IMG/VR virus record: IMGVR_UViG_3300020420_000721
Location: 22,040 to 86,039 of that record
DNA length: 64,000 nt
Source of the DNA: a virus
Direction: 5' to 3' (one strand)
Program-made: the position numbers and the translations under genes
Shown here: positions 1-64,000 of the stretch, in pieces
Layout of the letters: every line of letters starts with the position of its first letter
Position numbering within the stretch: the stretch's first letter is position 1
Notes under the pieces: model-generated
What the model was told of the DNA's origin: nothing
The model's input: the letters and a program-made list of their open reading frames with translations, nothing else
The model's database searches: none

Positions 1-105
1 GTAAAACAAATGGAAATCTTACAAGGACCAACAGTAAAATTAGCAAATTCAATTACGAAAAGAATTAAAAGACGTTCAATTAGTCTTGTAAAGAAAAACC
101 TTTAG
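1..105 (+). CDS. 3' end of a phage protein running in from the left edge
   Basis: Frame 1 is open from base 1 to TAG at 103-105 (VKQMEILQGPTVKLANSITKRIKRRSISLVKKNL) and overlaps the convergent mini-DnaE stop. Confidence 0.6.
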   Translation, partial: VKQMEILQGPTVKLANSITKRIKRRSISLVKKNL

Positions 106-664
106 TCAACATATTTAATTGTAAAACAATCGCATGAGCATATGCAAACGCATGAGCTTTTTTAAAGTAATAATCGTCACCCTTTGGCTTGATCCATACT
201 TCATGTAAAATTGTATCCCAATCTTTATCTAATAGATATCTTTTTGCTGGACGGATTACTGCTAAAACTGCGGCTAATTGTTCTATATTTTGTGGTTTTA
301 GTTTCCTGACTATCTCAAAATGATTGTGTATATGGAATAACTGTTCAACTACTTCTTTATGTTCTAATAATTCCCACATGGGTTCCATGTCTAATAGTTC
401 ATCTAGTTGTTCTTTACTCTCTATATTTTTATAGATACTAACATTAAGAATATCTAATTTAAAATATCCTAGTTCTTCAGCTTCTTTATAATCAACTGTT
501 GACAAACCATTAAATGGATTTTCAGGAATCTTATGAAAATAAACACCTGTGTTATGTTTTCTAATCTTATTTTTTTCATTAATAGTTGCCGGAGTATGTT
601 TAATAAGTGTTAGTAACTTATTTCTATCTGCAACATCAATATCAATATCTGTATTAACTATCAT
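80..664 (-). CDS. Miniature DNA polymerase III alpha (family C, DnaE-like) catalytic core
   Basis: Motifs DIDID, HNTGVYF, FKLDILN, AVIRP and YFKKAHAFAYA match DnaE D(F/I)DxD, HAGGVV, KFDFLGL, ALxRPG and YGFNKSHSAAYA in order; likely start is MIVNTDID, overlapping the upstream stop. Confidence 0.8.
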   Translation of the reverse strand: MIVNTDIDIDVADRNKLLTLIKHTPATINEKNKIRKHNTGVYFHKIPENPFNGLSTVDYKEAEELGYFKLDILNVSIYKNIESKEQLDELLDMEPMWELLEHKEVVEQLFHIHNHFEIVRKLKPQNIEQLAAVLAVIRPAKRYLLDKDWDTILHEVWIKPKGDDYYFKKAHAFAYAHAIVLQLNMLTKGFSLQD

Positions 665-1401
665 ATTTTTAAAATATTCCCACAATAAGCCAAGTATATC
701 TTATACTGTTTTTCCATTTCTTCTGTATATATACATTCTAATTTACTACATAATTCTTTAATGTCAAGAGCAAATATATCAACCCATATGTCAGCTGGAT
801 ATGGATTTGAATTATCAGAAGCTATTTCCAATGCTTTTTCTTTATCTGCATCAGTTACGCATCTATCAAATCCCCAATGAAATGCACATTGTAACTTCCA
901 AAAAGGTATAGTATCTTCTTTAAAATAATCAGAATAAGTATCATACATATGTTTTTTATATGCTGGATCATCTTGATGATGATCGTGTATATGCATATCA
1001 AAGGCTCGTTTTGGATTAAGAATTATTCTTTCCATATAGTTTTTCCACCAATATTTAAATACTTTAGGCTTTCCTTTAATACCAAGTTTTATAGCAGGAG
1101 TTTCCCATGTATCACTATGCCACATACCATAACTTATTCCCCAAACACCAGGTTGATTTCCCGAAGCCATTATGTCATTTAGTTTATCAAAACTTGTTTG
1201 ACTTTCCTGTATTTCAATCCATTTATGTGACCAGTGTTCTGGATCTGCATTATGATTATCCCAAGGATCACTCTGTGTTGAAGTTAACTGTTCTTCATTA
1301 CATAAAAAATTATTTGTTTTATAAGAAGGACTTTGTTCAAGAATCCATCCAAGTATTCCTACCTCTGCTCCAAATGTTCCGTAGACGTGTACATTTTTCA
1401 T
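661..1401 (-). CDS. Hypothetical protein
   Basis: Long ORF; likely start MKNVHVYG after AGGA, overlapping the upstream gene end. Confidence 0.7.
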   Translation of the reverse strand: MKNVHVYGTFGAEVGILGWILEQSPSYKTNNFLCNEEQLTSTQSDPWDNHNADPEHWSHKWIEIQESQTSFDKLNDIMASGNQPGVWGISYGMWHSDTWETPAIKLGIKGKPKVFKYWWKNYMERIILNPKRAFDMHIHDHHQDDPAYKKHMYDTYSDYFKEDTIPFWKLQCAFHWGFDRCVTDADKEKALEIASDNSNPYPADIWVDIFALDIKELCSKLECIYTEEMEKQYKIYLAYCGNILKI

Positions 1402-2072
1402 TTCATTCCTGCCTCTTCTAATACTTTTCCAACCCAATTATAATCTTCTGGACGTCTTTTAATTATACTTTTCCAACTGTCTGGATCAATATAATCTAAT
1501 ACCATATTAATCTGTTCTTGGTTAAGTTTACTAATTAATGATTCAGCCTGTGAACTTGAATATATAAGCCATGGACTAATCTTGCCACTACAAATATGAA
1601 ATACTGCTACATTAGTTGGCACCTGAATAAAATAATTACTCCATTCTGTATTGTTTTGTTCACCCCATTCACGTAGAAATAATATAGTTCTTTCTAATGC
1701 TCTATCTGCTGATTCTCTCTTTAATCTAGATTTGATCCATGTTTTAAAATGTGTATCTCTACCCCAATGATCTAGTTTTACTTGATTCTTTAGTAAATAT
1801 TCTGTAAAATCTGAGATATCATCAACACGTAAATCTTCACAATAAGTTCCAAACTTACAGAATGCTGAATAATATTGACTACCTACAAAGTCATCATATG
1901 TTTTATCTGCTTTAGAATTTGTACCAATCTTATAAAATAGTTGATATGCTCTGAAACCTAATTGAACTGATTTATCATTTTTCTGTAAATGTCTACGTTT
2001 TGGTTCACACGTATGGACTGCCAGAGTATTTTCTCTTTTAAATTCTCTTCCACAATATTCACATTTAAACAT
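1398..2072 (-). CDS. Phage protein with N-terminal zinc finger
   Basis: CEYC-x12-HTC at the N-terminus; coupled to neighbours. Confidence 0.7.
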   Translation of the reverse strand: MFKCEYCGREFKRENTLAVHTCEPKRRHLQKNDKSVQLGFRAYQLFYKIGTNSKADKTYDDFVGSQYYSAFCKFGTYCEDLRVDDISDFTEYLLKNQVKLDHWGRDTHFKTWIKSRLKRESADRALERTILFLREWGEQNNTEWSNYFIQVPTNVAVFHICSGKISPWLIYSSSQAESLISKLNQEQINMVLDYIDPDSWKSIIKRRPEDYNWVGKVLEEAGMK

Positions 2073-2413
2073 TAATGATTTCGTTTCCCATCAAATACAC
2101 AGACAAAATAACAACCATCTTTACCTGCATGAACCCTATGAAAGAATCCATCTTTTATTAAAACTATACTGCCAGGTTCAACATCATGTATTATCTTTTC
2201 TGCGTTTGGACTAATTAATTCTATTTTACCTTCACCTTTAACAAAATAGTAAACTTCTTCTTGTCCACTATGTGCATGACCCGTAGTACTCTTTCCAGGT
2301 TTGAGATCAGTACTACTTAACACTAAATTGTTAAGAGTCTTGTTGTCTTTTAATGTATATGTTTCATTATCTTTTATGACATCTCCTCCGATGTCTAGTA
2401 CGTTTAATTTCAT
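2072..2413 (-). CDS. Cupin-domain protein
   Basis: GHAH-x3-EEVYYFVKGEG and PGSIVLI..GFFHRV cupin motifs. Confidence 0.85.
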   Translation of the reverse strand: MKLNVLDIGGDVIKDNETYTLKDNKTLNNLVLSSTDLKPGKSTTGHAHSGQEEVYYFVKGEGKIELISPNAEKIIHDVEPGSIVLIKDGFFHRVHAGKDGCYFVCVFDGKRNH

Positions 2414-2877
2414 TTGAATAACTTTTTTACTTCCTTTAATTCCATACCATGTTGTAACATAAGATCCTGTATTTCCTCTTTTGGTGTCAAAGAAATATAT
2501 AGATCACACTCATCATCATTCCATTCAGGATTTTGTTCCTTTACCCATTTTAAAACCTTATTGTCCTTACCACGTTTGCCTGGAGCAAGCCACGGATGAA
2601 ATTGTGCTTTACCTAAGCCTACTACTTGCATTAATTTAAATTGTAATTCAGGATGTGTTCTAAGAATATTAGAATGTGTATTAACTAATTCATTTGTCCA
2701 TTCAATGTAATGTGTTTCAAAGTCTTTAATACTATGTTTGACACTACTTAGATATCTAGTGAGTACCCAGATATTAAGACTTTTCTTTTCTTCATCAGTA
2801 AGACTATTGTACCACGTTCTATTCTTAGTATCAATAGCCTGCATTTCAGTTTTAATTGTTAGTGTAGCTTTATTCAT
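2410..2877 (-). CDS. Clamp-loader small subunit-like (T4 gp62-like)
   Basis: WVLTRYLS..NELVN..HPELQFKLM..FHPWL pattern and size resemble gp62-family proteins. Confidence 0.55.
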   Translation of the reverse strand: MNKATLTIKTEMQAIDTKNRTWYNSLTDEEKKSLNIWVLTRYLSSVKHSIKDFETHYIEWTNELVNTHSNILRTHPELQFKLMQVVGLGKAQFHPWLAPGKRGKDNKVLKWVKEQNPEWNDDECDLYISLTPKEEIQDLMLQHGMELKEVKKLFK

Positions 2878-3378
2878 TTACCATATCTCATTTATAGATA
2901 ATTGCTCTGGAACCTTATTTGCTTCTTTAATAAACAATGCACATGGAGGATTTGCTCCATCACATAATGGCACAACCAAAAAATGTCCAAATTTTAATTT
3001 AGGAGCATACCATTTATAATCAGTATATACGTTTTCTATTGAAACGTCAAGATATGAAGGGTTATACCCTTTAATTGGATTAATAACAAAGGCTGTAAAT
3101 CCTCTATCATTAAGACTCATTAAACTTACTACTTCTGGTTCCCCAACTTCTGCATCACTGATAACGATACTCCAGTCTAACGGCACTTGTATTTTATATT
3201 CACCTATAGTCATAACTGCCGCTGGGCTATAGAAGCTCTCTAAGAATACTAAAGGAATAAAATAGTAATCTATGTTTCCTGGATTTGAATAGTCTAATAT
3301 ACCATATCTTAAATCTTCTACTTGTTCAGGAACTTCATCTAATTCATAGGTGACGTTTTCTGCTGTCAATATTTTCAT
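2878..3378 (-). CDS. Hypothetical protein, possibly a degenerate Hint fold
   Basis: Beta-rich ORF between uvsW and gp62-like; see findings. Confidence 0.6.
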   Translation of the reverse strand: MKILTAENVTYELDEVPEQVEDLRYGILDYSNPGNIDYYFIPLVFLESFYSPAAVMTIGEYKIQVPLDWSIVISDAEVGEPEVVSLMSLNDRGFTAFVINPIKGYNPSYLDVSIENVYTDYKWYAPKLKFGHFLVVPLCDGANPPCALFIKEANKVPEQLSINEIW

Positions 3379-4826
3379 TTATAATTAACCTTTTCTATAC
3401 TGAATGGATAGTTCGCCTCCTTGTAAAATCGTTTACGTTCAGTTAAATGTTTTTTCGAATATTTCGCACTAGACGTTATATCCCAAATCTCGACATGGTC
3501 CTTATCTTTTGCCTTACGAACTCCACGTCCTATACTTTGTATTACTCTTACAAAACTTTTACCAGGCTCAATGAGAACAAGATTAAAAATACGAGGTATA
3601 TTAATACCCACAGAGGCAACGCCGTATGTAGCGATAACCACATGATTAGTTCCTTCATTAATCTCATCATATGCATCTTTCCTATCTGTTGTTTTCATAA
3701 CCCCACTAACAAATTGAGCATCAGGAAGATACTCAATTAGTAATTCACCAGCTTTAATTCTATCAACTAAAACTAAAGTGTTTCCGCTATCAGATATTCT
3801 TTTTATCAATTGGCTGATATATTGCATTCTAATTTTATCTGTAGTCAAGTATGTCAATTCAGTTTGATAATTATTATATACGGCTGTTTCCAGCATTTGG
3901 ATAACATTTACATGACATTTAGATAAAACTCCTTTATCTTGTAATTCACTTGCTCCTAATCTGTGTGTTACTTCACCTAAACTAGAAATAAGTCCACATT
4001 GTTCATATTCTTCTTTTGGTATTGTACCAGTTAGTCCCCAACGTAAGGGAACGTTAGAAAAATCTTTAGTTAACAATTCTTTTAACACCTCGGCTTTTGC
4101 CTGATGTACTTCATCTACTATTACACAAACAACATCTTCAGCAAAATCCTGTAGACTGAATTCTGATTGTGCTTCTCTAAATTTCTTTTTAATTTGATTT
4201 AAACTTTGCCAAGTACAAATTGTGTGAGTTTTTCCAAAATCTTTTCTATCACCAAAATATACTCCAACATCTAATCCCATATTTTTATAGTCTTCATAAG
4301 TTTGTGTTACAAGACTTTTATTAGGAACAATAACAATAGTTCTACCATACTGTTCTACTTGATGACTAAGAGCGGCTGTGATAAGTGTTTTACCTGCACC
4401 TGTAGCAATTTCTTGTAAACAGTGAGGAGTAGCCAGATATTTGTTAATAACTTCTACTTGATAATCTCTTAACTCTATAGGTTGTCCTTCTGCAGGATGT
4501 CCTTTAGGCCATGATATTTCTTTATATGTGTCTTTTGTAATTTCTGGAAAATCCCAAGTATATTGTTTTCTATTATCTACAATAACTGGTTCATATCCTG
4601 CATCTATTATAGTTGGTAATATCTTTTCTAATAGATTAATAAATGTAACCCCACCTACTGTGAAATAACTGATGCAACCGTCCCAACGTCCTAACTTATA
4701 GGCTGGTACATGATAAGCATAAGGCAGAAAGAACTTTAGTTTCTTTTCACACTTTCTCCTAGTGTCAAGATCCAAGCCCTCAACCTTACAATTTACCTCA
4801 TCTTTCAGAATTATCTCACATCTCAT
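3375..4826 (-). CDS. uvsW: SF2 DNA helicase, UvsW-like
   Basis: LRDYQ, ATGAGKT, DEVH, GLTGT and QSIGRGVR helicase motifs. Confidence 0.9.
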   Translation of the reverse strand: MRCEIILKDEVNCKVEGLDLDTRRKCEKKLKFFLPYAYHVPAYKLGRWDGCISYFTVGGVTFINLLEKILPTIIDAGYEPVIVDNRKQYTWDFPEITKDTYKEISWPKGHPAEGQPIELRDYQVEVINKYLATPHCLQEIATGAGKTLITAALSHQVEQYGRTIVIVPNKSLVTQTYEDYKNMGLDVGVYFGDRKDFGKTHTICTWQSLNQIKKKFREAQSEFSLQDFAEDVVCVIVDEVHQAKAEVLKELLTKDFSNVPLRWGLTGTIPKEEYEQCGLISSLGEVTHRLGASELQDKGVLSKCHVNVIQMLETAVYNNYQTELTYLTTDKIRMQYISQLIKRISDSGNTLVLVDRIKAGELLIEYLPDAQFVSGVMKTTDRKDAYDEINEGTNHVVIATYGVASVGINIPRIFNLVLIEPGKSFVRVIQSIGRGVRKAKDKDHVEIWDITSSAKYSKKHLTERKRFYKEANYPFSIEKVNYK

Positions 4827-4833
4827 ATTGTTT

Positions 4834-4861
4834 ATTATACAGGTATTACCATAATTGTCAA
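4834..4861 (-). promoter_or_regulatory. Sigma70-type promoter for uvsW
   Basis: TTGACA-16-TATAAT on the minus strand, 7 nt before the ATG. Confidence 0.7.
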
Positions 4862-4903
4862 TGTATTTAACCGTCTAGAACCGGTTTTAGAATAAAAAAG
4901 TAG

Positions 4904-4930
4904 AAAAAAAGGCCCACCGAAGTGGGCCTT
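4904..4930 (-). terminator. Rho-independent terminator
   Basis: AAGGCCCAC-TTCG-GTGGGCCTT stem followed by a T run on the minus strand. Confidence 0.85.
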
Positions 4931-4948
4931 CCAAGTTAAAAGGGGGAG

Positions 4949-5800
4949 TTAGACCCTTTTCATGCAAGTTGCTTGAACCATTGCCTGCCATTTAGCTGAC
5001 ATTGACTTCTTAAGATCAGCAACCTTACAAACCATTCTTAAGGATATTTCTCTCATCCTATCCTTATTATCGAAGATGTAATCTAGAATTTCCTGTTCCT
5101 CTTCTTTACTGAACTGGTATTCTTTAAGCATACCATCAGCAACAATTTGTTTACATCTTAGCATTTTCTCCCTAGTAGTATCCATTGTCAAATCCAAATA
5201 GTGACATCTTGACATAATAGCATCTAGGTGATCTTTAATTTTACCTCTAACATTATCAAATTTAAGGTTAGTAATAAAAATAACTGAACCATTAAATTCG
5301 AAAGTATCAGGAATACCTTCACGTCTTAGTAAAGAGGAATCTGTGTTCCAGCTTAACTTTCTTTTCTTACTTGAGTCTAAAGCCGCCTTAAGTAAGTTCA
5401 ATGAAGTCTCATCATATAGTACTGTATCACAATCATCAAGTACTAGAACATTAGACTTATCTGAATATGTGTAAAGTAACTTGTACAAACCAATTGCACT
5501 AGCGGCACCTTTTTCAATAGCAAACCTAAGTTTGTTACCAGCAAGTTTGTCAAACAAGTTATTCTTTTCTAAAACTTCTTCAACACCAAAACTTTTACCA
5601 ACACCTGGAGGGCCAGTTACTACCATACCTCTAACAACACCATCTATTGAAGCCTGTGTCATTTCAGTTAGTATTTCAAATCTATCTCTCAATCGAGAAA
5701 TAATCTGTTCATCTGTTTCTTTTGGATTATCAACTGCTTGGTTGACTACCTCTAAAAGAACCTCACCTTTTTTATTTTTTCTTTGTAGCTTGGTTTTCAT
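4949..5800 (-). CDS. AAA+/P-loop ATPase (early gene)
   Basis: Walker A GPPGVGKS, Walker B VLVLDDCD, IFITN sensor, SR arginine finger. Confidence 0.85.
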   Translation of the reverse strand: MKTKLQRKNKKGEVLLEVVNQAVDNPKETDEQIISRLRDRFEILTEMTQASIDGVVRGMVVTGPPGVGKSFGVEEVLEKNNLFDKLAGNKLRFAIEKGAASAIGLYKLLYTYSDKSNVLVLDDCDTVLYDETSLNLLKAALDSSKKRKLSWNTDSSLLRREGIPDTFEFNGSVIFITNLKFDNVRGKIKDHLDAIMSRCHYLDLTMDTTREKMLRCKQIVADGMLKEYQFSKEEEQEILDYIFDNKDRMREISLRMVCKVADLKKSMSAKWQAMVQATCMKRV

Positions 5801-5920
5801 TTTAACTCCTTTTGTTTAACTTATATATACTACTCTATACTAAGATGCCTTACTTGTCAAGAAAAAAGTTGATCTATAACCCCTTGATTTTACTGACTTT
5901 TCGAAAAAAGTTGAAAAAGA
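5798..5920 (-). promoter_or_regulatory. Early promoter cassette, copy 1
   Basis: TTGACA-17-TAGAGT, A/T tracts upstream and AAAAGGAG RBS; near-duplicate of 7176-7299. Confidence 0.8.
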
Positions 5921-5930
5921 TTTCACTTTT

Positions 5931-6644
5931 TTATGCATCTAGTACCTTAACTCTGTTAAACATTGTCTCTTTACAACGTGTATATTTGCTAATTTCGTGT
6001 TTATTGACTGTACCACGAATCTTAATAATCTTCCCATCTAGTATATCACTAAGATCTGGTTGATCTCTCCACCAAAACTTAATAACATCTTCCTTATTAT
6101 GGACAGTAGTAATCATATATACACTACTACTCTGGATAAACTTTACATCAATAACTTCAACTTCAATATCATAACGTTTACGAGCATCACCAAAAAACTT
6201 ACTAGAAGCACGTAACTTTTCATAACGATCTTCAACTTCTGCACGTTTACGATCTATATTATGCATATGAGGCAAACTTGCTAGAACACTAACATGAAAG
6301 TTTGAAAGCTCTGGAGCATTTAAAGCATCAGCAAGACCTTTTTCAAAACTTTTTAGTTCACCACCAAACTTCTTCATCATAAGTTTTCCATTAAACTTAT
6401 CTACAATAGACTTGGCATCTTCCATAAATGTATCTGCACGTGAACCATTTTCAACTAGTTCATTAATAACTGTTTTGTTATCTTTAATAACAGTTTTCTT
6501 ATCACCATCAACTTTAGTATAACCCTCGCCACTACGAATAAATCCTTGTTTACGATAAACCTGAAGAGCAAGAGCAGTGATATCCATTGCTGAATAGTCA
6601 GAAAATTTATTAGTCTTTTTATTTTTAGGCATTTTCATCTCCAT
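5931..6644 (-). CDS. Hypothetical early protein with a probable C-terminal OB-like domain
   Basis: C-terminal beta pattern IKIRGTVNKHE..KETMFNRVK. Confidence 0.6.
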   Translation of the reverse strand: MEMKMPKNKKTNKFSDYSAMDITALALQVYRKQGFIRSGEGYTKVDGDKKTVIKDNKTVINELVENGSRADTFMEDAKSIVDKFNGKLMMKKFGGELKSFEKGLADALNAPELSNFHVSVLASLPHMHNIDRKRAEVEDRYEKLRASSKFFGDARKRYDIEVEVIDVKFIQSSSVYMITTVHNKEDVIKFWWRDQPDLSDILDGKIIKIRGTVNKHEISKYTRCKETMFNRVKVLDA

Positions 6645-6825
6645 TCCTTTTCATAAGAGCTTTCCAATCCTCATATGGGATATACATATCTGTATCTGGA
6701 TCATAATATGATCCTTCTGTGGCATCATAATATACTACTTTGCCAGCGGCAGTTTGGAAAGGACCCTCAAGTCCTTGCCTTGCTACATATTTCTTTGGGA
6801 TATCTGGAAGGATATAGTAACCCAT
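6625..6825 (-). CDS. Small early protein with YYD repeats
   Basis: GLEGPF..YYDATEGSYYDPDTDMY; AGGAG RBS before the ATG at 6825. Confidence 0.7.
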   Translation of the reverse strand: MGYYILPDIPKKYVARQGLEGPFQTAAGKVVYYDATEGSYYDPDTDMYIPYEDWKALMKRNGDENA

Positions 6826-6839
6826 TAAACAATCTCCTA

Positions 6840-7178
6840 TTAGTTTAAGTAAAGTGGACCTGTCCATCTAACAGTATATCCACCATCTAAAATGTTACCT
6901 CTTGGGGCATTCATAGCAGGTGCATTCCAACCTGCGGCTTTTAGGATATCACCTTTTCTAAATTTTGGATGATTATCTGTAGCAACAATAAAACCCCAAA
7001 CACTGTTTTCTCTGATAATTTTAATGTATTTCTTACCCTGCTTCACTTGAACATTATCATAAAAATTATCTAATACACCTTGGCTATATGAACTAATTTC
7101 CCTTTTGCCATTCTGTGTAGTCCAGTTTTCGTAATCTTTTTTGATATCTGCTAAAAGTGTGTCTATTTGGTTTTGCAT
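6840..7178 (-). CDS. Conserved-type small early phage protein
   Basis: GKKYIKI..VWGFI..GDILKAAGWNAPA..RGNI; directly behind the promoter cassette. Confidence 0.75.
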   Translation of the reverse strand: MQNQIDTLLADIKKDYENWTTQNGKREISSYSQGVLDNFYDNVQVKQGKKYIKIIRENSVWGFIVATDNHPKFRKGDILKAAGWNAPAMNAPRGNILDGGYTVRWTGPLYLN

Positions 7179-7299
7179 TGTAACTCCTTTTGTTTAACTT
7201 ATACTCTTATAATATAGTAAGATGTCTTACCTGTCAAGAAAAAAGTTCGATAAAAAAGCCAATAAAATCAAGGCCTTTCAAAAAAAGTTGAAAAAAAGT
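7176..7299 (-). promoter_or_regulatory. Early promoter cassette, copy 2
   Basis: TTGACA-17-TATTAT with palindrome GTAAGA-N2-TCTTAC in the spacer; AAAAGGAG RBS. Confidence 0.8.
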
Positions 7300-7929
7300 T
7301 TATATTTTTGGAAGTTTTTTGCGAGAGCCAAACCCTATTATGGATAATTTCCAGGGTCCTCCCATTTTTGAGGGTAGTTCTTTGTCTTTTAAGAACCAAC
7401 TGCTATTATGCCATTGTTTTGTATTAAAAACATATGCTGTCTGTGTATTCCATTTGTATATGTCTAATGCTTTTAAGTCATATACTTGTTTTCTATATTT
7501 TACGCCTTTTGGAAAGTGTAAAAATAATTGAGGATCAAAAAATTCTTTAGTCTGCCAATCTATTATATTACTGTCATCTTCATTTCTCATTGCATTATGT
7601 TTATACATAAGTTTATCTTCTGTAAATTTATCATAACTAATAGTGTATGGGTGTAAACAAGTCCAGTATAAAGGAATAATAACTCCAGCTACTAACTCAT
7701 AACCTTTTTCATCTACAGTATAATCAGTGTGTAAACCTACTGGAACACTACTTTGAAAATATTCAAAATTCCAGTTAAGTCCTGGCAGTAGATCTATTTT
7801 GTCATCTACTGGTGCAAATTTATTTAGATTTTTATATCCACGACGTTTAACTTCTTTAGAAACCATTAAGCCCATGGCTTTCTTTTTATGATATTCAATA
7901 TCTAAATCGTGTTCATATGTACCAAACAT
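7300..7929 (-). CDS. Putative 2OG-Fe(II) oxygenase-like protein
   Basis: HxD (GLHTD), IIPL strand, distal H (FNTKQWH) and K-x-S near the C-terminus. Confidence 0.5.
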   Translation of the reverse strand: MFGTYEHDLDIEYHKKKAMGLMVSKEVKRRGYKNLNKFAPVDDKIDLLPGLNWNFEYFQSSVPVGLHTDYTVDEKGYELVAGVIIPLYWTCLHPYTISYDKFTEDKLMYKHNAMRNEDDSNIIDWQTKEFFDPQLFLHFPKGVKYRKQVYDLKALDIYKWNTQTAYVFNTKQWHNSSWFLKDKELPSKMGGPWKLSIIGFGSRKKLPKI

Positions 7930-8172
7930 TTATTCTTTAAATTTTTCCATTTGTTCTTTAGTCCATCTATTACCTTTGTAATCTCTATCACGAAAGGGTA
8001 AAGGCATTCTGTCTACATAAAGTTTATTAGGACATGAATACTCTTTTAGTGTTCTAGCGAACTCTTTTGTTGAGTCTATACATTGATAAAAACAAAGTAG
8101 ATCTTTTTCAACAATCATTTCATTCTTTATAGAGCATTGTAACATTCCTGCTACTGCTAGTTCTAATACCAT
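7930..8172 (-). CDS. Small Cys-containing hypothetical protein
   Basis: 80 aa with four Cys, tightly coupled to dadA. Confidence 0.55.
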   Translation of the reverse strand: MVLELAVAGMLQCSIKNEMIVEKDLLCFYQCIDSTKEFARTLKEYSCPNKLYVDRMPLPFRDRDYKGNRWTKEQMEKFKE

Positions 8173-9323
8173 TAGTTATCCTTTCCAATTTGTTTTGCTA
8201 TCAACGATGCAGTATAAGCTGATAATGTCCAACCTAAATGCCCGTGACCAGTATTATAGTATATATTCTTATTGTACTTATTCTGTTTAATTATGGGCAT
8301 CATATTTGGTGTCATGGGCCTTAACCCTGCCCAAGGAGTAATGTGTTCTGTATTAATTCCAGGAAACATTCTTTCGCTCCAATTTATTAATGGCATAATT
8401 CTACTTCGTATAATATCTGTATTATATCCATTAAATTCTGCGGTACCTGCTACTCTTAATCTATCCTCACCTAATCTACTTGTAACAATTTTCGCTTCAT
8501 CGTCTAGCATACTTGTCCATGGTGCTACATCAGGATTTTGAATAGTTATAGAATATCCTTTTACAGGATATATAGGTAAATCATCACCTACTGTTTTTGC
8601 CAATTCTCTACTATGAACTCCTGCACAAACAACAATAGGAATATTCAATCTTATACTTGTAAGTTCTGCTTGTATATGTTTTACTTTATATTTTGTTTGT
8701 AATACATGAAACAAATTAATACAAAATTTATGAATATCTCCTGTAAAGTCAGTTTCGTTAAAAAACCCACCTAATAGTTTAGGAGGTGGAACTAATGCTG
8801 GTTCTATTTCTAAACATTCTTTTGCTGATACTTGCCACCTATCCAGGCCTGCTTTTCTGTATAGTTTATTAACTTTTTTAGCATTATCAAATTCTTTTTG
8901 ATTAGTATAGATATGTAGAATACCTTTTTCAACCATATCAAACTGTATATCTTCTTCTTTTGCTATTTGTTTATAAAGTGTATGAGCTTTTAATGCCCAT
9001 TCGCAAGTTTTACTTGTATTATGATTTGCTTCAGGAATAGCTCTTATAAATTTGTAAATCCAACTGTATTTGTCTATACTAAAACTTGGATTAAACTTTA
9101 AAGGAGCATCATCTTTTAGAAGCCATTTAATTCCTTTGCCTATATTCCGCCAACTATTCCAGGTTTCAGCATTGCTGGCACTGAGTTGACCACCATTTGC
9201 ATAACTGGTCGCCATTGCTGGATATTTTCTCTTGTCGTAAATTACTACTTCGTGACCTGCTTTCGCTAGGAAGTAAGCAGTGGTGATACCTGTAATTCCG
9301 GCACCAACTACGGCAATTTTCAT
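8172..9323 (-). CDS. dadA: D-amino acid dehydrogenase (FAD-dependent)
   Basis: GAGITG, TSYANGGQLS, YPVKGYS, RVAGTAE, WAGLRP and NTGHGHLGWTL. Confidence 0.9.
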   Translation of the reverse strand: MKIAVVGAGITGITTAYFLAKAGHEVVIYDKRKYPAMATSYANGGQLSASNAETWNSWRNIGKGIKWLLKDDAPLKFNPSFSIDKYSWIYKFIRAIPEANHNTSKTCEWALKAHTLYKQIAKEEDIQFDMVEKGILHIYTNQKEFDNAKKVNKLYRKAGLDRWQVSAKECLEIEPALVPPPKLLGGFFNETDFTGDIHKFCINLFHVLQTKYKVKHIQAELTSIRLNIPIVVCAGVHSRELAKTVGDDLPIYPVKGYSITIQNPDVAPWTSMLDDEAKIVTSRLGEDRLRVAGTAEFNGYNTDIIRSRIMPLINWSERMFPGINTEHITPWAGLRPMTPNMMPIIKQNKYNKNIYYNTGHGHLGWTLSAYTASLIAKQIGKDN

Positions 9324-9341
9324 GATACATTATTCTCCTTG

Positions 9342-10211
9342 TTATTTGTTGTCCCACTTTTTGTCAATTAATAGACGCATAGGTAGTCGTGTACCTACAT
9401 TTATATCATTATGTTTAGCAATATGAATTGCATCTGTTTCTTCTAGTCCTAAATCATAACACACTCTTGAATAGGTGTCACTATATTTGTTCCACAAAAA
9501 ATCGGAACTAAAATGTTCCATCATCTTTATACCTATCCATTGATCACTAACATTGTGATAACCATATTCATTCATTATACTAATAGGTCCTTTTATTTTT
9601 TCTCTACTGTATCTTATTCCAATACGTTGATTGCCCATTGCTAGGCTTTTACTTAAACTGATACTCACTGTTTGGATAGCTGGATGACTACAGTCTAATT
9701 CAAAATTACGAACACAACCAAACCAAGCACCATCTATATGTACTGCTATTTTATTATGCCAACAATGATCCAACATACTATACATATCTTGAATATAGTT
9801 AGTAGTGAAACAATTTGGTAAACTGACAATTAAAATATCCCCTGGCTGTAATTGAGTATAGTGTTCAATAACTTTTATTTTTTGTTCTAATCTCCAATGA
9901 TATTTATACTCAAAGTTATATACTGCAATGTTACCTTTATGTAAAAAATGCAATTCATCAAGAGTGTGTGTTACTCCCAATATTGAATCTTTGTAGGGGA
10001 AACTATCAAGACCAAAATATTCACATTGTTTATGACTTTTTATCCAGCTATCAATTTGAGATAGAAATTCTGCATTATATTCTTTTCCTCTTTTAGGATA
10101 AGTTTCTAATGTTAATTTTTTTCTAAATTTAATAAACTCATCTAAATTAATAGGTCTAGGACGATGTGTTCTTAAATCATCTAATGTTATGCTCTGATAG
10201 GTTCTTTCCAT
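9342..10211 (-). CDS. PLP-dependent fold-type I enzyme
   Basis: HIDGAW Asp motif and SLSK..GNQRIG Lys motif. Confidence 0.7.
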   Translation of the reverse strand: MERTYQSITLDDLRTHRPRPINLDEFIKFRKKLTLETYPKRGKEYNAEFLSQIDSWIKSHKQCEYFGLDSFPYKDSILGVTHTLDELHFLHKGNIAVYNFEYKYHWRLEQKIKVIEHYTQLQPGDILIVSLPNCFTTNYIQDMYSMLDHCWHNKIAVHIDGAWFGCVRNFELDCSHPAIQTVSISLSKSLAMGNQRIGIRYSREKIKGPISIMNEYGYHNVSDQWIGIKMMEHFSSDFLWNKYSDTYSRVCYDLGLEETDAIHIAKHNDINVGTRLPMRLLIDKKWDNK

Positions 10212-11098
10212 TTTTCTATTATCGCGTCTAATTTACAAGGACAATATGTTACATTACACGTTATCTCCTTTTCTGGCATCTCATATTCTCCAAATATATT
10301 ACCAATTTTTCCGCCAACTGTTTGTGTACATCTATATATGTCACCAGTTTTATCAACAAATAATCTCTTTAATCCTGCCATACATTTCCAACCATTAAAT
10401 TTATGTTGATCATTAGCTTGTAATTCAGCCCAATGTTTTTTGTAGCCATCAACAAAAATTTTACGTGGAATATCCCATTCAATACCAAACGGTTTTTGTC
10501 CAATGTGTCTGGCGTTTATAGCCCAATCTTTTTGTTCTTGATTGAAGTCCATAAGGTCAGGTTTCTCAATATTTTGCCGTGTTAGTCTAGGTATCACACT
10601 TACCTTTAATTGTTTTAATCTGTTATGTAATTTTTTAGCACGTTCAAAGTTTTCTGGAGTAACCATTAACGGAACATTTACAGTAGTTCTTTCATGTAAT
10701 ACTTCTGCTACACGATAAAAATGATCATCATCAGCTTCTTCACTATGCCAACTTAAAAAAATAAAACAATTCTTTTTAGTATGAAAATTTTCCCAATAAC
10801 GAATTGTACGACTTGCATTTGTAGAAAATTCTATAAACGTATTGTCGTTACTAATAGTATCTATGAAATCTGAAAATTTTGGTTGCAATGTTGGTTCGCC
10901 TCCTAATATTTCAACATAGACATACTTATTACGTTTTTCAACTTCCTTAATAAAATTTATCCATGGAGTCCAGTTATCACTCCAACGGTAACTACCATCT
11001 CTATGATAATCGTTACAATATGAACAATTATAATTACAGACATTGTGTGTGAATAAAGTAACTATTGCACAATCAGGATTATTATTATCTAGACGCAT
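10187..11098 (-). CDS. Radical SAM protein with SPASM/twitch domain
   Basis: CNYNCSYC, GGEPT, C-terminal C..GDIYRC..C..CPC. Confidence 0.9.
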   Translation of the reverse strand: MRLDNNNPDCAIVTLFTHNVCNYNCSYCNDYHRDGSYRWSDNWTPWINFIKEVEKRNKYVYVEILGGEPTLQPKFSDFIDTISNDNTFIEFSTNASRTIRYWENFHTKKNCFIFLSWHSEEADDDHFYRVAEVLHERTTVNVPLMVTPENFERAKKLHNRLKQLKVSVIPRLTRQNIEKPDLMDFNQEQKDWAINARHIGQKPFGIEWDIPRKIFVDGYKKHWAELQANDQHKFNGWKCMAGLKRLFVDKTGDIYRCTQTVGGKIGNIFGEYEMPEKEITCNVTYCPCKLDAIIEKWKEPIRA

Positions 11099-12125
11099 TT
11101 TGTTCCTTTGCTAATACTTGTTTGTTAACTAGATATGAACCTTTATCACCACAAGTTAAAATACATCTTTGTATATATTCAGGATGTTCAGAATACCATC
11201 TGGACTTTAACGTTTTATAAAAATCATTATTTAAAATATCTATAATATTATGTTTGTAAAGATTATTCCAACCTTCTGGATAGTTCTCTAACCATTTTAT
11301 ATTTTTCCTAATTGAACCATCAGCAATATAACAACAGGGCCAAACATTACCACTAGCTGATATATAAATTTCTGGAGTATTAAGATGTTTACAAGTTATA
11401 GTTGGAATTTTTGAATCTAAAAGTTTGTAATCTCCCTTTGCTGATGCCTTATAAAAATTTTTAATTTGTGACATATCTTTAGGGTTTACGTGTTGGTCTC
11501 CACCATCTCTAATCATTACCTTTTCTGTTTCTTTTTTCTTTGTTTTTAATTTTTTCTTTGCCGCCCATATAACATTTCTACCACTAGTTCTAACAGTAAA
11601 ACGAATCCCTAATCTTTCTGCATGAGCTTGAGCTACCGGTAAATCGTCTTGATTGTGTTCAAAACTAATAAACTGCCAACGGCCATCTCCTCCAGCACCA
11701 ACAAATGCTTCTAGATTTCTTATAACATTTTGCCATTTAACATTTTGCCTATAGATATGATTAGTATGTTCATGTCCATCTATACAAAAATCAACGCCTA
11801 CTCTAGGAATTTTTGCAAATTCTTTCCACCAGTCAGTAGTATTAATACCACCATTTGTGCTAATAAAAACTTTGCATTTTTTATCACTAAAAAATTTAAC
11901 AATTTCGAATAACTCTGGATTTAGAATAGGATCTCCAGATACCCCACATAACTTTATTTCAACGCCTTCCATTTCCTCATTTTTAAAAATATTGTATAGA
12001 AGATCAAAAGGCAAGTTATTATTACCACGAAGTGGCATATTCAGTCTAGTTCTGATGCATAACGGACAAGCCGCATTGCAGTCTGAACTTACTTCTAATT
12101 CATACTCTCGGAAATGCTCTAGCAT
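11085..12125 (-). CDS. Radical SAM protein with SPASM/twitch domain
   Basis: CNAACPLC, GDP, STNG, IDG, GNVWPCC and CILTC. Confidence 0.9.
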   Translation of the reverse strand: MLEHFREYELEVSSDCNAACPLCIRTRLNMPLRGNNNLPFDLLYNIFKNEEMEGVEIKLCGVSGDPILNPELFEIVKFFSDKKCKVFISTNGGINTTDWWKEFAKIPRVGVDFCIDGHEHTNHIYRQNVKWQNVIRNLEAFVGAGGDGRWQFISFEHNQDDLPVAQAHAERLGIRFTVRTSGRNVIWAAKKKLKTKKKETEKVMIRDGGDQHVNPKDMSQIKNFYKASAKGDYKLLDSKIPTITCKHLNTPEIYISASGNVWPCCYIADGSIRKNIKWLENYPEGWNNLYKHNIIDILNNDFYKTLKSRWYSEHPEYIQRCILTCGDKGSYLVNKQVLAKEQNASR

Positions 12126-12144
12126 ATCGATATTTATGCTAGTA

Positions 12145-12603
12145 TTAGAGTCCTATATCTTCAAGACCTGCGGCTCTAAGTTTAACTATGTTGTTAATTT
12201 GGAATTGTTTAGCATCTAGGGCTTTCATTACACCTAGAAATCTATTACGTACTAGACTAAAATCATTAATAAGATATTGAAGCGATACAACATCTTCTTC
12301 GCCATCTACATACTTTTCTGCATCTCTACTTGTTAGTGCCTTATTATAATTTTCCAAGTATTTACGAAATGTTTTACTTCGTAATTTTCGCATCTCAGTA
12401 TTTAGATATTCCAGTATCGCTTCTACTTCTTGTAACTGATTAAATCTATGTTCTACAATACCTGGCATATCTCTACTCTGCTTTTCTAAATTGCCTTTCA
12501 TTCCACATTCATATTTTGCTTCATCTATTTGTGCTTCAAAGTATGTAATTGCTGGAACAATATCCGCCATATCAGCAGTAACTTTTCTATACCAAGTACT
12601 CAT
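12145..12603 (-). CDS. uvsY: Recombination mediator UvsY-like
   Basis: Helical 152 aa with KYVDGE and ALDAKQFQINNIVKLRAAG; lies next to uvsX. Confidence 0.8.
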   Translation of the reverse strand: MSTWYRKVTADMADIVPAITYFEAQIDEAKYECGMKGNLEKQSRDMPGIVEHRFNQLQEVEAILEYLNTEMRKLRSKTFRKYLENYNKALTSRDAEKYVDGEEDVVSLQYLINDFSLVRNRFLGVMKALDAKQFQINNIVKLRAAGLEDIGL

Positions 12604-12604
12604 A

Positions 12605-12877
12605 TTACCATCTATCCTCGTCGTCTTCGTCTATATATTCACCTTCTTCTTCGTATTCATCTTCCTCTTCTTGCTCTAACCATTCATCTAATGCATCAGA
12701 TAAAAATGAATCATGATCAGCTATGTCTGCAAAACAAGCCTTAACGTCAAATCCAAAATCAACCAGATGTCTGATAAACTCCGTAGCATACTTTTCACGT
12801 ACTTTATCTTCCATCATGTTGGTTGATGTATCATAAATTGTTAATATAAATTCAATGTCACCATCACTCAGATTCAT
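12605..12877 (-). CDS. Small acidic hypothetical protein
   Basis: 90 aa with a D/E-rich tail, between uvsX and uvsY. Confidence 0.7.
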   Translation of the reverse strand: MNLSDGDIEFILTIYDTSTNMMEDKVREKYATEFIRHLVDFGFDVKACFADIADHDSFLSDALDEWLEQEEEDEYEEEGEYIDEDDEDRW

Positions 12878-13994
12878 TAACGTTTCCTTCTGTTAAGTTT
12901 TCAGGAGCCTCCTCCTGAGGCATCGCATCTTGTATTTCTTCAGGTTGTTTATTCCATTCTTCCATCATAGTATCTAAAATACCATCTTCATTTAAAGATA
13001 ATGCTTTACGGAATTTAGCAGTAGCTTCTCCTGTTACTGGACTGGTATATTCTAAACGATTTCCTGTTTTCTTTAGAATACCTTTTGCTTCAAAGAAATC
13101 TACAAGTCCACTATAAGGACTCATTCCAGTTTCATAAGGAATTTCAACCTGTACACTTTCAAAAGGTTTAGAATATCTTGTTTTCATAACTTTACAAGCC
13201 GCTCTAATACCTTTTACATCAGTTGTTTTGTTACCATCTGCATCGATTTTTAATTTAAGTTTTCGCATTGCAATAACAATACTTGATGCATAGATAAATC
13301 CTTGTCCACCTGATATTTTATCATCTGGATCAAACATATCTTGCGAAGCATATGTATGATTAGTTGCTACAAGACCTACATTAAATTCACCAAACATATT
13401 AACACAATTTCTTACAAGTGCGGTTAGTGCTTTAGGTTTTCTACCCATATCACCTTTTAAATCACCTTTTCCAAACTGATCAACATCTGTTGGCGTTAAT
13501 AACATACCTAATGAATCAACTACAAATAAAACTTTTGGACGATCTTCATTTGGTTTCTCTGCATATTCTGCTTTATAGTCTTTCATAAAGTCTGAAATAA
13601 CTTTTGCAACATCATCTATCATTGCTAGATTAAGTTTAAGAAGTTTCTTTTCATCTGTATCAACTTGTAAAGCATGAAGCCATTTTTCATCAAGGGCATT
13701 TTCACTATCAATTAGTACAACAAAAATTCCTTGATCTTGTGCATTTTTAACAATATTACCAGCCGCAATAAAACTTTTACCTGCTCCTGATTCTCCTGCA
13801 AGTACTGTTACCTTACCTAAAGGAATACCTTTATTAAAATCATTACTAACTAGTTTATTAAGTGTATAATTACCTGTGTTTATCCATGTATCTGGATCAT
13901 TGAAGCCAACACTAAGACCAGGCACTGCCTTAGTAATGCTTTTTCTAAACTTACTTACATCGAATGGTTTTACCATGTTTATTATCTCCTTCAA
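12864..13994 (-). CDS. uvsX: RecA/UvsX recombinase
   Basis: GESGAGKS, IDSENA, VVDSLG, NHTY and SGGQG. Confidence 0.92.
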   Translation of the reverse strand: MKEIINMVKPFDVSKFRKSITKAVPGLSVGFNDPDTWINTGNYTLNKLVSNDFNKGIPLGKVTVLAGESGAGKSFIAAGNIVKNAQDQGIFVVLIDSENALDEKWLHALQVDTDEKKLLKLNLAMIDDVAKVISDFMKDYKAEYAEKPNEDRPKVLFVVDSLGMLLTPTDVDQFGKGDLKGDMGRKPKALTALVRNCVNMFGEFNVGLVATNHTYASQDMFDPDDKISGGQGFIYASSIVIAMRKLKLKIDADGNKTTDVKGIRAACKVMKTRYSKPFESVQVEIPYETGMSPYSGLVDFFEAKGILKKTGNRLEYTSPVTGEATAKFRKALSLNEDGILDTMMEEWNKQPEEIQDAMPQEEAPENLTEGNVNESE

Positions 13995-14040
13995 GTAGTA
14001 GGAGAGTGTATCTACACTCCCCTTACACTTATATTATTAA

Positions 14041-15054
14041 TTATCCTTCTTTACGTTTACGGATCATTTGTAAAATGTCCTGTGCAGATGGCTTCTCGCC
14101 ACTAGCTGAAGGAGCATCAACTGCCGGTTCTACTTTTGCAGGCTGTACTGGAGCCGCTTGTGCCTCTGCTACTGGAGCAGGAGCCGCCGGAGCAACAGGT
14201 GCCGCCGGAGCAACAGGTGCCGCCTTTGGAGTAGAAGTTATAGTAGAACGTTTATTAGGATTTTCTACACCATAAGGACGATAGAAATCTGCAAAACGTT
14301 CTGGATCATATAATTGACCATCTACAGATGCTTCAAACATTTCAAAAATAGCATTAAGCTCTTCTGCATTTGGTTTCTTAGGAAGATAATCGTTAAGAGT
14401 AAACAACCCGTGTGCATTAATAGCATCACGTTCTGTTTGATCTAAACTTCTCTCCTTACGAGACCAGTTTGAAGTACTGTAATCAGCATATTGACCTTTA
14501 GTAGACTTTATAACTTTAAAGTCTGTACCTGCGTCATAGTCTGTTGGAATTTCTGGGAAGTCTGGGTCCATCAGTGCTTGAGAAATAATTTTAAAGATTT
14601 GTGGACTAATAACAAACCTACGAATTGGATTTTCAGGAACTGTATCTTCTTGAAGTTCACTGTTAACCACAAAACCTTGGAAGATATAAGATCTCTTCTT
14701 CCAATATTTACGACCCATGTCCTCTAGTTTAGGATCTTTAAACCATGGACGAATTTCGGCGTGTACTGGACACTGATCATTCCACATTTCTACACATGGA
14801 ACTTGAACAGTTACAGGACGAGATTCCTCGCCACCTTTAACACCTGGGAATTCTAATCGAATCATCTGACGCTCTTTCCAAAAGAAAGTATTATTTTCGT
14901 CTGCGTCAGGTAAAAAACGCACCACTGCGTTTGTACCTTCTGGAATATTCCAGTGAGGGAAAATAGCTTTATCGTTGCTATTGTTAGAACTTTTACGTTC
15001 TGAACGGGTTTCTTGCTCGAGCAGTTTAGCTCGAATTTCACTTAGAGTAGCCAT
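14041..15054 (-). CDS. Single-stranded DNA-binding protein (T4 gp32-like)
   Basis: VRFLP, CPV, YWKKR, GTDF and ADYSTS motifs; Pro/Ala linker; upstream of uvsX. Confidence 0.85.
   Translation of the reverse strand: MATLSEIRAKLLEQETRSERKSSNNSNDKAIFPHWNIPEGTNAVVRFLPDADENNTFFWKERQMIRLEFPGVKGGEESRPVTVQVPCVEMWNDQCPVHAEIRPWFKDPKLEDMGRKYWKKRSYIFQGFVVNSELQEDTVPENPIRRFVISPQIFKIISQALMDPDFPEIPTDYDAGTDFKVIKSTKGQYADYSTSNWSRKERSLDQTERDAINAHGLFTLNDYLPKKPNAEELNAIFEMFEASVDGQLYDPERFADFYRPYGVENPNKRSTITSTPKAAPVAPAAPVAPAAPAPVAEAQAAPVQPAKVEPAVDAPSASGEKPSAQDILQMIRKRKEG
14184..14225. repeat. 18-bp tandem repeat encoding PVAPAA
   Basis: gccgccggagcaacaggt repeated twice plus a partial copy. Confidence 0.8.
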
Positions 15055-15130
15055 AAATTTTCTCCTTTAATAGCCTATAATAGTATATAACAATCTCTTG
15101 ATTGTAGTATTTGCCTTTGTTAGCCTTTAC

Positions 15131-15158
15131 AGTATATAGTTTTTTTGCCTACTGTCAA
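15131..15158 (-). promoter_or_regulatory. Sigma70-type promoter for the gp32-uvsX-uvsY operon
   Basis: TTGACA-16-TATACT. Confidence 0.6.
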
Positions 15159-16411
15159 GCAATTTTTTTGTATATATTTGCTTCTACAATTGACTCAATT
15201 GCAGATTCTTGCTTTTTTCTGCCAGTTACCTTAGAATTATTTCTAAGATACTTAACAATTTTTACCACAAACTTCTGTTCTTTAGGATTCATGTCCCCAA
15301 AGTCAGACGACATTTGTGCTAAACCGTTTGATAGTCCATCGTTTTTAGTGTTATCACCTAAAAAGCTGATCATAGCAACCATTTTTGCATATTCACCCAT
15401 TGGACCACTGTACTTTACAGGATCTTCATTATTCGGATGGTCTGGATCATTGACATCATATGTAATTCCTAGATCTTCTTTTCTGTTGATAATATCTACA
15501 ATACGTTGTAAGTTCTCTCTACGTAATTCAGCCATTTTGTCAGCCTCTGCAACAATTATACCAACTCTGTCAAGGACTTTAGCAAAATCCTCTTTAGTAA
15601 ACGTATTATATAAGAATTTGTCCTGTATGTCAACACCTTTTTCATCTTTTTCTTCATTAACTTCAAAAGAGCTATATCCTCTTTGTGTTGATAAGTTATC
15701 AATGCTATGTTTTAAGTTGCTGTATTTTGTTTTCACTGCATCTACGATATCTTCATTTGTCTCATTTACTAGTTTATTTGTTCTTACGTGTCTTAAAAAC
15801 TTATTTAGATCTGCAATTTCTTCACACATTGCAAGAATAGAAGTTCCTTTTTCATCATAGGGTGTACCACCATTACTTACGTGTGTTGTCATTGCTTTAG
15901 CACCACTCATATACTTGAATGGAAACTTAAATTTTTCACCCTGTGAGTTTTCAATAAACAAAGAATGTATGTTACGACTACGTGAGCCTTTAACCTCTTC
16001 GTCAACTGTTTTTGTATGTTTAATTATTAATTTTGTTGCATTTGGAAATTGTCTATAACTAGTCTTTGTTGATCCAAATGCAGGACCAAAGCCTTCAGCA
16101 ACAAAGTCTTTTGGTTCAATTTTTTTATTAAATTTTCTCACAGTAAACTCTCCTAAATTTTTGTGTGCAACCTTTTTTAAGATATTAAGTAAATCTTGGT
16201 TACTTGTAAAGTCATAATCTTGGCCGCCTTGTGCAAGTACTTCTATATCTGTACCTTCAGTACGAATAGTGATCATTAAATCCTGATCATAAGCATAGAA
16301 ACGTGTAGCTAATGCAGGGTCTGTTACAGATTGCCCATTTGTATCATATAGCTTAATTTTATACTTTTTACCTTTTAGTATATTAAATATTTCTTTGCTT
16401 ATTTCTTCCAT
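15155..16411 (-). CDS. Hypothetical late (probably virion) protein
   Basis: 418 aa, preceded by TATAAATA (16430-16437) and a GGAG RBS. Confidence 0.65.
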   Translation of the reverse strand: MEEISKEIFNILKGKKYKIKLYDTNGQSVTDPALATRFYAYDQDLMITIRTEGTDIEVLAQGGQDYDFTSNQDLLNILKKVAHKNLGEFTVRKFNKKIEPKDFVAEGFGPAFGSTKTSYRQFPNATKLIIKHTKTVDEEVKGSRSRNIHSLFIENSQGEKFKFPFKYMSGAKAMTTHVSNGGTPYDEKGTSILAMCEEIADLNKFLRHVRTNKLVNETNEDIVDAVKTKYSNLKHSIDNLSTQRGYSSFEVNEEKDEKGVDIQDKFLYNTFTKEDFAKVLDRVGIIVAEADKMAELRRENLQRIVDIINRKEDLGITYDVNDPDHPNNEDPVKYSGPMGEYAKMVAMISFLGDNTKNDGLSNGLAQMSSDFGDMNPKEQKFVVKIVKYLRNNSKVTGRKKQESAIESIVEANIYKKIA

Positions 16412-16446
16412 TGCACTCTCCTTGTATCGTATTTATACAAAACTGC

Positions 16447-18009
16447 TCAAATAAGCATCGGCATAGGATCTATATAGTCATCATCATCGCCCTCACCGTC
16501 ATTTAACAAAGAATTATAACTTCCTTCATCATATTTTGCAGTTTCATGGGCCATTCTAACTATTAATACCAAAGCCATAACCAAATCATCAGTTTCACCT
16601 TCCTTGGCCGCATAACTATTTCCCCTAGCTATAAATGTCTTAATTTCACGTAAAAGATTTTTACTTGCTACTTCAATTTTACTTGTTTCTATCCAATGTT
16701 TCATTTTTGAACAAGCTGATATTTTAGATTTGTGTGTTGTAGTGAATCCTCTTCTATTTAGACTAGGTCTTCCTTTTCTTTTAGGTTCTGACAAAAATGT
16801 TCCGTATATATTGTCTTCACCAAGTTCGTCAATTACTACTAATGCCGCTTCTCCTAGTGTATTGTTTTCAACACTGTAGTATATTTCAGCTTTTCCATCT
16901 GTTTCATCATTAATATATTTACATAGCTGTTGAATTATTCTAACTTGTCTTTGTACTGGTGTCCTATTATGTTGCCATTCTGCTACTTGTTTCATAGAAG
17001 GTAATTCATAAACTTGTAGAGCCGCATAGTCTCCACCTGTACCTAAACTTGGATCAAGAGCTACCAAATATATTGCTCCTGGCTCTGGATTCTTATACCA
17101 TCTTATTTCACCATGTTTAGCAATAGGATCTCTTCCTTGCATATTTGATAATTTTATACTATCAACTAGAGTTTCATCAAATGCAATAAATTCATTTAAG
17201 TGTTCACGTCTAAATCTTTCTTCACCAATTTTACCACGCTCTTCATCTGCCCATTCCTGATCTCTATCTGGATGCTGTTTCCAATCTGCTGAAAATGCCT
17301 TAAATCCATTTCTACCTAATTTTACATTATTGCCGTGATCATCAATAGTCCTATTTGCATCACGCCAAATCTGTGCAAACTGATCATCGTCCTGATTGGG
17401 AGTACTTGTAATAATACATTTACCACCTGTACTTAATGTTGGAGAAAGTGAGGTCCAAAATTCTCTGGCTATATTAGGTCTAACGAATGCAAACTCATCT
17501 AGATATGCTAATGAAATAGATAAACCTCTACCAGTATTTTCTGTTGTTGCTTGTGAAATAATACGTGAACCGTTATCAAATTCTAAACTTCCTTTATTGT
17601 AACTTGTAACACCGGCACGTATAAAGTTTGGTAGAGTTTCATATGCAAATCTTATACGTTGCATAATTTCCTGAGCACCTGAATATTTGTGTGCCGCTAT
17701 AAGAATAGTTTGATCAGGATTAAACATAGCATACCATAATAGATATCCAGCCGCCGCTGTTGACTTTCCCATTTGTCTAGAAATAAGAGCAATGCTATAT
17801 TTGTTATCGTGATATGTATCTACTAATCCTCTTTGAAAATCAAATAGATCAAATTTCATACGCCCTTTTGTTGGGTGTTGAATATAACAATACTTTGTAA
17901 GGAAATATTTTGGATCTTTAGCACATTTGGCTATTTCTTCAATATCCTGTTTTGTATATTGTTCTTTTGTATATGGTGCTTTTGTTAATTTTGTATCTTG
18001 TGTACTCAT
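16447..18009 (-). CDS. Terminase large subunit (T4 gp17-like)
   Basis: RQMGKST, LDEFAF, ITSTPN, LDPSLG..DY and DDLVMA. Confidence 0.95.
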   Translation of the reverse strand: MSTQDTKLTKAPYTKEQYTKQDIEEIAKCAKDPKYFLTKYCYIQHPTKGRMKFDLFDFQRGLVDTYHDNKYSIALISRQMGKSTAAAGYLLWYAMFNPDQTILIAAHKYSGAQEIMQRIRFAYETLPNFIRAGVTSYNKGSLEFDNGSRIISQATTENTGRGLSISLAYLDEFAFVRPNIAREFWTSLSPTLSTGGKCIITSTPNQDDDQFAQIWRDANRTIDDHGNNVKLGRNGFKAFSADWKQHPDRDQEWADEERGKIGEERFRREHLNEFIAFDETLVDSIKLSNMQGRDPIAKHGEIRWYKNPEPGAIYLVALDPSLGTGGDYAALQVYELPSMKQVAEWQHNRTPVQRQVRIIQQLCKYINDETDGKAEIYYSVENNTLGEAALVVIDELGEDNIYGTFLSEPKRKGRPSLNRRGFTTTHKSKISACSKMKHWIETSKIEVASKNLLREIKTFIARGNSYAAKEGETDDLVMALVLIVRMAHETAKYDEGSYNSLLNDGEGDDDDYIDPMPMLI

Positions 18010-18051
18010 ATGTTTACCATTAATTATCTATAGTTATATTTATACATCATG

Positions 18052-18084
18052 AAAATGGCGTTGTCAACCGAAGTTAACAACGCC
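18052..18084 (-). terminator. Terminator hairpin that also contains a -35 box for the terminase gene
   Basis: GGCGTTGT..TTCG..ACAACGCC followed by ATTTT; the TTGACA within it is 17 nt from TATAAATA. Confidence 0.65.
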
Positions 18085-18096
18085 TGTGCCTGGGGA

Positions 18097-19107
18097 TTAT
18101 TTTTGAGATTCGTTTTTCTTAGCCTCGTATGCCGCTTTCATATTATCAACTGTATGTGTTGCTTCTTTAATTTGAACGCCCATATCTTTAGCTTTTAAAT
18201 ATTTTTTTAAACTTAAATTTACTGCTTGAGCAAATTCATAGTTATCTTCGCCGCCATGAACTCTAGGCTCAATTTCACCTACGCCTGCAGGTGTATTAGC
18301 CCATTCGTCAAGTTTTTTATTAATTTGTTCTTCGTTCATTCCTGCGTTTTTTAATAGTGTAATTAGTTGTGTTGTATCCATTGTTGGTGCCTCTTCAATT
18401 GTTTCGGAATCAGTTTTTTCTTCAACTGCTTCTGATTTTGTTTTATCACCAGTAACTTTATATTTTTTACCGTCGATTTCAAACTCATCTTTACCAGCAT
18501 CAATAGCATCTTGTCTAGCTTTAGCAAACTCATTACCTTCTTCAACATCTTCTTCTGGTAATACTTCTTCAGCTGGTGCTTCACTTTCACTTGTTTCCAT
18601 TTCAATATACTTGTCGCACATATCTGGATCAACGCCATACTTTTCACAAGCCTGATCGTGTGCGTCTTCTGGTTCCATACCTTTGTCAACTAAATCCATT
18701 TTCATTTTTGAAATCATAGGATATACTTTTGCAATTTCATGATATTGATCAATGTCTGATTCGTTTGCAAGTTCTTCTGCTTCTGCTTCTACTTCTACAG
18801 CTTCTTCTGGATTTTCTACTCCATTACCAAAATCATGAACTCTACGATACTCGTCTACAAAGTCCTTAATTGTATCACCATCTAAATATCTAATTAGATC
18901 ACTGTATACTGGATGCTCTGCTTCACAACCTAATTCATCACATAAATCATAAATTGGATCTGCAAATTTACCTACTGCTTCAGTAGCTGGTGCTTCTGCA
19001 GGGATACCTGTATCTTTTAATTCTCTCTCGCTAGTCTCTTCTTTTGCCACCTCATTATTGTCAGCAACAAGACCAGCAAGTGTTTTAATTCTATTTGTTT
19101 CCATCAT
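18097..19107 (-). CDS. Acidic protein, probable internal head/core protein
   Basis: E-rich with many xxE sites and a KTLAGL motif. Confidence 0.6.
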   Translation of the reverse strand: MMETNRIKTLAGLVADNNEVAKEETSERELKDTGIPAEAPATEAVGKFADPIYDLCDELGCEAEHPVYSDLIRYLDGDTIKDFVDEYRRVHDFGNGVENPEEAVEVEAEAEELANESDIDQYHEIAKVYPMISKMKMDLVDKGMEPEDAHDQACEKYGVDPDMCDKYIEMETSESEAPAEEVLPEEDVEEGNEFAKARQDAIDAGKDEFEIDGKKYKVTGDKTKSEAVEEKTDSETIEEAPTMDTTQLITLLKNAGMNEEQINKKLDEWANTPAGVGEIEPRVHGGEDNYEFAQAVNLSLKKYLKAKDMGVQIKEATHTVDNMKAAYEAKKNESQK

Positions 19108-19588
19108 TGCCTTTTTCCTTTTCTTTGCGTAGCTTTAATAATTCTTGAACGAATGAAGTATTATACTTGTCACCGTAAAAGTCGTCGGTCTTTACTTTTT
19201 CTGCATCAGAGTATTCGTCATCTTCAAGAACTGATTTAGCTTCTTTGTCGGTAGCAGGTTGTTCGTCTGGCTCATGTGCGCCACGAACTTTCATCAAACC
19301 ATCACCTATACCAATTAGTTTTTTTAATTCTTCTTGTATTTGAAATGCACTAGCTGGTAATGCTGTAGAAAATTCAATTACTTGAATTTCAATTCCACGC
19401 ATTGTTGGGAAATCTTTATGTTCGCTCTGTAACATAAGTTTTTTAGGTGCTGAAAACTTTTGTACATCATACTTTAACAAGTGTCTTTCAATTCTATCTA
19501 CTTGTTCGTCTGTACATCCTTTTGCAATTTTGATACGAAAATCGTATGTATGTTTTGCTTCTTTTAAATATTGTTTATATGACTTCAT
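19091..19588 (-). CDS. Hypothetical head-associated protein
   Basis: N-terminus MKSYKQYLKEA resembles the T4 capsid-targeting sequence; ATAAATA upstream. Confidence 0.6.
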   Translation of the reverse strand: MKSYKQYLKEAKHTYDFRIKIAKGCTDEQVDRIERHLLKYDVQKFSAPKKLMLQSEHKDFPTMRGIEIQVIEFSTALPASAFQIQEELKKLIGIGDGLMKVRGAHEPDEQPATDKEAKSVLEDDEYSDAEKVKTDDFYGDKYNTSFVQELLKLRKEKEKGNDGNK

Positions 19589-19609
19589 AATATGGTTCTC
19601 CCGACAATA

Positions 19610-20158
19610 CTATTTATCGTCTTCCTTAATTTTGGACATGATTTCGTTCACAAGGGACGTTCTATCGCCCATTAATTGCCCGTCTACGATGTCTACCGTC
19701 TCATCTTTTACATCTAATTTAGCATCTGTACGTCTAGTCTCTAATTCTATCTTTGCTTGACGTTGCTGAAGCTCTAACATCTTTAATTTTTTATCAATTT
19801 TAGCTTGTTTAGCTTGTAATGCTCCGTTTAACATTTTGCTGGCACTATCAAATATAGGCCCTGCGTGTCTATCCTCAACGTTTCTACCTAAATCAACTAA
19901 ATCTTCAAATGTTTCCATTGCTTTTTTAGCATATTCATCCATCTCACGTTCTAATGTATCTAGTCCTTTGACTACTGGTAATGCTATATCAACTCTTTCT
20001 GATACTGCTAATTCGTTATTGATAGTTTCTATTTCTCTCTTAGAGTCTTCAACTGTTTTTTCTTCTACCTCATTATCCTTTGATTTTTCTTCTAAATCTT
20101 TAGGATCAATATTTTCTATTGGAGGTAAGTTAAATTCATCTTCTAATTTTTTTGTCAT
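19610..20158 (-). CDS. Possible terminase small subunit
   Basis: Coiled-coil 182 aa with a C-terminal GDRTSLV motif, near terL. Confidence 0.4.
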   Translation of the reverse strand: MTKKLEDEFNLPPIENIDPKDLEEKSKDNEVEEKTVEDSKREIETINNELAVSERVDIALPVVKGLDTLEREMDEYAKKAMETFEDLVDLGRNVEDRHAGPIFDSASKMLNGALQAKQAKIDKKLKMLELQQRQAKIELETRRTDAKLDVKDETVDIVDGQLMGDRTSLVNEIMSKIKEDDK

Positions 20159-20601
20159 TACTTCTTCCTCTTACTGTTTTGAGGTTTATTAAATATTTCT
20201 CTTTCCGTTAAAACACGAAAACCTAAACCATGTTTTCTACACCACGCTCTGGCCGCCTCCCATTTAGCTTGATTTAAAACAGCCGCCATTTTTTGTTGTT
20301 GAGTTTTAGCTTCTCCTAGTATCTGTTTACTTGGTTTTATCTCAACCATTTCAGCGTGTTTTTGTCCATCTCTATCATGATATACCATGAGTAAATCAGG
20401 AACATATCTTGAAGGTCTTCCTGTTAAAGGATTCCTATATGGAATACTATGTGTTTCACTTCCCCATCCTAATATTCCTGGATGATTATCACACATACGA
20501 AATACTGCTAATTCCCAACCTGATCTATATGTGGGTATTCCTTTTCCTATATACTTTTTAGGATTCTTAGGAGTATATCTTCCTTGTTGAAACTTTGCCA
20601 T
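20158..20601 (-). CDS. Head completion nuclease (T4 gp4/TnsA-like)
   Basis: YRSGWE, YVPD, VEIKP, NQAKWEAA and FRVLTE. Confidence 0.88.
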   Translation of the reverse strand: MAKFQQGRYTPKNPKKYIGKGIPTYRSGWELAVFRMCDNHPGILGWGSETHSIPYRNPLTGRPSRYVPDLLMVYHDRDGQKHAEMVEIKPSKQILGEAKTQQQKMAAVLNQAKWEAARAWCRKHGLGFRVLTEREIFNKPQNSKRKK

Positions 20602-20612
20602 GTTAGTATTTA

Positions 20613-21263
20613 TTAACTTGAAATACTAGTTGGCATATTGCCAGATCTTGTTTCAATGTTATAACCTGAATATTGTATACTTAAATTATATTGAACAAAA
20701 TCACTGTTAGAATACTCTAACTGATCGTGATCTACTGAACCAATAAAAGGTTCATAGACTGTAACTACATTATGCTCGTCAGCTATATCTTGACGAAAAA
20801 TTTCAATCTTCTCAAAGAAATGTTTATCAAAAGGAAGTTTATAACCTCTGTTACTTGATATATCTCCGGGAAATTCAAAACTATTTAAATTCTTATCTGT
20901 TGCTTTAACTGTAAAACCTTCATTATAATAATGAAGCGAATACTTTCTAATAAAATCTTCTAACCTACCATCTCTATCTTCAAGTAGTCTAATACTAATT
21001 GGTTGATAATCAACACCAGTTTGAATTGTTACTCTTCTATTATATGCGTTTAGTGTATTTGTACGAAAAGCGACACTCGGCATTTGTACCGAGGTCGCTG
21101 TTTCAAATAGTGTTGATGTATAACCACCAGTTGAGTCTAGGTGTGTAAAAGTAACTTGGTAATTAAATTTATGCCTAGGTAAAAGTGACTGTACTTGATT
21201 GCCACCTTGAGGAGATTCACCGAAATATACACGAGTTGCATGATCTCCCAAGAACTTAGACAC
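20613..21263 (-). CDS. Tail tube-like paralog (gp19/gp54-like)
   Basis: GTG start with AGGAG; tube-like pattern (YQPISI, LEYSNSD); adjacent to the tube gene. Confidence 0.6.
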   Translation of the reverse strand: MSKFLGDHATRVYFGESPQGGNQVQSLLPRHKFNYQVTFTHLDSTGGYTSTLFETATSVQMPSVAFRTNTLNAYNRRVTIQTGVDYQPISIRLLEDRDGRLEDFIRKYSLHYYNEGFTVKATDKNLNSFEFPGDISSNRGYKLPFDKHFFEKIEIFRQDIADEHNVVTVYEPFIGSVDHDQLEYSNSDFVQYNLSIQYSGYNIETRSGNMPTSISS

Positions 21264-21278
21264 CTAGTTACTCCTAAA

Positions 21279-21899
21279 TTATGCTGGTGCTCCACCAGCT
21301 GGGTTAGAACCTGTTTCATCAACCGCTACGGCTGAAAGTAAGTCAGTACTTGATCCAGTTAGTGTGTGCGATGCGTTATCGAAACGTATAGTTGCTGTAA
21401 TTTGTACCATATCACTTGATGAATAGTTTAAATCACCGTATGTAATTGTTGGTATAAAACAACCAGCTAGTGTCCATTTATCTAAAACGTTAGCGTCTTC
21501 GATTGGACCGTTAGCACCATCTAGTGTCTCGATGTGCATTGCAAATTTATAGTTACCACCTGCTTGTGGTGATGATTGAGTATTGTGGTTAACTTGTCTT
21601 GATAATTGTTTATCAAAAAGAGTTACGACATTACCATCTACGTCATCACGAAGAATAAGTGTAATATCTTGCCACGTATGTTTTCCTAACATACGAATTT
21701 TTGAGTTGTATGTATCAATTGTTACATCTTCATGGTCAATACCTGGACGTGTAATTGAAATAACGTTAGAAGTAGCAAGGTTACCTGATGAACCTGATAC
21801 ACCTAAGTTTTCAAATGTTACTCTAAAACGATACTGAAGTTTAGGCATCAGTGTCGAAGAAGAACCAGTTGATAGACCAAAATTGCTAATTACTGCCAT
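21279..21899 (-). CDS. Tail tube protein
   Basis: PKLQYRFRV, GKHTWQDITL and WTLAGCF..GDLNYSSS; follows the sheath gene. Confidence 0.85.
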   Translation of the reverse strand: MAVISNFGLSTGSSSTLMPKLQYRFRVTFENLGVSGSSGNLATSNVISITRPGIDHEDVTIDTYNSKIRMLGKHTWQDITLILRDDVDGNVVTLFDKQLSRQVNHNTQSSPQAGGNYKFAMHIETLDGANGPIEDANVLDKWTLAGCFIPTITYGDLNYSSSDMVQITATIRFDNASHTLTGSSTDLLSAVAVDETGSNPAGGAPA

Positions 21900-21960
21900 T
21901 GTTAATCTCCTTTTTTATTAAACAGTGTATATCTGTTATATTGTATTTATCGTTTTTGTC

Positions 21961-21994
21961 AAAAAAATAGCGGTGCCCTTATTTGGACACCGCT
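21961..21994 (-). terminator. Terminator after the sheath gene
   Basis: AGCGGTG..CACCGCT stem followed by a T run on the minus strand. Confidence 0.7.
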
Positions 21995-22007
21995 TTTATA
22001 TTGTATT

Positions 22008-24428
22008 TTAGCTTAATTCGCCTGTATTTACGATACGTACCGGAATATAGATAAATTCTGCTGATTTAGTAGGTTCTACTGCTACATCAATATATAATTC
22101 ATTTCTATCGATTCTTGCAGGAGTGTTGTTTGTTTCATCACAAACTACAGCATAATCATATACACCTCTTTGAGCTAAGATATTTGCTAAGAAGCCGTTA
22201 AATGTTGAAGCCGCATTAGCACGAGTTTGAGTGTCATTTTGCTCGAATAAGAATGGACGACCAATAATTGCAAATCTTTCTCTTAGATATGCAGTTAGAC
22301 GTGCCACGTTTACACGATCAAGAGCACTTGCCACTGGGCTTAATGTTTTCTGACCATATACAATAACACCATCACCTGGTAAGTTAGCGATTGGGTTAAG
22401 TTCAGCTTCGTACATAACATCTCTGTGACCTTGTGTTAGTGAAACTGGAGTAAACTCACCTTCACTATTTAGGTAACCAACATTTGATGCATTCTGTACT
22501 ATACCACGAGTCAAACCTGCTGGTGCAAACCATTGGAATGATACGTTATCACTGTATGCATATGTGTATAGTGCTGAGTGTGATGCCGGAGCAATAACAC
22601 TTGCACCTGATACTGGATCAGTTGTTAGAACTGGTGGATAGTAAGCCGCCGCGTATGCGTTTTTGCTTACAAGACCATCTACACCGTTCTCTACGGCGCC
22701 ATTTCCGTTAACCCATTGAATTGCTTCTGTTGGGTTTAGTTTAAATGGAGTATCAATAATAATAAATGCAGTTTCATTTCTGTCTGCATTTAAAGTTGTC
22801 ATTTCATCCATTAGCTCTGGATATCCAGGAGCCGCTAATAAACGGAATTGAATTGTTTCTTCACGTATTTGTTCGCCAGCAAATGATGCCTGCATACCCA
22901 TTACAATGACTTTACGTTGAGCTTTTGAACCAAAGCTACCTGCGCCTGACATTGCATTTGATGCCGCGTTTCTCCACTTCCAAGAAGTAGTTGCTGATGC
23001 GTCATAAACACGAACTGTATTTGCTGAACGACACATATTAATCGCTGACATACCAACTGGGTAGAATAATGGATCTGGACCATCAGCAATAATATCTGCT
23101 GAGCCAACGAATGAGTTCGCCGCTTTTGCATCTGCTGTAATGTCACCAAATACTACACCATCTGGAGTTGATTGGTCTGTGTTGTTCTTCGCAACCCACG
23201 CACTACCATTGTATCTGTAAATTACTGGATATGCTGATTCGTTTGTATCAACCCAATAATCACCGTCAGCCAATGCACCACCTGATGAATTAGTTAGTGG
23301 AGCCGCTGAACCGTAAAGTACGTGTTCTACTTTTTTCCATTCCTGATCTGAACCATTCATAGCCACTTCAAAAATGTCTAAGTTGTTCAATGCATCATCA
23401 AACCAATATGTTCCATTAGCTGGATTACCAACAGGCATTGCTGTTGCTACGTTCATGATATAGCCACCAGTTGATGCTGAAGCATCTGTGCCTACCATAT
23501 CCCACTCATTTTGTACTGAGTCCCATCTTTTGAAAACAATTTTACCATTTACTGCGTCAACAACAAGAGCTAAATCGCCTTCTAGTAGTGTTCTACCAGA
23601 GTTTGCTGAACCATCATGTAAAACGTCTGATGCCGCACCAGTTGGATCAAAGTCCTGTGCGTATAAGATTTGTTGCTCAACAAATGAACCTGCTGAAGTA
23701 GTGTATAGACGTGCGTCTAAATCTAAACCACCGCCAGGTGTTGTTGTTTTTACCCACATAGAAGTTGCTGGAACTGCATAGTGAGGAGCAAAAGTGATGT
23801 CAGCTGTAATTGGATTCCAGCCTGCACCATCATGTTTGTAATATTCTATTTCTGTTTCTGTTGCACCGTTTACTATCGCTACTAGATAGTCTCCAGAAGT
23901 ACCTGAAGAAGTTGGTGCTCCGCCTGAAGTAATTTCTACCACAGGAGTTTTTGCATTCCAGTCCTGACCGTCATATTCGAAAATTCCGAATTTTGAAGTA
24001 GATGGATTCATCCAATATGTATTGTTTGCCGCAGGACCTTTAGGTTCTGCTGATACTGGACGAAGTGCTACTGAATCAACATCAGCTCTTACAATGTAAG
24101 CCGCTGAAGATTGGCCTAGGAATGAATATGCGGCAAGCAAACCGTAGTCATTAGTCTCATCGCCCTGTACAACCGCTCCGCCAACAGTACGAAAGTCAAC
24201 TTCACCGAAGTATTGTGTTAGTTCACGTTGAGATGTTACAAGAACTGGTTTGCCGGCATTAGCTGATTTTGTGTATTTTGCAATACCGTCAGCCTCTGTG
24301 CCAGTAGGATCTACTTTGTCTTGGCCAGTTGCAATGAATAACATTGGCACTGTACCAGAACCAGCTGGACCGTATACTGACTCATCTGTTACTGATACCT
24401 GGACACCAGGTGAAACTAGATTTGCCAT
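22008..24428 (-). CDS. Contractile tail sheath protein (gp18-like)
   Basis: LVSPGV, WFAPAG..RG, GQKT, LDRVNV, NNTPARIDRN and PTKSAEFI. Confidence 0.95.
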   Translation of the reverse strand: MANLVSPGVQVSVTDESVYGPAGSGTVPMLFIATGQDKVDPTGTEADGIAKYTKSANAGKPVLVTSQRELTQYFGEVDFRTVGGAVVQGDETNDYGLLAAYSFLGQSSAAYIVRADVDSVALRPVSAEPKGPAANNTYWMNPSTSKFGIFEYDGQDWNAKTPVVEITSGGAPTSSGTSGDYLVAIVNGATETEIEYYKHDGAGWNPITADITFAPHYAVPATSMWVKTTTPGGGLDLDARLYTTSAGSFVEQQILYAQDFDPTGAASDVLHDGSANSGRTLLEGDLALVVDAVNGKIVFKRWDSVQNEWDMVGTDASASTGGYIMNVATAMPVGNPANGTYWFDDALNNLDIFEVAMNGSDQEWKKVEHVLYGSAAPLTNSSGGALADGDYWVDTNESAYPVIYRYNGSAWVAKNNTDQSTPDGVVFGDITADAKAANSFVGSADIIADGPDPLFYPVGMSAINMCRSANTVRVYDASATTSWKWRNAASNAMSGAGSFGSKAQRKVIVMGMQASFAGEQIREETIQFRLLAAPGYPELMDEMTTLNADRNETAFIIIDTPFKLNPTEAIQWVNGNGAVENGVDGLVSKNAYAAAYYPPVLTTDPVSGASVIAPASHSALYTYAYSDNVSFQWFAPAGLTRGIVQNASNVGYLNSEGEFTPVSLTQGHRDVMYEAELNPIANLPGDGVIVYGQKTLSPVASALDRVNVARLTAYLRERFAIIGRPFLFEQNDTQTRANAASTFNGFLANILAQRGVYDYAVVCDETNNTPARIDRNELYIDVAVEPTKSAEFIYIPVRIVNTGELS

Positions 24429-24526
24429 TTTGGAGTTCTCCTATTTTTCATATTTAATCCTACATACTTATAGTATGTTTCGTATGTGTATTTATTTGAA
24501 ATTAAGGAAAAAGTGCTATTATAGAA

Positions 24527-25156
24527 TTAACTTAATAGTTTAATTGTCTGTGTTTCTAGCGATTCTAGGGTATCTGTGTTGCTAAGGGTAACATCAAAGT
24601 TCCAACCTGCCCAACGCCATTCTGACTGATGAACATCAGGAAATACCACTTTCATAGTATGATTTGAATTAGGATCAACGTTATTTGTGTTTATATTTTC
24701 CGCAGTAGCCCACCATTCTGGTTTTTCATGCCTCCATACAACGGCAGTTGTACCACCTAATTTTTTAATTGCTTTTAATTCATTAAAAAAACGGCAGTCA
24801 CTAATTACTACATTTTTTTCAGATTGTAATACTTGTCTTTCACAAGCCGCAACCCATATATCAGGATGAAAATGTGTTCTTAAAACATCAGTACCTATAA
24901 ATTGTAGTACATATCTAGGAGTAAGATTTGGAATATCTAAACGATTAGCCCACCATTTATCAACTGTTTCACGCCATACTCTACTTTCTGGAGTATTACC
25001 TTCTAATAATATTCTATCCCAACCAAATAATGAAGATACTGTATCTTTTAAGACACCTGCAAAACTAATTCTGTCATAACCATGTTTAATTAAAGCACCG
25101 GCTACACTATCTTTACCATGTCCTATTAGTCCACATATCCCTACAATTTTTTTCAA
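24527..25156 (-). CDS. Deoxynucleoside monophosphate kinase (T4 gp1-like)
   Basis: GLIGHGKD, TPRYVLQFIGTD, ISDCRF.NE and HQSE. Confidence 0.88.
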   Translation of the reverse strand: MKKIVGICGLIGHGKDSVAGALIKHGYDRISFAGVLKDTVSSLFGWDRILLEGNTPESRVWRETVDKWWANRLDIPNLTPRYVLQFIGTDVLRTHFHPDIWVAACERQVLQSEKNVVISDCRFFNELKAIKKLGGTTAVVWRHEKPEWWATAENINTNNVDPNSNHTMKVVFPDVHQSEWRWAGWNFDVTLSNTDTLESLETQTIKLLS

Positions 25157-25480
25157 TTAAGTTACCTTTATTACAATATTAAATAATATTACTGTTACAA
25201 TTAGTCCTAGTGAAACACTATACCAAAAACCTATATGCGTAACAGTATAACTAAAGATAACAAAAAATATTAAACTTGTCAAGACAAATTTTATAGTTTC
25301 CCACGCCCATTTAGCCATTTGGGCATCTGCAATTCCTTGATAATGCATAAAAACCATTGCAATTAGGGCAGTTGTAGGAATACCCATAAGTATTGCCGCC
25401 AATGTTATATTTCTTTGACTTATTATACTAATCATAGCAATGATAACACCTGCAACCAGGCTTTTTATTACAAGTTCCAT
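25157..25480 (-). CDS. Small four-TM membrane protein
   Basis: Four hydrophobic segments in 107 aa. Confidence 0.7.
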   Translation of the reverse strand: MELVIKSLVAGVIIAMISIISQRNITLAAILMGIPTTALIAMVFMHYQGIADAQMAKWAWETIKFVLTSLIFFVIFSYTVTHIGFWYSVSLGLIVTVILFNIVIKVT

Positions 25481-25488
25481 AATGTAGA

Positions 25489-26226
25489 TTAACCTATTAC
25501 GAATCCAAGACCAGTTGAACCATCATTAAACAATGTTAGTTCTTGTTCTAGCTTGTCTATTTCTGTTTGAGCATCCTGACGAAGTTGATCTGCGTTCATT
25601 GTAGTACCACCTTGTGGGCCTGCTATCTGTGCAAACTTACCACGAGCTTCAGCTAACATTAAACGACATTGAGCAAAGGCATAATCTTTTAGCCAAGGAC
25701 CTGAATATGTGTCTGTTAGTAAACTTTCATCTGGACGATAATTATAACAATGTAGGTATACATTGTCTGCTGATTTAATTTTTCTTTGTAATATTAATTT
25801 GCTTTCCTGTGGACGCCAAGTAAACATAATTTCTGCACCAAATAATCTTCCCATTGTTTCTCTATTTTGCATTAAGAAATCAAAACTTGATAATCCACCA
25901 CGTCTATGTGATCCTAGGAGATAAGTGTTCATATAAGCCGCCTGAAAAGGTTCTATATCATTTCCTGAATTACTACTTACACCAGTTGTTCTTCTGTAAA
26001 TATCTTTTACTTCCATTACCTCTTTTGGTAATGTATATTCATTTACATCTTCAACTAATGTTAATCCTAGAAAACTTTCTTCTACGGCATTTTCAGCACG
26101 TTGACGATATTTCTGTAATGATTTATTAACTGCTAGTTCATAATGTTCTGGATCTAGCTCAACGTCAACCATGCCTCCACCGAGACGTAGTTCCATTTCT
26201 TTGATTAAGTTATCATATGCGGCCAT
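25489..26226 (-). CDS. Neck protein (gp13-like)
   Basis: LGGGMVDVEL, WLKDYA, RGKF..GPQGGTTMN and FVIG terminus. Confidence 0.85.
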   Translation of the reverse strand: MAAYDNLIKEMELRLGGGMVDVELDPEHYELAVNKSLQKYRQRAENAVEESFLGLTLVEDVNEYTLPKEVMEVKDIYRRTTGVSSNSGNDIEPFQAAYMNTYLLGSHRRGGLSSFDFLMQNRETMGRLFGAEIMFTWRPQESKLILQRKIKSADNVYLHCYNYRPDESLLTDTYSGPWLKDYAFAQCRLMLAEARGKFAQIAGPQGGTTMNADQLRQDAQTEIDKLEQELTLFNDGSTGLGFVIG

Positions 26227-26249
26227 AATATTCTCCTATACTGTATTTA

Positions 26250-27527
26250 TTAAAATACCGCCAAGAGAATCGTATCTGCATTTATACGCCCATTCATTTT
26301 AGTATCTGTTGTTTTTAACCCATCAAATAGTTTAAGTGTTTTAGGTTTTGTAGCTTTTCTAAGCTCTGGTAGTAGTTCATCGGGCTTACGGATAGTCTTC
26401 TGTAAGCTCTTTTGCTCATCATACCCTGTTATAGTAGTACCTTTAACATTAAGCCCTGTACCAGCTCTTTGAAGCTTCTGAGGGTCTATTACTTTAGCAT
26501 GATATATACCGAACTTTCTGGTTTTAGTATTGAATACTGCTAGTACTTCACATTTTGGAATCTTTACAGCCGGAACACTTGCTAGTCCATACTTCTCATC
26601 TGATTGTTTGTACTTTAGCTTTTTAACTACTTGTTCAGCTGACTTTTCTTTAACTTTTCTTGGTTTACGATTAGCCTTACTTTCTGCTTCTAAAATATCA
26701 CAAGCATCTAAAATCTTTTTGTATAATTCTAAGGATAATTTTTGACTTTTCTTATCCATGAATTCATATGCTTCTTTTAACTGTGACCATTGATCCTGTT
26801 CCCATTCACTTAACTCTTTGAGTCTGGAAGATGTTGGATAATTAATCAGGTTAAAATATTCTTCATATGCAGGTTGATAGTAATTACGAATAATCTGAGC
26901 GTGTTTTCCTTTACAACCTAATCGTCTCAACATCACAACAGGACGAAAATCTTTAACAGTTTTTTCGTTATAATTCTTTTCCCATTTAAAAATTTCTTCT
27001 TCTAAAGGATCAGTCATAGCCATAGCTGACTTATACATTACCTGCTGAATAGAAGGTTTTGCTAATTCAATCTTTTGTTCTTTTTCTTGCTTTTCCTTTT
27101 TTTCCTGTAAAATCACTTTACCTCTTTTTATGTTATCTTCAGTTTGTTTTTTCATATAATCTGTAACAGGTTTAACATTTCCCATTGTACCCGCTAACGT
27201 CTGCCAGTAGTCATCTTCCTTTTGGTTGAAGTCTGGCATACCCGTTTGTAGTTGACGGGCATATACGCCCATATACGGGCTACTCTTGATGCATTTTACA
27301 GCACTTATGTCTTCTTTACTGTACTTTTCTGCTTTTAACCATTCATGGTAGTAGGTTTCGAGCTTTTCCCTTGGAACTTCAGTATAATAACTTTGTGTTG
27401 ACCATTGTCTTTTACGATGGTATTGTTCACCAGTCCATTCTTGCCATCCGTCCCAATTAACTTCTTCAAAACCAAGTTTCCGATGTACGGTACGAGGCTT
27501 CTTTCTTCTCACCTGTTTTAAAGGCAT
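26250..27527 (-). CDS. Conserved-type hypothetical phage protein
   Basis: 425 aa basic protein with VKGTTI, QKTIRKP and NGRIN; own TTGACA promoter at 27591-27596. Confidence 0.7.
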   Translation of the reverse strand: MPLKQVRRKKPRTVHRKLGFEEVNWDGWQEWTGEQYHRKRQWSTQSYYTEVPREKLETYYHEWLKAEKYSKEDISAVKCIKSSPYMGVYARQLQTGMPDFNQKEDDYWQTLAGTMGNVKPVTDYMKKQTEDNIKRGKVILQEKKEKQEKEQKIELAKPSIQQVMYKSAMAMTDPLEEEIFKWEKNYNEKTVKDFRPVVMLRRLGCKGKHAQIIRNYYQPAYEEYFNLINYPTSSRLKELSEWEQDQWSQLKEAYEFMDKKSQKLSLELYKKILDACDILEAESKANRKPRKVKEKSAEQVVKKLKYKQSDEKYGLASVPAVKIPKCEVLAVFNTKTRKFGIYHAKVIDPQKLQRAGTGLNVKGTTITGYDEQKSLQKTIRKPDELLPELRKATKPKTLKLFDGLKTTDTKMNGRINADTILLAVF

Positions 27528-27615
27528 CGATACTACTCCTAATATAAATTACAATCAGTATATATCATACTACGGCATGACATACTGTCTTGTCAACCTT
27601 TTTTAGAGTTTTCGG

Positions 27616-28791
27616 TTAATTATGTGTCCAAGAGTATAGTTGAGGATTCACTTCTTTGAGTGTAAACTTTGTTCTAGGATCGAAAACTTCTGTAAATTTT
27701 CTAAATGCTAACAAGTGTTTTTCTTCCATCTTAACTTGTTTTGCATTTAGTTGTCGACAAATAAAATCTTTTGTTTTAACATTATATATCGATTCTACAA
27801 TTTTCTTACACTCTTCTATTTGTTTTTCTGTTAATACTTGTCTAGCATTAACTATTGCAGGGTTATATGTCCATGAATCAAATACCCTACCCATATAGCC
27901 TGACTTTTTAGCCCAGTCATCAAACTCATTTACTTTATTAATACTCCAAATAGTATGAGTTGCCTGGATTCTTGTTTTAATATTTGTATGTTGCTCTGAT
28001 AATTCCATCCATTTGTTGGTATTTTTTTCAAATAAATTCCAATTCAATCCATTTCTAATATATTCTGCTAAATTTCCAACAGCTTCAGTACTACATCTTA
28101 AATCAACTTTGCCAAATTTACAAAGAATATCTAAAATTTTCTGTTTTGGAAATATAGTAGCATTAGTATTAATCTGTATTTGTAAATTGGATAATTTTGT
28201 TTTTTCTGCTAACATATCAATAAACGTTTCAAAATTTCTAGTCATAAAAGGTTCGCCTCCGAACACTCCTACGTGTGCTAACCATCTTAAATCTGCGTTT
28301 CTTAATTCTTCAATTAATTTTAATTCAAATTTAAATGTATCTTCTTTTCTTAATGTGATTTCTTTGTTTTCTAAAAAATCTAAATCAATATTATTTTCTT
28401 CTGCCCATTCTATTTCGTCATTCCATGAAGTACTTTGAGCAGGACCACAATATTTACATTTTAGATTACAAAAACTACTAAATCCTGCTTGAATTTGAAC
28501 TAGTTTGCCTGGTGGATACTTTACTCCTGTTCTTCCAAAACCTTGTTGCCTTAAAGAAGTAACATTAGACTCTTCAGCTATTCGACATCTACTACAAGAA
28601 GTATCTTTTAAATTTTCATATGAATATGTTGGATCGTTTACTGCTTTGTCTAGCATTTCTTCTAGATCTTTATGCCTATAAGTCATCCTACAACAAGATG
28701 TAACGTACCCAGATTCCTGTGCTGAAGGTCTAAAATGGACTCCGTTTGTAAGCCAGGCACATCCTTTATCAGTTGATAACATATTTTTCAT
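27616..28791 (-). CDS. Radical SAM protein with N-terminal Cys-rich (twitch-like) domain
   Basis: N-terminal C..CC..CxxC followed by CNLKCKYC, GGEPF and NTN. Confidence 0.88.
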   Translation of the reverse strand: MKNMLSTDKGCAWLTNGVHFRPSAQESGYVTSCCRMTYRHKDLEEMLDKAVNDPTYSYENLKDTSCSRCRIAEESNVTSLRQQGFGRTGVKYPPGKLVQIQAGFSSFCNLKCKYCGPAQSTSWNDEIEWAEENNIDLDFLENKEITLRKEDTFKFELKLIEELRNADLRWLAHVGVFGGEPFMTRNFETFIDMLAEKTKLSNLQIQINTNATIFPKQKILDILCKFGKVDLRCSTEAVGNLAEYIRNGLNWNLFEKNTNKWMELSEQHTNIKTRIQATHTIWSINKVNEFDDWAKKSGYMGRVFDSWTYNPAIVNARQVLTEKQIEECKKIVESIYNVKTKDFICRQLNAKQVKMEEKHLLAFRKFTEVFDPRTKFTLKEVNPQLYSWTHN

Positions 28792-28792
28792 G

Positions 28793-29269
28793 CTAATATT
28801 TATAAGAATATATGAACCAAATAATACCTATCAAAAGAGCAGATAACATAAGAAGTAGAGCTACTATAAAAACACCTTCCAATATACTTCTCTTTAACTC
28901 CTGTATTCTATAAACTTCTTTATCACGTTTCTTTTTAATCTCGCGACGTAAATCTATCATTTCTTTCCAAGTACCATACCCAAATCTATAGTTTAAAAGA
29001 GCCGCTAATTCTTTTTCTTGTTCCTGTAGCTTTTTTTCATGAATAATAAGTTGTAAAGCCTCAGCTTCTACACTTCCTGATGCTAAAAAACGTTTATATA
29101 ATGGAGGATTATTATTGTATGATTGTGCTTTTCTTATATCTGAAGCCGCTGAATACCATTTGGAGAGTTGTCCGACACACCTTTCTAGATCCTGGCCGTG
29201 TGAAACCAGCGATTGGATGCTTTTGTAAGCCGCGGTAGCCGCCGCGATTGCACTTATCGGGTCCAACAT
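28793..29269 (-). CDS. Hypothetical protein with C-terminal TM helix
   Basis: Likely start MLDPISAIAAA; hydrophobic C-terminus. Confidence 0.7.
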   Translation of the reverse strand: MLDPISAIAAATAAYKSIQSLVSHGQDLERCVGQLSKWYSAASDIRKAQSYNNNPPLYKRFLASGSVEAEALQLIIHEKKLQEQEKELAALLNYRFGYGTWKEMIDLRREIKKKRDKEVYRIQELKRSILEGVFIVALLLMLSALLIGIIWFIYSYKY

Positions 29270-29343
29270 ACAAGTATTTAAGTAATCCACTCACTTATAA
29301 ACAAACCAGTTAATATAAATACACTATATAAAAGGAAGGATTC

Positions 29344-30408
29344 ATGCCAAGATTAAGTTTATATAAACCATACAAAGGTAATGACTATAAGTTTCTTGAT
29401 CGAAATATCAAAGAACAATTTGATATAGGTGGAACCGCTGTTCACGTTCACAAATATGCAGGACCTAAAGTTCAATCAGACAAGGGAGATCCTAGTGAAC
29501 CAAATTATAGTGGTGGCACAGAAACAGATCCATTAGGTAACGAAAGTAATCCAAGTGGAACAATCAATGAAACTAAGATTCAAGACTTATTATTTATGGA
29601 AAACCGAGATCGTAAATACGAACCAGATATTTACGAGTTAAGAGGTATATATAATGTAAGTGATAATGACTTTGACTTATCTCAATTTGGTCTTTTCTTA
29701 ACAAATGATACTTTATTCATTACGTTCCATATCAACGATATGATAGATAAATTGGGACGTAAACTTATGCCAGGTGATGTTTTAGAATTACCCCATTTAC
29801 GTGACGAATTACTATTAAGCCAAGACAGGAATGCTGTAAATAAATTTTATGTAGTACAGGACGCCGCACGTGGAGCAGAAGGTTTTTCACAAACTTGGTT
29901 CCCTCATATTTGGAGAGTTAAGGTAGCACCACTAACAGATACACAAGAATACGCAGATATACTTGGTACTGCTGATGATCCTAATTCATTAAAACAGGAT
30001 CTATCATCATACAAAACTGAAATTAATATTTCAGATGCTATTGTTAAGAGTGCTGAAACAAATGATCCAAAAGGTGAACCATTAAGAGATCACCTATTTA
30101 ACGAACCAGAAAAAGTTGAAGAATATCAACATGGCGAAGCTATTCCGTCAGGAGATCAGTTTCCAGTACAACCAAATGAAGGTGACTACTTTATAAGAAA
30201 TGATTTTGTTCCTAACAGAATGTTTGTTAGAAGAGGATCAAGATGGCATAGACTATATGATAATATAGTTGAACAAACCTGGACTGATAAAACTTATAAT
30301 GCTTCTGGATTTATTAATAATGAAAATACAGTTGTTGTTGATGATGTTGAAAAACCAGAACGTCAAGCATTAAGTAAAGTAATTAAACCTAAGAGTGATT
30401 TTGAATAA
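29344..30408 (+). CDS. Neck/head-closure protein (gp14-like)
   Basis: LSQFGLF, PGDVLELPH and FYVV; precedes gp15-like; TATAAATA at 29314-29321. Confidence 0.7.
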   Translation: MPRLSLYKPYKGNDYKFLDRNIKEQFDIGGTAVHVHKYAGPKVQSDKGDPSEPNYSGGTETDPLGNESNPSGTINETKIQDLLFMENRDRKYEPDIYELRGIYNVSDNDFDLSQFGLFLTNDTLFITFHINDMIDKLGRKLMPGDVLELPHLRDELLLSQDRNAVNKFYVVQDAARGAEGFSQTWFPHIWRVKVAPLTDTQEYADILGTADDPNSLKQDLSSYKTEINISDAIVKSAETNDPKGEPLRDHLFNEPEKVEEYQHGEAIPSGDQFPVQPNEGDYFIRNDFVPNRMFVRRGSRWHRLYDNIVEQTWTDKTYNASGFINNENTVVVDDVEKPERQALSKVIKPKSDFE

Positions 30409-31763
30409 TGGCTGAGATGCAATATTTTTATGATAAACAGGTACGTAGGTACATTCAACAATTTATAAGATTGTTTAGTGGCTTTAGTGTACAAATGGGT
30501 GAAAGTGATGAAAAATTACCTGTCATGCAAAAAGTTCCTGTGCGTTATGGTGATATTAATAGAATGGCGGCACATATAACTCGTGAAAATTCTGAGAATA
30601 TTGTAAATACTGTTCCATTTATTTCATGTTATATTAATACACTTAATCTAGCACCTGAACGTAGAACTTATCAACAAAGTGTTGATAGTGTACAAGTTTT
30701 TGAAAAGGCAACAGATGAGTCTACTGGAGAATATACAGATAATATAGGATCAACATATACTGTACAAAGACATAATCCAGTTCCTTATATGATGGAAATG
30801 AATGTAGATGTATGGACTTCTAATACAGATCAAAAACTTCAATTACTTGAACAGATATTAGTATTATTCAATCCAACATTAAATATTAGAACTAGTGATA
30901 ATCCATTTGACTGGACTAGTTTAAGTTATGTTGAAATGACTAATATACTTTGGAGTAGTAGAAGTATTGGTTCAACAATCGATGATATTATTGATGTTGC
31001 AACAATGACTTTTCAGGTTCCAGTATTAATTACGCCACCAGCAAAACTTAAAAAACAAACTCTTATTCATACTATTATTGATAAGTTACATAATACAGAT
31101 GATCCGAACTTAGATTTATTTAGAGAGAACGAACCATTTGAAGCTCAAACAAATTATGTTGTTATAGCATTTAAAGATAGAAGATTAGAATATATAAATG
31201 GTGTTGCTAGAATATTAAACAATGCAGGTAAACCATTAAATGATGATGGTACTTCTTTAACCTGGGAACAAGTATTAAAACCTTATGGTCAATTACGTCC
31301 TGGAATTAGTCAAGTACGTTTAAGAAAAAGTAACGATATAGAAGATGCTTCAAATGATATTGTTGGTAAATTATCTTTTTCAACAAATGATAATGAACTA
31401 GCTGTTGATATTGATACTGATACATTACCAACAAATACTCTAAATCCTGTAGATGGAGTTTTAGATCCTACAAAAAATATTCCTGGTCAAGGAAATGTCC
31501 CTAGTCCTACTATGGGAAATCGTTATATTATTACTAAAGACTTAACTGACATTGCTATTTGGGGAGGATTAAAAGCCAAAGCAAATGATATTATAGAATA
31601 TAATGGCAGTGATTGGGTAGTTAGTTTTGTAAGTAGTCAAGTATCATTACAACAATATGTTAAGAATATTAAGACTGATGATCAATTAGAATGGAATGGT
31701 TCTGATTGGTTTAATAGTTTTGAAGGTTTGTATAAACCTGGTTTTTGGCGTATATATCTATAA
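30408..31763 (+). CDS. Tail terminator/sheath stabiliser (gp15-like) with C-terminal extension
   Basis: YFYDKQVRRY..F..LFS, VPVRYG, PVPY and QLLEQILVLFNP. Confidence 0.85.
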   Translation: MAEMQYFYDKQVRRYIQQFIRLFSGFSVQMGESDEKLPVMQKVPVRYGDINRMAAHITRENSENIVNTVPFISCYINTLNLAPERRTYQQSVDSVQVFEKATDESTGEYTDNIGSTYTVQRHNPVPYMMEMNVDVWTSNTDQKLQLLEQILVLFNPTLNIRTSDNPFDWTSLSYVEMTNILWSSRSIGSTIDDIIDVATMTFQVPVLITPPAKLKKQTLIHTIIDKLHNTDDPNLDLFRENEPFEAQTNYVVIAFKDRRLEYINGVARILNNAGKPLNDDGTSLTWEQVLKPYGQLRPGISQVRLRKSNDIEDASNDIVGKLSFSTNDNELAVDIDTDTLPTNTLNPVDGVLDPTKNIPGQGNVPSPTMGNRYIITKDLTDIAIWGGLKAKANDIIEYNGSDWVVSFVSSQVSLQQYVKNIKTDDQLEWNGSDWFNSFEGLYKPGFWRIYL

Positions 31764-31781
31764 TAATTAAGAACAATAACA

Positions 31782-32231
31782 ATGGATAAAAGAGTTATAA
31801 AAGCCAGTGGCTGTCTTGTACTAGCAACCGATACTGGAAGAATATTAATGCAACAACGGGGTGTAGAAGCAAATCATCCTCGTACCTGGTGTTTCTTTGG
31901 TGGTAAAAGTTATAAAGGTGAAAGACCAATCCAAACATTAAAAAGAGAATTAGAAGAAGAAATAGGAATGATTCCAGATATGGAAAAAATTATTCCTGTT
32001 CATCAGTATACTAGTGGTGATAAAAAGTTTGTCTATAATACTTTTGTTGTATTGGTACAAGAAGAATTCTTGCCTGTTCTTAATAATGAGAGTGATGGAT
32101 ATGCCTGGATAAAAGTAAATAACTGGCCTCGCCCTCTTCATCCAGGAGTTAAAAACCAGTTATTCAATAAAGAGTTTATAAAAAAGGTACAAACTGTTAT
32201 AGAAAGTAATGTTAGTGGTATACTAAATTAA
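31782..32231 (+). CDS. Nudix hydrolase
   Basis: GG-x5-E-x7-RELEEEIG Nudix box. Confidence 0.9.
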   Translation: MDKRVIKASGCLVLATDTGRILMQQRGVEANHPRTWCFFGGKSYKGERPIQTLKRELEEEIGMIPDMEKIIPVHQYTSGDKKFVYNTFVVLVQEEFLPVLNNESDGYAWIKVNNWPRPLHPGVKNQLFNKEFIKKVQTVIESNVSGILN

Positions 32232-33310
32232 TCAGTTCTTACTTTCTTTTTCATAGACTCAACGAATTGCGTTCTCAGCCATTCGTAATCATTAATCTTG
32301 TTTAGTTCTTCAACATTATCCTTATTAGCTTCACCAAAAGCTCTACCCTCTAATGCACCTTTAATACAATATCTACCAAAACGTCCGCCATTGTCAACTG
32401 TACACCATGTGTCAAGACGTTCTGTTGTATCTTTACTAGGAGCATTTGGATTAATCTTTGATGCTAATTTAGCACATTCACGGAAAGCACTTCTCCATGT
32501 TCTATAAGGATCTTTATTAAATGCAGTTGTATTAGATACTTCTTTAACAGGTTGGTAAAAAGATACTCCTGTTGTATAGTCTGGAAGTTCATGACCTAAA
32601 TCAACTAGTTGTTGTCTTGGAAATAATTTTACTGCACCATATCCATAAACAAGATCATTAATAGGATTTCTTGCCTGCCATACATAAGTTGTATTAGCTC
32701 TTTTATTCATCGGTGGTATGTAGTCAAATTTAAAATCATCTGCAATAAGAGCATCAGCATCAACAATATAAACCATTTCTGATTTAGATTTAATACCTGC
32801 TTCTCTGTGTGCATTTCCTATACCCTGAACATTTTTAATATGTTGGATATCTGGAAAACGTTGTTTAAGTTTTATAAAATTTTGGTCTGCTTCTTCTTCA
32901 TGGAATGAAATCATAAAGATATCAAAGTCTGCTTCATGATAACTTCCGATAATATTACTACTGATGATGCCTAAGTTTGCACCGTTTGTTGGTACAAGTT
33001 TAATATCTCCGTAGTCTACTGGTCGACGAGTACGTCTTACTACTCTTGGGAATTCATGTATAACTGCACGTTCAAGGTCATTTGGTCTATAGTGCCACGG
33101 AAAGTCATCTCTTGGAGTTGCTTTTTCATCTACAACCCAAGCCATATCACTTTCACCTCTATGTCTCCATGCAAGTTGAAGAGCATCTTCTTCTGTTTTT
33201 GTACGAGGTGCGGTAACAACCGGATATGAACCAAAAATATGTTTCTTTAATCTGTCCCAAGGTGTAACAACGTTTTGTCCTGTGTACTCAAAAAGTTGAG
33301 TATGTTTCAT
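32228..33310 (-). CDS. Glycosyltransferase-like protein with tandem GT-A-type domains
   Basis: YIVDADA DxD motif, YGAVKLFP and WRSAFRE; degenerate N-terminal copy. Confidence 0.6.
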   Translation of the reverse strand: MKHTQLFEYTGQNVVTPWDRLKKHIFGSYPVVTAPRTKTEEDALQLAWRHRGESDMAWVVDEKATPRDDFPWHYRPNDLERAVIHEFPRVVRRTRRPVDYGDIKLVPTNGANLGIISSNIIGSYHEADFDIFMISFHEEEADQNFIKLKQRFPDIQHIKNVQGIGNAHREAGIKSKSEMVYIVDADALIADDFKFDYIPPMNKRANTTYVWQARNPINDLVYGYGAVKLFPRQQLVDLGHELPDYTTGVSFYQPVKEVSNTTAFNKDPYRTWRSAFRECAKLASKINPNAPSKDTTERLDTWCTVDNGGRFGRYCIKGALEGRAFGEANKDNVEELNKINDYEWLRTQFVESMKKKVRTD

Positions 33311-33311
33311 G

Positions 33312-33971
33312 TTAAGTTTCTTCATTGCAATCACCTTGTATTGTGTAAGCTCTAGTTCCTACATGAGCAACCTGCTTACTTATATCTTGTTCAAGCCAGA
33401 TATCAAATCCAGCTTCTCGGGCTTTAAAACAGAAATATATATCCTCGCCCATTAATGAAGTATAATCATCTAACCATTTTACACTAAAGAATGGTTTTTC
33501 TAGTTTTTCAAATACTTCTCTTTTTACTAGCATGGCTCCCATGCCAACTGCTTCTACCATTTCTAAACCAGTACCATCATAAACACGTTTATCTAAATTA
33601 TAAACATCTTTAAATGCAACCGGTTTATGTGGTGGCACTCTTGTACTATAGTTACAAGCAATAATGTCTTTCTTGTGTGATAAAAGTGCCTGTAATAAGT
33701 TACTAGGAAATCTCATATCACTATCTATCCAAAGTATGTGTGTAAAATCTGTTTCAGCTAATGCATCAACGGCTAGTTGTTGTCTTTGCATTGCTACTTC
33801 ACTTCCTTGTAACATTCTTAATTCAATATGTTGACCATCTTGTCCACATTTTTTCATTAAGTTTGCAATAGAAAATGTATAAGCAGAAGTTACATAGTCC
33901 CTTACTGGAGTTGCTATTATAACCTTTGTGTTAAGTACTTTTTCATAATGAAACTTTGGTACTGTTACCAT
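33312..33971 (-). CDS. GT2-family glycosyltransferase
   Basis: IATP, THILWIDSDM, GMGAMLV and GEDIYFC. Confidence 0.82.
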   Translation of the reverse strand: MVTVPKFHYEKVLNTKVIIATPVRDYVTSAYTFSIANLMKKCGQDGQHIELRMLQGSEVAMQRQQLAVDALAETDFTHILWIDSDMRFPSNLLQALLSHKKDIIACNYSTRVPPHKPVAFKDVYNLDKRVYDGTGLEMVEAVGMGAMLVKREVFEKLEKPFFSVKWLDDYTSLMGEDIYFCFKAREAGFDIWLEQDISKQVAHVGTRAYTIQGDCNEET

Positions 33972-33979
33972 TACTTACC

Positions 33980-34411
33980 TTACTTTGCAAGTTCATCTGG
34001 TACTAGATCACTTCCAAGTTCTGCTTCAATTTCTTTAACAGATGTATTTAATGATTTTGCCAAAGTAGTTGCTGACTTAACTGTTGATGCAAATGCTTCA
34101 TCAGAAAGTGCAACCATATAATTCATATGTTCTGGCTGTACTTTACCAAGTGTCAAAATATCAATAGCGGCTAGTTTTGCTAAACGCTCTACCCAATATT
34201 GTTCTTCTTCTGATTCAATTGATTTTAGTAGATCTTCTACATTGTGTTCTTTTGAGAACTCCTCATATACTTCTTCGAGTACTGGGAGGTCTGGATGATT
34301 TTGCTCACGTGCTTGGTTTAAGTCAGCTATCAAAGCCTGTGCTTTACGAGCTGGCGTTGGATGAGCACCAAGGACGAAAGTTTTAATTTCGAATTTAGTA
34401 CGAATACTCAT
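33980..34411 (-). CDS. Hypothetical protein
   Basis: 143 aa with an AGGAG RBS and its own promoter. Confidence 0.7.
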   Translation of the reverse strand: MSIRTKFEIKTFVLGAHPTPARKAQALIADLNQAREQNHPDLPVLEEVYEEFSKEHNVEDLLKSIESEEEQYWVERLAKLAAIDILTLGKVQPEHMNYMVALSDEAFASTVKSATTLAKSLNTSVKEIEAELGSDLVPDELAK

Positions 34412-34465
34412 TGTTTTCTCCTATTAATTTCTGGCTGAGTTTACAGTTTATATTAGATATAATCA

Positions 34466-34499
34466 TATTTATTATATGTAAATTGTAGGAGGTTGTCAA
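34466..34499 (-). promoter_or_regulatory. Consensus sigma70 promoter overlapping a late ATAAATA box
   Basis: TTGACA (34494-34499)-17-TATAAT (34471-34476), then ATAAATA (34466-34472). Confidence 0.8.
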
Positions 34500-34532
34500 T
34501 ATATTTATTGACAAACCCCCTAATAATTCTAT

Positions 34533-34790
34533 TTAGTAGTTTGATGAGCCTGGTTCATCTAGTGACGGATCTACGCCTGAAGATGTACCCCATTTATTCT
34601 GGTTTTGCCAGCCACCAAATGTAGCTGAAACTTTAATGTTAGTCAGTACTTGCGGACTAATGAAAGCACCAAGTGTATATAGTGAAATTTGACCACTTAA
34701 CCCAAAATAATTACGGATAGAACTCATTGACAACATACTACCTGTTGCTGGTAGCGATGTTCCTGTGTAATCTTGTGTTGTTGTTGACAT
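34533..34790 (-). CDS. Small fibre-associated protein
   Basis: LPATGSMLSMSSIRNYFG resembles N-termini of small fibre-tip proteins; AGGAG RBS before MSTTTQ. Confidence 0.55.
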   Translation of the reverse strand: MSTTTQDYTGTSLPATGSMLSMSSIRNYFGLSGQISLYTLGAFISPQVLTNIKVSATFGGWQNQNKWGTSSGVDPSLDEPGSSNY

Positions 34791-34938
34791 TAGGCTTTCT
34801 CCTATAGGATTTTTTTGCAAAAATTAGAGCTATATCTTCACGATTTTGCTCACAATGTATTTATACATTTATAAAATATAAAACCACATTGTTAACTTAA
34901 AAATACTATAATTTGTACGATATTTAGCTCAAAAGAAT

Positions 34939-34968
34939 GGAGGGTGAGCACCAAGCAGTTCACCCTCC
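34939..34968 (-). terminator. Hairpin after the fibre gene (probable terminator)
   Basis: GGAGGGTGA..TCACCCTCC inverted repeat. Confidence 0.55.
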
Positions 34969-35024
34969 TAATATTTTTAACCCTTATTTGATCAATACCT
35001 GGCCGTATAAATCCAAGGTCCTAA

Positions 35025-37118
35025 TTATTTCTTAGCTTTTAGCTCAGCTACCTGTGCAGACAGCTCTTTTACAGCTTCAATTAGAAGACCTGTAATGTTA
35101 CCATATGCTACTGATTTTAAACCATGTGCGTCAGTTTTCACAGCTTCAGGAAGTACTGCTTCAAGTTCTTGAGCAACAACACCAGTTGATGTTGAACCGT
35201 CGTTAATTCTATCAAATGTGATACCACGGATTGATTCAACTTTACCTAGTGCGCCATCAATAGTTTTGATGTTTGTTTTTAAGCTCTCGTCTGAGTATGC
35301 TGTAACATCACCTGTTGCATATACAGAACCGAATGTTACATCTGAAGTAGTTGTAACGTTTTGGTTCATTGCATCTGCGTATGCGTTATCAGTAAATCTA
35401 CCGTCTAAGTCAACTGTAAGATCGCCTGATGTACGTGTGAATGTAACTACACCTGTACCTGTATTAAATGATACACCTGTAATATCACGATTGTCTGAGT
35501 GTGATGTTGCCGCTGTTTGAGCCGCATTCGCTTTTGTAGTTGCGTCTGCTGATGCTGTTGAAATTGCATCTGCTTCTGCCGCATCTGCTTTAGTTGTTGC
35601 GTCAACTGATGCAGTTGAGATTGCTTCTGCTTTCGCTGTTGCAATATTGTTAACTACTGTTGCTGAGAAGTTTGCATCATCGCCCATTGCCGCCGCTAGT
35701 TCATTTAGAGTATCTAGTGCGCCTGGAGCAGATGCAATTAAGTCTGCAATTTTTCCGTCAACGTATGATTGCGAAGCCATATCTGAACCACCTACTGACA
35801 TACCTGTACCTGATGCTGAAATGTCTACACCACCTAGGTCAATTGTTGAACCTTTTAGGAATAGTTTGTTCCAACGTTTATCAGCTGAACCTAAGTTATA
35901 AGTTTCAGTTGCTGAAGGAAGAATGTCTGCATCAACATAACCAAGTTTAGTGTCTACTCTATCATTTGTAAAGTATAGGTTAGTTGTACCTTCTGCTACG
36001 TCATCAGTTGTAAGAGCATTAATTACTGCTGTAATTGCTGTCTCACGAGCATTTGTGTATGTCTCTGCTGTTGAAACTGCGTCTGCTTCTGCTGTATCTG
36101 CGTATGTTTGATAAGCTGAAGTAATTGCTGTCTCACGTGTGTTTGTGTACGCTTGAGCTGTAGCCGTTGCGTTTGCTTCTGCGTTGTTAGCTTTAGCAGT
36201 TGCGTCTGCTGAAGCTGTAGATATTGCGTTTGTAATTGCTGTAGAATTTGCCGCAATGTCAGTTGCATTGTTAGCTGTTGTAGTTTGTAACACGCCGATT
36301 GCCGCTGTGTTAGTTGCAATGTTTGTATTTGCTGTAGTGATATCACTGTCGTTGCCAGCGATTTCAGTTTTCAGTTCGTTAATTGCGCCTGTTACATTCT
36401 GTGAAGTTGTATTAAGTGTCGCTGTACCCATAGTAAGTTCTAGGGCATCAATGTCACTTTCAACACCTGTTAGCTGTGATGAAACATCGATTCCTGCTAT
36501 CTGAGCATCTACATAAGCAATAGAAGCCTTAGCCGCTAATGCTGTTGTGATAGTTGAAGCATAGTTAGCGTCGTCACCTAAAGCCGCCGCCAACTCATTT
36601 AGAGTGTCGAGTGCCGCTGGTGCTCCGTTAATTACGTCATCAAACTTATCATCTACGTATGTTTTGTTGGCGGCGTCTGTGCCGTCAACTGGTGTTGTAA
36701 CGTTAATAATTCTATTCGAATCCATGTCAATTTTATCACCAAATTTAACAGCTGAACCAGCTGAGTCAGTGATTGCTGATCCTGTTTGGATCTGCATTGT
36801 TGACATTATTTGAATGTTACCGGTACCTGCAGGTAGTAGTTCAATAGAACCAACACCTGTTGTTTTGAAACGTAGATCTTGGTCTGCGTCAGTTCCTAGT
36901 GTAATAGTATCGCTATCATCTTCGATAACTTTTTTACCATTAACATATAAAGAACCTGGACCTACGTACACGTCTTTCCATTGCTTCGTCGGCGAACCTA
37001 AGTCATATGTGATGTCCGCTGAAGGAAGAATGTGACCTGTCATCTCAAGATTACCAGTGATAAGCGAATCATCATTTACGCTAAATCCACCGTCGATAAT
37101 AAATCTTTTTTGTGCCAT
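35025..37118 (-). CDS. Tail fibre with C-terminal intramolecular chaperone (peptidase S74)
   Basis: APAALDTLNELAAALGDD-type motif twice; YSDESLKTNI, GVVAQE and LIEAVKEL. Confidence 0.88.
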   Translation of the reverse strand: MAQKRFIIDGGFSVNDDSLITGNLEMTGHILPSADITYDLGSPTKQWKDVYVGPGSLYVNGKKVIEDDSDTITLGTDADQDLRFKTTGVGSIELLPAGTGNIQIMSTMQIQTGSAITDSAGSAVKFGDKIDMDSNRIINVTTPVDGTDAANKTYVDDKFDDVINGAPAALDTLNELAAALGDDANYASTITTALAAKASIAYVDAQIAGIDVSSQLTGVESDIDALELTMGTATLNTTSQNVTGAINELKTEIAGNDSDITTANTNIATNTAAIGVLQTTTANNATDIAANSTAITNAISTASADATAKANNAEANATATAQAYTNTRETAITSAYQTYADTAEADAVSTAETYTNARETAITAVINALTTDDVAEGTTNLYFTNDRVDTKLGYVDADILPSATETYNLGSADKRWNKLFLKGSTIDLGGVDISASGTGMSVGGSDMASQSYVDGKIADLIASAPGALDTLNELAAAMGDDANFSATVVNNIATAKAEAISTASVDATTKADAAEADAISTASADATTKANAAQTAATSHSDNRDITGVSFNTGTGVVTFTRTSGDLTVDLDGRFTDNAYADAMNQNVTTTSDVTFGSVYATGDVTAYSDESLKTNIKTIDGALGKVESIRGITFDRINDGSTSTGVVAQELEAVLPEAVKTDAHGLKSVAYGNITGLLIEAVKELSAQVAELKAKK

Positions 37119-37239
37119 TTTTCGATTCCTTTATTTGATCAAATAAAAGCGTTGCTCATGCAACGTAGTATTTAGTTGCTAATTCTTCGTATTAAGTACT
37201 TTGCTAATATAATTGGTGTTTTCAAAGTACTTTTTAGCC

Positions 37240-37267
37240 AAAAAAAAGGGCGGTGTTTCCACCGCCC
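37240..37267 (-). terminator. Rho-independent terminator
   Basis: GGGCGGTG-GAAA-CACCGCCC followed by a T run. Confidence 0.88.
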
Positions 37268-37286
37268 CAAAGTTTTAGTCTACTTA

Positions 37287-40200
37287 TTATACATCTATGT
37301 AAGTTGAGATAACTTTAACAGTTACATTACCGCCATTTGATGTGTAGAATAGCTGTACGTCATTACCATTCATTGCTACTGTAGCATCACCTAATAGAGC
37401 CGCTCCTGTGTATACAAGTGCATACTCAGTGATGTAGGCTGTTGTTCCATCGTGTACTACTAGAGCTTCACGAGTTTCGTATTCACCTGCACCATTGTCT
37501 ACTTGAATGATGTATTTTGCTGAACGATATGCTGTACCAGAGAAAGTATCAACTGGTGTACCGCCATTAGTTGCTGTTACTGCTGATTGCTGTACATATG
37601 CTTTGATATCTGCAGAAAACTTATCGAATGTTACAGAAGCTGTTTCTAAGTAAGGTACCGCTCCTAACATATGGGAGATAACAACCGCTTGAGAGCCAGT
37701 TGGAATTGGATCAGTAAATGTGATCGTACCCGCTGTACTGTCAATTGAGTAGTGAGTTGTTGGATCCTGTACAACACCGCCTACGAAAACCATCGCCGCG
37801 ACTTGAGTTGTATCAAAGCCTAGTGCGAATGTTTGTGTAGTGCCATCACCATTAATAGTGATACGATTTGCGTTAGCAAATGCAAGGTGTGAAACATCGA
37901 TTAGTTCCATTCCAGTTTCTGCGCCATTTACGGCAAGAACTTTACCTTCTTGACCAGCAAATGTAGTATCTGTGACATCAGTAGCATCTAGTACTGAGTG
38001 GTCTGCATTAACACTGATAACACCTGTTGAGCTGTCGTATGAAGCAACGCCACCACGTGTTGTTGAGTCTACAAGCGAAATAGCCGCTCTTGAACGTGAG
38101 TCTAGGTAGTATAAGTTACCTGCACCCTCAGCAAGATCATCAGACGTAAATGCTGAGATATGTTGTGAGCTTAGGCTTGATGTTAAGTAACCTAGGTTGA
38201 CTGCATCACCCGCAAGTGTTGGAGCCGCCACGTTAGATATGCCATTTGAACCCATGTCAATTGCACCAGCCATTGTACCGCCTGCTTTTTCTAGTCTAGC
38301 CGCAATAGCTGTATCATGAGCCGCATCAGCCGCTTTGTAAGCTGTGTCAACTGCTTTAATAGCAGTATCTAAAGCTTCGTCTGCGTTTGATAGACTTGAT
38401 GCTGTAGCAAGATAGTTTGTTCCTGCTGGTGCAGTATACGTACCATCTGTGCCTAAACCAGCACCAGTTTCGATTGCATTGATTTCGTTTAAGTTTGCAG
38501 TAACGAGACCTGTAAGTGTTGAGTCTGCATTCTGGAACTCTGTAACGATTTCAGTTAATGAATCGAGAGCCGCTGGATCAGTGTTTGAAATGATGTTGTT
38601 GATTGATGCTAGGTTAGTAGCAATATCACCTTCTGCTACTGTAAGTCTTGCGTCAATAGCATCTGCTTCACCATGCATTTCATTAACCGCGCCTGCTAGT
38701 GTAGCTGAAGTTGTATCTAGAGCAGTACCTTCACCTGTGAAAGTTTGTAGAGAATCTACTTCACCTTCAGCAGTTGTTAGTCTTGTATCTAGAGCACCTT
38801 CTGCCGCTATCGCACGGTCATCTGCTGTTTTAAGAGCAGTATCTAGCTTCTTGTCAGCGTCTTTTAGCGAAGTACCTGCTGACAGATAGTTAGTAGTTGC
38901 ATCTGCCGCATATGTACCGTCTGCCGCTAATCCAGCACCAGTTTGTGTTGCTGTAATTTCGCCTTCTGCTGAAGTTAGACGAGTATCAAGTGCACCTTCT
39001 ACGCCTTGAGCACGAGCTGATTCAGCATCGATATTGTTTTGTAAAGTAGTATCAGCATTTCCTCTTGCTGTTGCTTCTGCTGTTACTGCTGAAATTCTAT
39101 CTGCAATTTCAGTTGTAAGATTATCAGCATTCGCTTTAGCTTGAGTATCTAATGCTACTAGACCTGCTTTAACTGTAGCAGTTGTGCCTAAGTAGTTAGA
39201 TGTTGCTGGTGCAGTGTAAGATCCATCTGCGTTTAAGCCGATTGAACTTTCTGCTGTATCGATAGCTTGAGTTAGTACAACGTCTGCCGCTTCGTAATCT
39301 GAGACTATGCCTGCATCAGCCGCTTGGAAAGCAGTTGTTACAGCCGCATCACCAGTTGTGATAGCATTGGCGTTAGTTGCAATAGCTGAGTCAAGTGCTG
39401 TTAGAGCACCCTTCATAGTTGTTGCATCATCTAAGTGGTTTGAACCAGTATGTGCTGAGTATGATCCGTCAGCGTTTAGTCCAAGTGCCGCTTGAGTATT
39501 AGCAACCTCTGTTAAGTTAGCATCTATTTCTCCGTGAATTTCATTGATAGCACCACCAAGTGATGTTGCTGTAGTTGCTAACGGTGTAGAAGCGACATCA
39601 CCAACTAGTGCTTCTAGTGATGAGATATCGCCTTCAACTGCATCCATTTCATTATTTAAAGTTGTAATGGCTGTGCCGTTGTTTGTTATTAGTGTTTGTA
39701 GACTTGAATCCGCCGCCGCAAATGCGTCGCCGATTTCTTTCAACGTATCTAGAGCGCCATCAGCACCTTGAAGGATATCGTCAATTCTTCCTTTTTCAAT
39801 GTTGATGTTACCTTCTGCTGTAGTCATTCTTCCGTCTAATGTTGTAATATTACCAGCATTAGTTAGAATGTCAGCAGTATGTACTGCGTCTGCCGCTGTA
39901 GAACGAGTTACTTCGTTATCAATTTTAGTTTCGATACGAGCTTCTTCGCCTTCTGCACGTGCTTGTTCTGCATCTACATCAGCTTCACGATCTACTATTT
40001 CTGCCGCGATAGCATCTGCATTAACTTTACTTTGCGTATCTAGTTTTTCTGTAGCATCTTTTAAAGATGTTGCAGTTGGTAGATAGTTAGTTGTTGCATT
40101 CGCAACATAAGAACCATCAGCCGCTAGACCTGCGCCTGTTTGAGTATCATCTACTTCACCAGAAAGTGTGTCAATGTTACCTTGTAATGTTAAGTCAGCC

Positions 40201-42341
40201 GCCGCAAATTCAGAACGGATATTTGCTCTGTCTGTTGTTGCTGAAGCGATATCGCCTTCGTTAGTAGTTACTCTGCCTTGTAAAGCAGTCATTTCGCCAT
40301 CAGTAGTTGCGATTTCAGAATCTAAATTATCTTGTACGACTTTAATCGCCGCATCTAATTTATTATCTGCATCAACCATTGATGTTGCTGTTGAAATGTG
40401 GTTAGCAGTAGCTGACGGTGTGTATGAACCATCTGCACCAATACCGAGACCGGTTTGTGTTGCATCTAATTCAGTTTGAATTGCACCTTCTGCCGCTGTA
40501 GCACGAGTTTCCTCTGCATCTACATCTGCTACTCTTGCTGTAGTTTCCGCCGCGATAGCATCTGCATTTGTTTTAGCTTGAGTATCAAGTAATCCTAATG
40601 CCGCTTTTGTTGACGTTGCTGAGTCAATGTAGTTAGATGTTGTGTGAGGAGCATAAGTTCCGTCAGCATTTAAGCCAACAGATGCTTCTACAGTATTTAC
40701 AGCCGCCGCGTTTGCGTTAACTAAACCAGTTAGAGTTGTATCAGCTGTTTGGAATGCTGAAACGATCTCTGCTAGTGAGTCTAGAGCCGCTGGGTCTGTA
40801 TTTGATATAATGTCGTTGATTGACGCTAGGTTAGTTGCAATGTCGCCTTCTGTAGTTGTTAGACGTGTGTCTAATGCATCTACTTCGCCGTGTACTTCAT
40901 TGATAGCACCGCCAATAGTTGTAGCAGTTGTATCTAATGGAGTAGAACCTAAGTCACCAAGTACATCTTCAATAGCTTGGACTTCAGTCTGTAGAGTGTC
41001 AACGTTTCCTTCTTCAGTAGTTAGACGTGTATCTAAATTTCCGTCTGCTACAATACGAGCATCTTCTTCAATTGCTAAAGATGAGTCTAATACTTCAATA
41101 GCACTTTTAAGTGATACTGCCGCACCTACATAAGTTCCTGTAGCAATCGGCATGAATGAGCCGTCGTCTTCTAAGCCTGCGCCTTGCTGTGTTAAATCAA
41201 GTTCGCCTTGAATGTTGCTGTCCGCCGCCGCAAAATCAGTTCTTATTGATGTATCTGCCGCCGCTCTTGCGTTAGTTTCAGTCACCAAGTTAGCCGCAAT
41301 TACGCCTTCTGCTGTTAGTGCTCTTGAAGCTTCGGCATCTACTTCGCCGTGTACTTCGTTTAAGCCAGCTGATAAGTCAGTAGCTGTAGTATCTAGAGCC
41401 GCTGTACCAATCTTGTTAGCGTTTGCTGTAATTGATGTTTGTAGTGTAGTGTCTGCCGCTTTGTATGCAGTATCAACAGCTTTAAGAGCCGTGTCAATTG
41501 CTACAGTTGCGCCATGAAGCGAAGTTGAAGTTGCGATGTAATTGGCTGTGCCAGAAGCAGTATAACTTCCGTCTGCCGCTAAACCTGAACCTACTTGTGT
41601 TGCGTCGAGTTCTGATTGTGTTGCATCTACTTTGCCTTCTATACGTGCTTCTTCGCCAGTTGCACGTGTAGTTTCTGTAGTAATTAATCCAGTGTTTGCT
41701 ATTACAGAAGCTTCTAATGCAGTATCAGCTGTTTGAAAAGATGATACAATTTCTGTTAGCGAGTCAAGTGCCGCTGGATCAACATTGTTAGTTATGAAAT
41801 CAACCTGGTTTTGTAGACTTGTATCAGCCGCCTGGTATGCTGTGTCTACTGCCTTGATTGCCGCGTCAAGTTTACCATCTGCATCAACTAATGAAGTTGC
41901 TGTTGCTAGATAGTTAGTTGTCGCATCTGCAGAGTACGTACCATCTGTACCTAAACCTGCACCTAATTGAGTAGCATCTACTTCACTTGATAACGTATCA
42001 ATGTTACCTTGTAGTGTTGTATCTGCCGCCGCACGATCAGTTGCTTCTGTTGCTACAGCTGAAGCAATATCTGCCGCCACTGCTGTTTGAGCTCTTACGT
42101 CTGTAAAGTATAAGTTAGTTGAACCTTCTCCTAAACTATCGGAATCAAATGATCCAATAAAAGAAGATGCAGTTACTTTACGTAGCCCGCCTGAAGTCGT
42201 ATCGTGTATTAGGAATGAGTCTAGAGATGGCGCTGAGATAGACGCTACAGGTGTTTGGCCAGAAACTGCTGTTACGTCTAGTTTGGTTTCAATCACCGCC
42301 TGGTTGGCCAGGGCTGGTGTTTTTATCTGTCTAAATGCCAT
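37287..42341 (-). CDS. Very long repeat-built fibre protein (~1680 aa)
   Basis: A/T/D-rich coiled coils with recurring modules; C-terminal YRSAKYIIQ..YITEYA domain; GGAG RBS before MAFRQ. Confidence 0.85.
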   Translation of the reverse strand: MAFRQIKTPALANQAVIETKLDVTAVSGQTPVASISAPSLDSFLIHDTTSGGLRKVTASSFIGSFDSDSLGEGSTNLYFTDVRAQTAVAADIASAVATEATDRAAADTTLQGNIDTLSSEVDATQLGAGLGTDGTYSADATTNYLATATSLVDADGKLDAAIKAVDTAYQAADTSLQNQVDFITNNVDPAALDSLTEIVSSFQTADTALEASVIANTGLITTETTRATGEEARIEGKVDATQSELDATQVGSGLAADGSYTASGTANYIATSTSLHGATVAIDTALKAVDTAYKAADTTLQTSITANANKIGTAALDTTATDLSAGLNEVHGEVDAEASRALTAEGVIAANLVTETNARAAADTSIRTDFAAADSNIQGELDLTQQGAGLEDDGSFMPIATGTYVGAAVSLKSAIEVLDSSLAIEEDARIVADGNLDTRLTTEEGNVDTLQTEVQAIEDVLGDLGSTPLDTTATTIGGAINEVHGEVDALDTRLTTTEGDIATNLASINDIISNTDPAALDSLAEIVSAFQTADTTLTGLVNANAAAVNTVEASVGLNADGTYAPHTTSNYIDSATSTKAALGLLDTQAKTNADAIAAETTARVADVDAEETRATAAEGAIQTELDATQTGLGIGADGSYTPSATANHISTATSMVDADNKLDAAIKVVQDNLDSEIATTDGEMTALQGRVTTNEGDIASATTDRANIRSEFAAADLTLQGNIDTLSGEVDDTQTGAGLAADGSYVANATTNYLPTATSLKDATEKLDTQSKVNADAIAAEIVDREADVDAEQARAEGEEARIETKIDNEVTRSTAADAVHTADILTNAGNITTLDGRMTTAEGNINIEKGRIDDILQGADGALDTLKEIGDAFAAADSSLQTLITNNGTAITTLNNEMDAVEGDISSLEALVGDVASTPLATTATSLGGAINEIHGEIDANLTEVANTQAALGLNADGSYSAHTGSNHLDDATTMKGALTALDSAIATNANAITTGDAAVTTAFQAADAGIVSDYEAADVVLTQAIDTAESSIGLNADGSYTAPATSNYLGTTATVKAGLVALDTQAKANADNLTTEIADRISAVTAEATARGNADTTLQNNIDAESARAQGVEGALDTRLTSAEGEITATQTGAGLAADGTYAADATTNYLSAGTSLKDADKKLDTALKTADDRAIAAEGALDTRLTTAEGEVDSLQTFTGEGTALDTTSATLAGAVNEMHGEADAIDARLTVAEGDIATNLASINNIISNTDPAALDSLTEIVTEFQNADSTLTGLVTANLNEINAIETGAGLGTDGTYTAPAGTNYLATASSLSNADEALDTAIKAVDTAYKAADAAHDTAIAARLEKAGGTMAGAIDMGSNGISNVAAPTLAGDAVNLGYLTSSLSSQHISAFTSDDLAEGAGNLYYLDSRSRAAISLVDSTTRGGVASYDSSTGVISVNADHSVLDATDVTDTTFAGQEGKVLAVNGAETGMELIDVSHLAFANANRITINGDGTTQTFALGFDTTQVAAMVFVGGVVQDPTTHYSIDSTAGTITFTDPIPTGSQAVVISHMLGAVPYLETASVTFDKFSADIKAYVQQSAVTATNGGTPVDTFSGTAYRSAKYIIQVDNGAGEYETREALVVHDGTTAYITEYALVYTGAALLGDATVAMNGNDVQLFYTSNGGNVTVKVISTYIDV

Positions 42342-42479
42342 TTTAGATTTCTCCAATCAATATATTGATTGCCCCACTATCTTAGTGGAACGTTTGTCAC
42401 AGAATAGTCGCTATCAAGGAGATAACAGTCTGCGACAATGTATTTATTCAAGATTTATGGGGTTTATGTACTTATGTAA

Positions 42480-43526
42480 TTAAACTGGCAGATATCGAAT
42501 ATCTACCACTGCGTCCTGAGCAGGAGCATTATTGAGAGTTAGTACTGTACCAACTATACTATATTGTTGTGGTGGAATAATAGCACCATCTACTATTACT
42601 AATACACTTTGTTCATTGTGTCCTGGATTAACATCATATGTAACTTGTCCGCCATCACCAGTATATTGGTCACTAGTGTATGTAAAATTTAAGTGTCTTT
42701 CTTCAACACTTCTCAATGGTAGATCAGAAAATGTAGCAAATGGGTATCTATATTTTATAAAAATATCAGTGCCAGAAGGAGGAGTGATCAAAAACTGAAC
42801 TGTATCGTTCTGTAATGTCCACGCCTCCCCTGGTCTTTGCAAAACATCATTCACATAAACGTCTAATGCTTCTGCAGATGCTGGTGTATGATTTAAATCA
42901 TATACCGTCTGCATACCATCACCGGTAAATGCTTGTGATGCAGGGATAGTACCCGCTTGAACTTGAGCTCCGCCGGAACCAGGAGTAAAATTTCCTAGTC
43001 CAACGTTGCCAACATATCTTGCTCCAGCTATATAGATAACTTTGCCGTCCACAACATAAGAGGGAAGCGAATCTCCTATGAAATGTAGAACTCCAGATGC
43101 ATAGTCAAAAAACCACTCATCACTACCAGTACCGTCCGGGAATAAACGTGTACCAGATGTTTGAGGGTCACCAGCACCCGGGTCATCTATATATACTTTT
43201 ACTTGATATGTTGAACCAAATTCAACAGGTATCCAGTCTACTAGACTGGTTTTCCATGTACGTAAAGGTGTTGCAGTATTATCCATAACCGTCTCGACTG
43301 ACGTGCTAAGATAATCTGTATGAACCTGAACATACTCGGAACTTGTTTGTGGCAAAGTTGAAGGAATTTGATCTGCCTGTGTCCAGATCCTATCGCCACG
43401 AATTAGTAATGGAGAACTAATACTTTCGTTACTAGCACTCTTACGATCTTTATCGTCGGTCTTCGTGATACCATAACCTAGCTTTTTCCAAAGATAGTCT
43501 ACTTTTTTTGTATCTTGGATTGCCAT
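42480..43526 (-). CDS. Virion structural protein with two C-terminal beta repeats
   Basis: FTGDG..YVNDVLQRP and YTGDG..VDGAII repeats. Confidence 0.65.
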   Translation of the reverse strand: MAIQDTKKVDYLWKKLGYGITKTDDKDRKSASNESISSPLLIRGDRIWTQADQIPSTLPQTSSEYVQVHTDYLSTSVETVMDNTATPLRTWKTSLVDWIPVEFGSTYQVKVYIDDPGAGDPQTSGTRLFPDGTGSDEWFFDYASGVLHFIGDSLPSYVVDGKVIYIAGARYVGNVGLGNFTPGSGGAQVQAGTIPASQAFTGDGMQTVYDLNHTPASAEALDVYVNDVLQRPGEAWTLQNDTVQFLITPPSGTDIFIKYRYPFATFSDLPLRSVEERHLNFTYTSDQYTGDGGQVTYDVNPGHNEQSVLVIVDGAIIPPQQYSIVGTVLTLNNAPAQDAVVDIRYLPV

Positions 43527-43527
43527 A

Positions 43528-45336
43528 TTATGAAGCCGCCACGAATTTTATTGATGATATACTATCACCACTCTCTAATTTAAACCTAATAACGATCGTG
43601 TTATCTATTGCATTTGAACTAGATTCAGTACCAAATGTTATATTAATTGTTTCATTGTTTACTGTTTGATTTAATGTTGTAGTACCTGCTAGTCCACAAC
43701 CATTTGAACCATTTCCTCCTGCTCCTGTATTTGCTCCTGGAACACCACTTCCTTCATAAGGTAAACTGGTATCTATCCAACCATTAATTGTACTGGTATT
43801 ATCAATAGAAGTGCCAGGTACTCTTACCCAACATCCACTAATTTTACCAGACCATTGCATAGCAAATTTGGAAACAGCTGATCTATTAAATGCGAAATTT
43901 ATATATTGACTACTATCTCTACCAATTATTCCTAAATCAGGACCTACTGGAAGATAGCCAACACTATAATTTGTTGTATCATGTGTCACAACGCCACCAA
44001 CAATAGTGGCATCATGATCATTAAGTGTAGAAGTCTCTCCTACCCAGTTAGTAAATGTTGTTGGTTCAGTAGGATTGTCACCGTCTATTGTTTCAATCCT
44101 TCTGGCATCACCTGAACCAAAACCAACATTTTGAACTAGTACTTTTGTTTCATCTACTGGATAACCACTAGTGACATCGTCATTCATATAAAGAATTCTG
44201 TCAGCAACATCTAAATTAACTGTTGTACTTTGATAACTGTTTGTTACTGATAATCTAGGACCTTTATTAGGAGAACTAATACCTGTACCTGTTTTCACTG
44301 TAGTTTGTAAATTGATTGTAGCTGTGCCGCTACTAACTAGATAATTTCTAGGGAGAGGGGTAGTAATACTTTGAGCTTGATATGTAGTTGATGATAATGT
44401 ATTAACACCACTGCCATTATCATTTCCAGCCGAAGTAATGAATGAATCTGTTGCTGGATAAAAATCACCACTGAGTCTATTAACATCAAAACTTACATCA
44501 AAAATTTGTGAACTTGTATAATGTGGAACTGTGGAACTATAAACTAAACTTTCTGTAGCATCGGGTGATATAGAAACATTAGTTGCCTGTGGTGCACCTG
44601 GATTACTTTGATCACTATACCATATAATTGTATTTGTTTCATTACCTGCGTGTTGAATTTTTATATTGTTCCAACCTTCTGAAACACTGTTAACACCTTG
44701 TCCTCTTACATTATAAACAAAATGAAAACCCAAAGCCTCTCCTGTTATTGTTCCAAAATCTACATTGTTAGAAATAATAAGTTTATCTGTATCAGTTGTT
44801 GTTCCATCATTTATATCTGCTGTCAGTTCTTTTGAAACTGTAGATACATTATTACGTATAACTTCAACTGTACCAGTATCTCCTGGACCAATCTGTGCCA
44901 ATGTGTTTGTATTAAAGTCATTATTTCTTAATACACGTTGAACTGTTTCACCCGGAGTGGCTGATAACCCAGTTCCTGTATGATCTGTTTGTGTAAAATC
45001 TGTAATTCTGTATGATTGTGTTCCTGATACGGATAAAGTTTTTGTTGAAATATCATCAGGACCATCAGGTGTTAGTTTATCTAATGTATTAATAACTGAA
45101 TCTATTCTACCATCAATTAATGTTTGTAATTGTGTAAGATCAAGGTTTAAACTGCCTGTGTTATTATCTACATAATATTTTGTAACTGCGTCTTGATCAT
45201 TAACAGGATCTTGAAGATTGACCACTCTTTTCGTTGATACATCAATATTCTTGTCTGTTGCACCACTGTCAAGTTTTAGATCGCTATCTTCACTAGGCTT
45301 GATTTTATTCTGATTGTGATTTATATTTATTGCCAA
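43528..45336 (-). CDS. Virion structural/fibre-like protein
   Basis: TTG start; RVVNLQDPVNDQDAVTKYYVD neck-like motif; T/S/G/N-rich. Confidence 0.65.
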   Translation of the reverse strand: MAININHNQNKIKPSEDSDLKLDSGATDKNIDVSTKRVVNLQDPVNDQDAVTKYYVDNNTGSLNLDLTQLQTLIDGRIDSVINTLDKLTPDGPDDISTKTLSVSGTQSYRITDFTQTDHTGTGLSATPGETVQRVLRNNDFNTNTLAQIGPGDTGTVEVIRNNVSTVSKELTADINDGTTTDTDKLIISNNVDFGTITGEALGFHFVYNVRGQGVNSVSEGWNNIKIQHAGNETNTIIWYSDQSNPGAPQATNVSISPDATESLVYSSTVPHYTSSQIFDVSFDVNRLSGDFYPATDSFITSAGNDNGSGVNTLSSTTYQAQSITTPLPRNYLVSSGTATINLQTTVKTGTGISSPNKGPRLSVTNSYQSTTVNLDVADRILYMNDDVTSGYPVDETKVLVQNVGFGSGDARRIETIDGDNPTEPTTFTNWVGETSTLNDHDATIVGGVVTHDTTNYSVGYLPVGPDLGIIGRDSSQYINFAFNRSAVSKFAMQWSGKISGCWVRVPGTSIDNTSTINGWIDTSLPYEGSGVPGANTGAGGNGSNGCGLAGTTTLNQTVNNETINITFGTESSSNAIDNTIVIRFKLESGDSISSIKFVAAS

Positions 45337-45487
45337 GTTTCGCTTCCTTACTTGTAGGTTCCGTTTACTCTACATTATACATAGTAAAAAATTTACATAA
45401 AACAATTTTCCCTATTCCCGTGGATATTTGTTTCATGTTTTATATACTGTTAATTATATTTATCTTTGTAGTTAATTTTTTCTAGAT

Positions 45488-45518
45488 AAAAAAAGGGCGG
45501 CCCCCGAAAGGACCGCCC
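45488..45518 (-). terminator. Terminator after the major capsid gene
   Basis: GGGCGG..CCGCCC stem followed by a T run. Confidence 0.85.
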
Positions 45519-45544
45519 AAATTAGTGTAACCACTACCTATCTA

Positions 45545-46708
45545 TTATGAGAATGATAGGTTACCAGCATTAACATCGATTTTGCTTAGGTAGTCTGCCG
45601 CATTACCAAGTGATGAAGCCTGGTTTTGTAGCTCTACGTAACCGTAACGTGTCATAAATGACACTGTTGGTTCGAATGTTGCTGGATCTAGTACTGTACC
45701 AGATGACATTAGTGGAATGTATGGGCAATAGAAAGCCGCCGCATCGATTTCACCGTCACCTTTGTAACCTACTAGGATCGGTGTAGAATCATTTGCATAT
45801 TGGTCAACAAATACTCTTAGTGTGTTGTTAAGTGTACCTACAAATTTAGTGTTTGTTGGTGCTTCAAATGGACCTTCTGTAGTACGTGCAAATGCTGAAG
45901 TTGTAGCAGATTGTAGTACTGTTAAGATTGTCGGTGAAACAACAACGTAGTTACCTGCACCACGACGTGTTCTTGCCGCGATTAGGTTAGCTGATCTGTT
46001 GATTAATACTGCTAAAGCCGCGTGTTGGTCTCCAACGAATGTTGCTTGACCTGATACGTTAGCTTGGTCGTATGAGTCAACAGCCGCACCTGCTAGGTTT
46101 CTTAAGCTGTTTAGTACTTCTTGGTCGATTTCAGCTGTAATTTCTTGTGCTAAAGCCTGCATAATTTCTGCTTCTACATCAAGACCGTGCATTGATTGAG
46201 CATCTTGTGCCGCTTCAAATGTCCATCTTGCTGATAGTTTTCTTGTTTTAGCTTCTACAGTCTGTTTTAGAACCTGGATGCTTAATTTACGGCCAGCTTC
46301 TGCTTCTAAGTTTGAAGTTGAAGTTGCTGTGCCTGTTGAAGCATCACCAGCATAGCCTTTTGCAATAGCAAATGGTGAAAGTGCTTCATCACCAGCTGTT
46401 GCTGTGCCTGCTGTTTCTGAGTAACGCACACGTAGAGTGTGAATTTGGCCTACTGGGCCTTGCATAGGCTGAACACCAACAAGTTCGTTTGCAATAACTG
46501 TTGGCATTACACGACGGATAACTGGAAGGATCACTTTGTTAAGTGTCGCAATGTTGCCTGCCATAGTTGAACCGCTTGCCGCGGCTTCTGACAAGTATGA
46601 TTTAGTGTTTTCTAGAACACTCTCCATTACAACCTTCTTGTTGCCTGCCAGACCGTCTGTAAGAGCGTCTTTTGTAACACTCCAGTTTTCAAATAGTTTT
46701 TCTGACAT
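45545..46708 (-). CDS. Major capsid protein (T4 gp23-like)
   Basis: VGVQPMQGPVG, AKTRKL.ARWT.E.AQD..HGLD, FYCPYIPL and MTRYG. Confidence 0.96.
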   Translation of the reverse strand: MSEKLFENWSVTKDALTDGLAGNKKVVMESVLENTKSYLSEAAASGSTMAGNIATLNKVILPVIRRVMPTVIANELVGVQPMQGPVGQIHTLRVRYSETAGTATAGDEALSPFAIAKGYAGDASTGTATSTSNLEAEAGRKLSIQVLKQTVEAKTRKLSARWTFEAAQDAQSMHGLDVEAEIMQALAQEITAEIDQEVLNSLRNLAGAAVDSYDQANVSGQATFVGDQHAALAVLINRSANLIAARTRRGAGNYVVVSPTILTVLQSATTSAFARTTEGPFEAPTNTKFVGTLNNTLRVFVDQYANDSTPILVGYKGDGEIDAAAFYCPYIPLMSSGTVLDPATFEPTVSFMTRYGYVELQNQASSLGNAADYLSKIDVNAGNLSFS

Positions 46709-46721
46709 GGTATACTCCTTA

Positions 46722-47819
46722 TTAATTGATACCGGCTAGTTTTTTAAGGTTAATAATCTCAGCATCACTTTCAGTGTCCTGTGTGTGAGCCTTGTTACCT
46801 GTAATCTCAGTCATCTGAGAAGTTTCTGTTAATTGCGTCTTAATTTTTGCAGTTTTACCTTCTGCTAGTACAGTTGGTAAATATTTCTTGAACTGTGTAT
46901 CTAGTTTTTCAGTTTGGACACTTTCAAGTAAATTGTGCATTAATTCACGCTTATCTTTTGCTAGAGGGGCTAATAGATCTGCTAATTTTCCAGCTCTTTC
47001 GTTTGCTTCTGCAATACGTTGAGCTTTCTTTTCAGCGTCAGTAATTAGAGCCTCTTTTTCAGCTACTGTCTTAGACGATTCTGCTAGTGCATCTTTCGCT
47101 TCAGCCAGTTGCTTCGAAAGTTTTGAAATTTCAGTACCTTCGGCTAGGTGAGAACTCATAAATTCTGCCGCAAATGTTTCAAATAGTTTTCTTCCGAACA
47201 TATTTTCTTTTGCAGTTTGAATGTCTTCTTTAAGTGTGCCTAACTCGCTTTTAATTGTTTTATCAACAATTGATGCAAGTTTAGTAGCAGACTTGTCTAT
47301 GAACTCACGCTTCGCCTCAGCAATGATCTCTTTACCTTCCTTGACAAGTTTTACCTTTTGCTCCACTAGGTCTTTCTTGTCTTTGTGGAATTCATTAAGT
47401 TCTGAAGTTAGTTGTTCCATTACGAAATCTTCTAACTTGGCGAAGTTCTGTTCTTGTTTAGTACGATCACCACGTAATTCTGCGATCTCTTTTTTAAGAG
47501 TCTCCATTACGAACTGATCTAGAAGTTTTGCGTGTTCAGCAATTTTAGCTTCGTATTTTACTTTTGCTTCTACTGCTGACTGCTTATCCGCTTGGAATTC
47601 TTTTAATTCTTTTGTAATGGTATCTTTAAGCATTGCATCCAACGCTTCTACCATATTCTCTTTGTCATTTTCATAACGCTGAGCGAATTCTTCACGAAGT
47701 TCTGATGTAATTTCTTCACGTGCTTCGGAAAGTTTTGATTCCCAAGCTTCGCCAAGAGTTTTACGTACTTCTTCAGAAAGCACTTCTGAACTTAGGAGTT
47801 GTTCGATTGCATGAGTCAT
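46722..47819 (-). CDS. Prohead scaffolding protein (gp22-like)
   Basis: Coiled-coil protein between the protease and capsid genes. Confidence 0.85.
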   Translation of the reverse strand: MTHAIEQLLSSEVLSEEVRKTLGEAWESKLSEAREEITSELREEFAQRYENDKENMVEALDAMLKDTITKELKEFQADKQSAVEAKVKYEAKIAEHAKLLDQFVMETLKKEIAELRGDRTKQEQNFAKLEDFVMEQLTSELNEFHKDKKDLVEQKVKLVKEGKEIIAEAKREFIDKSATKLASIVDKTIKSELGTLKEDIQTAKENMFGRKLFETFAAEFMSSHLAEGTEISKLSKQLAEAKDALAESSKTVAEKEALITDAEKKAQRIAEANERAGKLADLLAPLAKDKRELMHNLLESVQTEKLDTQFKKYLPTVLAEGKTAKIKTQLTETSQMTEITGNKAHTQDTESDAEIINLKKLAGIN

Positions 47820-48463
47820 TTCGTTCTCCTAATATCTAAGTTTGTTATAAATTTAAGTACCTCTTCTTGTAAGTACTTCTGCGCCGCATCATCATGGTTA
47901 GTGGCTTTTGCAACATCTAATAAAATGTTAGATCTATTGCCTTGCATAATTTGTTCGACAAGCGGTGTAGGATACGCATCAGGTGCACTTGGGTTAGCAA
48001 CAATATCAACTGTTACCATCTCAAAGTCTGACACTTTTCCGTCACCAGTTACATTACCAGTTCCTCTTGATGATACGCCTAATTTTACGTCGTTCTCCAG
48101 TAAGGTTTTACAAATATTTCCCATTGGAGTCGGAAGTAGTTTTAGACGTCCGTAACCATCCGCACCATTCATCCACATCTTTTCGATCATGTGAGACACA
48201 CGATCTAAATTTACTTGTAGATCATCCGGATGATCAGCTTCACCTAATATATTATATCCCTCTTCGATTTTTTGCTGAATTGCAGTTACAGCTTTACTAA
48301 TTTCGGTTATAGGATAAATTCTTTGGTTCTGATTACGTTTGTCACCTTGTACAAAGATGCCTTCCATATACAGGCTTTTACCACCTTTACCATCGTCTAA
48401 AGACTCGGTAATGATGTTAGCCTGATTATATGTAAGTCTTTCTGTAATCAGTTTGTTTGACAT
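47816..48463 (-). CDS. Prohead protease (gp21-like)
   Basis: NQNQRIY, GEADHP, VSH, GVSSRG and DIVANPSAPDA. Confidence 0.95.
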   Translation of the reverse strand: MSNKLITERLTYNQANIITESLDDGKGGKSLYMEGIFVQGDKRNQNQRIYPITEISKAVTAIQQKIEEGYNILGEADHPDDLQVNLDRVSHMIEKMWMNGADGYGRLKLLPTPMGNICKTLLENDVKLGVSSRGTGNVTGDGKVSDFEMVTVDIVANPSAPDAYPTPLVEQIMQGNRSNILLDVAKATNHDDAAQKYLQEEVLKFITNLDIRRTK

Positions 48464-48465
48464 AA

Positions 48466-49374
48466 TTATTCAGCCTTGCCTTTTTTCTCAGCACCGTGGC
48501 CTTTTGGTTCAGCTTTTAGTTCTGCTCCATCAGATGGACCTTTAACGCCCATGTCTTTTGGTGCAGGTGCTTTACCACCTTCTTCTTTACCACCAGCAAA
48601 ATCAACCGGACCACCGTTTGATTCTACTTCTTTAGTGCCTGGACCTACTGGAGAAGCTTTACCATCGTCGCCTGCTGGCATATCGACAGGATGGACTGCA
48701 CCATCTTTACCGATTTTTTCCAATTTTGCTTCTTCTTCTAGTTCCTCTTTAGCGTCTTCAGCTTTGTCGTCAGCTTTAGCTTCTTCAACTGCTTCTTCAT
48801 CTGCGTCTTTTGCATCTGCTTCTGCTTTTGTTTCTGCTACTGCTTCTTCCATTTCTGGTTCCATTGCTGGCATTTCTTCGTCAGCTTCTGGTTCAGCGTC
48901 GTCGCCCATTAGCTTGGCAAATTCAGCTTTAAGATCTGCTAGTGCATCGTCAACTTTCACTAGTTTATCTTCAATATCTTTATGTTCTTCTTCGTGTCCG
49001 TCTGTTTCACCGTCACCGTCGAAGTCCATATCGTCATCTTTTTTATCTTCTGCATCGTCAGTTGCTAATTCCATTTCAGCTTCAGCTTCTTCGCCTTCTT
49101 CTTTGTCTTCACCGAAAGCCTCTTCTGCTTCAATTTCTTCTTTATCTGACTCGATATCATCAATGAAGTCTGTAGCTTGATCATCGGAAATTTGTTCTTC
49201 AACTTCCTCTGCGTTAGCTACTTGATCTTCTACAATATCGTCTTGCTCCACGAGATCACTCCAGATCTCACGAGCTTTTTCTACGAAAGCCTCGTGCATT
49301 AGTTCAGAAGCTTTTGCTTCTTCACCGTTTACTAGACTCTCAATAATCTTTGTATAACGATCTTGAGCACTCAT
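48466..49374 (-). CDS. Acidic prohead core protein (gp67-like position)
   Basis: Extremely D/E-rich; between the portal and protease genes. Confidence 0.65.
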   Translation of the reverse strand: MSAQDRYTKIIESLVNGEEAKASELMHEAFVEKAREIWSDLVEQDDIVEDQVANAEEVEEQISDDQATDFIDDIESDKEEIEAEEAFGEDKEEGEEAEAEMELATDDAEDKKDDDMDFDGDGETDGHEEEHKDIEDKLVKVDDALADLKAEFAKLMGDDAEPEADEEMPAMEPEMEEAVAETKAEADAKDADEEAVEEAKADDKAEDAKEELEEEAKLEKIGKDGAVHPVDMPAGDDGKASPVGPGTKEVESNGGPVDFAGGKEEGGKAPAPKDMGVKGPSDGAELKAEPKGHGAEKKGKAE

Positions 49375-49517
49375 AATAATCTCCTTTTATTCCACCTCTA
49401 ATCATAGAGGTAGGTTAATACACACTTATTTAATGTATCTTGGTTAATAGTAAAGCAATTAACGATTAAAATTGCTGTTTTGGAGGGGTATTTTAGAAAA
49501 ATGGGTAATAGTGGGTT

Positions 49518-49712
49518 TTATTCGCCCTGTGGTCGAGCATACATATCTTTCCACTGTTCTACTTGTTCTAAGTGTTCAGCTTTGCTCATTTCACGTTGTT
49601 GACGCATTTTTTGTAGATGTCTTAATGTTAAACGAGGTCTGCGTGTATCGTCTAGATCCCATTTACCATAATTATCATCTTTTACAGTACGATTAACTTC
49701 ACTAAATCTCAT
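49518..49712 (-). CDS. Small head-module protein
   Basis: Likely start MRFSEV with GGAG RBS; DTRRPRLTLRHL motif. Confidence 0.65.
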   Translation of the reverse strand: MRFSEVNRTVKDDNYGKWDLDDTRRPRLTLRHLQKMRQQREMSKAEHLEQVEQWKDMYARPQGE

Positions 49713-51363
49713 CTGCTCCTCCTTGGTCTTCTCCTCCACCTGTAATAGGTGAATCATCTCCAGTTGTATTTATTTCATCGTCACCAATATCGGCATCATC
49801 TCCGCCTACATCAGTGGGTTCGAAACTGGAAATATCGCTGTCACGAACACCTACCGATCCTAATTCATTTTTAGCATCAGGCGCCATAGCACCTTCTTTT
49901 CGGTTTTCATCACGCCATAAACGTTCGTTATCAGCTAGTTCATCCTCAGTAAGTCCTAAATACTTCTTAAGGATAAATCTTCTACTTAGGTAATCAACAC
50001 CTTCTATATTGCCGAATACCTGTACCTTTTGTGCTTCTACTTCAAGCTCTTTATATTTACTGAACGATTGTGGAATCGTAAATTGTAAATCAAATAAATT
50101 ACTTGGAATATTAACACCTCTATTTTTAAGGAATAATTTAAATTCAGTATCTAATGTTTGTTGTAACATCATTTGTAGACGTTCACAGTATTTAGAAAAT
50201 CTAAATTCTTGAATTAAGGCTGTGCCTAGTCTACCATCATTAAATGTTTGTTGTCCATCGTCTGCCGCATTTGGTAGATAAGAGCTTGGTACTCTTAATC
50301 CACGCATCAACTTATTATTAAAATATCTAAGGTCATCAATTTCACCTAAGTTGCTACCGCCAGGTAACACATCAACTTTAGAGCCACGCCCTTCTGCTGA
50401 CTGTGCAAAGAAATAATCTTCCATAATAGAAAGTGGATTGTAACTTGCGTCCATGACGTTTGCTCCACCACCTGTTTTATTTGGAATACGAGTTTGATGT
50501 ACTTCGTTTTTAACACGTTCAACCATTGCCATTGCTTTATGTGCCGGCATATTACCTACATCAATATAGAACACTCTACGTTCAGGTGCTCTTTGTACTC
50601 TGTATATAATGATTGAATCTTCAAGCATTTCTTTCTGCTTGTATACTTTAAAAACACTTTCAAGAATTGAACTACCAAACGGCCAACCTTCGTTCATACC
50701 ATCTGATAATGTAATGTGTACAATATGTTTTGAATCTACTGCAAATTCTACATTCTGACTATAACCAGCCTGCCAAGTACCAGCACCTCTTCCTGCTGTA
50801 TATCCTTGATTTGCTGTTACTGAAGTGTTTTGTATTTTTCTAGTATCTACTGTAACTAGATCTTGTAAATTTAATGAAACGTTTTTAAGAATATATTGGT
50901 CAATACTTTTACCAGTTGACTCATTAATAATTGCTTTAGTTACGTCCTGTGGTTGAACCCATAATAGTTTCCATGTTTCTGGATCCCTAATAAAAAACTG
51001 ATCTCCATATTTTATTGTTGCACGGAAAATACCAAACAGTCTATTTTCAAACTCGTTAATATTACACCATTGTTGCAATGATGTTTCTAATGCATTTACT
51101 TCTGACTCTGTCGCTTCGTCTTTATAGTTAACGACAAACGGAAGTCCTGTTTCAGGATGCTCTTGTGTAGAAAATTCAGCGATCGTATCTAAAGATGCGT
51201 TTACTTCACTATCCTGATCCATTGCATCATATTGTCCATATCTTTCGACACGGTTCGGAGTACCGGAATATACTTCGGGTAACCAACTTTGCCATTTATT
51301 AGCTCTAGAACGTGCTCCGCCTAGATCCAAGTTTGACTTTGTAAAATGTTTTTTCCAACTCAT
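49702..51363 (-). CDS. Portal protein (T4 gp20-like)
   Basis: EDSIIIYRVQRAPERRVFYIDVGNMP, EDYFF, LPGG.NLG and LRVPSS. Confidence 0.96.
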   Translation of the reverse strand: MSWKKHFTKSNLDLGGARSRANKWQSWLPEVYSGTPNRVERYGQYDAMDQDSEVNASLDTIAEFSTQEHPETGLPFVVNYKDEATESEVNALETSLQQWCNINEFENRLFGIFRATIKYGDQFFIRDPETWKLLWVQPQDVTKAIINESTGKSIDQYILKNVSLNLQDLVTVDTRKIQNTSVTANQGYTAGRGAGTWQAGYSQNVEFAVDSKHIVHITLSDGMNEGWPFGSSILESVFKVYKQKEMLEDSIIIYRVQRAPERRVFYIDVGNMPAHKAMAMVERVKNEVHQTRIPNKTGGGANVMDASYNPLSIMEDYFFAQSAEGRGSKVDVLPGGSNLGEIDDLRYFNNKLMRGLRVPSSYLPNAADDGQQTFNDGRLGTALIQEFRFSKYCERLQMMLQQTLDTEFKLFLKNRGVNIPSNLFDLQFTIPQSFSKYKELEVEAQKVQVFGNIEGVDYLSRRFILKKYLGLTEDELADNERLWRDENRKEGAMAPDAKNELGSVGVRDSDISSFEPTDVGGDDADIGDDEINTTGDDSPITGGGEDQGGADEI

Positions 51364-51399
51364 ATGTTAAAGGATCCTATTTAATAATATATGTATTTA

Positions 51400-54111
51400 T
51401 TAAGAGTTCTGATTTTTGACTCCTGCATCTCTGACAAACGTTCTCGAAACGTGTTCAAATAATGTTTTTAGCTGTTTATTCAGCTCAAGTGTGTTTTCAC
51501 GACTTGAAAGAAGTGAATCTACTGTTTCATTCATTTCATTATACACATTATCGAGTACTTTGTCAACACCTGAATTTCCTGTACCAACCTCCGGAACAGT
51601 GATAGCACCAGTCTGAGTATTAGGAATCTGCGTATTATTCATGTCTAAAATAGGTGCTGTTGTTCCCATAGGAGCAGATTCTGGCATAATTACTGAGTTT
51701 TCTTGCTGTGGAGTTAGTGTATTATTAAATGTATTGGGTGCTACTCCTCCCATTTTATCTGCTATTTTCTTTAGAATATTCTGTGTAATAAGTAGACCAG
51801 CCTTCTGCATAACATCAGAAGCATTGTTTAAATCTGTTTGAATTTGCTGATTTAAATTACCAAATAGAGCATTTACATCTTCTAATGCTTGTGAAGTCTC
51901 TCCTTCTGGAAACATAGCATTCTTTAGCTGATCGAAATTCATTTGTTTCTCAATAGCTTCTCTATTTGTTTTAGCTAATGTATTAGTTGCTAGGTCTGAG
52001 AACTGTTTAATAAAGTCATCATAGTTTAATTTAAAAGCATCAACCTTTAAATCATTTACTGATGGAAGTATAAACTCTGGAAGATCCTCAAATTTAGTAT
52101 CTTTAAATCCTCCTGCTACAGGAACATTAATTGGTTTTTCAACATTTAACATCTGCGACATTATATTATTTGGAATAATTGTACCGTCTTTATTGGGAAC
52201 ATAAAGTTCTGGACCTGCTTCACCAACAATATATGGTTTCTGTCCTGTTACAGGACCACCAGTTTCTTTTGGTTCTGCCTTCATAATTAATTCGTCTGCA
52301 CCTACAAAAGATTCACCGTCATATTCAAATTCTTGTAAAGCTCTTTTTGCTGATTCATCTGCAACCTGTGACATAACATCTCTATCAAACTCTGCCGCCG
52401 CATCATCATAACCTAAATATCCAAAAGATATAGTATGTAAAATTTTATTGAAACTTTTAATCATTGAACTTAATCCATCTGCAAAGTTCAATGCATATTG
52501 AGCTAGTTTATCCATACCCATTACAAGTCCTGCTAAACCAGCACCAAATGATTTTCTTAGTTCTTCAATATTATTTGCTAATGCGTTGGCCGCACCTAGT
52601 TGTTGTAAATTCTTTTTTGTTTCTTCTTTTTGTACTGCTAGATTTTGTTCTGATAAATTTGTCTCACCAGCTATACTATTATTATATGCTTCTACACCAA
52701 CAGATATTTGTTTTGCTATTTGGTTAAACTCACCTGCTTGTCCTTGTATACCTACGTTAAAGGCTTTGATTTGATCTGTATTAAGTCCAGCAAACATATC
52801 ATTAATGGCACTTGCACTAATCTCAGTTCCATTTTCTATATCACTCATTAACTTCATAAAGCCTTCACCAAATAAGTTTTGATATTGTGTAAAGACTGCG
52901 TCACCCATCTCTGTTCGAAGTGCCGCTTGAATGTTTAATGATTCATTTTTACCAGCCGCAATAAATGCAGTTGCAATACCGTCCGTCATAGTTTTTAATT
53001 GACCTGCAAACTCTGGTGCTTTATCAGATAATACTTTTGATGCGTTATCTAACTGTAACATTAGACTTGTAAACTGCTCACCTACTCCTCTATCGTCAGC
53101 AATATCTTTAGCAAATCCTCTTTCAGGAGTAGCCATATTCTGTAGGTATTCCTGCATCATTTCTGTTGCACTTCTACCAGTTAATGTTGATAGTGTGTTA
53201 ACATTCATTCTTAAGAATCTATATTCTTTAGAAAGCTCTTTAGCATTTTCGCCAATTGATAGCATATCATAACCTGACATACGTTTATATTCTAAGAATA
53301 CCATAGACTCTTTATTCAAGTCCATAATGTTAAGACCAAAGTTACCTACATCATCTGTAGTTTTATCAACTTGATCTAAAAATTTTATTACATTCATTGA
53401 TCCAGAAGCAACAGATTTTCCAGCACTTGCAAAGGTAGGTCCGAACTCTGTCATTAGTCCTGCTACTTCTTTTAAGTTCATACTAGCATCAGCTACCATA
53501 CTTCTGAAACTGTTTAGATCTATATCAACTTCTTGTAATCCAAAACCAAGATCAATAAATCCTTTACTTGCTTCTGCATAATCTTTATATACCGCAGTTA
53601 AGAAACCAGCATATGCCGCAAGAGCATCTGTTGCTATATTAGCCGCCACTCCAAGTGGTCCTGCAAATCTTGAAAGTTTTCCTATAAATGCTGATCCGGT
53701 TTTAAATACTCCGGGTAGATATTTCTCTGTTAGATCTTTTCCATATTTCGCAACAGGCTTTCCTAAATCTTTTAAAGGTTCAACTGATCTTTTGACAAAG
53801 TCAATTGGATTGCTTGATTGAAACATTCTATTGAAATCACCAGAAGTTTTCTTAAATTGTGATCTAGCATTTTTGTATTTGTCGTCTTCTTTTTTCTTTT
53901 GTTTCTTTCCTAAATCATCAACACGTTTTGCTGTCTCTTTTACAAATAGCTCAAAATCACCATCAAACTTTTTAATTTCGTCTGCAAATGTTTTAGTTAC
54001 TTTATGTTCAGCACGAGCATACCTTAACAGGTTCTCCATTGTTGATTCTGAAGCCCACTCTGGTACCTGTATTGTTTGATCACCTATTTTAAGTTCAACA
54101 GTTTTATTCAT
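51400..54111 (-). CDS. Tape measure-like protein A
   Basis: Long helical protein with GGPV..PYIVGEAGPELYVP..GTIIPN motif typical of tape measure proteins. Confidence 0.65.
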   Translation of the reverse strand: MNKTVELKIGDQTIQVPEWASESTMENLLRYARAEHKVTKTFADEIKKFDGDFELFVKETAKRVDDLGKKQKKKEDDKYKNARSQFKKTSGDFNRMFQSSNPIDFVKRSVEPLKDLGKPVAKYGKDLTEKYLPGVFKTGSAFIGKLSRFAGPLGVAANIATDALAAYAGFLTAVYKDYAEASKGFIDLGFGLQEVDIDLNSFRSMVADASMNLKEVAGLMTEFGPTFASAGKSVASGSMNVIKFLDQVDKTTDDVGNFGLNIMDLNKESMVFLEYKRMSGYDMLSIGENAKELSKEYRFLRMNVNTLSTLTGRSATEMMQEYLQNMATPERGFAKDIADDRGVGEQFTSLMLQLDNASKVLSDKAPEFAGQLKTMTDGIATAFIAAGKNESLNIQAALRTEMGDAVFTQYQNLFGEGFMKLMSDIENGTEISASAINDMFAGLNTDQIKAFNVGIQGQAGEFNQIAKQISVGVEAYNNSIAGETNLSEQNLAVQKEETKKNLQQLGAANALANNIEELRKSFGAGLAGLVMGMDKLAQYALNFADGLSSMIKSFNKILHTISFGYLGYDDAAAEFDRDVMSQVADESAKRALQEFEYDGESFVGADELIMKAEPKETGGPVTGQKPYIVGEAGPELYVPNKDGTIIPNNIMSQMLNVEKPINVPVAGGFKDTKFEDLPEFILPSVNDLKVDAFKLNYDDFIKQFSDLATNTLAKTNREAIEKQMNFDQLKNAMFPEGETSQALEDVNALFGNLNQQIQTDLNNASDVMQKAGLLITQNILKKIADKMGGVAPNTFNNTLTPQQENSVIMPESAPMGTTAPILDMNNTQIPNTQTGAITVPEVGTGNSGVDKVLDNVYNEMNETVDSLLSSRENTLELNKQLKTLFEHVSRTFVRDAGVKNQNS

Positions 54112-54112
54112 A

Positions 54113-57100
54113 TTAATTTCCTGCTACTGGTTCAGGTGCTCCTGTAAACCCTTGCTCAATTTTTAACCTTTCAACTTCTTTATTCATAGATTCTAACATC
54201 TCTTGTATTTGTACTTCTACTATTTTTAATTTTTCTTTTGTAACTCTTCTTTCTTCACCCTGTACTTCTGGATCAGCTAAATTCTCTAGATATTCCTTTT
54301 GATCCTCTTGCATATCATTATATCTAGTAAGTTGTGCTTTAAGTAGTTCCATATCCTTACCAGCACCAAATAATCTGCCAAACACATTACTATCATTGTC
54401 ATCTGCAAATGATTCAAATATACCTATACTACTATTTAACTGATTTAAATTCTCTAATTGTTGTTGATATCCACTAACATCTACAGTACTTGATTTAAGC
54501 TGTTCTACAATAGTTCTTCTAGCCATTAGTAGTCTTCCTATAGTCTGATTGTTCTGATTTATGACTTCTTTGGCTCCGCCCTTTCTGCCATATCCAGTAT
54601 CTTCACTCTGCATTAAAAGACTATTATGCTTATTATACGCCGCGATTAAACCATCTATATTATCTAGTCCTTGTTGTGTTAATGCGAATTGCTGATTGGG
54701 ATTTAAATTTTTCAACTCTTCTGGAAGTAAAGCATCATCTGATGTTGATATATCCATAAAGTATGATGAATCTTTTATAGCTTCAGGATTAATATCAAAT
54801 ACATTACCACCAAGTGTTGCTGAAACATTTTGTAATGAATTCATACTTTGTGATACTGCTTGAATAGTAAACAATTTACCCATACTTCCTTGTCCACTCA
54901 TTGATGCATTGCTTAACAACACATCCATTCCCATTCCTTCTCTGGTATAGAAATCATATATATTAAAATTACTACCTGTTTTTTGAAAATACTCTTTAAG
55001 ACTTTCCTGTAGTTTTGATAGTTTAGGGTGGTTGTAATTACTTAATTTTCCTATATTGTTCTCTAACTGTCTAGCCATACTTGAGCTTAATTGAATAGTA
55101 TCATCATTAAGTGCCTTTTGTATAGAACTATCAATATCAATATCTGAAATAATTGTTGCTAGTTCAGACCATTGTGTAACTAGACTTTTATAAACTGCAT
55201 TAAGTCTTACTTTCTCATCTGCATCTGCTGAACCATAATCTCTTCTTACATCTGCTAACATATTATACATTTCAAATTCTTTACGTAATACAGCATTCAT
55301 TCTGTTAATATCATATAATGCTTTATCTAATGAATTTAATCCGCCGCCTACGTCTGCTGAAGATGTCATAATGTCCTGTTCATAAACAATCGGCTTACCG
55401 TCTTTACTCATTGTAACTCTAAACTTTCTATTATTTTTTAGACTATCATAATTACTTGATGTAAATTTAGATGTACTTAAAGAATCATTAACTGCTGTCT
55501 TACCAGAGACAATCATCTTGCCATCTATCTTTTTAAATTCAATACCAGTACCATCAGCCGCTACTGCTATGTCTCCTGTTTTACTTGTTTTAACAGATGC
55601 TTCAAGATTAGCTGAATCAACTTGACTATTGATCTTTTTAACTGCACTGTCAAAGTCTGGACTTTCTGCTAGTCCAAATAAGAAGTTTGCTATCCTTGCA
55701 AATATTTCACTTAATCTAAATGTAACTGTGAATGCGTTGGCAAAATCACCTTTCATCTGTCTAATTCTATCTGCCGCATCAATAGCATTATCAAAACCAT
55801 CTACTCTTTTGTTAATTGTTTTAAATGACTCTTCTGTTAGATTCATTAAATCTGTTAAGTCGGAATCTTTAATACTCATCATTCCAAACGCAAACTGTCT
55901 GAATGGTGACATTGCTGGTCCTATATCAATAACTCCTGCTCCAGCATCAGTTGAAATAAACGATCTAATATCTTTAATTACTTTTGCTGTTTGTTTCATG
56001 GTGTCTAATCCTCCTTGTGGATTAGCAAGAATATCTTCCATAATACCTAGCAAACCATCTGAATTGTTTGTATTAAATTGTTCTAATACAACACGAACAT
56101 CTGCTGGTAATTCGTCAAGTTGTAATTCACGTCTACTGTTTGCTATAGCATTTAACAACGCCTTATCTATCTGATCTAACATTCCTGGATCTAATCCTGG
56201 TATTTGTTTTAGCATCATTAAAAATGCATCATAAGAATTACGTTGGTTTACAACCTCATTGTTACCATATTCATCTACTCTGTTAAAGATACTTTGTTGA
56301 AATGCAAATAACGCATCAACATCATTTAATCGTTTTGCTCTTTCTTCTTCTAATGCTGAAACTTGATCACCAAATGTTCCTGATAATGCAAATATAATAT
56401 TTCTACTATCCTTGAATGCATTAAACGTTGCTACTCTACCCATACTATCCAGTTGGTTAATACCATTAATCTTGTTTAACAAATCTGCTTCTTGTGCCAA
56501 TGCATGAGCAAATTGATCTAAGTCTTTACCAAAATCACCAAACCCAGTTTGTTTTTCAATAAAGTTTGCTCTAGCTAAGAATGACTGAAATGCCATTTGT
56601 CCTTCTGTTACATTATTGGATAATCCAGCGAAAGTATAATTAAATTCTGATGTGGCTTTCATATATGCATCCAGACTTCCCATCTGACTATTTGCTGTAC
56701 GTTTTAATTGATCTAATGTTTTAAGTATTTCAGGACCTGAAGTGGCACCCATATCTGTAAAGGTATTCAACTGCTTACCATGACCTAATATCATTCTAAC
56801 AGTAGCCGCCAAAGCTGTAAGTCCTATTGTACCTGCATTTAGATATCTACCTGCAAATCCAATAGCCTTACCAAATCCTCTGGTAATTTTATTGCCACTG
56901 CCCATCATATCTTGTGATAATTCAGCCGCCGCGGCTTTTATTTCTCTATTTCTTTCAAATGTATCTACTGCTTCATTAGCACTGAAAGGTTTAGTTGTTG
57001 ATGTTAGAGTTTCGAAAAAGTCATCCTTTAATCCTTTTAGTCCTTTTGTATCAGCTTTAAAGGCTTTTTCAACCTCTTTGGATACTTTGTCAAAGGACTT

Positions 57101-57268
57101 CTGCATCTCTTCTTTGTTAGCATCTGGACCTTTAGCCATCTCTCTTAATACTGTAGCCAGTGAAGCACTCAAAATAGTACTGTCTTTTCTGAGTTCTGAT
57201 AATGATTGTATCTGTGCTTCAGTTGCCCAGGGGTATTTTTGGAGTATTTGATCGATTTCTTCTTGCAT
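54113..57268 (-). CDS. Tape measure-like protein B (paralog)
   Basis: Long helical protein sharing N-terminal W-A-x-E and G-x-F-G motifs with protein A. Confidence 0.55.
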   Translation of the reverse strand: MQEEIDQILQKYPWATEAQIQSLSELRKDSTILSASLATVLREMAKGPDANKEEMQKSFDKVSKEVEKAFKADTKGLKGLKDDFFETLTSTTKPFSANEAVDTFERNREIKAAAAELSQDMMGSGNKITRGFGKAIGFAGRYLNAGTIGLTALAATVRMILGHGKQLNTFTDMGATSGPEILKTLDQLKRTANSQMGSLDAYMKATSEFNYTFAGLSNNVTEGQMAFQSFLARANFIEKQTGFGDFGKDLDQFAHALAQEADLLNKINGINQLDSMGRVATFNAFKDSRNIIFALSGTFGDQVSALEEERAKRLNDVDALFAFQQSIFNRVDEYGNNEVVNQRNSYDAFLMMLKQIPGLDPGMLDQIDKALLNAIANSRRELQLDELPADVRVVLEQFNTNNSDGLLGIMEDILANPQGGLDTMKQTAKVIKDIRSFISTDAGAGVIDIGPAMSPFRQFAFGMMSIKDSDLTDLMNLTEESFKTINKRVDGFDNAIDAADRIRQMKGDFANAFTVTFRLSEIFARIANFLFGLAESPDFDSAVKKINSQVDSANLEASVKTSKTGDIAVAADGTGIEFKKIDGKMIVSGKTAVNDSLSTSKFTSSNYDSLKNNRKFRVTMSKDGKPIVYEQDIMTSSADVGGGLNSLDKALYDINRMNAVLRKEFEMYNMLADVRRDYGSADADEKVRLNAVYKSLVTQWSELATIISDIDIDSSIQKALNDDTIQLSSSMARQLENNIGKLSNYNHPKLSKLQESLKEYFQKTGSNFNIYDFYTREGMGMDVLLSNASMSGQGSMGKLFTIQAVSQSMNSLQNVSATLGGNVFDINPEAIKDSSYFMDISTSDDALLPEELKNLNPNQQFALTQQGLDNIDGLIAAYNKHNSLLMQSEDTGYGRKGGAKEVINQNNQTIGRLLMARRTIVEQLKSSTVDVSGYQQQLENLNQLNSSIGIFESFADDNDSNVFGRLFGAGKDMELLKAQLTRYNDMQEDQKEYLENLADPEVQGEERRVTKEKLKIVEVQIQEMLESMNKEVERLKIEQGFTGAPEPVAGN

Positions 57269-57344
57269 AAATTAACTACTATTTTAATAGATAAATAAGA
57301 TAGACTACTGTCATATTAGTAGTATTTATTCGGAGAAAAACACA

Positions 57345-58178
57345 ATGTCAAACCCTTTACTAAAAGAGTATAGAAAACCAAGTGCCTATGTTGCACTGCC
57401 TTCTGATGGCAAGTGGTATTCAGAAAAACTGCGTTTAAGTGTTGATAATGAACTAGCTGTCTATCCTATGACTGCTAGAGATGAACTTATTATGAAAACT
57501 CCTGACGCTTTATTCAATGGTGAGGCAACCAGAGCTTTATTGCAGAGTTGTACACCAGATATACCAAATCCAGATGAAGTACCGGCTTGTGATCTTCCAG
57601 TTATCGTTGTCGCAATTAGACAAGCATCCTATGGCGATGAAATTGATTTTGACGTAACTTGCCCTTCATGTAAGCACGTTAACATGGTTAAGATCATGGC
57701 TAGTGGACTATTGGCTAACGCCAAAAAGAATACAGAAGATCCTGTAGTTAAAATATCAGGAGATTTTCGTGTTAAGGTTAGACCTTATAACGTAAAAGAC
57801 AGAACACTATTAGCGATTGAGCAAGTTAAACAGCAAAGAATGTTACAGGATATCGTTAAGCAAAGTGAAAAAGATGATGAGAAAAATGCAGAAAACTTTG
57901 GCAAAACATTTGTTGAAGTTGCTGATCTAACTGTAAAACTAATTGCCGGAGCAATCGAAAGTGTTGCTACACCGGACGGAGCAGAAATCGACAATCGAGA
58001 AAACATCCTAGAATGGCTTCAAAACATTACAAAAAAAGACTACGATCTTATTACAGCTAAGATGGAAAAGTTAAGCGATAGTGGCATTAGAAACGAACAC
58101 GACGCTAAATGCCAAGAATGTTCACATGAGTGGAAAACTAAAGTGGACATCGACGCCGCAAATTTTTTCGGAGGCTGA
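57345..58178 (+). CDS. Baseplate hub/tail assembly chaperone (gp26-like)
   Basis: LPSDG, PMTARDE, IRQASYG, CPSC and CQEC; ends NFFGG. Confidence 0.8.
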   Translation: MSNPLLKEYRKPSAYVALPSDGKWYSEKLRLSVDNELAVYPMTARDELIMKTPDALFNGEATRALLQSCTPDIPNPDEVPACDLPVIVVAIRQASYGDEIDFDVTCPSCKHVNMVKIMASGLLANAKKNTEDPVVKISGDFRVKVRPYNVKDRTLLAIEQVKQQRMLQDIVKQSEKDDEKNAENFGKTFVEVADLTVKLIAGAIESVATPDGAEIDNRENILEWLQNITKKDYDLITAKMEKLSDSGIRNEHDAKCQECSHEWKTKVDIDAANFFGG

Positions 58179-58408
58179 TAGCCGTCAGTCAGCCTGAAGA
58201 GATAACCAAGATCGTCCAACGATATGACAAGGATCGGGGCAGTGCAGAAGATTTATATTTAGATATTATCTTAAATGCTGGAGGTGCGATTAATTACCAG
58301 GAAATAATGACTATGCCTGTTGATGCAATCAACCGACTTGTTATACGTATGAATGAAAAAACTGAAAAACAGAATCAGGCTATGAAGGCCGCACAGCGAA
58401 AACGCTAA
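58160..58408 (+). CDS. gp51-like extension reached by -1 frameshift (not in the ORF track)
   Basis: The -1 frame is open from the slippery A_AAT_TTT_TTC to TAA at 58406-58408 and encodes ..GGAINYQEIMTMP..; no early ATG. Confidence 0.75.
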   Translation, partial: KFFRRLIAVSQPEEITKIVQRYDKDRGSAEDLYLDIILNAGGAINYQEIMTMPVDAINRLVIRMNEKTEKQNQAMKAAQRKR

Positions 58409-58437
58409 ACAATTTGAGCGAAGCTCAAGAAAAATTT

Positions 58438-58920
58438 TTAAGATTTATCCTCACCAGTAATTAGTTTATAATAATCTATAGGCCAAGAGTTATAGTAATC
58501 AGTAGTTTTTAACCACTTTCTTTTTTCAAGTATATCAGATTTTATTTGGATAAACACACAATCAGTAAAATTTTTTGCAAACGCACCAGAGCTCCTAGTA
58601 CTAGTAAAACATAATAAGTTAGGATGCTCTTTCATAATCTTTTCAGTAATTTTTTCTACACCAGATACATCATCTAAATCACCAAGCCACGCAATACCTA
58701 TTTCTTTATCTTTCGGATCAAACGTTAATAGTGATTCTTCAATATTATCTCTAGCATCTATAAATTGGATTTTGTCTGTTAGCCTTGCTTTACGTGCAAA
58801 AGGACATATGGGAAAGCCATCGATCTTTTTAGATTCAATAACTTCTTCTGTCCATTTTAAAAACTTTTCACTAAACTGGTTAAAATTCATTTGTCTTTCT
58901 ATTAAGGGGAGCGTACTCAT
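58438..58920 (-). CDS. Hypothetical protein with CPFA motif
   Basis: 160 aa; ICPFARKAR resembles DUF1415-like proteins. Confidence 0.6.
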   Translation of the reverse strand: MSTLPLIERQMNFNQFSEKFLKWTEEVIESKKIDGFPICPFARKARLTDKIQFIDARDNIEESLLTFDPKDKEIGIAWLGDLDDVSGVEKITEKIMKEHPNLLCFTSTRSSGAFAKNFTDCVFIQIKSDILEKRKWLKTTDYYNSWPIDYYKLITGEDKS

Positions 58921-59009
58921 TGTGGTTAAAACCTATATGTTGATCTCCGATCAACTCTTCTGCGTATTACTCCGTAATACTTGAAGCTTTTTATTATAAA
59001 GTATTTATT

Positions 59010-59330
59010 CGCTTTTCAAGAGCTTTCATTCACACTGAGCCTGATTTGGCTCAGTATGCGTATTTGGAGGAAATACTTTTCCGTCGCAATCACTCACCAT
59101 GCTATAGCATACCTTACGGTGGGTAGGTTGAGCTGTCACCCTTTATATGCCGTCTTTCAACGCAGGAGTACGTATAACCTAGCATCGATTATACTTCCAT
59201 ACGAGTTACCATTGTCAGTAGAGCTCGTTCACTTTTTTAGTCATTAGCACACCAGAGTCTGAACATAAGTCATATATGTCCTCAAGGTGAGTCGAGGTTC
59301 CTCGACCAAACGTTGCCTGCTTTGCCAGTA
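59010..59330 (-). ncRNA. Candidate large structured ncRNA or origin element
   Basis: No credible ORF, raised GC, at least five stems, a long-range helix and a pseudoknot candidate; strand inferred from the flanking operon. Confidence 0.6.
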
Positions 59331-59897
59331 TTAGTTGTTGAGAGTAGTATTTGTGGCTGAAGTATGTACTCCAGTCCTAGCTAACAATTCTAGTGTACTT
59401 ATATTATCGTACATAGGATTAGCGAAATCAGCCCAGAAACATAAAGTCCATGAGCCATGCACGTTAGACGTGTAATCCAAATACCTCACAATGTGAAATT
59501 TGTCTTTAATTGCCGTGGGGAATGCCAAATATATGCCTTTGCGATTAAACTTCATGAACAATAAATCTAAATCATATTCGTCATGTGCGTCTAATGTTTG
59601 CCCTAGCCATTCTTCTAATGTTGGTTGTGGTTTATTTTGTAATAGTTGATGGAATGGAAAGTCTGCGTAATTCTTACATTCACAGTTAAAATACTTCCAA
59701 TCGTCTGGCGGAATAATATCGCCTTTAAATGCCGTTATTTGATTTTCTGTTAGTTTTTCTTTTCTGAATACGTTAGATCCTCCTACGAAGGCTCCACTAT
59801 GTGGCACTCTTTCAAAGTTTGCTTTATACAAACTGGAAAGTATATCACATACTTCACGTTCAAATCCTTTGCCTTTGTTTTTGCTTTTGCTACCCAT
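59331..59897 (-). CDS. Holliday junction resolvase (PD-(D/E)XK, Hjc-like)
   Basis: KGKGFERE, RVPHSGA, GDI and ECKNY. Confidence 0.82.
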   Translation of the reverse strand: MGSKSKNKGKGFEREVCDILSSLYKANFERVPHSGAFVGGSNVFRKEKLTENQITAFKGDIIPPDDWKYFNCECKNYADFPFHQLLQNKPQPTLEEWLGQTLDAHDEYDLDLLFMKFNRKGIYLAFPTAIKDKFHIVRYLDYTSNVHGSWTLCFWADFANPMYDNISTLELLARTGVHTSATNTTLNN

Positions 59898-61672
59898 TAA
59901 GCGTCAATTGCCTCTATTTCTGTATTAAATGTTGTAAAGCCATTTTCTTTTGTAACCTGTAGTACTTCATTAACACGGCCTACTAATTCATCTCTGTGAG
60001 AAATTAATAGAATGTTTTTGTGTCTATCACGTTCCATTTTCTTAAGAACTCCTAAAGCACTTTCAACTCCTATACTATCCATACCACTATCAACAAGTTC
60101 ATCAATACATAGTAAGTTAATAGGATGATTCATACTTTCAAATACATCTCTAAATGCCCAACTTAATCCAAGTATAAGTCTGTTACGTTCACCTCTACTT
60201 AAATTATCAAAGTCAAGCTCTTGTCCTAACTGTATAATACTTACTGATAGATCTGACTGGAATGATACATCATGTGGAAGTCCAAGTCTAGTAATATAGT
60301 AATCTAATCTAGTATTCAAAAACTGTAAGTTCTGTTCAATAATACGTTTACGAATAAAAGAGTCTTTATTAGTTAGTAGTTTAAACAAAAAGTCCTGATG
60401 ATCTTTTAGTTCAGTAAGTCTATTAACTTCATCCCATTTAACTTCCTGAATACCAGTTGCCTTTAAGGATACAATTTGTTCTTCATAGGGATCTGTTTCT
60501 TCTTGCTGTCTAGATAATCTGTCCTGTAAATTGCTTAAACTGCTTTGATGCTCATATGCTTCTTGAGGAGTGTTATAGTGTGTTGTGGGTGCATTGCCAA
60601 GCTCTCCTAGCTCTGCAAGAGCATCTTTATAATCATTTATCATCTGAGTCTCAGATTCAAGATGTCTTACCGACTCTTGTACTGCTTCTGTCTTTTCCTC
60701 TACTATTTTATTATGTTGTTCATCATGAATATCTTGTCCACAAGCATAGCATTTGTGATCTATGGTTGCATCTAAATCCTTCTGTGCCTTATTTTTTCTT
60801 TTAGTTTCTCTTTCTATACTTGATGTAAGTCTAGCAATTTCACTAGTTAATGTTTCATGTTGTTGTCTTCTACTATTAAATTTTTCAAGTTCTACGTGGT
60901 TTTCTAATTCTTTTTCTACATCAACCTTCATTAATGCAAATATTTCTTTTTGTAATTCTTCTGTTTCAGACGTTTGTTTATCAAACCATAATTTTTGTCT
61001 ACGTTCAAGATCAGTAATACTTTTACCTATTTGTGCATTGGCTTCTTCTATAGCCTGCATTTTATAAGTTTCTTCCTGAATACCGTCTTTACTTTGTTTA
61101 ATTAATTCTTTTAATAAATCTGCTTTTTCAGATAGTTGAGTAATACCTAATAATTGTTCAATCAAATCACGTTGATCATTTTGTCTCATTGCTAGGAACG
61201 GATCAGTATATGTATTAAGTGCCACAATATGCTTAAACATTATGTGACTCATACCCAATACTTTTTCAATCTGTTGTTGGCTTAACTTTCCTTCACCTTG
61301 CATTTCATCAGTTGCACCATCTGCGGCATCAACGCCACCAACCATGAACTTAAAGTAATTAGGTTTACGTCCTCTTTCAATTCTATATTGTACATTATCT
61401 TTCTCAAAGTCAACAGTAACAACCATTTGTCTGTTGTTAGTTTTGTTAACTAGATTATCTTTTCTAATATTATACAACGCATTTCCATATAATGCAAACG
61501 ATAATGCATTAATAATTGTTGTTTTACCTGTACCATTACGTGAACCATCTCCACCCAAGTCAATGTTATTACCTAGTACAAGTGTTAATCCACTTTTGTC
61601 AAAGTGTACAGCCTGTGTGACATTACCCACACTCATGAAATTCTTTACGGTGATATTTCTTAGTTTTAGCAT
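59897..61672 (-). CDS. Rad50/SbcC-like ATPase (T4 gp46-like)
   Basis: NFMSVG, NGTGKT, CYACGQ hook, LSRGE, IDE and ISH. Confidence 0.93.
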   Translation of the reverse strand: MLKLRNITVKNFMSVGNVTQAVHFDKSGLTLVLGNNIDLGGDGSRNGTGKTTIINALSFALYGNALYNIRKDNLVNKTNNRQMVVTVDFEKDNVQYRIERGRKPNYFKFMVGGVDAADGATDEMQGEGKLSQQQIEKVLGMSHIMFKHIVALNTYTDPFLAMRQNDQRDLIEQLLGITQLSEKADLLKELIKQSKDGIQEETYKMQAIEEANAQIGKSITDLERRQKLWFDKQTSETEELQKEIFALMKVDVEKELENHVELEKFNSRRQQHETLTSEIARLTSSIERETKRKNKAQKDLDATIDHKCYACGQDIHDEQHNKIVEEKTEAVQESVRHLESETQMINDYKDALAELGELGNAPTTHYNTPQEAYEHQSSLSNLQDRLSRQQEETDPYEEQIVSLKATGIQEVKWDEVNRLTELKDHQDFLFKLLTNKDSFIRKRIIEQNLQFLNTRLDYYITRLGLPHDVSFQSDLSVSIIQLGQELDFDNLSRGERNRLILGLSWAFRDVFESMNHPINLLCIDELVDSGMDSIGVESALGVLKKMERDRHKNILLISHRDELVGRVNEVLQVTKENGFTTFNTEIEAIDA

Positions 61673-62704
61673 TTATTTAGATAGCCCATTATAGATTTCT
61701 ATTAACATTTCATTTTTCATTACATCACTTTCAATGTTACCTAATTGACTTAGAACAATTTGATCTACATTTTCTATTTCAATTTCTCCTTGACCTGCTG
61801 ACCAATCCTGTGCGTGTTCTTCTTTCTTACTTGGAATTAAAGCAATCTCTCTTAAATTATATTGTTGAGAAAATGTTTCTTTAATATAGTTTGCTTCTTC
61901 ATAAGTAACATTTACATCAAGTGTAACTCTACAATTTGTTTTGTTCTGTAATATTTTTTCAGGTTCATCAATAAGTTTACTGAGAGGAACTGTTCTATAT
62001 GTAGGAGCATCTGGCCACTTTTCATATTCTATAGTGCCATCCCATTTCATAAACATTATACCACGATCATCGTCCCAAGCATCTGCGTAATTGTGTGGGA
62101 AACAATTTCCTGGATATATTATATTGTTACGTTTCTGTCTTTTATGAAAATGTCCACTGAATACTTTTTCAAAGTTTTTAAAGTCTTCGTCTTTTGCACC
62201 ATGTCCATGATCAGGCATTTGTACCATTGCATTCATAAAGAAGTTTGGTAATTCAAAATGTCCAAAGACATATTTTACATTTTTTATTTTAGATAATTTT
62301 TTATGTTCGTCTTCAACTAACCATGGGATCAATGCAATTCCATCTTCTATAAAGAAGCCATCATTGATTACTTTTATCTTAGGATATAAATGAGCCATTG
62401 GAATACTATGAATTTCACGTTTTTCTCTGTAGTATAAATCGTGATTACCCATGATCATATAAGTTTCATCAAAGGCGTCATTCAAAAATCCTAAACAGCT
62501 CGTAGTGTAGTTTAAAGTTGATACGTTAATTGTGGCTCTGTTATGATGCCAGTCACCCATAAATATACATTTACGGATACCACGTGCTTGAGCACGTTCT
62601 ATCATCCATTTTATAAAGTCTTCACAATCTGCATTATGAAGTCGCGAGTTGCTTTTCATACCGAAATGGATATCGGTAAAAACAACGATGTCATCAAAGA
62701 ACAA
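61673..62704 (-). CDS. Mre11/SbcD-like nuclease (T4 gp47-like)
   Basis: DIHFG, GDWHH, GNHD, GHFE and SGHFH. Confidence 0.93.
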   Translation of the reverse strand: MFFDDIVVFTDIHFGMKSNSRLHNADCEDFIKWMIERAQARGIRKCIFMGDWHHNRATINVSTLNYTTSCLGFLNDAFDETYMIMGNHDLYYREKREIHSIPMAHLYPKIKVINDGFFIEDGIALIPWLVEDEHKKLSKIKNVKYVFGHFELPNFFMNAMVQMPDHGHGAKDEDFKNFEKVFSGHFHKRQKRNNIIYPGNCFPHNYADAWDDDRGIMFMKWDGTIEYEKWPDAPTYRTVPLSKLIDEPEKILQNKTNCRVTLDVNVTYEEANYIKETFSQQYNLREIALIPSKKEEHAQDWSAGQGEIEIENVDQIVLSQLGNIESDVMKNEMLIEIYNGLSK

Positions 62705-62707
62705 TTT

Positions 62708-63592
62708 TTACTCCTTGGATTTTCCTATAGTGTCTTTTTCTTTTTTCTCTAGAAGCTGTCTCTGTTTATTTTCCCATTCTGCATTAAACGTTCTGGTAAA
62801 ACTAGGATTCAGTCCTCCTTCTTCTAATAAATCATCACGTATGTTCTGACTTCTTTTTTCTAGATTTAATACTCTAGTAAAACTATTATTAATTGCGGCT
62901 GTATAATATGCAAAAGGATTTACACTTTTTTGCTCATTGAATTGTAATCCAATCTGTGCAAGTTGTAATAATGCCTGTCCTCGCATCTCATCTACATATG
63001 TATAGCCACGCCAGTTTGCTCTCATACTATATCGATTGCATAACATCATATACATTCTGGCTAGTTTGTCTGTAGTCTTTCCGTGATCAACACTAAAATA
63101 TCCGTTTTCCTTACTGCCTTCCCAATGACTTCTCACTACTTCTTCCCATTCCTTATCTTCATTTTTTACATAATGTTTATATGGAGGGAAGTTACAACGA
63201 GCATGAACATCGGCTTCAGTTTTAGGTTTGTTTTTACGTTGCTCTTCAGGTATATGCTCAAATGTCATAACCCTAATAACAACATCTTCATCTTTAATAG
63301 TTTTAATATCAACAGCAAAATCAGCGGCTCTAGGTTTAGTTTTTCGTTCAAGTAACCCATTTTCCCATTTCCTTACTTCAGCTTCATGTGCTTGTTTTTG
63401 GAGACGGTTAGCCCTAATCTGTTTCGCTTCTTTTATCAGCTTTTTTGTGACTTTTTTAATATCTTCAACTATAATATCAAAATGCCCATATAGTTCTGGA
63501 TCATCATTTTTAGTCCAGCAATAGGTCATTTTACTCTTATGAATTTCCTTCAATAGTTCTTTGTTAGATAGATAATGATTTCTTTTTGCCAT
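62708..63592 (-). CDS. Late-transcription sigma factor (T4 gp55-like) with insertion
   Basis: HYLSNKEL, NWRGYTYVDEM and NPFAYYT..NSF.R..EK; upstream of gp47/46 as in T4. Confidence 0.88.
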   Translation of the reverse strand: MAKRNHYLSNKELLKEIHKSKMTYCWTKNDDPELYGHFDIIVEDIKKVTKKLIKEAKQIRANRLQKQAHEAEVRKWENGLLERKTKPRAADFAVDIKTIKDEDVVIRVMTFEHIPEEQRKNKPKTEADVHARCNFPPYKHYVKNEDKEWEEVVRSHWEGSKENGYFSVDHGKTTDKLARMYMMLCNRYSMRANWRGYTYVDEMRGQALLQLAQIGLQFNEQKSVNPFAYYTAAINNSFTRVLNLEKRSQNIRDDLLEEGGLNPSFTRTFNAEWENKQRQLLEKKEKDTIGKSKE

Positions 63593-63622
63593 TTGTTAGG
63601 GGATTCCTTATATGTAACTCAT

Positions 63623-63651
63623 ATATTACTTTAATTTGTCCTCCTTGTCAA
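63623..63651 (-). promoter_or_regulatory. Sigma70-type promoter for the gp55-47-46 operon
   Basis: TTGACA-17-TAATAT. Confidence 0.65.
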
Positions 63652-63693
63652 CCTGTCTTTTGATACGTATAAATACAGTATAGGAGAACGAAA

Positions 63694-64000
63694 ATGCGAC
63701 TTCATCAGCTATTTGAAGCAAAGACTGACAACGTTACTGTGGTGTATGGTGGAAGATTCCAACCAATGCATCAAGGTCACTTTGCATTATATAAACGTCT
63801 ACAATCTCGCTTTGGAGCGGACAATGTATTTATCGCTACTACTTTTGGGCAAAAACAACAAGCAATGCACAAATCAGGCGACTATTCTACAGATCCATTT
63901 ACTTTTGCCGAGAAGCAAGATATCATGAATCGTATGTTTGGTATTGATAAGAGTCAAATATTAGATACTTCACCATATCAACCAGATGTTTCAAAGGCAG
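63694..64000 (+). CDS. HxGH-family nucleotidyltransferase (cytidylyltransferase-like), truncated by the window edge
   Basis: Not in the ORF track; MRLHQLFEA..YGGRFQPMHQGH..DPFTFAEK; TATAAATA at 63668-63675 and AGGAG RBS. Confidence 0.85.
   Translation, partial: MRLHQLFEAKTDNVTVVYGGRFQPMHQGHFALYKRLQSRFGADNVFIATTFGQKQQAMHKSGDYSTDPFTFAEKQDIMNRMFGIDKSQILDTSPYQPDVSKA

What the first reader, a model, noticed from the sequence alone, without database searches (positions are those of the whole stretch)
59010..59330. Unannotated ~330-nt highly structured element after the resolvase: candidate large phage ncRNA or replication-primer RNA
Seen: this is the longest ORF-free gap in a tightly packed genome, and it is visibly more GC-rich than the flanks. 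It contains stems GTCGAG/CTCGAC (59291-59306), ACGAG/CTCGT (59201-59228), GTATAA/TTATAC (59172-59194), GTATTT/AAATAC (59060-59076) and ACTGAGCC/GGCTCAGT (59034-59055). A perfect 7-bp long-range pair ACTCACC (59092-59098)/GGTGAGT (59286-59292) closes about 190 nt. Loop bases TAGCAT (59180-59185) are complementary to ATGCTA (59099-59104), a pseudoknot candidate. I do not recognise tRNA, tmRNA, RNase P or group I/II intron hallmarks. Inference: a multi-domain RNA at the end of the gp55-47-46-resolvase operon, possibly a ribozyme, RNP scaffold or R-loop primer for replication, perhaps working with the mini-DnaE.
Basis: partly seen in the sequence, partly recalled or inferred. Interest (0 to 1): 0.85.

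Follow-up and report, generated by a model that had tools for sequence, protein, structure and literature searches.

The report
Knotted twin-box RNA of giant phages
The gene-free gap behind a small DNA-cutting enzyme gene of this uncultured marine T4-like phage encodes a real, intricately folded RNA of about 310 bases with two knots; many related phages keep it and its job is unknown.

Summary
Window 59012-59320 encodes, on the MINUS strand (the strand of the flanking genes), a ~310-nt structured RNA directly 3' of a PDDEXK_15 nuclease gene. Relatives keep about 14 helices and two pseudoknots through compensatory changes. Type A: 77 pairs, 93.2% paired, 28 compensatory. Type B: 76 pairs, 93.6%, 43 compensatory.

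Its 7-bp long-range pair is not conserved.

Forty-seven of 80 loci fetched with the nuclease carry the RNA, as do 113 of 120 fetched with an RNA motif. In 66 of those 113 the upstream nuclease is an unrelated GIY-YIG fold.

A 6-9-nt word occurs twice in each RNA and differs between phages.

The window matches no Rfam family. Sister RNAs that share its 3' core carry Rfam's Polynucleobacter-1 (RF01718) as their 5' domain.

Seawater metatranscriptome contigs run from the nuclease gene into the RNA.

Function is unknown. My best guess is a folded RNA made from the operon's 3' end. This scan had already reported the family on other DNA as the "twin-box" jumbo-phage RNA.

The parts
59012..59320 (-). 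The whole structured RNA, from helix P1 through box 2. A 10-nt leader (59321-59330) follows the nuclease stop codon.
   Evidence: Model R1 hit at 59198-59320(-), 90.7 bits. nhmmer hit at 155 bits. Model R2 hit at 58988-59169(-). Single copy in the 86-kb record.
59290..59307 (-). P2 hairpin (59301-59307 with 59290-59296).
   Evidence: 7 pairs, 100% paired in A2, A4 and A6. G-U pairs occur on this strand only.
59246..59317 (-). P1 (59315-59317 with 59246-59248), which closes the P2/P3 subdomain.
   Evidence: Compensatory in type B and in A6. Weak in type A (84.8%).
59250..59289 (-). P3 (59286-59289 with 59250-59253), which encloses hairpin P3a (59275-59281 with 59261-59267).
   Evidence: In 27 of 29 distinct sequences the two 4-mers are complementary, in 8 different word pairs. 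P3a is compensatory.
59201..59228 (-). P5 hairpin: P5a (59224-59228 with 59201-59205) and P5b (59218-59220 with 59207-59209), with a conserved GCUCU...AAC internal loop.
   Evidence: 100% paired; 6 of 8 pairs compensatory in A2, 5 of 7 in A6.
59172..59194 (-). P6 hairpin (59189-59194 with 59172-59177). Its loop carries the 5' strand of PK1.
   Evidence: Type B: 12 pairs, 94.2% paired, 7 compensatory. The inner part is badly aligned in type A.
59099..59185 (-). Pseudoknot PK1: loop 59180-59185 pairs with 59099-59104.
   Evidence: 7-pair helix. 100% paired with 5 compensatory pairs in A2. 97.8% paired with 6 compensatory pairs in A4.
59127..59161 (-). Pseudoknot PK2: 59157-59161 (GUUGA, just 3' of P6) pairs with 59127-59131 (UCAAC, in the P8 loop).
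   Evidence: 5 pairs, 94.2% paired in 28 distinct sequences, 4 compensatory; slid controls 5.8-54%.
59111..59141 (-). P8 (59138-59141 with 59121-59124) and P9 (59118-59120 with 59111-59113, GUAA loop).
   Evidence: In A2, P8 has 3 compensatory pairs and P9 has 3.
59076..59081 (-). Box 1 (GAAAAG on the minus strand), 16 nt after a conserved GUG at 59095-59097.
59031..59058 (-). P10, the 3' hairpin of 11 bp (59048-59058 with 59031-59041).
59012..59017 (-). Box 2 (GAAAAG again), 16 nt after the GUG that ends P10.
59331..59897 (-). Upstream gene: a 188-aa PD-(D/E)XK nuclease.
   Evidence: Pfam PDDEXK_15, 1.7e-23. PHROG 244, 'RusA-like Holliday junction resolvase'.
59897..62704 (-). gp46-like (59897-61672) and gp47-like (61673-62704) recombination nuclease genes, same strand.
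   Evidence: Pfam AAA_23/SMC_N and Metallophos.
58438..58920 (-). Downstream 160-aa gene with no family. It is not part of the RNA and is present only in type A relatives.
   Evidence: No Pfam or PHROG hit. Homologues at 38-65% identity in 24 loci.
59002..59009 (-). AATAAATA just 3' of box 2, conserved as ATAAATA in type A. It resembles the T4 late promoter TATAAATA; that consensus is recalled, not tested.
   Evidence: Alignment; inference only.

Best explanation
SHOWN.
- The gap encodes a ~310-nt non-coding RNA on the minus strand.
- It folds into a 5' domain (P1-P5) and a doubly pseudoknotted 3' core (P6-P10, PK1, PK2).
- It sits at the 3' end of the gp47-gp46-small-nuclease gene block.
- It belongs to a large modular family of uncultured T4-like jumbo phages. 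A conserved 3' core is joined to interchangeable 5' domains, one of which is Rfam's Polynucleobacter-1.
- The core carries the module [helix]-RUG-about 12 nt-box twice. The two 6-9-nt boxes are identical within a phage and differ between phages.

INFERRED, about 0.3 on its own.
- The RNA is made by read-through from the nuclease operon. In many relatives there is no room for a promoter of its own.
- It acts as a folded molecule, either a scaffold for a protein complex or an 'ornate' RNA.
- It acts during the replication/recombination phase.
- The two boxes are two equivalent single-stranded sites for one lineage-specific partner.
For: Structure.
- MAFFT-only alignments give 93.2% and 93.6% of cells paired, with 28 and 43 compensatory pairs. 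Slid controls give 30-47%.
- 5' half on the model-fitted alignment: 98.2% paired, 17 of 21 pairs compensatory.
- PK2.

Strand.
- Many G-U pairs (for example 9 of 11 at two P2 positions) would be C-A mismatches on the plus strand.

Spread.
- 47 of 80 nuclease-anchored loci carry it.
- 113 of 120 motif-anchored loci carry it.

Position.
- It always lies 3' of a same-strand ORF, mostly within 60 nt.
- The upstream ORF is GIY-YIG in 66 loci and PDDEXK_15 in 6. A gp46 homologue lies upstream in 43 of 45 GIY-YIG loci with room.
- Downstream genes vary and are mostly on the opposite strand.

Twin boxes.
- A shared word of 7 nt or more occurs in 105 of 118 distinct RNAs, against 281 of 2340 mismatched pairings. 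There are 38 different words.

Transcription.
- Contigs of 4 seawater RNA libraries (about 98% identical) run unbroken from the gp46/nuclease genes into the RNA.

Not coding.
- 95 of 116 gap runs in A2 are not multiples of 3. The longest stop-free run in the sense strand varies between 30 and 88 codons.
Against: - No function was tested.
- Contig depth over the RNA (4.8-7) is no higher than over the genes, so a stable abundant RNA species is not shown.
- All four libraries' contigs stop at 59149-59152, inside the RNA, and nothing covers 58400-59148. A full-length transcript is therefore not shown.
- RNA libraries can hold DNA.
- No partner for the boxes was found. There is none within the RNA or within 0.9 kb. 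Two large phage genomes show no excess of the complement.
- The window's box is only 6 nt, which alone could be chance.
- The structures counted were derived from one member of each alignment, and related sequences inflate the shuffle tests.
Confidence: 0.55

Rival explanations
1. It is a cis-acting 3'-UTR element. The fold ends, insulates or stabilises the gp47-gp46-nuclease transcript where it meets genes transcribed from the opposite strand, and has no role as a free RNA.
For: - It always lies at the 3' end of a same-strand ORF.
- It is mostly followed by opposite-strand genes: DUF6614 in 29 loci, T4_baseplate in 28, another family in 11.
- RNA contigs join it to the coding region at equal depth.
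Against: - About 14 helices, two pseudoknots and conserved unpaired nucleotides are far more than 3'-end protection needs.
- No terminator-like site lies in the gap.
- The twin boxes are left unexplained.
- In the window a same-strand gene follows.
Confidence: 0.2
2. It is a partner of the adjacent small nuclease: a guide, a substrate decoy or an antitoxin-like inhibitor. The twin boxes would give two-fold symmetric recognition.
For: - The upstream neighbour is a small nuclease in all 47 loci of the first set, and in 72 of the 96 motif-found loci that have a neighbour within 250 nt.
- The GIY-YIG proteins are about 142 aa, essentially the catalytic domain alone.
- The boxes vary the way guide segments do.
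Against: - Two unrelated nuclease folds go with the same RNA core, so a specific protein-RNA fit is unlikely.
- About 20 loci have another ORF between the nuclease and the RNA, or in place of the nuclease.
- Cultured phages with PDDEXK_15 homologues (PA5oct, SCTP-2, Phosso) have no gap and no hit.
- No target was found for the boxes.
Confidence: 0.12
3. It is a ribozyme or programmed processing site. The RNA is cut between P7 and P8, giving the mRNA its 3' end and releasing a small RNA of about 140 nt (P8-P10 plus the boxes).
For: - Contigs of four RNA libraries listed under four study codes all end at 59149-59152, with no loose ends and nothing downstream. The tool itself calls this a weak hint.
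- The size and the knotted core are typical of ribozymes (general knowledge).
Against: - Contig ends can come from strain branching or low depth (4.8-7).
- The four studies may be one campaign.
- No DNA run was laid for comparison.
- No known self-cleaving family matches.
- PK1 spans the supposed cut.
Confidence: 0.1
4. It is a replication-origin transcript, a structured primer or R-loop RNA.
For: - It lies beside recombination and replication genes.
- 11-nt-spaced repeats (CTAACAC x3 in L001 and L014) lie just upstream in some relatives.
Against: - The repeats are not conserved across types and are nearly absent in the window.
- Nothing tested bears on DNA synthesis.
- Conservation is of RNA pairing, with G-U pairs, not of DNA motifs.
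Confidence: 0.07
5. It is not an RNA gene. It is either a small protein-coding region or chance stems in a decayed gene.
For: The plus strand has an 88-aa TTG-start ORF at 58981-59247. Antisense stop-free runs reach 76-94 codons in some relatives.
Against: - That ORF has no Pfam hit.
- Run lengths vary from 35 to 94 codons.
- Indels are mostly not multiples of 3.
- There are dozens of compensatory pairs.
Confidence: 0.01

Closest known systems
Polynucleobacter-1 RNA (Rfam RF01718; Weinberg et al. 2010, PMC2864571. I saw only its table row: Burkholderiales and fresh water/estuary, RNA 'y', cis-regulatory 'y', switch '?')
   Same: In 21 fetched phage loci RF01718 (71-120 bits against a gathering score of 37) lies about 70-80 nt upstream of a 3' part. 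That 3' part has the same P8 motif, P10 hairpin and twin boxes as the window's RNA, and lies behind the same kind of small nuclease gene. An HMM and a covariance model built only from those 3' parts find the type B relatives strongly, and find the window weakly at the right place.
   Different: The window has no RF01718 match, even at E up to 10. Its 5' domain (P1-P5) is a different fold. The Rfam model covers 141 nt and none of the 3' core. No function is known for RF01718.
GOLLD (RF01998), ROOL (RF03087) and OLE: large 'ornate' RNAs, the first two often phage-borne (search listing only of 10.1101/2024.12.08.627333; the rest recalled)
   Same: A large, multi-helix, pseudoknotted non-coding RNA of unknown biochemical function, carried by phages and found by comparative genomics.
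   Different: No model match. It is smaller (about 310 nt). It has a fixed position behind a nuclease gene, and it has twin boxes. Whether it assembles into multimers was not tested.
Nuclease-adjacent guide RNAs (the omega RNAs of IscB/TnpB, formerly HEARO; recalled, not tested)
   Same: A structured RNA of a few hundred nt directly 3' of a small nuclease gene, with short segments that vary between lineages.
   Different: The nucleases here are PD-(D/E)XK or GIY-YIG, not RuvC. There is no transposon end. The variable word is 6-9 nt and occurs twice. No target was found.

Membership tests
Polynucleobacter-1 (RF01718) | Match to the Rfam covariance model at or above 37 bits | tested here: not met
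   No hit in the window at gathering score, nor at E up to 10 in 58700-59600. Positive controls: 21 sister loci score 71-120 bits.
Polynucleobacter-1 (RF01718) | Shares the 3' core that follows RF01718 in phage loci. This is my own criterion, not Rfam's. | tested here: inconclusive
   Direct: model R2, built from 17 RF01718-bearing RNAs, hits the window at 58988-59169(-) at full model length, but with only 15.6 bits and E 0.16 over 347 kb. nhmmer finds nothing in the window. Indirect: the same models hit type B at E 1e-14 to 1e-5, and type B aligns with the window's type A.
Twin-box knotted jumbo-phage RNA (this scan's working name; not in print as far as searches show) | Lies directly 3' of a small nuclease gene, on the same strand | tested here: met
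   The PDDEXK_15 stop is at 59331 and P1 starts at 59317.
Twin-box knotted jumbo-phage RNA (this scan's working name; not in print as far as searches show) | Two pseudoknots in the 3' core | tested here: met
   PK1 is 59180-59185 with 59099-59104. PK2 is 59157-59161 with 59127-59131.
Twin-box knotted jumbo-phage RNA (this scan's working name; not in print as far as searches show) | The same short word twice, each about 16 nt after an RUG that ends a helix | tested here: met
   GAAAAG at 59076-59081 and at 59012-59017, each 16 nt after a GUG. At 6 nt it is at the short end of the family's 5-9 nt range.
tRNA / tmRNA | ARAGORN detection | tested here: not met
   0 genes in the window.
GOLLD, ROOL, RNase P, group I/II introns, T-box, known self-cleaving ribozymes (all Rfam) | Covariance-model match | tested here: not met
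   for the window. for 18 relatives' loci, where the only family found was RF01718, in 2 of them.
Intrinsic terminator | G+C-rich hairpin followed by a run of T | tested here: not met
   The only terminator-like sites in 58300-59900 are at 58413-58429, outside the element.

The most novel reading that the evidence does not exclude
The conserved 3' core is a new functional RNA class whose two identical, fast-evolving boxes read a nucleic-acid target twice. One possibility is that it directs or restrains the neighbouring domain-only nuclease (PD-(D/E)XK or GIY-YIG) on a two-fold symmetric substrate such as a recombination junction. Another is that it is a new self-processing ribozyme that cuts at the P7/P8 boundary.
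Probability: 0.12. Interest if true: 0.9.

Novelty: new variant of a known kind. Interest (0 to 1): 0.7.

Why it matters
- Structured RNAs of this size and complexity are rare, and those solved so far have mostly turned out to be ribozymes, riboswitches or large assemblies.
- This one is kept by a large share of the related loci I fetched from uncultured giant T4-like phages of seawater and other sampled waters. It has a fixed place in the recombination gene block.
- The identity rule between its two boxes has no ready explanation.
- The work ties an orphan Rfam entry (Polynucleobacter-1, listed since 2010 with no function) to a much larger modular phage RNA. The Rfam model appears to cover only one optional 5' domain of it.
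- It also shows that the same RNA stays in place when the upstream nuclease is swapped between two unrelated folds.
- Both points narrow what the RNA can be doing and give concrete constructs for in vitro tests.

Tried and rejected
Ideas and searches that led nowhere.
- Leader or riboswitch of the downstream 160-aa gene: rejected, because that gene is absent behind the RNA in type B and most other relatives.
- A helix between the two box linkers, and a double kink-turn or C/D-box-like reading: complementarity appears in some sequences only, and I dropped it. In type E, RNAalifold pairs UCRGAU of box 1 with AUCU.GA before and in box 2, but those columns hardly vary, so nothing can be said.
- An intramolecular partner for the boxes: none.
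- A genome-wide partner: beyond the RNA gene's own two boxes there were 2 further hits in each of two large genomes, against 3 and 1 for the reversed control pattern.
- A passing resemblance of P8 to the T-box motif and to the 16S rRNA 3' end was recalled from memory. No Rfam support was found. It did lead me to PK2.
- GenBank phages: blastn with the window region and with a type B RNA found nothing. tblastn with the nuclease found at best 41% identity.
- One search used a mis-specified motif with one N too many. Its 56 hits are chance matches and were not used.
- RNA libraries: 22 of the 24 listed runs are on record as RNA (the other two are a guess) and all 24 hold 12-30% of the sampled words. 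Only X1-X4 were laid. The lack of cover on 58400-59148 is not evidence of absence.
- Papers: searches found no description of this RNA. Fremin et al. 2023 (PMC10690425, passages only) lists over 10,000 candidate viral RNAs in supplements that I could not open, and the family may be among them. One preprint from the listing could not be opened.
Full report
WHAT IS THERE.

The genes around the finding all lie on the minus strand:
- a gp47-like phosphoesterase (61673-62704);
- a gp46-like SMC/AAA ATPase (59897-61672);
- a 188-aa PD-(D/E)XK nuclease (59331-59897; Pfam PDDEXK_15 at 1.7e-23; PHROG 244, 'RusA-like Holliday junction resolvase');
- the 410-nt gap (58921-59330);
- a 160-aa gene with no family (58438-58920).

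A baseplate-hub gene converges from the plus strand (57345-58178).

The gap is the longest stretch of the window without an ORF of 90 aa or more. Its GC is 0.43, against 0.30-0.37 beside it. The record is an 86-kb fragment of an uncultured virus, estimated 23% complete.

IS IT MORE THAN CHANCE?

Energy alone says little: z is -2.6 on the minus strand and -2.7 on the plus strand. The comparative evidence is strong.

Using the nuclease protein as bait, 531 of 549 candidate IMG/VR stretches encode a relative, and the best 80 were kept. In 24 of these the same gene order recurs, with a gene-free gap of 488-815 nt. Those gaps are 70-76% identical between clades whose flanking 160-aa proteins are only about 40-65% identical.

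Iterated nhmmer converged on 47 of the 80 loci plus the window. The hit is always directly 3' of the nuclease gene on its strand.

RNAalifold on 11 close relatives gave 68 pairs, 29 with compensatory changes. On 13 more distant ones it gave 56 pairs, 29 compensatory.

I then wrote one structure for each group by position numbers and counted it on the MAFFT alignments, which were not fitted to any structure.
- Type A: 77 pairs, 93.2% of cells paired, 28 compensatory pairs. No shuffle in 500 reached four of the five measures; the count of further pair types was reached by 173 of 500. Partners slid by 1-3 columns gave 30-39% paired.
- Type B: 76 pairs, 93.6% paired, 43 compensatory. No shuffle in 500 reached any of the five measures. 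Slides gave 41-47%.

A covariance model of the 5' half (R1; 140 positions, 21 pairs) hits the window once, at 59198-59320(-), with 90.7 bits. On its fitted alignment 98.2% of cells pair and 17 of 21 pairs are compensatory.

Caveats: each structure was read from one member of its alignment, and related sequences inflate shuffle tests.

STRAND.

Frequent G-U pairs would be C-A mismatches on the plus strand. Examples are G-U in 9 of 11 sequences at two P2 positions and U-G in 10 of 11 at one P3a position. The RNA is therefore the minus strand, the same as the genes.

ANATOMY IN THE WINDOW (minus strand).
- 5' domain:
  - P1: 59315-17 with 59246-48.
  - P2: 59301-07 with 59290-96.
  - P3: 59286-89 with 59250-53. 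It encloses P3a, 59275-81 with 59261-67.
  - P5: 59224-28 with 59201-05, plus 59218-20 with 59207-09, with the conserved GCUCU...AAC loop.
- The P4 pseudoknotted hairpin of other type A members is missing here.
- 3' core:
  - P6: 59189-94 with 59172-77.
  - PK1: the P6 loop, 59180-85, with 59099-104.
  - PK2: 59157-61 with the P8 loop at 59127-31.
  - P8: 59138-41 with 59121-24.
  - P9: 59118-20 with 59111-13.
  - GUG, then box 1 at 59076-81.
  - P10: 59048-58 with 59031-41.
  - GUG, then box 2 at 59012-17.

PK1 is 100% paired in type A and 97.8% in type B, with 5 and 6 compensatory pairs of 7. PK2 is 94.2% paired in 28 distinct sequences, with 4 of 5 pairs compensatory and slid controls of 5.8-54%.

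The five local stems and the pseudoknot are right. Its 7-bp closing helix is not. Across 27 sequences it pairs no better than shuffles (70.6% against 69.3%). The local helix P3 changes in step: 27 of 29 distinct sequences are complementary, in 8 different word pairs, while the distal GUG/AUG stays put.

NOT CODING.

In A2, 95 of 116 gap runs are not multiples of three. Stop-free runs vary widely. The plus-strand 88-aa ORF has no family.

TWIN BOXES (a lead from earlier notes of this scan, tested here).

Each RNA carries the module [helix]-RUG-about 12 nt-box twice, once after PK1 and once after P10.
- In 118 distinct RNAs the two copies share a word of 7 nt or more in 105.
- When the first module of one RNA is compared with the second module of a random other, that happens in 281 of 2340 pairings.
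- There are 38 different words. The commonest pattern is RGAURAW, preceded by CUC at the first site and UCU at the second.
- Changes such as A to G at the first box position are mirrored in both copies.
- The window's word is GAAAAG.
- I found no complement inside the RNA or within 0.9 kb. Two phage genomes of 262 kb and 347 kb show no excess of the complement.

The rule of identity without complementarity remains unexplained.

CONTEXT BEYOND THE BAIT.

I scanned IMG/VR with a 19-nt motif from P8, which is blind to the neighbouring genes.

Upstream neighbour within 250 nt, same strand unless stated:
- a ~142-aa SegE-like GIY-YIG nuclease in 66 loci (Pfam 6e-36 to 6e-32 for 3 of 3 sampled);
- PDDEXK_15 in 6;
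- other ORFs in 24 (20 on the same strand, 4 on the opposite strand);
- none, or the contig end, in 17.

A gp46 homologue lies upstream on the same strand in 43 of the 45 GIY-YIG loci with 2.5 kb of room. This is therefore the same locus, with the nuclease swapped between two unrelated folds while the RNA stays.

Downstream genes are mostly on the opposite strand: DUF6614 in 29 loci, T4_baseplate in 28, another family in 11. That rules out a leader role for the window's 160-aa gene.

LINK TO A KNOWN FAMILY.

The window matches nothing in Rfam 15 at gathering score, or at E up to 10. Ten close loci match nothing at E up to 1.

Many motif-found RNAs matched my profile only over their 3' half. 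In these the 5' half is Rfam's Polynucleobacter-1 (RF01718):
- 2 of 8 loci;
- 19 of 20, at 71-120 bits against a gathering score of 37. In the twentieth locus the 5' part is cut off by the contig end.

An HMM built only from the parts 3' of RF01718 finds type B relatives (E 1e-13 to 1e-5) and three type A relatives (2e-4) at the right place, but not the window. A covariance model of the same parts (R2) finds type B at 3e-14 to 2e-5. It finds the window at 58988-59169(-) at full model length, but with only 15.6 bits and E 0.16.

So the family is modular. One 3' core is joined to at least four 5' domains:
- types A and B;
- the type D domain of L010, L012, L016 and L023;
- RF01718.

The window belongs through types A and B. 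The direct link to RF01718 carriers is weak.

The only paper in the library that names the motif gives it a single table row.

EXPRESSION.

All 24 listed seawater runs, 22 of them on record as RNA, hold 12-30% of the sampled words of 58400-59900. I laid four of them.
- Contigs about 98% identical cover 59149/59152 up to 59900 and beyond, joining the gp46 and nuclease genes to the 5' 190 nt of the RNA.
- All four stop within 4 nt of each other, just after P7, with no loose ends.
- Nothing covers 58400-59148.
- Depth over the RNA equals that over the genes.

This fits co-transcription. It hints weakly at a 3' end or cut at about 59150. These are contigs, the strand is unknown, DNA carry-over is possible, and no DNA run was compared.

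CULTURED RELATIVES.

The best GenBank phage homologues of the nuclease are PA5oct-like phages, Salicola SCTP-2 and Sinorhizobium Phosso, at 40-41% identity. They have no gap behind the gene and no R1 hit. No isolate with the RNA was found.

WHAT IT MOST LIKELY IS.

Shown: a real, single-copy, doubly pseudoknotted RNA gene of a large phage family, at the end of the recombination-nuclease gene block.

Inferred: it is made by read-through and acts as a folded RNA, with two equivalent boxes for one partner (about 0.3).

Rivals:
- a purely cis 3'-end element (0.2);
- a partner of the nuclease (0.12);
- a self-processing ribozyme (0.1);
- an origin primer (0.07);
- not an RNA at all (0.01).

EARLIER NOTES OF THIS SCAN.

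Searches show the family was already reported on other DNA as the 'twin-box' or 'knotted' jumbo-phage RNA. The word search returned 92 notes from at least 86 genomes, of which the eight listed describe this family. I took the box idea, the two-knot claim and the Polynucleobacter-1 lead from them and tested each here.

Noticed in passing
L138-L257 (e.g. L172:5472-5906, L156:4277-4705): At the same locus (gp46, small nuclease, RNA) the nuclease is a ~142-aa SegE-like GIY-YIG protein in 66 loci and PDDEXK_15 in 6. This is a swap between unrelated folds with the RNA kept.
   Followed up: partly
L140:288-423, L237:40-176 and 19 more loci: Rfam's 141-nt Polynucleobacter-1 model appears to cover only the 5' domain of a phage RNA of about 350 nt. 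The Rfam entry may need extending.
   Followed up: partly
window 59149-59152: Contigs of four seawater RNA libraries all end here, inside the RNA, just after hairpin P7. This could be a processing site or an assembly break.
   Followed up: no
L001:3547-3580, L014, L012:3535-3570: Three direct repeats at 11-nt spacing lie between the nuclease stop codon and the RNA (CTAACAC in L001 and L014, another word in L012 and L023). The window has only degenerate traces at 59321-59342.
   Followed up: no
window 58939-58980: Two small hairpins between the RNA and the 160-aa gene change in step in type A relatives (GTATTGC/GCAATAC against ATAAAGC/GCTTTAT). They probably belong to that gene's leader, and another note of this scan (e1-6114846) records them.
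   Followed up: no
window 58438-58920 (-): A 160-aa protein with no Pfam or PHROG family, conserved at 38-65% identity in 24 related loci.
   Followed up: no
L010, L012, L016, L019, L023 (about 230 nt after the nuclease stop): A fourth, unrelated 5' domain replaces P1-P4 in this clade, while P5 and the 3' core are kept.
   Followed up: no
L189:13067-13143: A freshwater-2 RNA (RF02980, 62.7 bits) lies on the same phage contig, 11 kb from the twin-box RNA.
   Followed up: no
L260:1486-2501 (Sinorhizobium phage Phosso): A gap of about 1 kb with no annotated gene lies upstream of, not behind, the resolvase homologue. I did not examine it.
   Followed up: no
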